Of a DNA stretch of 64,000 bases, positions 1 through 64,000 are shown one piece after another. The stretch's first letter is position 1. Every line of letters starts with the position of its first letter. The notes below the pieces were generated by a model that saw nothing but the letters and a program-made list of their open reading frames with translations, did no database searches and was not told where the DNA came from. Made by a program: the position numbers and the translations under genes. Source of the stretch: Lytechinus pictus (taxonomy: Eukaryota); NCBI RefSeq assembly GCF_037042905.1, contig NC_087252.1:1428001-1492000 (forward strand), read 5' to 3'.

Positions 1-514
1 CTATTTGTTTTGTTTTTTATTGCTTGAATTATACAATATTCAAATTTTTACACATATGACAATAAGAACCAATTTGACATATAAGTTAACATAAAATGTT
101 AAAACAATGGTAATTCTACATGTTTATGCAGGAATAATACCTATTTATATTCACATGACATTGAGGAGAAAAAATAGAATATTTCATATATCATATAATA
201 AAATACAAAAGAAATAGTGAGTGAGGTCATCAGTCTCCTTATTTGCCTACAGACCAGGATGTGCACATAACTGTTTCGCAAATTTAAGCGAAACTTAAAA
301 ATGTCAAAACCTTCTTTAATATTTTGTATAAGATTTTGATGAAATTTTCAGTGTTATGCTTGTTGGATTTTCATTTTCTTTTTATTCAAATCCATTTTTT
401 GTTGGAGTGTACTTGTCCATGAACTAGTCTGTTGTCTTCCTGATTCAGATATTCAATTTATTTTCTGTCTATAGTCATAATGATGGCAATAAATTGCCTA
501 TTGATCTACATTCC

Positions 515-856
515 CAGGGGTGATATTCGTATCGCGAACCGCGAACGAACATTTGCACACACACATTCCAAGATGCTATACGCGCCCCCTAGAGCCCGGC
601 CGGGGCGGCCCGGGTAGCGGGCATGCATGCAGCTAGCACAGGGGTACGGTCGGAATCACTGCGTTGCTGAAATTACCAATTATTAGTTAGAGCCACGCGG
701 TGAAATATGTATGGTAGCGCCAAAAGTACCAAATCAAAAAAAAATCGGAAAAAAGCTTGGATTTTCAAAATTGGGCAAAAATGAAGGAAAAAATCGTATG
801 CCATGCTGGAAAAGAAAATCAGAAATTTGATTTAAATCGGAGGAATATCACCCCTG
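515..856. mobile_element. hAT-like MITE
   Basis: TIR CAGGGGTGATATTC...GAATATCACCCCTG; CATTCC duplicated on both flanks. Confidence 0.75.
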
Positions 857-917
857 CATTCCATTTGGTCTCATCTGCTTTGTCAACAACAAGTTAATTT
901 CTTATTACCATTTTGCC

Positions 918-1063
918 CCCAGGGAGTGGAGAAAGTGCATACATTGTACGTGGGCATGCCAAGATCCGATGACCAGGGTAATAATATATCTGTAAAGCGC
1001 TTTAGAAACGATGTTACAATGTAAAGTGCTATATACATGTAAAAGCAGATTGTTATTATTATT
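918..1063 (+). mobile_element. 3' part of tRNA-derived SINE
   Basis: Reverse-complement similarity to 2028-2170; TGTAAAGCGCTT and (TTA)n tail. Confidence 0.65.
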
Positions 1064-2027
1064 GCTCTTATTACAATTTAGGCAATACCCATTTCATCTT
1101 ATACCCACTAGGTCTAATACCAATTTATCAGTATTGCTAGACGAAGTGTTTATGAACTAGTTCATTCTGGTTTTCATAAAAGCAGAAAGATAAGAAATAT
1201 AGAGATGAAAGTTTGATAAAAATTCATCTAAAGGAATAACAGAGTTATGATTGTTGTTTGAATTTGTGATGTCAAAGATGAGCAGCTAATCCATATGTTG
1301 TGTGATACAAACTCCACAAAATGCCATTTTCTCAAATAATTGATGATTATATGTGTGTGAGGGATAAATCATCAGACACGTCAAAACTTCATACCACCTT
1401 CTAGAAAAACAAATTTTCATTCATAATATTTCTTTGAAAAATTGGAGTTTAAGGAATTTATATTACCAGATTATATGGGTGAGTTGCTCGCATAGAACGT
1501 CACAAATTAGAAAATTTAAAAAGGCATAGCTCTCTTATTCTTTGACATATTTTAATCACACCTTAACCATTATTGTTCTCTTTTTTTCTGATTATCTTAA
1601 AACCTACTTGAGGTTGAATTCCCCTTTTAAACTAAGTTGTCCTTTGGGTGAACTTCCCCTTTCACACATATTATTACAGCTGTTAGGAAAGAGGTGTCGA
1701 GTATTCTTAATATTAAACAGGTTATCTCCACTTTATTTTTTGTTGTTTCTGTAAATACCATGGAGGAATGACTTTATTTTGTAGCAATAGATCTTAACAA
1801 CTTACAAAAAAGATCATATTACATTTCTGAAAGTGTTAGGACTACTCTGAAGGTCTTACTCAATGCAGACCTGTGTCACTGCAACAACTCCATAAATCGT
1901 CCCTTTCTAAAGCTTCAGTGCTATTATCTACTCACAGCAAATCAAACACCATGGATTAGGTTAACAGAAGTTGTGAAATTTTAGACCATGAACCAATTCA
2001 AATTTTGGGACATGAGTAAGCTTCAGA

Positions 2028-2361
2028 ATAATAATAATCCACTTTTATATAGAGCTTAATATATCAGAACGACGTGTCTAAGCGCTTTACAGATATATTA
2101 TTACCCTGTCATCGGATTCAATCAGTCATTCCCGCACACAATGTGTGCACATCCTCCACTCCCTGGGGAGTATTCCAGTCAGTCGCCGGCGAGGCGCACA
2201 CAGTGCTGGACAAGCTACAATGACTTTCACATCCTACCGGGTACCCATTTAGCACCTGGGTCGAGAGTGGCAAAGTGTGGATTAACGCCTTGCCAAAGGA
2301 CGCCAGACCGCGGTGGGATTCGAACACGCGACCCTCGGTTTACAAGGCAAGAGTCAGAACC
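2028..2361 (-). mobile_element. tRNA-derived SINE
   Basis: B-box GTTCGAATCC head, CCCAGGTG...AAATGGGTACC core, (ATT)n tail; relatives at ~9360-9548, 47178-47440, 47550-47735, 52930-53205. Confidence 0.8.
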
Positions 2362-2667
2362 TTGAGCATGATGAGCAATTGGTATGATCCAGTGATTCCT
2401 CGTTAACTACATGCATTTGGAAGAAGCATTTTATTTTGTCCAGGGCTACATTTTGAGCTCACTAACCTGGCTACATTGTATTTCAGTTACATGTAATATT
2501 GACCCAAAAAGGAATTTCAAAGACCCTGTTTTAGTTTTGAAGGTTTTGGGGGCAAATTAGCCTTGTCTGTAAAATGCACTTGATTTGTGATTGTCCTGGT
2601 CTTGACCATGGACTTACACAGGTTTAGGCAAATTAATTTCAAACCACCTTTGTGACTTGCACCCTAT

Positions 2668-2954
2668 GGCCTGTATTCTGAAGTCATTCTGTGCTAAAAT
2701 TATGGGAAGCCAAAAGTGTCAAAATTTTTATTAAGTTGTATGTTTCTTATGTTTACTGTGCTCTTTCCTGATTCATCAATGGTGAAGACAATCATCTATT
2801 TATACTTCCTAGACAATTATGAATGATTTGAGAGCCAAATGAGCTGAAATATGATATCTCTACTGTTAGTGATTTATGTAACAATTGGCTATCCATAATT
2901 AAACCACAACTTTACACCTGAGTTTAAGTTAAACCTGACTTCAGAATACAGGGC
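2668..2954. mobile_element. PIF/Harbinger-like MITE family B
   Basis: TIR GGCCYGTATTCTGAAGTC; copy in opposite orientation at 11061-11383 and partial copy at ~5230-5361. Confidence 0.75.
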
Positions 2955-2974
2955 TATGAGTTCAGTAGATTTTA

Positions 2975-3127
<153 letters not shown>

Positions 3128-3178
3128 TCAAAAACAAAAGAGAATAATTCAATATTTCAACTGGGCTAACTCAGACCT

Positions 3179-3336
3179 GGGGCCCGTTTCATAAAGAGTT
3201 ACAACTGTTGTAACTTTGCCATTATGGCAACTACCATGGCAACAGGGCTCAACAGCCAATCATAATCAAGGTTTCTATGGTAGTTGCCATAATGGCAAAG
3301 TTACAACAGTTGCAAGTCCTTTATGAAACGGGGCCC
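3179..3336. mobile_element. Foldback MITE family A (PIF/Harbinger-like)
   Basis: Near-palindromic ~160 bp, TIR GGGCCCGTTTCATAAAG, CWG flanks; copies at 12564-12724, 16432-16588, 24559-24723, degenerate at ~11884-12020 and ~20858-20963. Confidence 0.8.
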
Positions 3337-3514
3337 AGGGGAACATAACACAAAGCTTAGCAATCATCGTAGAACATTTTTTAAAGATTGATTGCATTGA
3401 CTACAATGTACAATTAATCATGAAGATCAGGCTAACGATTACTCGCTAGCCTTTTGCTACGGGACCTAGGGGTAGCATAGGGACACAAGGATTACATGTT
3501 TGTTGGGAGGCTCC

Positions 3515-4173
<659 letters not shown>

Positions 4174-5499
4174 TCAATGGCTGGTTGAGAGACATGAAGA
4201 TTCCGGTTCAAAAACCAGAAGACCAATACAGGATTGAAGAAAGTTCTAAATGGAGATACATGTACACAAGGCCAATTCCACAGTTGAATTTTAGTATTGA
4301 CTGGAAGAAAAATTATTTTTGAAAGGAGAATATTAGCTTTTGTTAATAGATACCTATAATGCCCTACAACTCCATATTGAAGCTTATTTGATTTTTTTTT
4401 TCAAGTCAAGAACCGGATCCAAAAATTATGAAATCACTGATTCTATAACTTACTCATAGATTATCCATAGGCCTAAATGTATTTTATGCCTACAAAAACA
4501 ATTTTGTTTTAGTTCCACCAGATTCTAATCTTGTTATTCCAGTAAAGTTCTTCTTATAAACATTGCTGTATTGCTGGTTTAGTAAACATCAACAGAATTT
4601 TCCAAAAATCAAACAATAAGACGGAAGGGAAAATTCCGTATTTTTTGTCCAGGTAGTTTCCAACTAAATAAAATATTTTCAAGAAAATATGGGCAATATA
4701 TCAGCATTTTATGGATAAATCAAGAAGGATGTGAAATCTGAACTTTTAGTAACTTGGGGGGAATTCCCCCTCCCCCATTTCTGATTATCAGTTGCTGCCC
4801 ATGCAAAAAGGGGGTTAACGCTTTTCAAAATAACCACCAGAGTTCAGGCCTAAGTTTCTTTGATTTAATGACAGAGCTCTCAGGAAGCTGAAATCATAAA
4901 TCAACACAATAGCCATTTATTGTACCAGCATTTATCAAATTGCCCTTTTCTGTACTAGTATTCAAATGATTCCTACTTGAGATGTGTACTTTGGGTGATA
5001 TTACAATTGTTATACAATACTTGTACTTTTAATAGTTCCGTTCCACGATACTAACTGATTAGTGTCATCCCACAGGGTATATTCCTACTTCAACTACCAG
5101 TTTGTCTAAAACATGGTGTATAAATTGTCATTTATCCCATTCACCATTTTGTCTAATTTCCAGTGAATAGGCTACATACATTTTGATCGTTGTAGGTTTG
5201 CATGGTGGAGTTTATAACATGGAGAAGGTTTATGGTTTAAGAGTCAAATGAGCCGATACAATGAACATCTGATGTTAGAGATTTATGTCACAATTGGCTA
5301 TCCATAGTTAAACCACAACTTTACACAAGAGTTTACATTAAACCGACTTCAGAATACAGGCAAAAGGGGGATGTTAGGGGCTCTTTATTCGTTTTCCAGG
5401 GGCTCAGCAGGACATTTCGGGGGCAAATTTTGCCTCAAGACCCCCATGTAATCCCCCCCCCCCCCCACCGAGACCAAATTAATATAACCCAGCGTACTA

Positions 5500-5670
<171 letters not shown>

Positions 5671-6025
5671 TCAACAAGATAAAATAATTTGTATTGATCA
5701 GTGTCATTTAATAATAGCATAATAAAATATAAGTAAAAATTATATAGCACTTAATATAATTTTATAAGTGCGCATACTTTTTCTCTCTACGATTAAATAA
5801 TTAACAAAACTATAAACTTACAACCCTTTTTAAGCATTTCATTTTTATAAACATGTACATTTTTTTATAAACAAGTACTCCCACTCTTCATATAAAATAG
5901 GATAAATAAATCGGCTAGGGGAAATACATGTCAGCGAGATTTCTGCACTAATTTATGCCTTAATCAAATTCAACCACAATGGCGTATGATTGGGGAGCAA
6001 TTTGAACCATATTTGGAGGGGTGTA

Positions 6026-7109
6026 CAGTCAGACCGCAGGTCCCTATGCTAATGAGCAAAAAGGCCAGATTCATCCAAATCATCCCGTGGCTGAATCCTC
6101 CTCCTTGCAAAATCTCGTGATTCGTGAGATTTTCTTTCTCTAAGAATTTACCTGTTTTAACCTCAAGTTAAATGAAATATTATTGCACTATCAGATAGAG
6201 TAAAAGTTACTCTTTCATATTGGTCATTTATTTTGTATACAATATTTTGTTAAATAAGTAAATTTCTGGCCCGAAAATGTGCCTCAAAACTGAATTTTCT
6301 TCCCCTGTTTTCTTTTGCAAATTGTGCAAAACTTTTTATTTTGAGCCTCAATAATATCTCTATCACCATAAAGCTGAATTTCTGTACTTTCTCACAATGC
6401 CACTCTTGATATGCGGCACCTTTTAATCGGGTCAAGATCACACTTTTCCCACCAAGGTACAAGACGAGATTTCTGAAATTTTGTACTTGCATGAAATCCA
6501 GAGTTCTGATTGGCTGGATAAGGTTCACAGAACTACAGGCGCGGGGTATTTGAGGAGATTACCACATGGGAAGTGCGACCTTCCCACGAACCCAGGCACT
6601 GGGACCGTTGGAATTTGCCATTGTGTGGTCTCTTTGACCAATCAGAGTGCAGTATTCTTGTTTTCAAACTGCTTTATGTACTTGGCAAATGAAAAGTGTG
6701 ATCTTGACCCGATTAAACCAATTCTTATTTTGAAACCTATATCATTTCAAAGCATACATATTCAGCTTTATCATGATATAAAAATCATTTGGGCTCAAAC
6801 AAAAATAAAGTGTGAAAATAGCAGCTTTTGTCAGGTGAAATTATTTATTTTGTAGCATATTTTAGATCAAAATTTTAACCTATATTACAAAATCTTTTAA
6901 TAAATCCAAACACATGACCTGAAAGAATGATTCTTCCTCTTTACAATGGTACCAAATTCATGAAATTCGATGCACAATTAGAGCAGCAATGACCGAATGA
7001 AAAGAGGTGTTTTGGTCCGCATCAAGCTCATTAAATATGCAAAACATCTCAAGTCATGAATATCACTTGGATGAAAGAAGCCACTTTCTTCGGACCTGCA
7101 GTCTGACTG
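6026..7109. mobile_element. Non-autonomous DNA transposon (~1.1 kb)
   Basis: 18-bp TIR CAGTCAGACCGCAGGTCC / GGACCTGCAGTCTGACTG with 1 mismatch; superfamily unclear. Confidence 0.65.
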
Positions 7110-7984
7110 TGTACTTACATGTATGTGCTGATATGGTGATATACCTGACTTCTTAAAGATATAAAAACAGAGAATTCATTTTCAAATATCCACAATATCT
7201 ACCCTTGGTCTCTTATGGGTGAATATTAATTACTTTCATAATGAAAGCATGAAATATGATAACCAAAATAAGATTGAATTCACATCAGTATCAATGAAGC
7301 TGTGATACATGTACACTGCTCAGAATGAAAAGCGGATTTCTGGCTTTTTATGGGTGGTTTCATGACATTATTTATCGTAATGTTGGTTCCTTAATGACTT
7401 ATTACAGTTTCGCACCATTTGACTTGATTTTTTAGTTCCCAAGGGGGAATGATTACATGTACATCCCATGTGAGGTATCAATCAGTATTGAAACCCTAAA
7501 TTGGCAACGCTTTCATTTCTACCCGTTCATTCTAATGGTAGGCCTATCATGATACAGCCTTGATCCAAGATCACATACTGTAGGCAAGAAATTCATTACC
7601 ATATTGATAACGGAACCCTTTAGTCAACACACAAGGGTACCCGTGGGTGAGGATTACATGTAGGTCACCAAAGGCCAATTTCCAAGTAAATTCACTGCCA
7701 TGCTTGCTAATTGCTGGTATATGTTCATTCATTACTCAAACATGTGGCGTATCATACTGGAAATGTAGCTGGACCACAAAACTTGACCCCCAAAGAATAG
7801 GACAAGCATTGCATTCAGCAAAGCTTATAAGGTTTGGTGTCTCATCAAGTTGACTCGGTTAGGATGGGAAAACATAAAGTCATCAATGATCTTGTCTTCA
7901 GGTCTTTTATCAAGTACACTTTGTCATGAATATTGTCATGACAGATCTTAATGCGACTCTCTCTTGTAAAAATGGTCAAATGGT

Positions 7985-8166
7985 GGTGGTGATTTTTTTT
8001 ACCTGATTGCTAAGAAAGCATGAATGCTTGTAAGCTAGCAACCAGAGGACAAACGGATGCCTTTTTTAAATACCAAAGGGCACTAGCGTACCAAGTGGGA
8101 ATCGAACCCAGGTCACCAGAATCTGAAAGCCCGGGCCGCTCTACCGACTGAGCTATTGCGCCTCCT
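7985..8166 (-). mobile_element. tRNA-derived SINE (second family)
   Basis: A-box TAGCTCAGTCGG and B-box GGTTCGATTCC on minus strand; similar copy at ~55565-55785. Confidence 0.75.
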
Positions 8167-8345
8167 CGAAGCATGCATTTTGAGGAATTTTTCGGAAGTT
8201 TGAGGGGCGATCTGGGTTGTCATGAGGACAAAATCGCCTGTCACCCTCATGTATTTCCAACTCAATACTATACAATGTTTCCCAGAAAAGTTATTAAGTC
8301 AAATATTGAAGAGAACTAATTTCTCAACTGCTTGTTTCTTAACTC

Positions 8346-8545
8346 TTTTTCTTGTCATTTGTTCTGGCTATTTTATTAGCTCAGTGCTTTCTCAACCTTC
8401 CATACCTACTAAATATTTCTCCTCCGCTGGCATACTCGGTAACAAGGTACATGTATCTCCCCCCATCTCCATGACTTGATAGAGACGAATCATAGACGGG
8501 AGACTGAGAACCTTCATTACTCTAATCTCCCAGACAACATTCTTG
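8346..8545 (-). pseudogene. Degenerate partial duplicate of exon 2 and adjacent intron
   Basis: Aligns with 8761-8960 (e.g. aaatatttctcctccgctggcatactc); +2 nt frameshift in a C-run near 8458-8465; donor altered. Confidence 0.88.
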
Positions 8546-8796
8546 GCCTTTATACCAAAGTGACTTTAATTTTTATAAGGAAAGAAACCACTTTAAGAAT
8601 CTTGTCTTGTTGACTTTGTTAGAAAGACAAGAACACAAAATTTGGAATCTCATCAAGTTGTCTTTGCTATGATGGGAAAACAGGAAGTCATCCAAGATCC
8701 TGTCTCCTTGTCCAAAGAACAATTGACGAGAACCAGTCTCACCTTCTAGTTCTGGACTCCATTTTCTTGTTATTTTGCTCTGAATATATCATCTCA

Positions 8797-9150
<354 letters not shown>

Positions 9151-9802
9151 TTATATCGCATACTACACAAATGCTGTCCATTACAAACACAATTATCATA
9201 AATGTTCTATGCACCACACACTTATTATGGAATGACTCTTCTAGTTTTATGATCAGCTATACATGAATCATCCTGGGCAATGAGACGGGAGGTACGGATA
9301 TGACTTCCCTCCCTACCCCCCCCCCTTGCCTTCCCATGACGAGAAATTAAAAAAAATATTATAAATTATATAGGATTTGTAAAGTGCACATATCCACCTT
9401 GCTAGGTGCTCAAGGCACTGCTATATGTACACCCCGGCTAAGCTAGTCTATTGATTCTGGTGCGCACAGCTACGCCATGGCTAGGATTCGAACCCACGAC
9501 CCTCTGTTTGAAAGGTGAGAATCAGAACCACTAGACCACGACGCACCCACGTTATTACAATATATACTTGTTAAAACAAACTTTGGGTCTGTCCTAGAGA
9601 TCAAGATCACTCTGTTGACTTTATCTTTCTGAGATTTTTTTATTGTAAACACAAAAGTGTGTTCACCTTACCCAGACCTTAAAATTCATTGACCTTTCCT
9701 TGCCAGACACTGATGGAGTTGAAGAAAATTTCAATGATAAGATACCCAAACAAAATATTGGATAAACGTAGCAATTACCTAGACAAGAGAAGTTCATTTA
9801 TT

Positions 9803-10205
9803 TTAAAGGTAAATGCTAGTTTTGGTAACGATATAAAAAAAAGTTCGTACAGAATCCAATGAAATGACCACCAAAGTGTCTGTTTGTATAAATAAAACGC
9901 ATGTGCCAAAGGATTCTGGAAGAAATTGTGTGATTGCTGAGAAATCAGCAAATAAGCACAGGATTCGGGTAGAGCGTCGGGCCCGACGCTCAAAGCAATA
10001 ATTATACACTGTCCCACGTGCGCTTATCTGTGTTGGGGAAGTTCAGTCTGAACATTTTTCAGCGTAGATTTCAAGATTTCACAAAGTTCAGTTTATGTAA
10101 CTGTACCAGATCTAGATCCTCGATGATATACTGACAATTAAGCCTGGTTTTACAGACTTTCTCATGAAATCAGTGTTTACTGCAACTACAGGAATTTCTC
10201 TTTAA
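9803..10205. mobile_element. Kolobok-like MITE (TTAA-flanked)
   Basis: TTAA-AG...CT-TTAA ends; related copies at ~11422-11798, 35422-35823 (opposite orientation) and 52262-53553 (interrupted). Confidence 0.7.
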
Positions 10206-10289
10206 GGCTAAATTTGTAACATGGTGCCACAGAATATTGATCCGTGTTGTGTACAGTGCCATATGAAGTTTGACACTAGAATATAAAGC

Positions 10290-10558
10290 AAATTACGCTT
10301 ATTTTACCGCGTATATTTAAAAATGTCCAATGCTGATGCGCGCTTTGTCACAGTGCGCCAAATTGAAGCCTGTTGCCGTGGTTATCCATGCTAATTTATT
10401 CATGAGTAAACTCTTCAAATAGTGGACACATGAATAAAATAGCGTATCTAACGATGGAAACAGGCGTCAATTTGGCGCACTGTGACAAAAGCGCGCATCA
10501 GCATTTGACATTTTTTATACACGCGCCCAATACACGCTAGAAAAAATAAGCGTAATTT
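10290..10558. mobile_element. Foldback MITE with long imperfect inverted arms
   Basis: aaattacgcttatttt...tgtcacagtgcgccaaattga mirrored by tcaatttggcgcactgtgaca...aaaataagcgtaattt. Confidence 0.65.
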
Positions 10559-11060
10559 ATAGAGGAAATCTGCATAAACCATGGACTCAACCGTGGATTT
10601 TCAAAACCACCTTTGTGAATTTGGGCCTCTAGGTTTGATAAAAAAAACCATGGAAATGTTCTAGAAGGACCCTTTTCCTTCATGAAAACAGTGTATTCTA
10701 GGACCGAAAATGTTGAAAGAGTCTGAATTAAGGCTTTAGTCTGAAAAGTAGCACCCCATTAAAAAAAAGCACATTGTTCATGTGGAAGAAGAAAAATGTT
10801 GCACCATATTTCAGTGATGTTGCTGAAGTTTGCAGGACCATGTCTGAATGAACATGCAGACTGTATGGTAGCCTCAAAGAGAAGAAACAGGCTATTTCTT
10901 CTGTTTCTTGTTGACAGCTTGTTGAAAAGAATATTTACTGTTACATTTTCCCTTGTTTGCATGGTCACTCTGGACGACAAATTCTACCTCTACATAAAAG
11001 AGTCATGTATTATTAAACATAGCCTACTGAATCATCCCGTTTCACATAGGCCAAGAGCCT

Positions 11061-11383
11061 GGGGCCCGTATTCTACAGTCGGGCTTAACTTTAATAAACT
11101 CAGATTTAAAGTTGTGGTTTACATGTAAGTATGGATAGCCGATTGTTACATAAATCACTAACAGTAGAGATATCATATTTCAGGTCATTTGGCTCTCAAA
11201 TCATTCATAATTGTCTGGGAAGTATAAAAAGATAATTGTCTTCACCTTCGATGAATCAGGAAAGAGCGCAGTAAACATAAGAAACATACAACTTAATAAA
11301 AATTTTGACACTTTTGGCTTCCCATAATTTTAGCACAAAGTTAGACCATGGTCTAAGTTAAACCTGACTTCAGAATACGGGCC
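11061..11383. mobile_element. MITE family B, inverted relative to 2668-2954
   Basis: Reverse-complement match to 2690-2954 over ~260 bp; terminal GGCCCGTATTCT / AGAATACGGGCC. Confidence 0.8.
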
Positions 11384-12338
11384 TACAGGTGTAAAGTAAT
11401 AGCTATCAAAACTATTGATATTTAAAAGATAAATGCCAGTTGTGGTAACAATCTCAAAATGAATTCAAACAGGATCCAATAAATTACCACCCAAGTGCTT
11501 GTATTTAATATATGTGCCATATCGCTCTGGAAGAAAATTTGTAATTGTGGAGAAATGAGCGAAGTAAGCACGGAATTCCATCAAATATCAAGTGTTTTTC
11601 CAAGGAATTTTAATAAACTGTCCCACATATCCTTTTCTATGTTGTCATCAGAATTATTGATTTTCAGCTAAGAATTCATGATTTCACAAAGATAAGTTTA
11701 CGTTAATGTACTAGATGTAAATTAATTGTAATATTTTGACTATTATTAGACTTTGTCATGAAATAATGGTATGCTGCAACAACTTTCTTTTACCTTAAAT
11801 ATAAAAAGGAGAAACTCTGCTACTATTGATTATGAATAGTCTTCCTATTTAAAACAAGCTTTAATTCTTTAAACATGCTGAAGGAGCCTGTTTCACAAAG
11901 AGTTATAACTTTGGCAACCTTACAACTCTTATGGGAACTACATGTAGATCTGTGATAACAGGGCCCAGCAGCTAATCACACAGTTTTTGGTTTCCATGAT
12001 TGTAATAATGGCAAAGTAACAAAGTAACTATTAGTTTAATATTAAAAAGCAACAGGCCACTAATTTTACTATGAAATTTGCCTGGCGTTAAAGCCATTAA
12101 AACATTGAATGTAAACGGGGTATTATATTTGGATCATTGAAGAGTAAGGTGGCTAATCTTGTGGTTGTAAAGTATATTTCTAACACAGGGGCAGACAGTT
12201 CCTGACAATTGGAGAGAGTGCTTGGTCCACAAACAGCTGATCTGGAGTATTTGTTTACATCCCTCTCTTGAAAGATGTTTGATGGAAACATTCACCATTG
12301 TTTACTTTGAAATCCAAGATGTCTGGTTTATACCTCCT

Positions 12339-12485
12339 GGGGCCCGTTGCAGAAAGAGTTGCGTTTAAACGCAAGTCAAAAAATCTTGCGCAACTTGATT
12401 TTCAGCCAATGAAACACCCGTATTCGGGACTTGCGCTTGATATTCTAACTTGCGTTTAAACACAACTCTTTCTGCAACAGGCCCC
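12339..12485. mobile_element. Harbinger-like MITE family C
   Basis: TIR GGGGCCYGTTGCAGAAAGAGTTG; related sequence at ~27790-27935. Confidence 0.65.
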
Positions 12486-13508
12486 TGGGGTCACAGACGA
12501 CACAACCTCCTCCCCCCTTCAAACTCAGGGAGCTTTCATGGAACAAAAGTCAGTGATTTTCCAGGGGCCCGTTTCATAAAGGACTTGCAACTGTTGTAAC
12601 TTTGCCATAAGTGCAACTACAATGGTAACAGGGCTCAGCAGCCAATCAGAATCAAGGTTTCCATGGTAGTTGCAATAATGGCAAAGTTACAACAGTTGCA
12701 AGTCCTTAATATGAAACGGGCCCCAGGTCTCTTTTTAGCAATTTGGGGGCATAATCCCCTGAGCCCCTGCCAAATATGTAATTCTTCGATTTAAGGTGAC
12801 CAAATTCAAGATGTCCGCTAACACCCCATCAAACTTCAGGGGAAAATGTCATGAAATGATTAGTGATTTTTTATGACTATTTTGCCAATATAGCCAATTA
12901 GATGCAAGGATTTCACTAGCTGACATGTATAACAAATATTATAAATCACAAACTATTTGTTTCATATGCTCTATTAAAAAATCAACTTTTATCTGATTTA
13001 ATACATGAAATGTCCATGTACATTCAAGACTATTAACGACACAGAGAGCTTAAATGGGGGTGGGGAAGGGGGGTTCTCACTTCATCCAAACTAAAAAAAA
13101 TTATACGTTAATCTCAGACTGACCACTGAAACAGTGTTATAGGTCATTTGATGAATGTTGAAAAATTAACCAAACTTCCATTAGAATGCAATTTCTAACT
13201 AGGGCCAAAGAGCACAAAGCCTAGTGAAAAATCATAAGACTGTTTTTAATTATTCCTTGCAATGATCGAATACGTGCAATCAATCAAAAAAGCTAATCGT
13301 ACCATCAATTACTATTGTTATAGTCAGCTAGGAGACACTGGTAATCTGAACATTGCTTGATTTTCAAGTAGCTCCTCAAATGAAGATCTCTCTTTGATTC
13401 TAGAGCCTTGAGAGATGTTTACCTTCCGATGTTCTTGTGTTTGCTCAAAAACTTCTGATATGTGATCATTGTGTTACTACCGGTAATCTACAAAAAATGC
13501 GCCATCAA

Positions 13509-15080
13509 TATACAAATAGCAAATCGGCATGAGTGCGATGGTGCGAGATTTCGCATGAGGTGAAAGAAATATGCTCTATTCAACGAGGCGTTAGCCGAGT
13601 TGAATAGAGCATTTCTTTCTTTCACCGAATGCGAAATCTCGCACCATTGCACGAATACGAATATTCGCTATTTTTTGTTGTACAACGCCTCAGAATTTAG
13701 CGAAAATATGAAAAAACAAGAGTTTATCCCTATAGTAATCTATGAAAAGGGAGCAAAAATACTGAAAGCGGAAAGCAAAATCCCACACGCACGCATGACC
13801 CTTGGGCAGCATTGCGCATTTAGCCAGCAGGCTTATACGCCCATTGCACCTTCATTTTTAATGAGCGCCAACCAAAAAATTACACGGGGGCGGCGGGCGA
13901 ATTCGCCCCGGAAAGTCCAAAAAGAGCCCCGGAAAAGGGCTAAAAACATTCACACGAGGGCGACTGCAAAACTCATAATCGCCCCCGTCAACACTGTATA
14001 TTTCACAGTGGCAAATTGTCCATAAAGCATAGACTGTGTACAACGAATAGACCGTCTCGGCTCAGCGAATCGGAGACCGCTGATTGGCCAATCGCGCAGA
14101 TCACGTCATGACTACGTGGTCGCCAAAATAATTCCTTCGGACTGCGTGCGAAAGTATCGATAGCGATAACAATATCCGGTCACATTGTCAACGCGGGAAA
14201 TGGTCTTGGTTCGTGATCGGATCGCTTCAGTATCGATCGAAAATTATCGAGACTCGGCAATTTCATGCATATTCACGCGACGCTCCGAAACCCGGAAATC
14301 AATTGACTTTGTACACGTTGCGATAGACTCTACAAACTCCAACGAACACGATGCTATATCAACGCTAATTCGTAAGATTTTGACCGAAAATCAAGAAGTA
14401 ATCGAAATTCGCTTACCTGTTCGGTATCGGTGAGAAAATAGATCCTCCGAGAATACCTTTCATAATTCATATAAATTATAGGAAAGTGAAATTCTAGGTC
14501 GATTTTGGTACGAGGTGATAGAGTATTGCACACTTGCTTTGGTGGAATACTGTGTGGGGCTATGGAAGGCTTGCACTGCGCATGCTTACTATATTTTCAT
14601 TCATAAATTGGCTCTCGGCAGTGGCTGGATGACGTCATGTAATAAGCAAAATATACACGCCCGCTAGCGTTGAACGCACCGCATGTACAGTACATCTTGT
14701 TAAAGCAGAGCCTGCCCTGCACTGCTGACCAGCATCCCTTCTATGTGGCACACACACACACACCCTCACACACACACACGCAAAAAAGCCGCGAAATAGC
14801 TCCAGAAATTGTAGCCCTGGAAAGTGGAAAAAGAGCCCTGGAAAATGAAAAAGTAGCCCTGGAAAATTTTTAAGTTTCTCCAAAAAGAGCCCTGGAAAGA
14901 AAAAAAGTAATTTTTTGGTTGATGAGCGCAATGAATTAAATCGTATTGTGATGTCAACTCCTAAAGCCGTGCAACGGTACATTTTGGACGGTACGTCTTT
15001 TGCGTAACGGTACGAATGTTTGACATTCAGCCTCCCATTTGCTCGCGTACAACAAGCTATTAAAGTAGGCGTTGTACAAT
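13509..15080. mobile_element. Crypton-like non-autonomous element, copy 1 (interrupted)
   Basis: ~118-bp subterminal hairpin 13534-13651 centred on CGAGGCGTTAGCCGAG; second direct copy at 15233-15742; family assignment is recalled, not searched. Confidence 0.55.
13869..14921. mobile_element. 1053-bp DNA transposon with 15-bp TIR and 8-bp TSD
   Basis: Perfect TIR CAACCAAAAAATTAC; ATGAGCGC at 13861-13868 and 14922-14929; empty site in the neighbouring copy (~15588-15595). Confidence 0.88.
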
Positions 15081-15232
15081 ATGCAATCGTATTGATTTGT
15101 ACTGTATGTGACATTCTGGGGAGGTCAGATCAGCCTTTAATGTGCTAGAAATGTTTTTGGTCTCTCGAAGTACTAATTGTTTGTTTATGTACAGAAAATG
15201 AAAATATTGTTTTAAAAATTCATCTTGGACAC

Positions 15233-15742
15233 TATACAAATAGCAAATCGGCATGAGTGCGATGGTGCGAGATTTCGCATGAGGTGAAAGAAATATGCTC
15301 TATTCAACGAGGCGTTAGCCGAGTTGAATAGAGCATTTCTTTCTTTCACCGAATGCGAAATCTCGCACCATTGCACGAATACGAATATTCGCTATTTTTT
15401 GTTGTACAACGCCTCAGAATTTAGCGAAAATATGAAATAAAAATATTAAGTTTTCTCCCTACAGTAATCTATGAAAAGGGAGCCAAAATATTGAAAGCGA
15501 AAAGCAAAATCCCACAAGCACACATGACCTTGGGCAGCATTGCGCATTTAGCCAGCAGGCTATAAGCGTATTGCACCTTTATTTTTACTGAGCGCAATGA
15601 ATTAAATCGTATTGTGACGTCACCTCCTAAAACCATGCAATGGTACATTTCTTATGGTACGTCTTCTGTGCAACGGTACAAATGTTTGACATTCAGTCTC
15701 CCATTTGCTCGCATACAACAAGCTATAAAGTAGGCGTACAAT
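15233..15742. mobile_element. Crypton-like element, copy 2 (uninterrupted)
   Basis: Direct repeat of 13509-13868 plus 14922-15080. Confidence 0.6.
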
Positions 15743-17490
15743 TACTTTCATCAGTTGAACATAATTAAACAATGTGACAAGATAGTACCGGGAATGAGTT
15801 ATAATGCTGTGGATCTTAAATCAAGCATACAATTTTTTTTTCAGGGCAACTTTTCACAACTTACCTACTGCCTAAATGGGTTTTTTCCATGTCTCTTATT
15901 GGGGGTATAATGCTCAGGGGATCCTCCCCCCCCAAAAAAAAAATAATAATAATAAATAAAAAATAAAATAAAATTGGTTATAATAGTTATAATGCTGTGG
16001 ATTAATCAAGCAAACATTTTTTTCCCCAATTTTTTCAGGACTACTTTTCACAACTTACTGCCTAAATGGGGATGGGGGGAATCCCCTGAGTCCCCGCATA
16101 ATTTTTATCCTGCTAAAATGTAATTCCGAATCTAAGGAGACCAAAATATACATTATTTAATGTTTTATGGGCTAAATTAACTTTGTAAAACAAGACAAGA
16201 AAAACTGTACATTACATAATGTAGTTCTAATTCAGTAGCTTGATTCTAAATTTGTTCATCATGTGTTTGCCGAAGTTCTATTTGTAACAGATTTTCCAAA
16301 AATAATCAATGTCTGTTTATTTTGCCAGCCAAAAGATTACCTAACTGTCATCATCTGATATCAATGTACATGCATGGATGTACACGTGATATTGTTGTCA
16401 TCGCATGGTTTCTATATCTACATCAAGAACAGGGGCCCGATTCATAAAGAGTTTTACAACAGTTGTAACTTTGCCATTTGGCAACTACCATGGCAACCTT
16501 GATTTTGATTGGCTGCTGAGCCCTGTTGCCATGGTAGTTGCCATAATGGCAAAGTTACAACAGTTTAACTCTTTATTAAACGGACCCCAGATGATGAACA
16601 AAAGAGTTATTAAAAAAGACATATTAAAAAAAGAAATAGATTCATTTTTAAATTGAAACACATCATCTCTAAGAGATCAGATGCATTACATGTACGTACT
16701 CTTTGTGAAATGTAGGTTCAAAAGTCTAAGGAAAACTAAATATCATTACAAAATTACAACTAAACTTGTTGTGTCCTTCTATTGTACATTTCTCTCTTAC
16801 AAGAAAGCGTAAAATCCAAGTCATGTCTACATACATGAATGGTAAAGTTAAATACAGAACAAGTAATTATCATGATATCCTTTTACATCTGTATTTTCTG
16901 TGATTTTGTTTTTAATAGCTTGGGGGGAAAAGAATACAATCTGTAATATCATTATCCAAGAAATGTGGAGTTCATACGAGACTATGAGAATTAACTTTGA
17001 GAAAATGTTTATATAGCAGCAGCAAACTAGACTTTATTAGTCAGAAAAAAAGAAATATATTCAAGGATTTGTGAGTGCTAAGCTTTTTTATATCTCAGAT
17101 TTTTCTCTTTTTCAAAATTTAAGACTTACTGATGTGTGGAATCATAAGAATATATCAAAGAAAAAATATTCTGTTCCAGATTTGTCCTCAGCATATTTTG
17201 TTTGCATTTTATTCATTCCTTTTTACATGTCTATTAGTGATGCATAATATGATACTACTTCATTAAACTGCAATAGCAATTAGTCTCATTGACTCATGGC
17301 TGTGATTTAGCTTTAGCAAACTTTCATGTGAACATGTCTTATGTTTCGCAAGCACTGAACTTTGATCAGGGGACAGAAAACCTTGGTATCACTCACTGCT
17401 TTTTGGTATAATAGAGATAACCTAGATGTAGATCTGGTACATGAAGATATTTGCAGGAGATATTAAAGGTAATCCATGATTGTTCTTGCT

Positions 17491-17647
17491 TGGACAGAAT
17501 ATGGACCTACTAGGTCCATGGACAGATTATGGACCTACTACGTGTAGGTCCGTGAACAGAATATGGACCTACTAGGTCTATGGACAGAATATGGACCTAC
17601 TAGGTCCATAGACAGAATATGGACCTACTAGGTCCATGGACAGAATA
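17491..17647. repeat. 28-bp minisatellite, ~5.5 units
   Basis: Unit TGGACAGAATATGGACCTACTAGGTCCA with internal palindrome ATGGACCTA-C-TAGGTCCAT. Confidence 0.9.
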
Positions 17648-18074
17648 AGAACTACACAGCAAGCAAAGACTGTGGCATTAATAATTGGGTTTATAAATAA
17701 AAAAATTTGTTTTATTTTCAAACTGGAACAGCCCTCATGCAGATATAGGGCTATGGTTCAGATGAAGAATCTACATGTACTTGTTGCAACTGTGTGAGGA
17801 GTCGAACCAGATGATGCTAACACCTGCTGGTCTGCCCCCTCCAATCACAGCCATGCACTACCTAAGATCTGCAGACCGTTTCATCAACATTATTGTCCGA
17901 CAAGTTGTTAGATCTGACATCTTTCCTTGATTCTGATTGGCTGAGAAGCACTGTAACTATGGTTACTCTCTGATAAAATGAGAGTTGTCAGATTAAATGT
18001 CCGACATGTCCTTATATGAAACGGCTCCCCTGGAGTCTGTACCCCTCAAAGCCATATCATGATGGGTACACAGT

Positions 18075-18477
18075 AGGCGGTGCTGCACCAGCCCGAGTTT
18101 ACTCAATCTCAAGGTTTTAGCATGATCGGCCCTCTTCGCGATTAATCTCGACATTCAAGAAACCTCGTCTCCACCATCGCAAGAAGAGCGATTCCTGCTC
18201 GAGCAAGGCATCGGATGCATTATGGTCTGATGCAGTGAATAAATAATCCTGAGTGCGTCTGCACCTGCGAATTAGCGGGATAATTCGTAAAATAGCGCGC
18301 TATTTGTAAAATAATCCCAAGTTGACTTGGGATTGCAATCTCGAGATCAATCAAGCGAACTAGCGCGATGATTGCATCTCCATTACAAATTATCTCAAGA
18401 TCGTTCAGATCGGGATAATTTGCCGGATCAGAAATAGCACGCTAATTTGGAAAACTCAGGCTGGTGCAGACGGCCCT
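18075..18477. mobile_element. Harbinger-like MITE
   Basis: Imperfect TIR CTGCACCAGCCYGAGTTT at both ends. Confidence 0.6.
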
Positions 18478-19856
18478 CTAGAGCCTGGCAATGGACAAAA
18501 TGGTTGAAAATGAACTATAATTTTAATATAGACCATGTGGTATGAGACCAAATGGAAAGTACTGTAGAAAGAGCAGGTGTAGACCAAATGGCAATGAACC
18601 AGTCACATGATTAGAGTAATGAGGACATACCTGACATGTGACATAATGTACAATCAAACTAATAGCAAGAATGGCCTGGAGATATAAAAGCAGCCATCTC
18701 CACATGTCCCTGTTTTCATGTAATCCCATTTTCAGTATTTTTTTCAGACATCATTCCTATTTCCTAAAATCTTAAACATTCACAAAATCAAGACCAAATA
18801 GAGCCAAACTTTTCTATGGCAATATCATCACCAGAAATACAGTGAAAGATGATTTTGATTGGGCTTTTCAGTTTGTGTTTTCTCTCTAGATCGACATATT
18901 TGCACGATAATAACAACCATTGACTTTATAACCCTTTTCTTGAAAAACAATGTTTAAAGAACTGTATAACACTTTTTGAATTTTTTTCCACATGTAAAAT
19001 GTATGTGCTGATTGAAGTCAAGTTTCGAAAGCACCCAGACATAATTTACAGAAGTGAAATCACATTTGTATAGGGGAAAATCCCAAGGTCATATTACATG
19101 TTTTATGAAAGAAACTCCATAGAAACCAAGAACATATGTGTAAAAGATACATTGTATCTATAATTTTGTTTATTACATAAAGTGTACTGAAGTACATGTA
19201 GCCATAAGACATAAAATCTGCCATTACATGCACCTAAATATAGTAGCATGGGCAGGAATATCATATCTAAATTGAATACTGGTACTTGATTTTGTTTAAT
19301 AATTTCATGTTGTTCTTTGTTTCACTTTTATTGCATCAGCATTGCGATATGTTTTTATGTATTAAAACTTTAGAAAAAATGATATGTATAAGAATACAGT
19401 ACAATAATAACCATTTTTGCATACAGGAAATACTTAGAAATTGACTGTGAGCACAGTTACCCTACTCACAAGATATGCACTTTTTCTGCTCCCTGGGGAC
19501 CATTCCAGCAAGAGCTACACAGCTCAAAATAGCTACAATAATTACAAACCTCTCTTTTAAAAGCTGATGTTTCTCTGAATTTTCAAAAGTGGGGTTATGT
19601 ATTTGATCATGCCTGCAAAACAACACACTAAAGGCAGTTACCAAGGGAAAAGGGCATAGTTTACAAGATTACTGCCCCTTGCCCCCTGACCCATCTCATA
19701 ACAACGGGCATACAATGTAGTTAAATCTGGCTGAGATCACCATTTGATTGCATGCAAAATGTTGCTTTCTACGGTGATTGCGGATACCATAATATCAGCA
19801 TGATTTAATCGAAAATTTGAGACAACTCACTCATTCACATGCTAATGAAAATCCAT

Positions 19857-20106
19857 ATTTTTTTATTGTTCGAAATAGACATGAAATGAAATACTCCGAA
19901 AATTTGCTTTGCCCAATTGATCATGGGCCCGGCAGCCACTGTGCAGCGCCAGATCGACGAGGCTCTATCCATTTAATTGTTGAACGCCAAACAGGGTAGC
20001 AGCAACTCTCATCTTTTAACGTCTGTTTGTCTGACACGTCGGGGTTTGAACCCCCGACCTCCCGGTTGCGAGACGGACGCTCTACCAACTGAGCCAACAC
20101 ACCGGT
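19857..20106 (-). mobile_element. tRNA-derived SINE (third family, tRNA-Ala-like head)
   Basis: TGGCTCAGTTGGTAGAGCG A-box, CTCGCAA loop, GGTTCAAACC B-box, unrelated body and A-rich tail; acceptor stem not intact. Confidence 0.75.
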
Positions 20107-23100
20107 CACATGTGCACATGCGCGCGTAACGAATATGACATATCGATAAAACGATCGTTTTTTACTTCTGGTTTTGCTATCCCCTAAATTTTACTGAGTA
20201 TGAAATAAACACATTATTGGAAAAAATCTTGAGGAAACTTGATGGACATTGCTAGATTTATCATCAAGCCTTGTTAAAGTTGTTCAAGCTACATCTAACA
20301 ACGTTAGGACCAACATCACATGTAGAGCTAGACCTAACGAGGCCTAACTTATTAGATCTAAATAGCTGTTATGTTGATCTTACTATTAATCCAGTTCATA
20401 AAGATATGACTGTTTGGATATATTTGAGACATGGTTGTTTCTTTCGGCTTGCGGGTACCGCACTGGCAAGTCCATGCCCTCGGGCATAGTCGCGTTCGCG
20501 GTCCCCTTGAGCCACTATCAAAAACAACCATGCCTCTCATATTAGTCCTAATGCATGTATCTATATTAACTCACATCGGCTGCCTCTTTGTCTTTTACAA
20601 ACAGTCTTATATCGTTTGCTGGAGTCCTATATCTAGTGTATCTACTCTAGATATGAACATACCAGGAGAAGCAGAAAACTTGTTCACAAAAACAAATTTG
20701 CAATAACAGTTTAAAGCTACTGAAATCATTCAATTTGATTGGCTGATGGTAAACTTGAATATATAAATTGTGCATTTGTTATCATAACAAGCCTTTATGA
20801 AACAGGGCCCACGGTTCTCAGAGATGTAATGGATCTGAATTCCTATTTCTTCACATCAGGGGCCAGTCTTGCAACTATTGTAACATTTCCATTATAGGTT
20901 ACCATGGTAATTGTCACAATGGTGAAGATACAACGGTTGTAACTCTTTATGAAACAGGCCCCAGGAAATATATGAATGCACTGCCTTGCCAAGAGGATGA
21001 AGCATAGTTCGAGTACAGTAGCATAAAATCAGAGTGATAATACACTCGGAACTGACATTTGACAAGGTTTTGATGTTTTTCCATGCCGGCAAATGATAAA
21101 ATCAATATCTTTGTGAGCCACCGTGACTGCTATGACCAATCGTTTCAGAAACTAAAATAAATCGCATGTATTCTTATGGTGTGAACCAGCATCGTCAAAT
21201 TAAGTAGGGCATTGACCCCGAGTATAGAAATATGAACCATTGACTTCAGATTACATAATAGAATAGAATGTCTGGAGATACATGTAAATGTTGAGTATTG
21301 AGGGAATAAAGTTTTGAACATGCATTAATTAAAATGTATGAACAGAACAAAGAGCTGGCGGCCCCCCCCCCCCCTCCTCCTCCAGGATGTGCGACAGGTA
21401 AAATGTACATGCATTGGAAAGCAATTGGTTGTATAAGTATTATACCCAATATATTAGAACTTTAAAACCAAAAACAAGTTAATTTGTATTCAAATAGAGT
21501 CTAGGCAATTCCAAAAGAAGGAAATGACTGTATGTTTCATGAATGCTAATTATATGTTCCATAGACACACAAGAAATATGAGAACAGCTTCCGGAGTTAC
21601 ATGCAGCTTTATGATGCATTCACAATCAAGCTCAGAGCATTTGGTTTCCCAAAAAGGATTTAACACTATTTAAACACAAGTTTTAACACATACATGTAAC
21701 TGTAAGTATACAAAAATGGCCACTAAAGTGTTTAATACAAAGAAAAATGTAAGTAATTTTTATTTAAGCAAAATAATCTATAAACACTGCATTCTTTTTC
21801 AGAAGGAAATTAATAGAGTAAATACAAAGTTGAAATCCTGTAAAAGACCTGATTGCTGTTATCTGCCTACATGTACATGTATATACAGGGTATCAACCCC
21901 CCTCCCCCCAAAAAAAAAAATTAATAAATAAATGAATATATATATATATATAAAAATAAATAAAAAAAAGGCTCAAGTAACAGATAAATTGTAAGTGTTC
22001 TTGTGTTTTCTGTCTTGGAATATACTTTTAAATACTGTACATGTATATTTGTATATTGTTTATGTTGTTGTCAATATGGAACATGAGGATCAAATCAAAT
22101 CAAACTTGTTCATTGTCACTTATACTCAAAGACTCCTGAGTGCATAATAGAAACAGACAAAGAAATCAAACCTTGTTGAAAACAACCCGTCGTTGTCTAG
22201 AGGCAGACTTCAGAAGGGTCTTGACAGATGTCATAAGATGAAACCCTACCTGATTGACATTATGTACCAATGAGTATGTCAAAACACCTCAAGCTAAAGA
22301 GACAAATTGTAAAGTGATCGCATCTCACGGACTGGATAAATGAAATTGATTGCATGTACATACATACATATGTACAAAGCTAAAAGATAAAGGTTAGGTC
22401 TGGCTATGAGATTTGTTCTCTCAAAGGGATATTGAGGGTTGTCAATAATCCTTGAAATCTGAGCAAATTAGGATCCTGATATGAAAAATTAGTATTTTGC
22501 CATCAAACTTCATACTTCCCGATTGACCCTACTTTTCTACTACAACTAAACAATAATTTTCAAATTTCCAATTCACTGTCAGATATAAATGAGAGAATGT
22601 GGCAAAACTCATAATGGGTACTGCTTTAATCAGTGTGCCAAGTTCAAGTACTTATTAACACTTTAACGTGCCACAAACACATTTTCGTGCAACTGTATGT
22701 ATTATCTATGCAATTGTAATAATTCATTATCTCTTTAATGACAGTACAAGTTTTGCATAACGACAATGCTTCTTTAATATGTTGTGTATTTGTTTTAATT
22801 TCCAGTCTAGTATTACACCAAGCAAGGCTTCTCCATATTTTACTAAACTTCAAAATGAAAATCAACTATTTTTCTAAAGAAATTTAGTACATGTATGTTT
22901 ATAAGAGTTAATCATTTCATTCTTGGTCTAACAAGTTCAAACACATACATTGTACATGTAAACTGTAAACTAGTCTAATGTATTTGACACTTACATGTAA
23001 ACCATTTACCAAACAGGTCTAGAGTAAAAACTAGATGCCAAAGGCTATGTCTGTGTCAAAGCCAGTCACAGTATACATAGTAAATCTAGTCTCATTTCTT

Positions 23101-25824
23101 CAGATTCTGCATGCACTATCCGAAAGAGGACCCGGCATACAATACAAGTCCCACAATGCTTCTGATTGGTTGAAATTCAAGCTACAACTGATAGCAATTA
23201 TTTGTGCAACAGGTCCAAGAAATGGATGTGATAATGTATGAATGTACATTGCACTGATTGTAGTAGTGCAAAGTACATAAAATTACATTGATGTGCTAGT
23301 CTTTTTCATCAGTTCACTATTCTGTTCAAAATACATGCATTGTATCAAATTGACAACAGATGAAAAGCAAGATATTATTTTGATTATCAATGGTGATGAA
23401 CTGGTACATGTATTATGAATTCCTGCCTGAGGTATGAGTGTATTACTTCAGTAATAATACAGAATACCACTTTACAAAGTGCACCGCGGCGCATTTCAGG
23501 CACAAACAGGCAAGATCCTCACATCATTTCTGATTGTCAAACCAAGTGAAGCCTTATAGCTTGACTTTTTCTCAAATCATGTATTTTCATGGTTCGCCAA
23601 AGTCATTTAGAAAAAGCCGGAGAAGCCCTCTAAAATGCACTTTGAGAAGGTTCTGACGTATTTGTGCGTCGCTGTAGATCTCCGACGTCAGGAGTGACCA
23701 CAGATAGGAAAGAACTGCTTGCATACATTGCACATGTATTGAGCTGGGAGGGAAACAGGGACTCTGACGTACGCAGTGAGAACAAATTTGAGGTCTCCTT
23801 TCAGAGATGGTAATGATGTCGGAAATGAAATCCATGAAATATATCACCAAACCGACAGTATGTAATCATCCATTTACAAGTGAGATGTACATACAATGCA
23901 GGCTTGCCCTCCATATAATGTATAATAGGTGAGCTGCACAGCACGTTCAAAAACACATCAGCAGTGTACAAGTTCTATGATCGATGTAGAAACACCTCCA
24001 AACCTCTCCCCCCTCCCTGCCCCCCCCACACCGAACCACACACACACACCACTATGGGCTACATGTAAATGTACTGTACATTACATTAAAAAAAACACAT
24101 GTATGAACAAATACATGTAGATAATCAGCATATTTCAAGCAAATGTCATTCAGCCAACATATTATAATAGACATTCCTATCAGATTTGGGTGTACTGTCG
24201 TGTTATTTCAATGAGTTATTGCAACATGCATAGGCTATAATAAATGTAACATGTGTACGGCAAGTCTCTGTACAGATGTCCATTTATAATTATATGCAAT
24301 CTTTTTTATGATGGTGTTTTATAGTACAAATTAATCAATGAATAATCATGTATTTGTACAGGTATGTTTTCAGTTCAAGTAGAGTGTACATTTCATAAAT
24401 ATGCTCATCGCGTTCCCACCTTTCTATTAAATCATAATTGTTAATGCAATAGACTGAACATCATACAGGTATGTTTTCAATTCATGCAGTGTTCATATTG
24501 ACTTTAAACATCTTCTACATGTACATGTATCTAGCATTCCTACCTGTCTTTAAAAGCTGGGGCCCATTTCATTGAAAGAGTTACAGTACAACTGTTGTAA
24601 CTTTGCCATTATGACAACTACCATGGCAACAGGGCTCAGCAGCCAATCAAAATCAAGGTTACCATGGTAGTTGCCATAATGGCAAAGTTACAACAGTTGC
24701 AACTCTTTATGAAACGGGGCCCCAGATCGGCAATCACATACATGTACATGTACACACTTGCCCTACAACATGTTTCATAGGGATACCCTATCAGAAAGAA
24801 ACCTTGTCTCAAATACTCTTGCAATAATTCATGCAACATTGACACATGTGAATAAAACATAGTCTAGAAAGTCACTCAACGTGTGACCTGTAATAGGGTT
24901 TAAAGACCGTTAACCAAAAATTGATGGTGGGAAATGTCAATTGGTAATCTACAATATAGTATGAGTCATAGACCGACCAAGGTCAATGGCACACACATGT
25001 ACCCTGATTCCTACATATCATTCACACGAGTGCTATAAGGGCTTAAATCCAGTTTTTAAAAAAAATAGTGTCTTCCTAATAATACAGTATTAATACACAG
25101 GCCTTGTATGATACATCTCTATGCGCTCTGAAAGGTAGAAAGACTAGTGCTACAAAGTACAAATAGAGAATCATAGAGAGTTTTGGAAACCACAACGCTG
25201 ACACTTTCTGAAATGTAGAGAATCCATTGTCAGAAGCCCTTCGTGTCAAAGCAGTCATTGTCGAAAATTGGTGAATCAAAACATCATTTTCGTCCATGAC
25301 TCTGGTCCTTATAAACGATATATTTGCAATTTTTCGTCAGCTCAGAATCTCAGGAAGAGCTGCTGACCCCATTTGCCAATTTTCGACAAAGGCCTCTCGG
25401 CTGTTCATTGTGATTTGACAGGCATTTGCAATGCATTTTACTATGTTCTAGAAAACGTCCTTGATGCATTTGAAAAAAAAAAACTTGCTGTCATCCTAGG
25501 CAGAAAGAATGGTGTTAGAAGAGTTTTACAATCCAGTTTGAGTTTTCATACCATGCCACACATTTGTATTCGTTTATGTTTTACATGTAGGATTGTTATC
25601 AATGTGATTGTATAGTGCTACATGTACACACGTAGGGCCAACATAAACATGTCTGCTTCTGAGCAACAGCTATTTATCATTCTCTAATGAGCTGAGCAAC
25701 ATGGATGTGATATCAATAGGCCTGCATTATTTAGTTTTTGTTTGCCCATACTGCCAAGTAAAACACATTTATAATTGTAGCTATTATGAATAATAATGAT
25801 AACAGCAGCTTTTATAACATATAG

Positions 25825-25981
25825 AAGCAGTAGTAGTATGGTAGTAGTAGTTGTAGTAATTGTTCTCATAGTTGTAGTACTAGTAGCATTAGTAGTAGTA
25901 GTAGTGCTCAGTAGTAGTGGCAGCGGCGGCAGCAGCAGCAGCAGTAGTAGTAGTATTATAGTACATAGTAGTAGTAGTAGC

Positions 25982-26054
<73 letters not shown>

Positions 26055-26135
26055 CATGTACTACTAGTAGTAGCTAGTTCTACCACTACTTCTACTTCTA
26101 CTGATGATGATGATAATGATGATAATTATAATAAC
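25825..26135. repeat. Compound trinucleotide microsatellite (AGT)n/(GGC)n/(AGC)n/(GAT)n
   Basis: Direct inspection. Confidence 0.95.
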
Positions 26136-29100
26136 AAATATGAAAGAATAAAATAACTATTAATATCAACAATAATCATAAATCTAACATTCCCAAAGGT
26201 GTAATAAACAGAGAGGTGTCCTTTTGTGGCCACCAGACCTGGCTCTGAATTCATCAGAGCTGGGAAACAATCTACCAGTCTAATTTGGATTATTAATGTC
26301 GGGATTAATTAGGGTCAACATGGGGCGCACAGCAGCGCACCTGTGAAGAAAGAAGGGACTGTGGACCGGTGGGGGGTGGTGATTACGCCCCCCTAAATTG
26401 GAATCGTGCTGGTATGTCACAGTCTACAGAATGCATAACAGAATTTATGCAGTCTGCACTGTATGGGTAGAGAAGAAACATTGTATCACACATTGACACA
26501 CTACAATATAAATATTGAACATTGAAATTAATTGAAGCAATAATAGATAAAAAGACTTAAATTAAAATCATTTGAGACTTGAAAATAATTCAAGAGGATT
26601 CAATATAAATCCATTGTTAGTCTCTATCGGGAAGAGTGCCTCATGTAGAATGTGGATGAACATGTACATGTACATCGTGCTGTTTTTAATGGACTGATCA
26701 AACATCCAAATGAAAATATCTAGTGAAACAAGACCAAAAAAAAAACATATTCCAATACTCTGGCATGGATGACAGCATTCCACTCTTAAAGGTGATTTGT
26801 GTAACTTTCATGAAACTGTTCCCCAGGGAATAACACTTTAATCAATTGAATTGTCAAGCTTTCTGTGACGCAGTACGGCCGACCAACCGAACGAGCAGCC
26901 GACGGTGAATGCCAGAGGAAAGAATTTGCGTCATTTTGGCCATCCCCACTCTGAGAGTTTACTGGCCTCATGTTTGCTCTCTGCATATTGGAAGAGGAAT
27001 AATGTCAAAAATGAAATCAAACTTGAATCTTCCTACTTTCTTCATGCGTCATTTTTTAAGAAATGCCTACTGAAATGGCTTTTCTAGCTTGTAGTCTAAA
27101 CCACACAAGAACAGGGAATAATTTTCCTGTATCACATCACAATCTACTGCACAAAAGGACTTTGGTGTATCACACAATGTATGACTGTAAAGAACAGTTG
27201 GAGAGCTTTTCTCTTATGACCAAAAATGCTGATCAACTTTTGGTATAATTAACACAATTATTCCCTGCTATGACTCTCCATTCTAATTGTCTCCTTTTCA
27301 GCATGCCCCCCCCCCTCACTCTTTCTCTTTTTATCTCTTCCTCTTTCTTTCTGTCACTCACTCTACCTTGAGAGAGTCTGGTGTAATCTTTATCAGCTAA
27401 ACAGTTTCTTTATGAAGGTAGAATTCGCAAAATGTGATATGCACAGAAAGAAAACATGTAAATGTAACCTACACAAGTTCCTTAAGGAATAAATTACAAT
27501 TTACGATCTGAAAGTCATGAAAGGGGCTCATTTGAAATTCTGCTTGTTACATGTACATGTATACTTCACAAGACAGGCTGTCCATGAGAACGATGCAGAA
27601 TTAAGGTTAGTTTACAAGTACAGACATTACACACCACTTTGTTAAAATTTCGAGCTAAGTTTATTTATTTTGACTCTGCAAATGAATTCTGCCATAGAGA
27701 ATCAGTCCTACCCAAGTTCAATAAGGATTGTTTAAATATATATGCAAAATGGTTCTGCCCCTCCCCCTTCATCAACTCTTCGTCTAATCTGGGGGCTATT
27801 GGATTGCGATCAAACACACACATACAAAAATCAAACGCAACTTCACTTTCAACCAATGAAATATCTGTATTAAGGAATTGCGCTTGATTTTTAGAGTTGC
27901 GTTTAAACACAACTACGGTATTTCTACAACGGCCCGGCACAAGAACCTTCCAGTGGCACTGTGCAGAATCTATACAGAGTGGTATTAACATACAGTGAAG
28001 ATGATTCAGCATCTCGAAATACAGAAATACTTGAGGACAGGGGTCTGAGCTGCTCAGCTTGTAGACTAGCGGAAGTCTGTACACGAGGGAGAAAGGCTCC
28101 CAAAGTGACTGTTGTGAATTAGAGCGTCAGCATAACAATGTGCCATCAACGTCATCGTGCGAAAGATGACACCGATCCTTTGCCAGAGACCGGGGCAAAA
28201 CGCAATCTTCCATAATCACGGCAAGATTGAGAGAAGGTGGTGATTGGTCCGTAAAGTGGCGATCGGCAAGAATCCGTGTGTCCTCTATATCTTGTACATG
28301 TACCTCTCACCGTCTCCATTATAATCTCATACTCGGAAAACATAATTTGTATTGATGTACCTTCTCCGAATACATGTACACAAATCAAGCTTCGGATAGA
28401 GATGTAGAGATGAATAGATGCATTTTGGTTGCCAAAGCAACGGATCCTACAAGTTTGTGGAATCTTATTATGATTTAAAATGTGTTTTGTAGCTAGATAT
28501 GCAAAATGATGAATTTCCTTTAAAAAACTTCAAAGAACCGTTACATCTCTATAACAATTTACAAGCTGCAATTGAAGGGGGTATATTTCCCTCCAGATAC
28601 ATGTACTAATTCCCCATTTGATTTCATTCCAATTAAATACCTTTTATGACGTCATAGCCCTAAAATCCTGCTATTTATTTTTCTTTCAATTTTACAAGAA
28701 TGCACTATTAATACTCAATTTATGAGATCAAACAGTTTTGCATTTCCTGTCATTTCTTTTACATTTTACTGTCTTTAATTTAATAGGATCCAAGATGCAT
28801 TATATACATACATGTAGGCAATCCAGAGTTTATTTTCAGGGATCATTTTACTCATCACACAGATTGAAATCAAGTATGCTTTTCTTGAATTTATTTTTCT
28901 AGGATGGGGGGGGGGGTTCAAACTACCAATTACATGTACAATATGTAGGACAATCTTGAAATAATTTGTACAAAATGTACCTGACCTGTATGCAATACTA
29001 TAGAGAATGCAGGTACATGTACATAATATACACTATGTTGGCACTACTGTAAATTCCTCATATTTCCCATCACCTTCATATACTGGCATAGAAAATAAAT

Positions 29101-30264
29101 TTGAACGATATTTTATTATAAAGAAAACAACATCTAAAAGTAAATTGACAGGCAAAAAATATGACAGAAAGTCAACAGGTATCAGAGCATGCTATGATTT
29201 CTGATGAACAAGATACAGCACATACATGTACTGTAGTCTTTAAAATCAGAGAAAATATTCTTGTTGGTGAGGAGCTAATCCGTGCAATAGGCACAAAAGG
29301 CTGATCTTAAAGACTGTATGTTACATTGTACATGTCAGTGCACCCAATAACACAGGCTGATGAAAATGGGGTTCAGAAACTCACTTTAGGCTCTGCTCAA
29401 GGTTTTATTAATTTAATATGAATTCAAGTATCAAACAAGAGTCTGCGCCAGCAACCTAGGCATAAAGAGACATTGAGCGCTTCCTCTATATTCTTTTGTA
29501 TTGATAGAAGAGCCAGCAGTACGCCTCCAATGTGACCCGTCTTTCTTTGAAATCGTTAGCTGCAGCAAACCCTAATGGGAATATAATTTCCAAGGCCTGG
29601 GAGCTTTGATGTAATAAATCGCACAGGGGACGGGGGAACGTGGTTTCAATTCACGTTGTGACACTACGCACTACTTGCCAGTGTGGTTTGTGTCTTTGAG
29701 ATTAACTTCCATCCGATTGAGGACTATGGATCATAATTATTGATGTTCTTCTCTGTACACCGCACCCCCCCCCTCCGCCTTACTCACCCCTCCCTCTCTC
29801 TGTCTCTTTTCTCTCTGTCTCTCTTTCCCATCTTTCTATCTATCTACATATCTCTCTCTCCTTTTTGCCCCTATTAATCCATCTTTCTATCTATCCCTCT
29901 CTCTCTCTCTCTCTTTATGAGCCATCCCCAGTCATTACACCTTCAGCCCTTGGTAACACCTCTACCTCTCCTATCGTCCAACCATCAGATACTGCGTGAG
30001 AGAGACACGCACTCACAGAAAAACATACCCAATACCCCAAGCTCCATCATACATACGCGCATCCACCCTTAGGCTTACTAGAGGGACCTAAACGCTCACG
30101 AATCACAATCAATACCACTTGCTGGGGTCCGTTTCCACTGCAAGAGTCTGCAATGTCAACCGTTAAAAGTGGCGTATCTGGGAAAAGCAAGGGGGCCATG
30201 TGCCCAGGCATCATTTTCATGAAGCAAAAAAAAAAATGATATTATTGATGTTCAATAAAGAAAA

Positions 30265-31065
30265 CAAGTGGAATGCCTCTGGCCGTCTCACCTGCATCAC
30301 GCGATTCAATATAGCAGCAGTGCTGATTTTGAAAACTACTATAACTCGCACAAGATGTTCAGTGATACTTGGTTACTCTTATTTCCACGTTTTATGAACT
30401 AGACCAATACACTTATAGAGATATGATGGCAATTCAACAAATACCCCCAACGTGGCCAAAGTTCTTTGACCTTACATGACCTTTGACCTTGATCATGTGA
30501 CCTGAAACTCGCACAGGATGTTCAGTGATACTTGATTACTATTATGTCCAAGTTTTATGAATCAGATCTATAAACTTTCAAAGTTATGATGGTAATTCAA
30601 CAGATACCCCCAATTCGGCCAAAGTTCATTGACCCTAAATGACCTTTGACCTTGGTCATGTGACGTGAAACTCATGCAGGATGTTCAGTGATACTTGATT
30701 AACCTTATGTATAAGTTTCATGAACTAGGTCCATATATTTTCTAAGTTATGATGACATTTCAAAAACTTAACCTTAGGTTAAGATTTTGATGTTGATTCC
30801 CCTAACATGGTCTAAGTTCATTGACCCTAAATGACCTTTGACCTTGGTCATGTGACATGAAACTCAGGCAGGATGTTCAGTAATACTTGATTAACCTTAT
30901 GGCCAAGTTTCATGAACTAGGTCCATATACTTTCTAAGTTATGCTGTCATTTCAAAAACTTAACCTCAGGTTAAGATTTGGTGTTGACGCCGCCGCCGCC
31001 GCCGCCGCCGCCGTCGCCGTCGGAAAAGCGGCGCCTATAGTCTCACTCTGCTATGCAGGTGAGAC
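30265..31065 (-). mobile_element. Helentron-associated non-autonomous element (HINE/DINE-1-like)
   Basis: SubTIRs GTCTCACCTGCAT / ATGCAGGTGAGAC, terminal hairpin, (GCC)n microsatellite, internal ~160-190 bp tandem units, A-run (TT) flanks. Confidence 0.75.
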
Positions 31066-33209
31066 AAAAAGGGGCATCAGGAGTCAGGAGCTGAAAGGGG
31101 TGGCTTTTGAGCACTTGCCCCTGCATCAAAGTTTGAAAGGTGCGTGATTCCATTGCTTACGCTGGCTTCAAAAATTCAAAAGGTTTCCACAAACCGGGTA
31201 AGCGTTTCATGGGAAGTTTTGCATGTGATTTTCACAGAAGGATGTTATAAGCTACTGAAAATGCTTGCATCTGATTGGCTATTAACATTTGTCAGTGAAG
31301 AGCACTGACCAAACTCTTCATGAAATGCTCCTAGGGAGTTGTGCCAGCAGCGAGATGAAATGCATGCCCCAATCTCCCCACTATTAATCCTCTCTTCCCT
31401 ATTAACACATTAGAAAGCCTACATGTATGAATATGATACCGATATATGTAAAGGAATTGCAGTACAACAGAGAAACGGGTAAAGATTTTAATCCAGGCAA
31501 TGTGAAAAGGCTAAAAAAATGATTTAAAGGCAAACTAATCACTACCGATGTGAACTGCCCTAGTTATTGAATGGCTCCTTCAAGTAGTTTTCCATACATC
31601 AAGAATTTCAAGGGATTTTTTTTTCAACGTCTTTTTGTGTGTGTGTTCTCTGCTTTTCATTCTTTTTGCCTTTTTTTCTCCTGAATGTAAAGGTAATATT
31701 TTGTTTTATTCTGTTATAAAGATTTTCAAAGGTTAGATGCCTCTCTGCTTATTTATGTTCAGTATTCTGCTTTTTCATCTTTGATGTTTGTCACGGATAA
31801 ATTTATTAGTATTCATGATCAAATGAGCACAATCATTAAACCAATTTATACTTACATGTATCTTTAATTACATGTACATGGTACAATAAATAATGCATTT
31901 TACCACAGGGGGGGGGGGTTACTGCCACTGAAGATAGGACAGTATCCAAGACCAAAAAAGAAACGCTGAAAGGGGGTATTCTTGCGGATGGGCGCAGAAC
32001 ATGAAAAGAGTAAATAAAAACAGAAAAGATGACGAAAAAGCCACCTAAATCATGGTAGCCTACAAAAAGAAAAGGGTAATTTGCACCAATTGTGGGACCT
32101 TCTGTATCAAGACCCTTGAAAGGCAGTCTCCATAAAAAAAGCCTGATAAAAAGTCCATACATGAAATGTATGGACTCGAAACTCGAACCCAATTCCCCAT
32201 TTGTTTCTTTGAATTTTCTCTTTTGTATGAATTCAACTGGTTTATTGCAAGACTTGGCCCACTTTTTGTGTCAGATATGGGTCTGAGATGGCGATACCAT
32301 ACATACATGCAGTCATTGCAGAGTACACCTTTGTGCTTTCATGTACATGCACAGATATTACACGAGATATGATAGAAAACAAACAACTTAAAAACTAGGT
32401 TGGTTCATGTTTAGAAAAGCAATAATGGTGATATCAACTACATGTAGGCCTACAAAAGCTATTTGCCCCAAGGTTTCATCAACGTCACTGGTGGTAAAGA
32501 TATGAAAATGAGTTTGAAGAAAATCCAATAAAGTCACCGCTATGTAAAAGGGGGAAAAATGTGTGCAATACGATATACATGTAGTAGAAAATGTGCAATT
32601 GCTGATAAACAGACAAAAAATCATGACATTCCAGCGGGCAAGAAATGACAAGGGGGCTGGGGGCAATTTAGCCCCCGAAATGCTCAAAAGAGCACTGGAA
32701 ACAAAAAAGATAAGCCCTAGAAATCCCCATTCATCTCATCTTATTAATGTTGAAGATTTACATGTACATGTAGACAGCACGTTGTGAAGAGTAGCCCCTA
32801 CCCCCCCCCCCTGGGATTTTTTTTTTTGGGGGGGGGGCCTGCATTCCAGCCAGATGCCCTGTCTACTTCCAAGCAATAATGATACACCATCCCACATGTG
32901 CTTATTTGTGTTGGTAATCTTCATTGTGATCATTTTGCAGGATAAACGTAATAAATTCCGTGATAGAGTGTAAGGTTCAGAGCCATGTGCACCACATCGA
33001 GATACAGCATGATGTAGTGACAATAAACCTTGACTTTATGACTTTCTCATGAAACCAAAATTTGTTTGCTGCAACTACATTATTTTATCTTTAGTTTCAA
33101 GTCAATGAATAATTTCAAAGTCTATCAAACTTTCCTAGAACTCAGCGGTCAGCAGATCACAGTACTGTTAAGGCAATACAAGTCATACATGTACATGTAC
33201 ATGTATGCA

Positions 33210-33995
33210 ATTGTTACTTGCTATTAACTTCTACCTTTCTACAAATCATGTTTAATAGGATTGAGATATTGAATTTCAAATACTTTCCATCTTTCCAATA
33301 ACTTAGCCTTCTTGTTTTAATAATAATGTGTCCCTGAATTCACAAATCCTGATAAATTAACATGCAAACATAAAATTCTACTTGATAACTGTATCATTTC
33401 ACAAACTATGATCATAATCTCTCTTGGGGGGGGGGGATGAGATATTGAATCTCAAATACTGTTCAACTTTCAAAGAACTTGGCCTTCTTGTTTATCCTTT
33501 AAAAAATAAAAATGCAAACATACTAATTGTAATTGCTAACTGTACCTTTCTACAAATCTTGTTCATTATCCTGTTTGGAATGAGATATTGGATCTCAAAC
33601 AGTGTTCAACTTTCAAAGAACTTGGCCTTCTTATTTATCCTGGTAAATCAACATGTATGCAAACATACTGTAGGCCCTACTGTACCTTTCTACAAATTTT
33701 GTTCACTATCCTTTTTGGAATGCAACATTGAATCTCATACACTATTCAACTTCCAAGAACTTGGCCTTCTTATTTAATCTATCTCTGAATTCACAAATCC
33801 TAGTAAATTATCATGCCAACATACTAATTGTACTTGCTAATTGTACCTTTCTACAAATTGTGTTCATAATCTTTTATGGAATGCGATATTAAATCTCAAA
33901 TACTTTGTAACTTTCCAAGAACTTCTTCGCCTTCTTGTAAAATGCATCTCTGAATTTGCAAATCCTGGTACTTACATGTAAAAACATCCTACTTG
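33210..33995. repeat. Degenerate ~140-160 bp tandem repeat, about 5 units
   Basis: Recurring TACCTTTCTACAAAT, ATATTGAATCTCAAATAC and AAGAACTTGGCCTTCTT blocks. Confidence 0.75.
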
Positions 33996-34064
33996 TACAT
34001 GTACATGTAATACGAACAGCCCACACAACCTGCCCACACAGTAAAACAGAGTATATTACATTAC

Positions 34065-34130
34065 CAGCAGTGCCAGCCTCACGTCTCGGAAACTTACCTG
34101 TAGAAAAGAAGAAATAAACAGAAAAGAAAA
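34065..34130 (-). promoter_or_regulatory. Candidate recursive splice site (polyY-CAG|GTAAGT) with 33-nt cryptic exon
   Basis: Minus strand TTTTCTTTTCTGTTTATTTCTTCTTTTCTACAG|GTAAGT, junction 34098/34097; second donor CTG|GTAATG at 34065/34064. Confidence 0.6.
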
Positions 34131-34884
34131 TATCAATTACATACATGCATGTACAAGGGGTAGAATAACAAGAAATGATCTCAACTACAATGTACAATTG
34201 TGGGTACATGTCGGCCTAACCAGAGTATGAAGGACTATTATAATAGGCCTATATATTTTGTAAACTTTACACGCATACTGCATGCACAAAAATATGAAAA
34301 CCATACTGTGTACAAGCATAAACTAATAAAACCTACATGTATAAAGTGCATTATTTGATTTTTTCCAGATTTTCTTTCCTTTTCTAAATTTTGCACCTAA
34401 CTATATCAATTATACATCTGTCACTTACACACTCCTATCATTTGAAAGTGACAGATATTACACATGCACACCACTGTACATACACTGTACAATGTACATA
34501 CATTTACATACATGTACACTGTGTAGGGCCTACATGTCTACTATAGACCAATATCTAGACTGCATTCAATCAACAGTTTTTTTATAATTTGACTCTTCAA
34601 ACTCATTTTGAAATTATTTATAAAAAATTTGACTGTAATATAGTTTTACACAAGAAGGCAAAATTTTCCCTAAATTCAGTCCTGAAGTCTCGTTATAATT
34701 TCGTGGAGCTCAATAAATCGCTCTTATTTTTTTAGGTGCTCAAATATCGCTCTCCTTGAGGAGCTCAAGTCAATTTAATACAAAACATGTATGCAAAATT
34801 GTAGATTTTTCTTAAAATTGTAAATGCAATAGCTGTGTAGCTATTAATTAATCTGTGGTGAAACTAGGCCTGGGTCATTACGTT

Positions 34885-35840
34885 TACAAAACATCGCGCT
34901 CCTGCTTAAAAAAAAACTTTACAAAACATAGTTTGAAAAATTGCTAAATTTCCCATTTTACAATTACATCTTTAAAATGAAATGGCCATCTATTTTCCAT
35001 AATTCTTTGAAATTATTTTGATTTAGTTGAAAACTACATTGTATCAGGAAAATTAAGAATATTCAGCTCTTTCTTGACTCTGATTGATGATGTTACAGTC
35101 TGTAAATATTGTAGTCCCACATGTAGACTTCCATGGTGTTGCAACATTAACTGAAAACGATCGTTGGTCGTTTTGATCGTTACTGATTGTTTTACACGTG
35201 GTCAACACCATGAAAATCTCCATATGGAACTACAATATTTACCTAGTTAAACATCATAAATCAGAGTCAAGAAAGAGGTGAATATTCTTCATTTTTTCGG
35301 TAGTTTCCATCTTAATCAAATTAATTTCAAGGAAATATGGAAAATACATGCCTATTTCATGAATATAAAGATGTAAAATGTGATATTTCAGCAACTTTTG
35401 GTGAAAGTTTTTTGGGTTTTTTTAAAGCTAAATGAACGTAGTTGCAGTAAAACACTGGTTTCGTGAGAAAGTCTGTAAAACCAAGGTAAAGTATTGATAT
35501 ATCATCGTGGATCTAGATCTGGTACAGTTACATAAACTGAACTTTGTGAAATCATAATATCTAGCTAAAATACGATCACACTGAAGATCGCCAATACAGA
35601 TAGGCACACGTGGGACAGTGTATTATAATTGCTGGAATAATGACCCGACGGAAGTGACCGAATCTGCGCTTATTTTGCTTATTTCTCAGCAATTACACAA
35701 TTTCTTCCAGAATCCTTTGGCACATATTTTTTAATCAAACAAACAGACACTTTGGTGATCATTATATTAAATTCTGTAAATAGTCATTTTGAGATCGTTC
35801 CCACTACTGGAATTCATCTTTAAGGAGCGCGATATTTTGT
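34885..35840. mobile_element. Foldback element interrupted at TTAA by a Kolobok-like MITE (35422-35823)
   Basis: Arms ~34885-35145 and ~35200-35425 are reverse complements; the right arm resumes (ggagcgcgat) after the TTAA-bounded insert. Confidence 0.65.
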
Positions 35841-37390
35841 TCTCATTATTTTTTTCGAGGAACGTGGTAGGAACGCCGGCGGGATCGCGCTCCTCAAAAC
35901 TGAAGGTCTGTAAATCATTTTCTAGTTTAGTTGGAAAACTGTGCACAATGTACAGGACCTACAGGAAATGACAACTGTACCCAAAGAAAAAGATAATAAA
36001 GTTTATTATCATAATGACATGTTCATGTATAATGCACACCAAATAGGGTCTACTGTACATGTGTATGTGCACACAGCAGGGCTGCCAAATCTCACTCATT
36101 GAGATTGAGGCTCACTCACTTGTTACTTTCTAACTGTAACATTTTGTTTCATTTGCTCTCATTTCTACATGTATTGATCTCTAGGACTCATTTTGACCAC
36201 CATGGGAGGCTGACTCTCAAATGTAGTTATCCCATGTTAGCTGCCCTGATAAAGGCCTGATCAAGCATTAAGCGATGCTCTGAGAAATATCTGGTATTGC
36301 GAGTACATTGCAGGGGTGTGAGTGGTCACAAATAAAAGATCTGAAAAAAGCTGAAGAGTGTTGAAAAAGTCTGAAATAGAAAGAGCTCCCATACTTTTTG
36401 TACAGAGGAAGGCCAAAAATAAGCTGAAACTAGATTTTAATTCGTCATGCGGACGAATTAGGTGGTCTGTCGTATAGATAGATAAACAGGAAAAAAATAT
36501 TTAAACAGATATTAGATTGAAAAATAGATAGACAAACAGATTTACATAATCAAACAGATACATACAAGAAAGATAATTATATTAGATGGATGGAGTGATG
36601 GATGGAGAGATAAATTATAGGTGGTTATATTAATAAAACATAGACATATAAAGATAGATATAGAGAGACAGACATATAGATAGAGAGACAGACATATAGA
36701 TAGATAGAGAGACAGACTTATAGATAGAGAGATAGATTGATAGATATATAGATATATAGATAGATAGAGAGATGATTGGTGGTTATATTAATAAAACATA
36801 TATAAACATATAGATAGAAAGAGAGACAGACAGATAGATAGATAGACAGATAGATAGACAGACATATATATAGATAGAGAGACAGACATATCATGAAGCT
36901 ATTACGAGCTATCTCGTAATAGCTTCATGCTGCGTGGTCCTATCGTGTTATGTAAGCGGGCTCTAACTTTCGCCTGGCGGCTCGCCAATTGATGTTAGAT
37001 ATCGTTCCTTCGCCCGAAGGAAGCGATAACAAAGGATTAAGAGAGAAATTGGAAGATGGTTCTCCTTCTCGTGATAGCTTCATGGATAGATAGACAGACA
37101 TATAGATAGACAAACATATAGATAGACAGAGAGACAGAAATATAGATAGATAGAGAGACAGACATATAGATAGATATATAGATAGATAGATAGATACTAT
37201 CTATCTATCTATATATCTATCTATAGACGTATAGATAGATACAGAGACAGACATATAGATTGATAGAGAGACAGAAACAGATAGAGAGACAGACATATAG
37301 ATGAATAGAGAGACAGACATATAGATAGATAGATAAATATATAGACAGATAGATAGATAGATAGATAGATATAGAAACAGACAGACAGAC

Positions 37391-37429
<39 letters not shown>

Positions 37430-37614
37430 GACAGGCAGATGGATGGATAGATAGATAGACATATCTAAACAGATAGATACATATATATTAGACAGAGAGA
37501 GAGAGAGAGATAAACAGACAGATAGATATACAATGTAGGTAGATAGACAGACATATGGATAGATAGAGAGACAGAAATATAGATAGATAGAGAGACAGAC
37601 ATATAGATAGATAT

Positions 37615-37667
<53 letters not shown>

Positions 37668-39508
37668 CATATAGATAGATACAGAGACAGACATATAGAT
37701 TGATAGAGATCGAGACAGAGATAGATAGAGAGACAGACATATAGATGAATAGAGAGACAGACATATAGATAGATAGATAGATAGATAGACAGATAGATAG
37801 ATAGATAGAGAGACAGACAGACAGATAGATAGATAGATATATAGATAGATAGATAGATAGAGACAGGCAGATGGATGGATAGATAGATAGACATATCTAA
37901 ACAGATAGATACATATATATTAGACAGAGAGAGAGAGAGAGATAAACAGACAGATAGATATACAATGTAGGTAGATAGACAGACAGACATATGGATAGAT
38001 AGAGAGAGAGGGACGTATTCAAACAGAAAGATATATATTAGACAGAGAGATAGATATGTCATGTAGGTAGATAGACAGACAGATAAATAGATATGATATA
38101 AAAAGTAATTATAATCTGTTTTATTTTGCAATATTTTAGCTATTATTTGTTAGAATTCTTATAATTGATCGTGGGCAAGATAGCTAAAAAAAAAAAAAAA
38201 AAAAAAAAAAATCATGTTCACCCGCGGACTCGAACCCCTGCCTGCATGATGGAATGAGAAGTAAGTCTGACACCTAACCGATTGAGCTAGAATATTTCCC
38301 ATAGACTTAACACGTAAGCAAAACACCAGAATCTCAAATCCAATCTTGCAAGTGAATTACGGGCATGATCCCGACATCTGATCGGAAAATGAAGGAAACG
38401 CAACCGAAAGCTTAGAATCTCAGCTACAACATACTAAAAGCTCAGGGATAACTAGCAACAAAAATTGGAGATATGGCTTACGAAATAGAAGAATGTAGAA
38501 TCTAGTTTTGAGAAAAAGTCATGTCCCATAGAGATTACACGCAAAATGAGTAAAAATGACATGCCATTATTATTTGCAATTTTTGAGGATGATTTGTCTA
38601 TCAAAATGAAAAATAAAGGCAATAACTCAGAAAGAGTAAGAACTAAGCTACAACATATCAAAAATTGGGTGAAAATTGACCAATATTCACGGAGTTAGAG
38701 CAAGATTTGCATAATTATAATGACGTCATAATAGGCAAAATGGATTTTTTGAATTCCGACGCCATTTTGATGACGTCATAATATAATTGAGGGTCAAATG
38801 AGACATGAAATTATATCTCTAGTTCATACTCTATCAAAATATGAAAAAAAAATTGGGGGTCCCCATGCGTTCTGAAGAGCTACAGCGGATTTTCTATAGG
38901 CATGTTTTTGCCCATATATGGCCTATAGTGAGAGCTCGCGCGCACACGTGCTGCAAACTTTAACGGGTGTTAATTTCCTTATTAATGGTCGTAGAAGGTT
39001 GATCAAGGTATCAAATTGCTCAAAATTATATGATCAATGCAATGAAATAAAAAAAAACGGTGTTTCTGAGTTGCATTGAGGCGTTACGCGCGGAAACGCG
39101 CGCGCATACGTTTGCGCGCGCAATTTTTTGAAATGCTTAAAATGACCTAGAACGTACTCTGTTTTGGTCAAAAAGTGATTTTTAGCATTTTAAAATTTTG
39201 ACGCGCGCGTACGCGCGCGTCGTGACCTTCAGGTGACCTTTGATGACATGACCTGATGACCCTTGATCTGAAGTTTATGTCATGTGAATTTGATTTATTT
39301 TTGATAATTGATAATGGAGATATGATTGATAATGTGATTTTACAAAATGGCGTCTAGATGACGTCATGATGACGTCATGACATTAAGATTCTTGCAGAAT
39401 TGAGGTCTTATTGATGTTGATATGTGGTGATATTTTGATGATTATTGAATATGAACTTTCTGAGATTTGCTGTCCACAAGAAATGGAGGAAATAAAAATA
39501 AGAAATAA

Positions 39509-40256
39509 CTAGATTTTAATTCGTCATGCGGACGAATTAGGTGGTCTGTCATATAGATAGATAAACAGGAAAAAAATATTTAAACAGATATTAGATTGAA
39601 AAATAGATAGACAAACAGATTTACATAATCAAACAGATACATACAAGAAAGATAATTATATTAGATGGATGGAGTGATGGATGGAGAGATAAATTATAGG
39701 TGGTTATGTTAATAAAACATAGACATATAAAGATAGATATAGAGAGACAGACATATAGATAGAGAGACAGACATATAGATAGATAGAGAGACAGACTTAT
39801 AGATAGAGAGATAGATTGATAGATATATAGATATATAGATAGATAGAGAGATGATTGGTGGTTATATTAATAAAACATATATAAACATATAGATAGAAAG
39901 AGAGACAGACAGATAGATAGATAGACAGATAGATAGACAGACATATATATAGATAGAGAGACAGACATATCATGAAGCTATTACGAGCTATCTCGTAATA
40001 GCTTCATGCTGCGTGGTCCTATCGCGTTATGTAAGCGGGCTCTAACTTTCGCCTGGCGGCTCGCCAATTGATGTTAGATATCGTTCCTTCGCCCGAAGGA
40101 AGCGATAACAAAGGATTAAGAGAGAAATTGGAAGATGGTTCTCCTTCTCGTGATAGCTTCATGGATAGATAGACAGACATATAGATAGACAAACATATAG
40201 ATAGACAGAGAGACAGAAATATAGATAGATAGAGAGACAGACATATATATAGATAT

Positions 40257-40293
<37 letters not shown>

Positions 40294-43113
40294 CATATAG
40301 ATAGATACAGAGACAGACATATAGATTGATAGAGATCGAGACAGAGATAGATAGAGAGACAGACATATAGATGAATAGAGAGACAGACATATAGATAGAT
40401 AGATAGATAGATAGACAGATAGATAGATAGATAGAGAGACAGACAGACAGATAGATAGATAGATATATAGATAGATAGATAGATAGAGACAGGCAGATGG
40501 ATGGATAGATAGATAGACATATCTAAACAGATAGATACATATATATTAGACAGAGAGAGAGAGAGAGAGATAAACAGACAGATAGATATACAATGTAGGT
40601 AGATAGACAGACAGACATATGGATAGATAGAGAGAGAGGGACGTATTCAAACAGAAAGATATATATTAGACAGAGAGATAGATATGTCATGTAGGTAGAT
40701 AGACAGACAGATAAATAGATATGATATAAAAAAGTAATTATAATCCGTTTTATTTTGCAATATTTTAGCTATTATTTGTTAGAATTCTTATAATTGATCG
40801 TGGGCAAGATTACGAAAGACCATTAGTGCCACGGAGAAAAAAAAACACTATTTCTACTAATCTGTTATAACAGATTACGGTATTTCTACTAATCTGTTTA
40901 AACAGATTATAATCTGTTATAACAGATTACGGTATTTCTACTAATCTGTTATAACAGATTACGGTATTTCTACTAATCTGTTATAACAGATTACGGTATT
41001 TCTACTAATCTGTTATAACAGATTACGGTATTTCTACTAATCTGTTATAACAGATTACGATATTTCTACTAATCTGTTTAAACAGATTATAATCTGTTAT
41101 AACAGATTAGTAGAAATACCGTAATCTGTTATAACAGATTAGTAGAAATACCGTAATCTGTTATAACAGATTAGTAGAAATACCGTAATCTGTTATAACA
41201 GATTATAATCTGTTTAAACAGATTAGTAGAAATATCGTAATCTGTTATAACAGATTAGTAGAAATACCGTAATCTGTTATAACAGATTAGTAGAAATACC
41301 GTAATCTGTTATAACAGATTAGTAGAAATACCGTAATCTGTTATAACAGATTATAATCTGTTTAAACAGATTAGTAGAAATATCGTAATCTGTTATAACA
41401 GATTAGTAGAAATACCGTAATCTGTTATAACAGATTAGTAGAAATACCGTAATCTGTTATAACAGATTAGTAGAAATACCGTAATCTGTTATAACAGATT
41501 AGTAGAAATACCGTAATCTGTTATAACAGATTATAATCTGTTTAAACAGATTAGTAGAAATATCGTAATCTGTTATAACAGATTAGTAGAAATACCGTAA
41601 TCTGTTATTACAGATTATAATCTGTTTAAACAGATTAGTAGAAATACCGTAATCTGTTATAACAGATTAGTAGAAATAGTATTTTTTTTTCTCCGTGGCA
41701 CTAATGGTCTTTCGTACAAGATAGCTAAAAAAAAAAAAAAAAAAAAAAAAATCATGTTCACCCGCGGACTCGAACCCCTGCCTGCATGATGGAATGAGAA
41801 GTAAGTCTGACGCCTAACCGATTGAGCTAGAATATTTCCCATAGACTTAACACGTAAGCAAAACACCAGAATCTGAAATCCAATCTTGCAAGTGAATTAC
41901 GGGCATGATCCCGACATCTGATCGGAAAATAGAGACCACACTTGCGATAGCTTACAATCTCAGCTACAACATACTCCAAGCTCAGAGAAAACTGACTAAC
42001 AGAAATGGAGATATGGCTCGCGAAATAGAGGAATGTAAAATCCAGTTTTGAGAAAAAGTCATTTCCCATAGAGATTACACGCAAAATGAGTAAAAATGAC
42101 ATGCCATTATTATTTGCAATTTTTGAGGATGATTTGTCTATCAAAATGAAAAATAAAGGCAATAACACAGAAAGAGTAAGAACTAAGCTACAACTTATCA
42201 AAAATTGGGTGAAAATTGACCAATATTCACGGAGTTAGAGCAAGATTTGCATAATTATAATGACGTCATAATAGGCAAAATGGATTTTTTGAATTCCGAC
42301 GCCATTTTGATGACGTCATAATATAATTGAGGGTCAAATGAGACATGAAATTATATCTCTAGTTCATACTCTATCAAAATATGAAAAAAAAATTGGGGGT
42401 CCCCATGCGTTCTGAAGAGCTACAGCGGATTTTCTATAGGCATGTTTTTGCCCATATATGGCCTATAGTGAGAGCTCGCGCGCACACGTGCTGCAAACTT
42501 TAACGGGTGTTAATTTCCTTATTAATGGTCGTAGAAGGTTGATCAAGGTATCAAATTGCTCAAAATTATATGATCAATGCAATGAAATAAAAAAAACGGT
42601 GTTTCTGAGTTGCATTGAGGCGTTACGCGCGGAAACGCGCGCGCATACGTTTGCGCGCGCAATTTTTTGAAATGCTTAAAATGACCTAAAACGTACTCTG
42701 TTTTGGTCAAAAAGTGATTTTTAGCATTTTAAAATTTTGACGCGCGCGTACGCGCGCGTCGTGACCTTCAGGTGACCTTTGATGACATGACCTGATGACC
42801 CTTGATCTGAAGTTTATGTCATGTAAATTTGATTGATTTTTGATAATTGATAATGGAGATATGATTGATAATGTGATTTTACAAAATGGCGTCTAGATGA
42901 CGTCATGATGACGTCATGACATTAAGATTCTTGCAGAATTGAGGTCTTATTGATGTTGATATGTGCTGATATTTTGATGATTATTGAATATGAACTTTCT
43001 GAGATTTGCTGTCCACAAGAAATGGAGGAAATAAAAATAAGAAATAAATAAATAATAAAGAAAGAAAATTCGGACAAACATAATAGGTGATCTGTCATAG
43101 ACAGACCACCTAA
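39509..43113 (-). mobile_element. Helentron/HINE-like element, inner complete copy
   Basis: Near-identical to 36430-39508 and has both termini. Confidence 0.8.
40811..41716. mobile_element. IS3EU-like foldback element with internal 32-bp tandem arrays
   Basis: Long TIR TACGAAAGACCATTAGTGCCACGGAGAAAA; 6-bp TSD CAAGAT (40805-40810, 41717-41722); empty site at 38176-38181. Confidence 0.85.
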
Positions 43114-44195
43114 TAAAGAAAGAAAATTCGGACAAACATAAGAGGTGATCTGTCATAGACAGACCACCTAATTAAGCTGAAAATCAAAACAAAAAAGTCT
43201 GAAATCAGATAAAAATCTGAACTCTCACACCCCTGGTACATTGTAGCCTAAAATGTATGCATGCAAATAGTAATTAGTACTACTACATGTAAATTGTATT
43301 TTCATTATTAACAATATTCCTGACCAATCGGTCACCTCATACAAATGACCCATATTTTAAAGGAGGTCAAAGTAATACCAAAAAGACTTCACAATACATG
43401 CACAATGTACATCGATGGCAATGCTAGGAAAACTGAGAATGGGCTTTCATAGATATCACTGACCCATAAAAGACACTTCTTGTTCCGAGAACAATGCTTC
43501 AATAGAAACGAAGTTTGAGCAAAACAAGGGTGAAATGGGATCTTACAGATACACATACATGTAGGCACTGCATATAGGTACATGTACATGTATGCCTGTG
43601 ACTACATGTATATAGGCGTACATGTACAGTGTATAATACTAGTGCAGTTAAGTATTGTGGAACTTCATGCGTAGGTCTAAATTTGAAGTTTGTGGGAATA
43701 AAAATCATTCTTTGGTTTCATATTCTTTAATGATTGTAAGAATATCACTAAAAAGGCGGGTCCACCATACATGTGCCTGTATGCAAAGGAATAGGCCTAC
43801 CCTGCTGTAAAATTAAAAATGCACTCACATTCAAAATTGTCTGAAACAGTCGGGTATACCATGTTATGCATTGTCCCATACACACACTTTAGTGTGCTTT
43901 ACAATTTACAACCAACGTGTTCGTATCACTTTGAGAAAGTTTCTACCACAATTCAAACTCACAGATAAAACTTCTTTCCCCGTTGGACACTGAGCATGTA
44001 CAAATACATCTATTCAGGCTGGGGTAGACCTACAGAAACTGCATATTATTTTTTTTTTTAATATATCATAAAAATTAACACAATTTGTATTTATGTCTCA
44101 CTAATTTTTATGATTCTACATACATGTACCACCATGAGCGTCATGCCTGACGGACCTGTGCGCTTTAGAAGAATCCAGCATTACTTTTATTATTA

Positions 44196-44729
44196 TAATC
44201 AAAATCGGATATAAAATAAAAAGTTATAGCAGTTTGAAGTTTCGCTTATTTTTCACAAAACAGTGATATGCACAACTCAGTGACAAATGGGTCAGTCGAT
44301 GATGTCCATCACTCACTATTTCTTTATTTTTATTGTTTGAATTATAGAATATTTCATTTTTTACAGATTTGACAATAATGACCAACTTGACTGAACCATA
44401 TACATGTAGTATTAAAAAATGCAAATTCCACATGTTCTGGGATGAATTAATCGTTGTTTCCCTTGACAATGCGGAGAAAATTACAATATTCCATATTTCA
44501 TATAATAAGATACAAAAGAAATAGTGAGTGAATAACGTCATCAGTCTCCTCATTTGCACACCAACCAGGATAAGCATATATAACTGTTTTGTGAAATTAA
44601 GTGAAACTTTAAAATGTCACAAATTTCTTATTTTACATCCGATTTTGATGAAATTTTCAGTGTTATGCTTGTTGGATTTTTCTCCTTTTATTCAAATCAA
44701 CTTTTTGCTGGGGTGAACTTGTCCTTTAA
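44196..44729. mobile_element. Kolobok-like element (left end truncated)
   Basis: Ends GTGAACTTGTCCT-TTAA; similar to 1-421 and to parts of 61362-61928. Confidence 0.6.
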
Positions 44730-45560
44730 AACTAATTTATTCTGATAAAGCATTAAATCAAAACTATGCCTTTTATTGTACTAAGAGGAGTCTGAATATA
44801 ATAGCCTAACCCTCCCTGCCAATTGCAGAGGCCAGGACAGACATATGACCTTGACCTGAAATGCCCTGGAATGCCATGACCTGATTTCCCCCCAGCCTGG
44901 CCAGACACACACAGCTCAGCCTAAGCGGGATTTGTTTACATTCTTAGCATGCCAATGTGTATCATCCTCCTGAAAACTTTTGTGTATACATACATGTATG
45001 CACTATCTATGCAGCTACACTTCACGCTTGATACACAAATACAAGAGATAGATGCTGTAAACACAACCAACATACACACACACACACAAACACACATACA
45101 TGTACTACACAGAGGTGCCAGTTGAAGATCTCTGGAGCACTTGAATACATGTAGTACTAGCATAATAAAAAGTTTAGAAAGTCACTTTCTGAATGTAATG
45201 TACAAAGGGCCAGGGCTACCAGTGTGTATGCTGTATTGATTTATCCTGCCCTTGGATTTCACTTTTAATACCACAGTATAGTCAACCTTCATAGATCTGA
45301 CAGTCAACATAAACAATAACTGCTAACTTTTTCTGGAGTATTCCAATTCTACCATCACAGCAATTTTCCCAGCACCTTTACAGCATCATACCGAGATCTT
45401 GAATTTGATATTCAAGTCAAAAGACCAGCAATGCATGAGAAATGTGACTCGTTGATTGTCAAGCAATGTGTTGACCAACCCACCCTATAAGGCCAACAAG
45501 TGTAAGACACTTGTGGTTCTATAGAATAATAATAATAACGCAGTTTTTGTATAGCGCATA

Positions 45561-47175
45561 CTGTACAAGCTATTATTTTCGTGTACAGAAATTTTCGCGA
45601 ATCGCGGGGGTCCCAACATTTTCGCGGGTTGTTAAATTCGCGATCGGAAGATGTGCAATACACTTCCGCAGCATTTCAAAGAACATAACTAGTGCAAATC
45701 ATGTACAAATCTGCACTACTCAAATTCTTCATGCTGATGTGTGTTTTGTACATAAATATGTCCCTGTAAAAACAGTTACAAACTGTGGGAAAAGGTGGCT
45801 TAAATTTCACTTTTTTACCTTAAGATCTGAAAATTCATCATGCCACAGTTTGATCTGTAATCCATAGGGTTAAGCAATCTTTAGAATTTGTGTTTTGTTC
45901 GATTCATTTTTTCAAAAAGTTGATAAAAGTGCAAAAATGTGGAATTTTGTGAACAGAATCTTCACCTATAAAAGCTCTGGTCATGTGACTTATGAACATT
46001 AATGAGCTGCCAATACGTGTGTTTAGAGTCAATCAGATGACAATAAAATCAAATTATTTCATGGAAAATACACTTTAACATTACAGTGAGTGAATAAATA
46101 TTGATAAAATAATGTTAGAAAATAGTTTAGGCTCTGATTTTGTTTCAGAAATTTAAAAAAGTGAAATTCTAGCTAACTTTCTGAATCACTAACTACTTTC
46201 TTAGCCTTATTTTTGTACATATAGAGGTGCATTTTGCCAATTTCTCACTACACAGGATGTTTTCAATAGCAAAGCTTTGCAGTTAGTAGGGACAGTGATT
46301 TTCCGCGATCGCGGAAAACGGACGGAATTCACGGAAAGGGCCATTTGAAACGGAAAGTGGCATTTCAAACGGAAAATCACGGAAAACGTATTTTCCCTCA
46401 AAATACACAGAATAGCAACAGAAATTACTCCAAAATCACAACAAAATGAGAATATTAAATGGCCAAAAACCCCCAGAAAACACGATCTCACTTCGCTACT
46501 ATCATGACAATTCACACATCGTGACTGCACTCGACATCAGCACACTCGATTGTACCCTGCAACGTACCCGTACCCAGCCGGCCGGGTTGGGCTTCACATG
46601 CACACATATCGTTCAACTGCATGTACACGGTCGTGTGTTGCTGCCCTCTACGTTTGAAGATGTAACAGCACGATATCGTGGTCTTAAAATCCAAGATGGC
46701 GGATTGGCAAAAGCCGTTGACTGATGATAACGATGTCCAAAAACCCCCCAAATTATCGATGAAATATCATTTCACCGTGAAATAATGCTAATAATATGAA
46801 AGGTGAGGATGTATACATGCAAAATGGGTGTGTAAAAATATTTTATGCACCCGCATAGATCCGATTAGAACGGATTTTATTGTGTTGTTGGTACAGTAGC
46901 AGATACTAATTTTGACCAGTGCGAGTGTGCATGTTGTGATTTTGCTAGTCAATGTGTAAACGGAATTGTCAGTTTTCCGTGTGTACAAAGTCTATGGGGA
47001 AACGGAATTTCCGTTTTCTGACATGCTGAAACGGAATTTGAGATTTTCTGAAACGGAAAAGGCAATTTTTTTAAACGGAAAATCACTGTCCCTAAGTTAG
47101 GGACATTGACTAAGATATTTTTGCGTGTTAAATTCACGGCCGATCAGCAATCCGCGAAAATAACAGCTTATACAG
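45561..47175. mobile_element. TA-flanked DNA element inserted in a SINE tail
   Basis: TA|CTGTACAAGCTATTATTTTCG ... CGAAAATAACAGCTTATACAG|TA; SINE tail continues on both sides (45525-45560, 47178-47440). Confidence 0.7.
46287..47094. mobile_element. hAT-like non-autonomous element
   Basis: 19-bp perfect TIR TAGGGACAGTGATTTTCCG; AGTTAG duplicated; many subterminal ACGGAA motifs. Confidence 0.8.
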
Positions 47176-48031
47176 TATCACATTATGTCATAACATCTCT
47201 ATGCGCTTCCAAAAGACTTGGATATTATTACCCTGGCTTAAGCCCCGCAGCCTTTTACAGTGTGGTGGCATTTCAAGGAATGAATTCCTGCCAGGTACAG
47301 GTACCCATTCATCTCACCTGGGTTGAGTGCAGCACAACGTGCATTAATTTCTTGCTGAAGAAAATTATGCCATGGCTGGGATTCGAACCCACGACCCTCT
47401 GTTTAAAGTTAGAAGACTAATCCACTGGGCCACGAAACTCCACAAGGACAATTTTGTTCATTCTGTTCGAGTAAATGTGTTTTTGGAGCAGTTTACTAGT
47501 TTAGTCGCAAAGTCGCAAAAATCAACCAAGGAACAATCAGACTCAGAACTGATCCACAGTGTGCTGCACTCAACCCAGGTGAGGTAAATGGGTACCGGTA
47601 GGAAGTAATTCCTTAAAAAGCTGTGTGCGCTATGAACGCCTAGCTTAGCCGGGTAATATAGGAGCGCCTTGAGCACCTAACAAGGTGGATATGTGCGCAA
47701 TATAAATACCCTATATTATTATTATTATTATTATTACATGATAAAGCTGGATGAGAATTCCAATATGAAAACATCTTGTGATTTTCAGTTTTAAGAATTC
47801 AATTTTTAAGATGCTAGGCATTCAAATCTTCTATTACACAATGTCAGTAAAATATGCTTCTTAAAAAACACTGCAGTACCGGTATTCATCAAGTTCATCC
47901 AATGGAATTTTTTAGAGTTTATGATTGCCTTCATACACATGGAGGCCCATTTGTGTGCTAGTAGGTTTCCCATTTACCGGTACTATTCAAACAGTACACT
48001 GTAGTATTCACTTTCATGTTGCTCTTCTTAT

Positions 48032-48540
48032 TTAAAGGGGAAGTTCACCCTGAAGAAAAGTCTGTTGGAATAATAGCAGAAAAAATAATAAAGAATATTG
48101 GAGAAGGTTTGAGAAAAATTAATTAGAATTGATTAGAAAGGTATTAGAATTCATGTTTTGGATTTGTGACGTCATAAACGAGCAGCAGCCCCATATGGTA
48201 TGTAAAATAAAACGGATAAATTCCAAATTTTTAATGGTAGTAATGACTTTTGTTTTTCTTTTAGGAATGGTTGTGAAATGACTTGTTTATTGATATACTG
48301 AAGGTACAGTAAAAACCATTCTCAATTTTCTGAGAAAATGACATTTGATTTCATTGATTTTTCTCCATAAGATATGGAGGAAATTTGCTCGCATATGTCA
48401 CAAACCAAATAATTAACAATTCTAATAGTTTTTTTTTTATTTCTCTACCGGATTTTTCTCAAACGTTCTGCAATATTTTTTAATTATTTTTTTTGCTATT
48501 CTTAAAATCAATTTTTTTGTCAGGGTGAACTTCCCCCTTT
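48032..48540. mobile_element. Kolobok-like MITE
   Basis: TTAA-AGGGGAAGTTCACCCTGA ... TCAGGGTGAACTTCCCC; related to ~1165-1630. Confidence 0.7.
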
Positions 48541-50347
48541 GAAGTAGAGTGTTTTCCTCTAGCAAGACGGGGCAATTTACAAGCACAATCACAGACATCA
48601 AGTCATTTGCTCAAGTGGCAAAAACCAATATCGTATCCAATACAGGGCTCAACGTGAATATGGGTTTTGGTCGAAGGAGGACAGTTGAAGTATTAAACAT
48701 CAAAATCATGCCACAAGCACAAGCAGGCATATATGTACTGTACAGTACAGTGTATCGGAGGATATTAGGGGTCATATTTTATCATAATCTATGGCAGGCT
48801 TGTTTTCCAGATGATACACATTTCCCTACATGTAGATTGCAAGCATGGAAAATATACATGTACAGGCAACACTTTGAACACCCCCCCCCCCCCCTTCAGT
48901 TCTGGCAGTCTGGCACATAAAAATGAAATTTCAGTTTTCAAAAGTGCAGGCCTACTCGTACACATACCGGGTATACATCCATACCATTCTGCTTTTATTA
49001 TGCTTTTGAGTTTTTATGATCTGAACTATTATTACGGTAAATGCACTTTTAAATCCTGAATTATGGATAGTAATGCATTATGACAGGGCAATCATATGAC
49101 CCTTGAGTAGAAACAATACACACACAGTATTATGCACTTTCTCCACTCCTTAATAGGGAAAATGCCTTAAAAAGATTTTCCAAATTACATGTACATGTAA
49201 ATTGCTAGGCTTACGATGTACATGTAGTATACATACATGTATTATAAATAAAACTTGAATGACAACATTTTTGTCATGTGATTTGTTTATGAATGACACA
49301 TGTATGAGACATATTGTAGCAACAGAACCCCATTGCATATTGTTTCATTTTATTTATAAAAAAAAAAGAACACCCTTGTACAGTTTTCAAAAACATAGCT
49401 CACTATCTTTAATAAAGAAAGAACAGATAGAATCAAAGTAAAGGCAACATTTCTGCCTGATCGACTGTGTAAAAAGGTCCCTGCACAACTTACGTTAGCG
49501 TTCATTAGCATCACAGGAAGGCGAAAAAATTACTCAAATATTTCTTGCATGGTATACCCAGGCAACAAATTATTGAAATGTCAAAGGGAGAAGTAGACAT
49601 GTGCTCGGCTTTCATTACGTTTTCACCACTGTCTTTTTTTTCCCTCGGTGTCTCCAACTCACCTCCCAGCGGCGTTTATTACTCTCAACTGCGTCAGCGA
49701 TGGAATACATGAATTACAGCATTAATCTAATTCTCAACCCATTCTCTTGCGGTTCTTCCACTCAATAGACCCAGGCTGTTACACGTGCGTACATGTACAT
49801 GTATGTTCATACACCAAATGGTGTTTGCACCAATACACAAATTACTTCTTCCATCTGAATTTCCTATGGCTTGCTATGTTATCCAAAATCATCTTTTTCC
49901 TATCACTTGTTTGCGCAAGATAGTATTGAATTTGAGACTTTTATAGTAAAAAAAAGAATATCGCAATAACTCAATTGACAATGTCACTCCTGATGCAACT
50001 CTACAGTATAAAGCATCATGATCATAATTTTAAATTAATGTTTCCTTTTTTTTTTTTACTTAATATAACAAATGCCCCCCCCCCCTCCCCTTCAATAAAT
50101 CTCTGTCCCCTTCAGTCCATTTCAGAGGAAATTTGTTGGGTGGTGTTAAACTTATTTTGTGATCGTTCATGGAAACATACAATACAAATAATATCTTTTA
50201 TCAAAGGTAAGAGATTAGTTAATAAATTGGGTCCAGAGTGTACTAGTATTTAATGAACTTATTATTCAAAGCTATTCACAATTATTTATGAAATCCTTTC
50301 ATCTCATTGGCTCAGATTATTATCTGTGAAAATCAGTATTTCTTTAA

Positions 50348-50933
50348 AGGAGAATGAAACTCTTGGAGCAAGTTAGCTTTTGTGAAAGCAGAAAAATCAA
50401 AGAATAAGATCAACAAAAGTTTGAGTAAAATAGGACTAGCAATAGAAGAGTTATGAGCATTTGAATGTCGAGATCACTAATGCTATGGAGATCCTCCTAT
50501 TGGCAATGCGACCAAGATCTATGATGTCACAGATGAACAACTCTCCCCTTTTGGACACTGAAAATATACCCCAAAACATCTCTTTTTGCTCATTCTAATC
50601 ATATGACAAACGATTCATCAATGATATAATGTTGTGAAACCTCTGTACTTGTCCTCTCATATAAAGAGAACACCTGACCTTGTGATAGACTCTATAAAAG
50701 TGAGAATATAAGTGAAATAAGTACTAAAGTAATGAGGGAGTTGTACGTGTGTGACATCACAGATCTTGGTCGCATTGCCAATGGGAAGATCTACATGGCA
50801 TTAGTGATCTCAATATTCAAATGCTCATAACTTTCTTATTATTCATTCAATCTTCCTCAAACTTTCAACAATATGTTTCTTTGATTTTTCTCTTTGATAT
50901 GGATTCAGCTGGTTTCAATGGTTTCATTCTCCT
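50348..50933. mobile_element. Kolobok-like MITE
   Basis: TTAA TSD, 13-bp TIR AGGAGAATGAAAC, ~85-bp internal inverted repeat (50449-50531 vs 50750-50833). Confidence 0.8.
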
Positions 50934-52652
50934 TTAAAATGCTTTCTAGAAATCTGAAATTCAGCTCCAATCCCATCCAGTACAAGAACAATGAGTAATA
51001 GTACTGTTCGGATGAACAATGAGTAATGGATGTGTTCGGATGAACTCATGGATAACTTAATCAGTCATTATGAGTAGAGGATCAACCTCCCTGGCCCAGA
51101 ATGTGTCAGCATTATCTCATTACCTACATGTACTATCAATTCATTGGCCATGTGTACATGTACATGTCAGGGCAGGTACGTGTACATATTACTGTACTTG
51201 TACATGTGTAGGATACTTCACATTTGAGTTGAGACTGTGGCCATGATCAGAGACTACACAATCTATACAGGCATAGACTCTGAGTCTCTGATTCAAACGC
51301 TGATCAACATGTGGGCCTTTACCCTTTACACAAGACTAGAATTTGCAGTTTCTTTTCAGAAGGGACCTTGCACAAGTCACTGCCAGGGACTTTAGGCTAC
51401 ATATTCAGACCACTTTTCATGTGAAGGGTTTGAATATCAAAATGAACAGAGACACGCATGGGGGCAATGACCTGTCCAAAATCAGCACTCCTGATCTACG
51501 TGTAGTCTGGAAAGTAATAGCACAACCTGAAATCAAAAGTACTATGCCTCTTTAATGAAAGCAATTTCAATTTCAAAGCTGACAATACAGTACTACACAT
51601 ATGCCTATACGTAAAACTACTACCAGCAATATTCCTGTATATAACCGTCAAACATAATGATTTATTAGAAACATTAAGATTTAATAATCTACTTTCACTT
51701 TTACAGTCCTTCCTGTGTATATATATACATGTCTTCATCCTTAAAAAAAAGTGATACCCTGTGTGTGAGGCAACAATAATTTGTCTGAGTCCATACTTTG
51801 TGTGCCTAAACCAGAACCCTCTATACATTTTAATAGTTCATAGTGTAGTTTGTTGCGCAAACAGTACTTCTACTGACACCTGGTTTACAACTTCAAAATA
51901 TTAATTTGAACACAGCCTATGTATGATGCAACAAGGCTTGCTTTCGAGGGTACCCAATGCTACTCCAACTCCATCTCTGACTCAACAATAGCTCCTTCCG
52001 GAGATCGTTTCCTTGGCGAGATCGCTCGTGGCGACACCTGCCGATAAAGGTCAAAGCCTGACAAGAGGCAATAGCGAGAATACCCAGCATGCACCTCTTC
52101 ATCATCATCACAGCTCCCAGCTCCGCTCATTGATTGTGTTGCTGTTGTTTTAATTTGTTATGATGCCTTGCGTACTGTATGTGGGACAACAGAGTTGTGC
52201 ACATTCATAATGCAGTTTGCCATTTATTATAACATGCACATTTTAGAGATTTGACCACATGTAAAGAGAAATGCCAGTTGTGGTAACAATCTCAAAATAT
52301 CAAAGGTCGAAGAGAATCCAATAACGTGTTGTTTTTGTATTTTTGATGGTTAAACAATAAAATTGAAATAAAGTGACCATCAAGTGTTTGATTATATAAA
52401 TGAATAAAAAATGTGCAGCAAATGGCTGGGGAAGAAATTGTGTACGGGTAGTTACTGCTCTCAAGGGAATGAGCAAAATAAGCACAGAATTTCATCAAAA
52501 GTCAGCGTTTTTTAATGTAATTAACACACTGTCCCACATACGCTTTTCTGCGTTAGTGATCACTGTTGCCAGTTTTTAGATAAGATTTTCATGATTTCAG
52601 AAAGATAAGTTTATGTTTAATGTACCAGACCTACACCTGTACATGTAGATTA

Positions 52653-53450
52653 CCTCAAGAGATGGTTCGTGTAGGCTCCACTACACGTCATGTTATCACT
52701 ACACTACGCTACACCTACCCGAACCATCATGCCAGGTAACTCGTTTTGACACTCCGAGTGACAAAGGTGTCACTTCGTGTTATAAAGTCATGCAACATGC
52801 ACCTTTTAATACAAATGATCAAAAACAAAATCTTCTTTATACATTTTGCCCTGTTTCAGTCCCTGTCCATGCTTCTATTAGTCTCAAAATTGGTGTTTTA
52901 AAGCCAGTGGCAATTTCCTCACACATATTAATAATATGCAACATTTACATGTATATAGCCCTTTATACAAATGTTTCTAAGCGCTGCATACTACAGTATT
53001 ACCCCAGCTTTAGCACGGCTATCCTGATTGGACGCTCGAGCATTCAAGGAATTCCATCCTACCGGGTACCCATTTACTACACCTGGGTGGAGAGTGGCAA
53101 ATGTAAATAAACGAATTGCCAAAGGATGCCAGTGCTGCAGCGGGATTTGAACCCCGGACCTTGTGGTTCAAAGTCCGGAGACTTATCCACTGATCCACAA
53201 CACTTCTACATGTATTACATGTACATGTAATTCATTGCCGATTCCAAAACATCGCAATCGCAAATTGTGCATGCACGGGGATCGCAGCTCAAGATCATGA
53301 ATATTCATGAGTATTCCTATAGATCAGATCGTTTCACTATTTGCATATTCATTAATCAGATCTCAAGCTATAGGAATACTCATGAATATTCATGAGCGTA
53401 GTGTAGCGGTAGTAAAGTGTAGTGGAGCCTACACGAGTCATCACTTGAGG
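52653..53450. mobile_element. TA-flanked element with ~33-bp TIR, containing a SINE and nested in a Kolobok-like copy
   Basis: CCTCAAGAGATGGTTCGTGTAGGCTCCACTACAC / GTGTAGTGGAGCCTACACGAGTCATCACTTGAGG. Confidence 0.7.
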
Positions 53451-53889
53451 TACATGTCGATGTACAGTATGATAATAGGGTGACAATCAACCTTGATTTT
53501 AAAGATTTTCTCATGAAATAATTATTTGCTACAACTGCACTCTTTTACCTTTAATGCTAGGAAAGCTTTTTACACCAAGGGGGCAACTTTTGCTGTACAC
53601 AGCTTTTACAAAACCCACCCTAAACAAGTTTTGACAATTTTGTCCCCTAAACAAGCACCGGTATAACCCGTTAAAAATTTACCTGTTTTACCCCACAACC
53701 ATACCTTTTGCCTGATTTTGTCCTTTTTGACACTCTATAAAAGTATAAAACCAACAGCAAAAAGTACCCTTTTTTACACGTTTTTTTGGCCGCGCGTGTG
53801 TACAGCAATATAGCTGAATATACAAAATTTAATGTCATGCTCATTTCATTTTTCTATATTCAGTATAAATTCAAATGAAATCAAATTTA

Positions 53890-54260
53890 TACCCCTTTCA
53901 TAAACCCAATTATGCGGCTAATAGCAGCATAATTTGGTCGTAAAATCGGAGGAGGACCAGCATTATTTTGATGCTGCAATTATCTGCATAATAGCGGCAT
54001 CGGGACCAGATTTTGACTTTATGAACGCATTTCCAAATAATGCGGATAATTGCCATGGTGCGGTCACAAGGTCACCCTTTTCCAACACAACCGCATCGGA
54101 GGGGGCGTGTGCAGTTGTCATGACGATTATCCGCCTTTTTCAGGACGGGCGCTCGTAAAAATAGTGCGGATTATTTTCGGAGTTTGTGAACGCAATTTTT
54201 ATTGAATTGTCCGCATTACTCTTAGGCGGCTAATTGGAGGATGGGTTTATGAAAGGGGTA
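53890..54260. mobile_element. Harbinger-like MITE
   Basis: Perfect 19-bp TIR TACCCCTTTCATAAACCCA with TTA/TAA flanks. Confidence 0.75.
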
Positions 54261-57095
54261 TAAGTAGAGCTGCCTCTGATCCGGACAATGGCTACATGTC
54301 CCATGCCAAATTATCTTAACTTTTGCTCTCCAGAAAATCTGAAAATACAGTCACTTATTGTCTTTATACATGGCTTCTTAGCTGGCCTCTTTTTTCATTT
54401 AGATTTTTTTAAGCATGTATTTCATTTACTCTATTCATACTTTCATGAATGTTTCAATTCTTTACTTGAGAAAATGATGAGTTTGTTGTATTTTGTTTGT
54501 TTTGATATAATTGAATCACCAATTTGCTATTAAAGCTCATTATTTTTGCTGATTTTTATTCATTAAAATAGATTTGTATTGTATTTTTTCTATTTATACG
54601 TTGAAAATGTACATGTATATGAAATAAACCAATAAATAAAACAAATTTACTTGTACAATATGTTTCTGTACAGCGCTGCCATTAAAGGTATTATTTAACT
54701 TTGTGAGCAGCCGATTAAAAAAATTCTCAAACCAAGATGAAACATGTGTACAAGTGCATGTATTAGAACTAATAAACCCTGAAACAACCATTATTGAGAA
54801 TGAAAAGCTAAAACTACAAGGCAAACCCCGATTTTGTAAATAGGCGTCTTATAGATGCCTAAATAGTACACATAAGTGTATGGGATGAAAATAAGAGGGT
54901 GTTTTCGGTCACTTTATATTTCAATTTTTGAAGCACTAAATAATTATTTTCGAACGCAATTTTTTCTGGGCTTCATTTTTGTAACATATCACAGACACAG
55001 GTGACAAGTGTGACCTTCTAGCTCAGATTTTTTAATAGTCAAACCAATGTTAACCAATCACTTTAAAGCATGTACATGTACATGCAAAATATTCAAGAGT
55101 GGGCCAAGATTGACAAAGCATGAACATGCATGACAGACTGCAACTGAGGGACCTCGGCTTTCCTGGATTCATTGGCTCGCTCATTACAAAGTCTGCAGTA
55201 CATTCCCAGGTGTTATGATCGACAATATGCCTGTTTTGACATTAATATCAGACAAACGACTACAAGTCCATTGTGTTTGGTAGATTTTCAGTTCATAACA
55301 AGGGCACTGAGGGAAAACATGGGTGCATTGTCAGTGTTTATTTGGCATGGGTAACATACTGGTTGGAAGCCAAGTGCAGGCTGTGCAGCAACAAAAAAGA
55401 GTGAGATGCTATAAAGGAACAGTGGATGACAAAATATTACACTGTAGTGACTGTACCAGACCGGACAATAACTTGCACTTCAAAGATTTGTTGGGGGGGG
55501 GGGTGAAAAATAGCTTCGATTTCAATACATGCACATGATGGACATCATACGTGGACATGGTAAATGGTGGTGATTTTTTACCCGACTGCAAAGCATTCAA
55601 TACTTGTATGTACATGTTAGCAAGCAACCAGGGGACCAACGGCTGAAGGTCCTCTCCGAGGGACCTGGTAATGAGGATCATTGCCTTACCAAAGTGCACT
55701 AGCGCACCGAGTGGGAATCGAACCCGAGTCACCAGAATCCAAAACCCCCGCTCTACTGACCCAGTGACTGAGCTATCGCGCCTCCTTAGGCCAAGTAAAA
55801 AAAGAAAGTAGTTGAACGTCCGGGTTTAATTTATTGTTAATAATTGTTCACTTAGGCCTCATATTTCAATATCTGTAGGTGTAGAATCTAGATCTAGGCC
55901 TACATGCACTATAAACTTTATTGTCCATCAAATTGAATTGCTTATAAAGGAAGGCTGAAGTTTATTAAATTTGAACAGAAATGGTACTTACAGGAATCCT
56001 TTTCATGGTTTTCAACGTCTTGATAATAAATAACTCACTTGAAAATACAATTTTTTTATTAACAATGCATTGCCACTGGATAGCTAATGCTACATGTATA
56101 ACTCGCCAGAAAATTATTCATTTCACATGTTGCGCTAGCATATCAATCACATCACCGCAACACACCCAACACAAGCACAATCACCGCAGCACACACCGAT
56201 CACATCAGCAGGCCATATCACTCACCAAAAATCCGCGCTAAAATACTAATTAGGTCCTTAAAATTGTGTTATCTGCACCATTTTTCCAAAGTACGAGAAG
56301 GATTAGTTCAGATTCAGGAAGAGGGGTCCATGAAATGCAAAAAAAATGAAGAAATCTTTGATTTTTTCAGAGTTTGCAAACTTTCTTTTCTCTCCAATTT
56401 AGGGTCGTTATCTTCAAAATTACCGATAAATAACCAAACCAGAATTTTTTCATTATCGCAGTTACGGCAATATATTGGACTTGGCAATGGTTAGGCAGTT
56501 GCGAGAGTAATCCCAGAGTAGATGGGAGCAAATTGCTTGCTAATCGTGTGTTATTTTTTTGCTTTTTAGCGGCAATAAAAATAGTAAATATCAAGAAAAT
56601 TGAAGCGGCAATCAAAAAGGGGTGCGAGCACGGATGAGAAACATCACTTTTTAATATTTTTTGCCAATGTTTCAAACTATTATGTAGAACTTTAAAAACA
56701 ATTACAACTAAAAGAAAAAGGAAGTGATTCTCATCATCCCCCCCCAAAAAAAAAAAAGAAGATGCATTGTACAAATCACTTACACAGTTGCCACATAACA
56801 GTTTTGAAAGTGGGGTGGGGGGCTCTTGGTTGAAACTGTGGAGGGGGGACTGACCATGCAAAAACCATAATCAGAGGGTCATTTTGACTTTGTATTATAA
56901 TAGGCCTAAAGTACAAGTAGGCTCCTTACAATAATTGAAATGAATTACATGTTGCATTGTATAATAATCATCTTGTTCTCACATACATGTGTAAGGAATA
57001 CCAAAAAACAGTGTATCGTACAATGGTACGTGTAGGCAAGGTGCTGGTAACTTCTTGGTATCAGCTACAGTACAAGTAGATCTAATACATGTATG

Positions 57096-57337
57096 CAGGG
57101 CTCGACATTAGCAGTGGCCCGGTGGCCCTGGGCAACCAAAAATGAGAGTCGGGCCACAAAATTCTGTAAAAGCCTGCAATTGCTGGCCCAGTTGGGCAAT
57201 CAAAGTTTTGATAAATTGCAATGTTTTCTATTGTTTTAGGGCCACCAAATTTGCTTTTCAGGCCACCAAGAATATGAAATTGATGATTTTGGTGGACCGA
57301 TTGGGCCACGAAGAAAAAAAGTTAGTGTGGAGCCTTG
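57096..57337. mobile_element. hAT-like MITE
   Basis: Imperfect TIR CAGGGCTCGACA; ATGTATG duplicated on flanks; subterminal GGCCAC/GGCCC motifs. Confidence 0.6.
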
Positions 57338-60200
57338 ATGTATGTACTCACAGATGTAGGATCAAGGCCAGTTGCGCTACAGATGTACATTACATTGTAC
57401 ATACATATTTTACATTTATAATGTATTTATTAAAAATACAAAACACATACATGTTGTGCAGTGTCTGGCAGAATACTGAAGTGATCATTCTACTGTACAT
57501 ATAGTACTGTACATGTATTTTACTGGGCATGTATGTATCTATACATGTCATTATTACATACATGTACATGTACGTTCAGGTCAAAGACCTGCCCATGTTC
57601 AGGGAGACAGTGTCCATGTTCTTATTAATGCACAATGTGCCATGTGTTGACGACATAAAATAACAATGGATGATTCAGAGCAGCAATAGTCTCTATGTCA
57701 CAGACTCAGTGATACATGACAGGTGGGGTCTGATTAGTCTGTTGTGCAAACCCTTCACTCAAGTTTCAGGGTCTGAATGCACAGCCTATAATACCTTGCG
57801 CACAGTAGGCCCCTCTTGCTCAGAAACTGAAAGAGCAAGTCTTGTGCTAGTCTTGTGTGAAGACCCACTTTTGCTGATTTAGTTTCAATCAGGGACTGTG
57901 ACTACAGACTACACACAAGGTCTGATTGCAAATGGGTTGGAAGGGGGCTAGTATTAAGGGAAGCCTACATGTACATGTATGATAAAGGTTGAGACTGCTA
58001 AATGTTACCTTTAAAAAAAAATATGTAGGCGATGTGTCTGATACATCAAGACTACAAACAATGGGTGCAAATCAACCATCTCCTCTAAACCTCTTTGTTG
58101 TTTATTTAAATTGACAATGATTCATTGCAGGATTTGCATATTATATATGAAAACTCTTACCTTTCCCCAAAATAGGAATGTTCTTTTTACTGTAGGAACA
58201 GTGGCAATTACTTGTACTGTATGCTGTTACTATGCGCATTATAGACCTACATGTACAGTGTACAATGTACATGTTTTCAAAAAATAAATCAACATGAGTA
58301 TGGAGGTGCAGACTACTCTTTCCAAGACAGGGATCACTACCAAACAGGGTAGCCAAGAAATGCACACAGATGTCATTAGAGTAACATACACTGTGTGAGC
58401 ATGCTACTGAAATCAATGCCCGGCTTCAGGTGATAGAAGGGTGTCCTAAAGGGCACAGTCTTGGCACTGAGGCATGTCATCTCCGTCTTCAGAAACTATG
58501 CCCCTGTGCGTCCCTTGGGCTGCCCATCTCATTCTCATGACATGCATGTACCGTGGACTGCTGCCTGCATTTAATTTATTCCTGATACATGGATGTTCAA
58601 TATGGTTCCATACATGTACAGCCCAGATACAACATGGTTCCTATCCAGTATTAAAGGGCCTCAACAGACAACAGCAGGAGCATTTTTTGTTCAATTTAAC
58701 TGTTAACAAATCTAGAAATGTCAAAGTAATTGAAAGAGGTGTGAAAATGACAGTCCAAGAATAGACCAGTTCGTACATGTAGTTACTTCATGGACAATTT
58801 TGGTCAAATTACCTTTCTTTTCTTTCATTATGATAGGCAAATTTCAAAGCAAGATATTACCTAAGCATGCCTTACATAGCAGGATGAAGAAATTGAATAG
58901 ACCAGGTGACTAGAATAGCACACCAATGAACACTCTAATGAAGGTATTTTGTTGTATTTCTACTTTTAATGCATATTATAGCATGCTGCACAATGAACTT
59001 GGCAAACTGTGAAATACCAGTCTGCAGTCGTTCGTGGCTCATTGTTTTTTTTCGTGGATGTAAATGAAAAAATACTCGCGTCGGCCGATAAATATCATGA
59101 ATTGTAAAATACTTGCATCGGCCGATAAATATCATGAATCAATTGTAAAATACTTGCATCGGCCGATAAATATCATGAAATCACTTCATGAAATTTATCG
59201 GCCGATGCAAGTATTTTCATTTATCTAAGTTGGCACTGCTCATGATATTGTAGCCCTCTATACGCGTCTAGTATCTTTGGCTACGATAACAAAGACGGCA
59301 AGATGGCGACAATAACATATGTAAGTAAACGCTCAGACTCAACTTTTAATATTTTAATGTATTTAAGCGTCATTTTATGACAAAAACTGACAATTTTTGG
59401 CCAAGTTGCCAACCAATATTGCACTTGTATTTGTAGCCCATTTACATAAGTTTGGGCACAAAACCCTCAAGATAACTCGTATTTTGGCGCAACATTATTG
59501 TTGCCTAATTCGTCGGTGCGTGTAGAGCAATGGTATGCCGTCCCAGGCTTAATGGAGAGTAAGCCTACGTCAGTAAAATGACTTAGCCTAGTTTTACTCT
59601 CCAGAAGCCTCCAGGCTAGTCGTGCCATAAAGTGTCCCGCACTGGCACGCATCAATGCGGGGCAATGCGGGCACCACAATGTGTACAACTACAAGTGTCA
59701 ACCAGGCATAAAATTAAGACTAAGTTATGCATTATTACAATCCAACCTCAAATCGGTTGACTCAGGCTCAGTAATGAAATTAGTGAAGTGAACATGGACA
59801 TGGTGAAACATCAATTGTGCCCAAATCACGACACAACATAATAAAAACAATATTAACAAAATATCTCAATTTCATCTAAGAGATTTATTTTACGAGTCAA
59901 ATAAAAACTCATTTCTCTCTGACTCTGTCATGATCATATCATAGGGCCATGCCCAACAATCATGGCCAAAACAGGCAGTCATGAGCAACAGTCAACACTC
60001 AACAAACACACCACCATTCCTGCTGCATCATGTGCATGCAACTCGCAATGGCAAAACTACCCGTGCTTCGAGTTCGAGTTTACGAATTGCCCCTGCGAAT
60101 TGCGTGCAGCACCATTATGAGTATGACAACACAAAACATCTGCACACCACACAGCAGCAAAAGTTAGAGACGACAACGTTAGAAATAATGTGGATTTTAC

Positions 60201-60365
60201 CTTTGTTCTCGTTGGTACATGAGTTGCTAATTTGACAACAGCAAAATTTCCTTTTCCAATGGCTTTCTCGATTTCGTATTGTCCAACACGTATTTGTCCT
60301 CTTGGTCTGGAGGCATTTGATATTCCATGACCGCCGCTGGTCTGCGGCTGACGGCTGGACGCCAT
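60201..60365 (-). CDS. SIK3: SIK3-like kinase, coding exon 1 (MASSRQPQTS...RVGQYEIEKAIGKGNFAVVKLATHVPTRTK)
   Basis: ATG at 60365 in AAAACATGG context; Gly-rich loop IGKGNFAVVKLA typical of SIK/MARK kinases; ends AAG|GTAAAA, phase 0, 165 nt. Confidence 0.93.
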
Positions 60366-60389
60366 GTTTTCCTCAGTACTGTGCTAGCT

Positions 60390-60425
60390 ATCGAACTGAG
60401 ATCGCGATAGAATATCGATAAGATT
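60390..60425 (-). promoter_or_regulatory. Putative core promoter of SIK3-like gene
   Basis: Inr-like TCAGTT (60394-60399, minus), ATCGCGAT palindrome (60401-60408), DRE-like TATCGATA (60413-60420); local CpG enrichment. Confidence 0.4.
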
Positions 60426-61050
60426 TTTCAATCGAATTTTTCTTCTTCTTAGAACTTCTTCTTTTCTTATCAGGAAAGGACAGAATGAAATGCGGGATGA
60501 AAATGTAAGGTTTCTATTCCAGACCACCCCCCCCCCTCGTTGAACTCAAATCGTCAAGAACTAGGTGCACTAGCTAGAAGGGAGCAAACATTACGAAGAT
60601 AATAAGGGATGGGGGTCACCCTCAATATTGTGGCATTTAAATAAACCATGAAATTTGTTTTTTTTTCTCAAAATTTATTTGACAGTAAGAAAAAGCCACT
60701 GAGAAATATATATAAGGGGTTATAAATCCGGATGTACTAATAAGAGAAATAAAATGATGTGTCATGTATGCCACCCGTATGCATATCCATACCCATAGGC
60801 CTATATTTCCTTCATTTATTTAACTTTTGGTTTGTTTATTGATTTTTGCTGTCTTTCAAAGTAAAGACATATTTTGTTTGCTCATTTAAATTGGAGAAAC
60901 CATGCAAGATCAGTAATGAGGCCAAAGCTTTAATATGGCTGGCCTCATTAGTGGAGAGGGACGGAACGTGAGCGACCAAGAGAAGAGAGAGGGAGAGAGC
61001 GCGTGCAAGACAGGAAGCCTGCAGGAGGCTATGAGGAGATGGATCGAGAG

Positions 61051-61211
61051 CAGTGGCGGGGCCAAGGGGGGGGGGCGCATTGGGGGCACCCCCCCCCCCT
61101 CCCTTCGAAATTTTAAAAACTGAAAAATTCTAATAAGTAACCCTGTGCCCCAAAAATATTTTCTTTTGGCCCCACAGTGCTCCCCCCCCCCCCTTCTATT
61201 TACTGCCACTG
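61051..61211. mobile_element. hAT-like GC-rich MITE
   Basis: CAGTGGC...GCCACTG ends; imperfect 8-bp TSD ATCGAGAG / TTGGAGAG. Confidence 0.55.
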
Positions 61212-61361
61212 TTGGAGAGATGCGGGATAAGAGCTAAGAAGCGGTAACTTGGAGAGAGGGAGGAGACAGTGGAGATGAGATGAGGAGGCAGAAGAGGGGG
61301 GTAACCCGGAGGGGTAACCACGGGGGTAACTAATGATGGAGAGAGTTGCGGGAAGCATTAA

Positions 61362-61928
61362 AGGGATGGTCCGGGCTGAAAGTATAGCTTAATAGATAGA
61401 ATAGAATTCACTATTAAAGCAAAATGCCGAAAATTCCATCAAAATCAGATAACAAATAACAAAGTTATTGAATTTTAAAGTTTAGCAATATTTTGTGAAA
61501 ACAGTCGTCATGAATATTCATTAGGTAGGCTGATGATGTCATATCCCCACTTGTTCTTTTGTATTTTATTATATGAAATTAGGTTTATTCAAATTTTTTC
61601 CTCCAAGAACTATATAGAAAAATTGGATTGACAACTGATTTAGTGCATTAGTTGCTGTACTTATTTCATTATAAGGGAGACATATTATTCACACAAGTAT
61701 GGAATAATGAAAAAAAATTATTATTTCATGTAATACATAAGAAACGGAGAATGGGGATGTGACATCATCAGCCCACCTAATGAATATTCATGACGACTGT
61801 TTTCACAAACTTTAAACTTCAATAACTTTATTATTTGTTATCCAATTTTGATGAAGTTTTCGGCATTTTGCTCAGTGAATTCTACTCTATGTATTAAGAT
61901 ATAAATATTTTCAACCCGGACCATCCCT
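61362..61928. mobile_element. Kolobok-like MITE
   Basis: TTAA TSD; TIR AGGGATGGTCCGGGYTGAAA; long internal inverted arms. Confidence 0.8.
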
Positions 61929-62011
61929 TTAAATAGAGAGCCTAGTCAGTGTGGGAGAGAGGGGGAGGGGAATGAGCCTATGGAGGGAGAGAGAGTGAAA
62001 GAGGGGACATC

Positions 62012-62119
62012 CCGATAGACCGCGGGTCCGATAGACCGCGGGTCCGTTAGACCGCGGGTCCGATAGACCGCGGGTCCGATAGTCCGCGGGTCCGATAGAC
62101 CGCGGGTCCGATAGTCCGC
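62012..62119. repeat. 17-bp CpG-rich tandem repeat, ~6 units
   Basis: Unit CGATAGACCGCGGGTCC. Confidence 0.9.
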
Positions 62120-62271
62120 AGTGTGTGTAAAATTATGATCAGATATATAAAATGTAATCGTGAGGTCCAAAGGTCAAATGATACGAGGCCATGGGGTTCT
62201 ATCAGGTGCGGATCCATGGGGGGCCGAGGGGGAACTGCCTCAGCCCCCCCCCCCCCCCCCACCCCCAGCTC

Positions 62272-63165
62272 AAAAAAAGAGGGGGGGAGGGGAAAAGGGA
62301 GAAAGAAAAAAAAGAGGAAGATGGGAAAAGAAGAGAATAGAAAAGAGAGTACGAAGGAGAAAGGAAGAGAAGAAAAAAAGAGAAGAAAAAGAGGAAAGGA
62401 AAGACAAAGAAAATGGGAAAAGAAAAGGGGAAAGAAGAGAAAAAAGAGAGGAGGGAAAAGGAAGAGAAGAAAAGAAAGGAGAAGGGAAAAGGAGGAAAAA
62501 GAAGGAAAAAAAAGAGGAAGGAATAGAAGAATATTTAAATAGAGGAAGATGGGAAGAAAGATAAGAAAAAAGAGAGAGAGGAAGAGGGGAAAAGAAGAAA
62601 AGAAAGCGAGAGAGAGGGGAAGGGGGAGGGAGAGAAGAAAAAAAGATTAAAAGAAAAAAAGGGGGAAAGGAAAGAAAAGAAAAAGGGAAAAGTAAAGGGG
62701 AAAGAGAAAAAAGAGGAAGAGGGGCAAAGAAAGAAAAGAAAAGAACGGAGTAAGGAAAAGGAGGAAAAGAAGAAGAAAAAAAGAGGAAGAAAGAGAATAA
62801 TATTTAAAGAGAGAGGAAGATGGGAAAAAAGAAAAAAAAGAAAGAGTAAGGGGGGAGGAAGAGAAGAAAAACGAGAAAAGAGAGAGGAAAAGAGGGAAAG
62901 AAAAGACAGAAAAAGAGAAGAAAAGGGGGAAAGAAAAGATGGGGGAAAAGGAGAAGAAAAGGGGGAAAGGAAGACAATAAATGAGAGAAGAAAAGGGGAA
63001 AATAAAGAGAAGAAAAAGAGAGAGAGAGGAGGAAAAGAAGAGAAGAAGAAAAGGGGAGAGGAAGAGGGGGAAAGAAAGAGAGAAAGAAAGAGAAAGGAAG
63101 GAAGGGGAATGAGGATAAGAGAAAGAAAAAAAGAAAGAAATGGAGATGGGAAACGGAAGAGGGAG
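62272..63165 (+). repeat. ~900-bp polypurine (GA-rich) low-complexity tract
   Basis: Almost exclusively A/G on the plus strand. Confidence 0.95.
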
Positions 63166-64000
63166 ATGTTGACCTGGACGTCGATTTGATGGCACCAAAA
63201 TGACGTTCGAACTATGGGGCGCCGAACTGATGTTTGAACTAGAGGGGGGCGCCAAATTAATATTCGAACTAGGGGAGCGCTAATTTGAATTTTGACTATA
63301 TGGCGACAAATACATGTTTCAGAGAGGGGGAGGGAGGGCAAAGTTATATTTCACATGGGGGCGCCAAGTTTATGTTCAACCGAGGGCGACAAATTGACCT
63401 TGAACTTAGGGGGCTTAATGCAAATTCATTTTTGACCGGGGGCGCAACATTGCTCGTATTGCCTGTTTATAGTGAAATATATGTCCTGCCCAAAAAACTT
63501 AAATTAATGCGGCTGAATTAAAATATCCCGTTTTTACGATAACAGACAAAACCAATGTTTTTGAGTTTTAAGTCTGTTTAGCGAGATAGATACCCTGTTC
63601 AGGGTCACAAAAAAGGGTTATTATCAAATTCAGCTCGCGCTACGCGCTTGCAATATTTGATTAATGAGGTATGCATCTTCTGCATCAATCCCACATGTAA
63701 GTGTTAGTGTTTTTCAAGTCAACATACATTGGCCGATCCAGGGGGCAAAGATTCCCCCCCCCCCCATGGTGGCGCAAAAAAGGGGTAAGAAACAGAAAAA
63801 AGAGAAAAAGGACAAGCAATTAGAATAGGAATTATACCTTAGTCTTTCTTAAGTCAGTATATAAAAAAATTGAGCTCGCGCTTCGCGCTGGCATCAATAA
63901 ATTGTTTAGTTATATACGCATCCCGACCTTACAGTTTTTAATGCGAACGAGAAGCACAAGCTGAAAATATTTGATATTCTAACCTGACAACTGAAAATGT

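Follow-up and report, generated by a model that had tools for sequence, protein, structure and literature searches.

Recursive splicing is an established mechanism in flies and vertebrates, and the mechanism as such is not new here. In vertebrates, recursive splice sites and RS-exons were reportedly described by Sibley and colleagues in 2015. Drosophila ratchet points were defined by junctions between an annotated donor and an intronic AG/GT together with a saw-tooth coverage pattern and were confirmed by lariats; TT occupies positions -6/-5 in 196 of 197 fly sites, and the introns concerned measure 11-133 kb with segments of 2.6-64 kb (Duff et al., bioRxiv 10.1101/006163). Where flies have a single recursive site it lies near the intron midpoint, according to the accessible sections of Pai et al. 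(PMC6110457).

For sea urchins, the accessible part of Shepard et al. 2009 (PMC2773006, Table 2) gives 0.540 predicted sites per 100 kb in introns longer than 50 kb and 0.066 on the opposite strand, an 8.2-fold excess. Blazquez et al. 2018 (PMC6224609), as far as the available text goes, assigned scores to those annotated sea urchin exons that are putative RS-exons, and in the available parts of Hoppe et al. 2023 (PMC10156609) the only studies named are from Drosophila and human. Among titles and abstract openings of the open literature, we found no RNA evidence for recursive splicing in echinoderms and no paper linking recursive splicing to SIK3. The original prediction for the present locus, that echinoderms offer little documentation of recursive splicing, holds at the RNA level and has to be amended in that sites had already been predicted for sea urchin introns above 50 kb (PMC2773006). 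The novelty lies in transcript-level support from a sea urchin, not in the idea of recursive sites there.

A juxtaposed acceptor and donor halves a 51-kb intron of a SIK3-like gene

We analysed a 64-kb stretch of Lytechinus pictus DNA (the window; all coordinates are window positions). Its minus strand carries exons of a SIK3-like kinase gene. Exon 1 (60201-60365), the first coding exon, comprises 55 codons, ends in phase 0 and is single copy in the genome, while exon 2 (8823-9003) is the second coding exon, 181 nt long, and encodes part of the kinase N-lobe. Exon 1 matches residues 5-34 and exon 2 residues 36-94 of human SIK3 (PDB chain 8r4o_A); because both are contiguous on this match, no coding exon is missing between them. 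The PDB match does not separate the SIK paralogues, since no SIK1 or SIK2 chain was among the PDB matches of the exons. Two RRASDG motifs in later exons, which we take to be SIK3-type PKA sites, support SIK3 over SIK1/2. From the PDB match and these C-terminal motifs, the gene is likely SIK3. Its later exons reach about 24 kb before the window start (G000:C8, about 1.40-1.43 Mb; L026-L028). A search for longer relatives with the exon-1 protein returned one of 101 candidates, a genomic read-through that holds no isoform information.

Two duplications were seen near the downstream exons. About 410 nt downstream of the true exon 2, at 8305-8543 (minus strand), the 3' part of this exon recurs together with the start of the following intron as a degenerate copy (79% identity) in which the donor GT is not preserved in place. 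Another exon-end duplication concerns the kinase activation-segment exon, whose end occurs three times at about 3511-4173 (minus strand) with a period of about 180-184 nt.

The intron between exons 1 and 2 runs from 60200 to 9004 and measures 51,197 nt. At 51% of its length, at the boundary 34098|34097, a site with no coding exon divides it into segment 1 (34098-60200, 26,103 nt) and segment 2 (9004-34097, 25,094 nt), which agrees with the division into about 26.1 and 25.1 kb put forward in the original prediction. Segment 1 also holds a 1.26-kb direct duplication of a GATA-microsatellite block (36415-37661 and 39494-40726, 93% identical), whose 39494-40726 copy is followed by a 32-nt satellite at 40849-41678.

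Read on the minus strand, the site consists of a pyrimidine tract at 34130-34101, CAG at 34100-34098 and GTAAGT at 34097-34092. The tract, claimed earlier as about 30 nt of pyrimidines, contains 27 pyrimidines in 30 positions and lies within an 80-nt zone free of AG; among the best 28 of the 69 YAG|GT sites on both strands of the intron, this zone is the longest. Predicted candidate branch points are the adenines at -40 (34137) and -36 (34133), within 34132-34140. A second pyrimidine-rich stretch (34149-34175, minus strand) ends in CAT at about -52; it says little, because TGTACAT occurs 54 times in the 51-kb intron and the 34098 site has an ordinary adjacent tract as well.

Of the 353 occurrences of AGGT in the 64-kb window, counted on either strand, the site ranks first, with a donor that matches six of six positions, in keeping with the earlier remark that no other AG|GT site of such strength had been noticed. 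YAG|GTRAGT preceded by at least 24 pyrimidines in 30 occurred in none of 180 simulated introns, and with at least 21 in 30 it occurred in 9 of 180. The simulated introns were drawn from Markov models of orders 1, 3 and 5 (60 each), and the site had been picked post hoc, so that these counts give no strict p-value. On the antisense strand no such site was found. A strong acceptor and a strong donor of the polyY-YAG|GT form are thus juxtaposed on the sense strand beyond chance, as in ratchet points. AG|GT at 15864, 35242, 9778, 18630 and 14416, likewise within the intron, was not proposed, as each of these five sites lacks either the tract or the donor.

Because a dispersed repeat could carry such a motif, as the original prediction had itself pointed out, we searched for further copies. 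The 401 nt around the site (33900-34300) match only themselves in the 812-Mb genome, in a search that skips very common words, and exon 1 likewise matches once. Membership in a repeat family was rejected on the basis of this single match and of flanks that differ from those of the repeat family among the pattern matches described below. A degenerate 140-nt tandem repeat nearby stops at about 34001, which is 96 nt behind the site.

Across the genome, 23 exact matches to the pattern Y10-N-CAGGTAAGT were counted compared with 16 in the reversed control, which is hardly an enrichment. By eye, the 22 matches other than the site itself comprise eight in one dispersed repeat, four in a poly-C repeat, four ends of tandem short exons, two probable coding exon ends and four that we could assign to neither a repeat nor an exon end. 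The pattern count gives no argument for or against a class of such sites and says little on looser or displaced tracts. A second, ad hoc pattern was dropped: it had one match compared with two in the control and missed the 34098 site itself.

The dispersed repeat (L004, L009, L010, L015, L018, L019, L022 and L024; 8 of the 23 matches, by eye) contains a ready-made tract with CAG|GTAAGT, and its insertion in the sense direction could seed ratchet-like sites. L011-L014 (G000:C5, about 31.53 Mb) are four near-identical 33-nt Ser/Thr-rich exons, each with its own acceptor and GTAAGT and 3-6 kb apart, which probably belong to a mucin-like repeat gene made of micro-exons. Four strong tract plus CAG|GTAAGT sites (L005, L006, L020 and L021) are possible candidates for further recursive sites.

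Contigs join exon 1 to the intronic site

Thirteen runs share words with the region, none of them recorded as RNA. The contig sets X4-X7 hold 0.48 of the words, X1-X3 hold 0.05-0.06 and X11-X13 0.00, and the contig alignments cover X4-X7. When these four sets were aligned to 33230-34630, each yielded a 1,064-nt contig on 33230-34099 with no differences over the 870 nt aligned. Its mean word depth is 19.8, 6.7, 11.1 and 12.5 in X4 to X7, respectively. Behind 34099, all four contigs carry the same 26-letter loose end, which equals window positions 60203-60228, the end of exon 1 located 26 kb away. The identity of these 26 unplaced letters as the exon-1 end had been predicted before the four-set alignment and was then borne out. 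Once the shared AG is added, the loose end reproduces the exon-1 end exactly; it is joined to GTAAGT at 34097, and 1,036 nt of intron come after the joint. Segment 1 is skipped, and the CAG at 34098-34100 serves as the acceptor for exon 1.

Alignment of X4 to the wider interval 31100-36400 showed that the contig matches 33062 to 34099, again with its first 26 letters unplaced. Its end at 33062 shares 30 letters with the neighbouring X4 contig and is therefore a branch of the graph and not the end of an RNA. From there X4 contigs tile onward with two small gaps to about 31057, about 3 kb in all. Among the pieces listed for X4-X7, no further contig overlaps 34065-34099.

A junction that leads from the donor of the upstream exon to the site and runs on into the intron, as at ratchet points, was thus found in four of four contig sets of one study. 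This junction between exon 1 (60201) and 34097 is the one that the original prediction had singled out for checking, and it is seen in contigs, not reads. The observations support the contig being the first-step intermediate of recursive splicing. Of the predicted removal in two steps, the first therefore has the exon 1-34097 junction behind it, and the second, from the regenerated donor to exon 2, would likely follow.

The same junction is what an alternative last exon would produce, since there too an upstream exon is spliced to an intronic acceptor. Exon 1 would then be joined to 34097, the transcript polyadenylated some kilobases downstream as a dead-end half-intron that encodes a 68-residue stub, and GTAAGT would be incidental or used only sometimes. 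Such a reading draws on the continuity of the joined form over 1,036 intron nucleotides in all four sets and on the onward tiling in X4, on a frame from exon 1 that reaches a stop after 13 codons, and on AATAAA signals at 32246, 31807 and 31710. X4 contigs nevertheless cross all three of these nearest signals (32137-32278 and 31100-32096), although contigs cannot show RNA ends, and the density of AATAAA in segment 2 (22 in 25.1 kb) does not exceed that in segment 1 (29 in 26.1 kb). A midpoint position and a perfect donor immediately following the acceptor are expected of a ratchet point, not of a last exon. We regard an alternative last exon as an unlikely explanation that still deserves attention.

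The nature of the contig sets bears on this question. The contig graph has a word length of 31, and exactly one such word, made up of 28 exon letters and GTA, opens the contig. Exon 2 starts with GTG and has two letters in common with the site, so the start word marks where the graph branches between the two continuations; we infer that the runs also hold the exon 1-exon 2 form and hence derive from RNA. By the same reasoning, the contig start implies no kept branch to the unspliced exon 1-intron form. Such an absence is odd for pure nascent RNA, in which a similar amount would be expected, and it is the main point that fits a stable transcript or a last exon. A slow second step could also account for it, as could capture of A-runs by oligo-dT. 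Such runs occur 1.3 kb (11 letters) and 2.5 kb (9 letters) behind the site, but in segment 1 none is encountered until 10 kb behind exon 1, and oligo-dT capture is thus a candidate that could by itself favour the intermediate over the unspliced form.

X4-X7 come from one study of unrecorded library type, comprise at most four samples and show no difference from the assembly. They may stem from the same animal or line, so we count them as one line of evidence, not four. The exon side of the joint is 28 letters long (26 unique) and so falls short of the 31 letters required of a bridging contig, and read counts cannot be taken from contigs. Around the joint, the exon-1 donor and the site have six letters in common, two to the left and four to the right, so the exact cut is ambiguous within these six letters.

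A joint that did not arise by splicing, either a genomic allele with a 26.1-kb deletion or a template switch of reverse transcriptase at the six-letter microhomology, would draw on exactly these properties: the unrecorded library type, the common letters and the single study. The ends of the joint, on the other hand, fit canonical GT-AG exactly and are the same in four runs, and the assembly has no joined copy, with the site and exon 1 matching once each. A deletion allele further sits poorly with contig sets of 105-158 million letters each for a genome of 812 Mb; in a DNA library, a heterozygous deletion would be expected to branch two letters later and a homozygous one not at all. A non-splicing origin of the joint is accordingly very improbable. 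The small size of the sets, the canonical ends of the joint and the branch at the contig start make it likely that X4-X7 are RNA-derived.

Other runs and the contig coverage add little to either side. About 6 in 100 of each of the raw rRNA-depleted runs X8-X10 were read; this portion yielded no 34097 junction and scarcely any depth on unique parts of the intron, and at so low a depth the result is uninformative. X4-X7 have no cover on 34123-34451 just upstream of the site and the contig covers all of the downstream side; this resembles a saw-tooth step, although missing contig cover is no evidence. Depth is one figure per contig and so yields no coverage profile across the site.

A probable two-step removal of the SIK3-like intron

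From the sequence of the site and the contig junction, we consider it quite probable that the 51-kb SIK3-like intron is removed in two halves via a ratchet point. In the first step, shown at the contig level, splicing of the weak exon-1 donor (GTAAAA, 60195-60200) to the strong acceptor at mid-intron removes 26.1 kb. Joining exon 1 to the 34098 acceptor recreates a perfect GTAAGT donor at 34092-34097, for which use in a second splice would be expected. On the model developed for flies and vertebrates, the site would be defined through a short cryptic exon that opens at the acceptor and closes at a donor at 34064 or 33975. A first candidate for such an RS-exon spans 34065-34097 (33 nt, in frame, without a stop) and an alternative of 122 nt, with a stop, extends from 34097 to the second candidate donor at 33975. 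The junction contig passes through both cryptic donors.

We compared the donors by their predicted pairing with U1. The regenerated donor behind exon 1 reaches -10.6 kcal/mol, compared with -6.4 for the donor of the 33-nt exon, -6.9 for that of the 122-nt exon and -6.8 for the weak native exon-1 donor. Since its predicted pairing beats that of the cryptic donors, the regenerated donor should win and the cryptic exon should be skipped. It would then be spliced to exon 2 in the second step, removing the remaining 25.1 kb, and the mRNA would bear no trace of the site. The energies fit the donor-competition model, in which the regenerated donor competes with that of the RS-exon, as set out in the accessible part of PMC8605326.

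According to the same partly accessible source (PMC8605326), some RS-exons of flies and mammals are expressed, and the 33-nt candidate could accordingly be a cassette exon contributing 11 in-frame residues to the kinase N-lobe, the contig representing a partly spliced precursor. Its length, phase 0 and lack of a stop would suit such a role. The added residues would, however, land between SIK3 residues 34 and 35 in the kinase domain, the donor is weak (-6.4 compared with -10.6 kcal/mol), and in the four runs no contig end or join was found at 34065 among the pieces listed, contigs being prone to drop rare forms. We judge an expressed cassette exon to be extremely improbable.

A further, decidedly unlikely variant is that the half-spliced RNA is a stable, regulated species and the ratchet point a switch between full SIK3 and a transcript held or terminated in the second half-intron, with the 68-residue stub as its product. 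If true, this would make recursive splicing a dosage control on the SIK3 kinase in sea urchins.

Returning to the two-step removal, we find that the site works like a ratchet point in its sequence and its junction, and full membership in that class would require the second step as well. A first-step junction in an invertebrate deuterostome fills a gap between flies and vertebrates and supports stepwise removal of long introns as an old and general animal mechanism. The site also provides a precise and cheap test target in an embryo system in which the transcription time of long genes matters.

Comparison with fly, vertebrate and predicted sea urchin sites

In human SIK3, a 141,078-nt intron has eight motif-only putative sites in the S1 Table of Zhang et al. 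(PMC6110456), and among the matches listed for 12 of the 15 supplementary files of that study SIK3 did not occur in the tables of sites with junction or saw-tooth support. There is accordingly no sign of a site common to human and sea urchin. In the nine supplementary files of Pai et al., neither the name Sik3 or Sik2 nor a corresponding identifier was found, in tables that may use other identifiers.

The sea urchin site resembles Drosophila ratchet points such as those of Ubx, kuz, Bx and luna, which are zero-nucleotide sites with cryptic RS-exons, in its tract and AG|GTAAGT, its sense-strand placement within a long intron, its junction from the upstream exon and its single, near-midpoint location. 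The 51-kb intron and its segments of 25-26 kb fall within the fly range, and the candidate short cryptic exon behind the site likewise has the weaker donor. Fly branch points lie at -36 to -21, a range that includes the sea urchin candidate at -36. Two features differ. The TT at -6/-5, typical of fly sites though not universal, is replaced by C at -6 and T at -5, and the shorter cryptic exon candidate of the sea urchin is in frame, which those of flies in general are not.

With the vertebrate RS-sites, in so far as their descriptions were available, the sea urchin site shares an acceptor followed by a regenerated donor in a long first intron and, presumably, the same two-step chemistry. It belongs to the same motif class as the RP-sites that Shepard et al. 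predicted and lies, as they do, in an intron above 50 kb; the rate given in the accessible part of that study corresponds to about 0.3 sites for an intron of this length. Those sites were derived from sequence statistics only, whereas the site in the sea urchin SIK3-like gene has transcript-level support.
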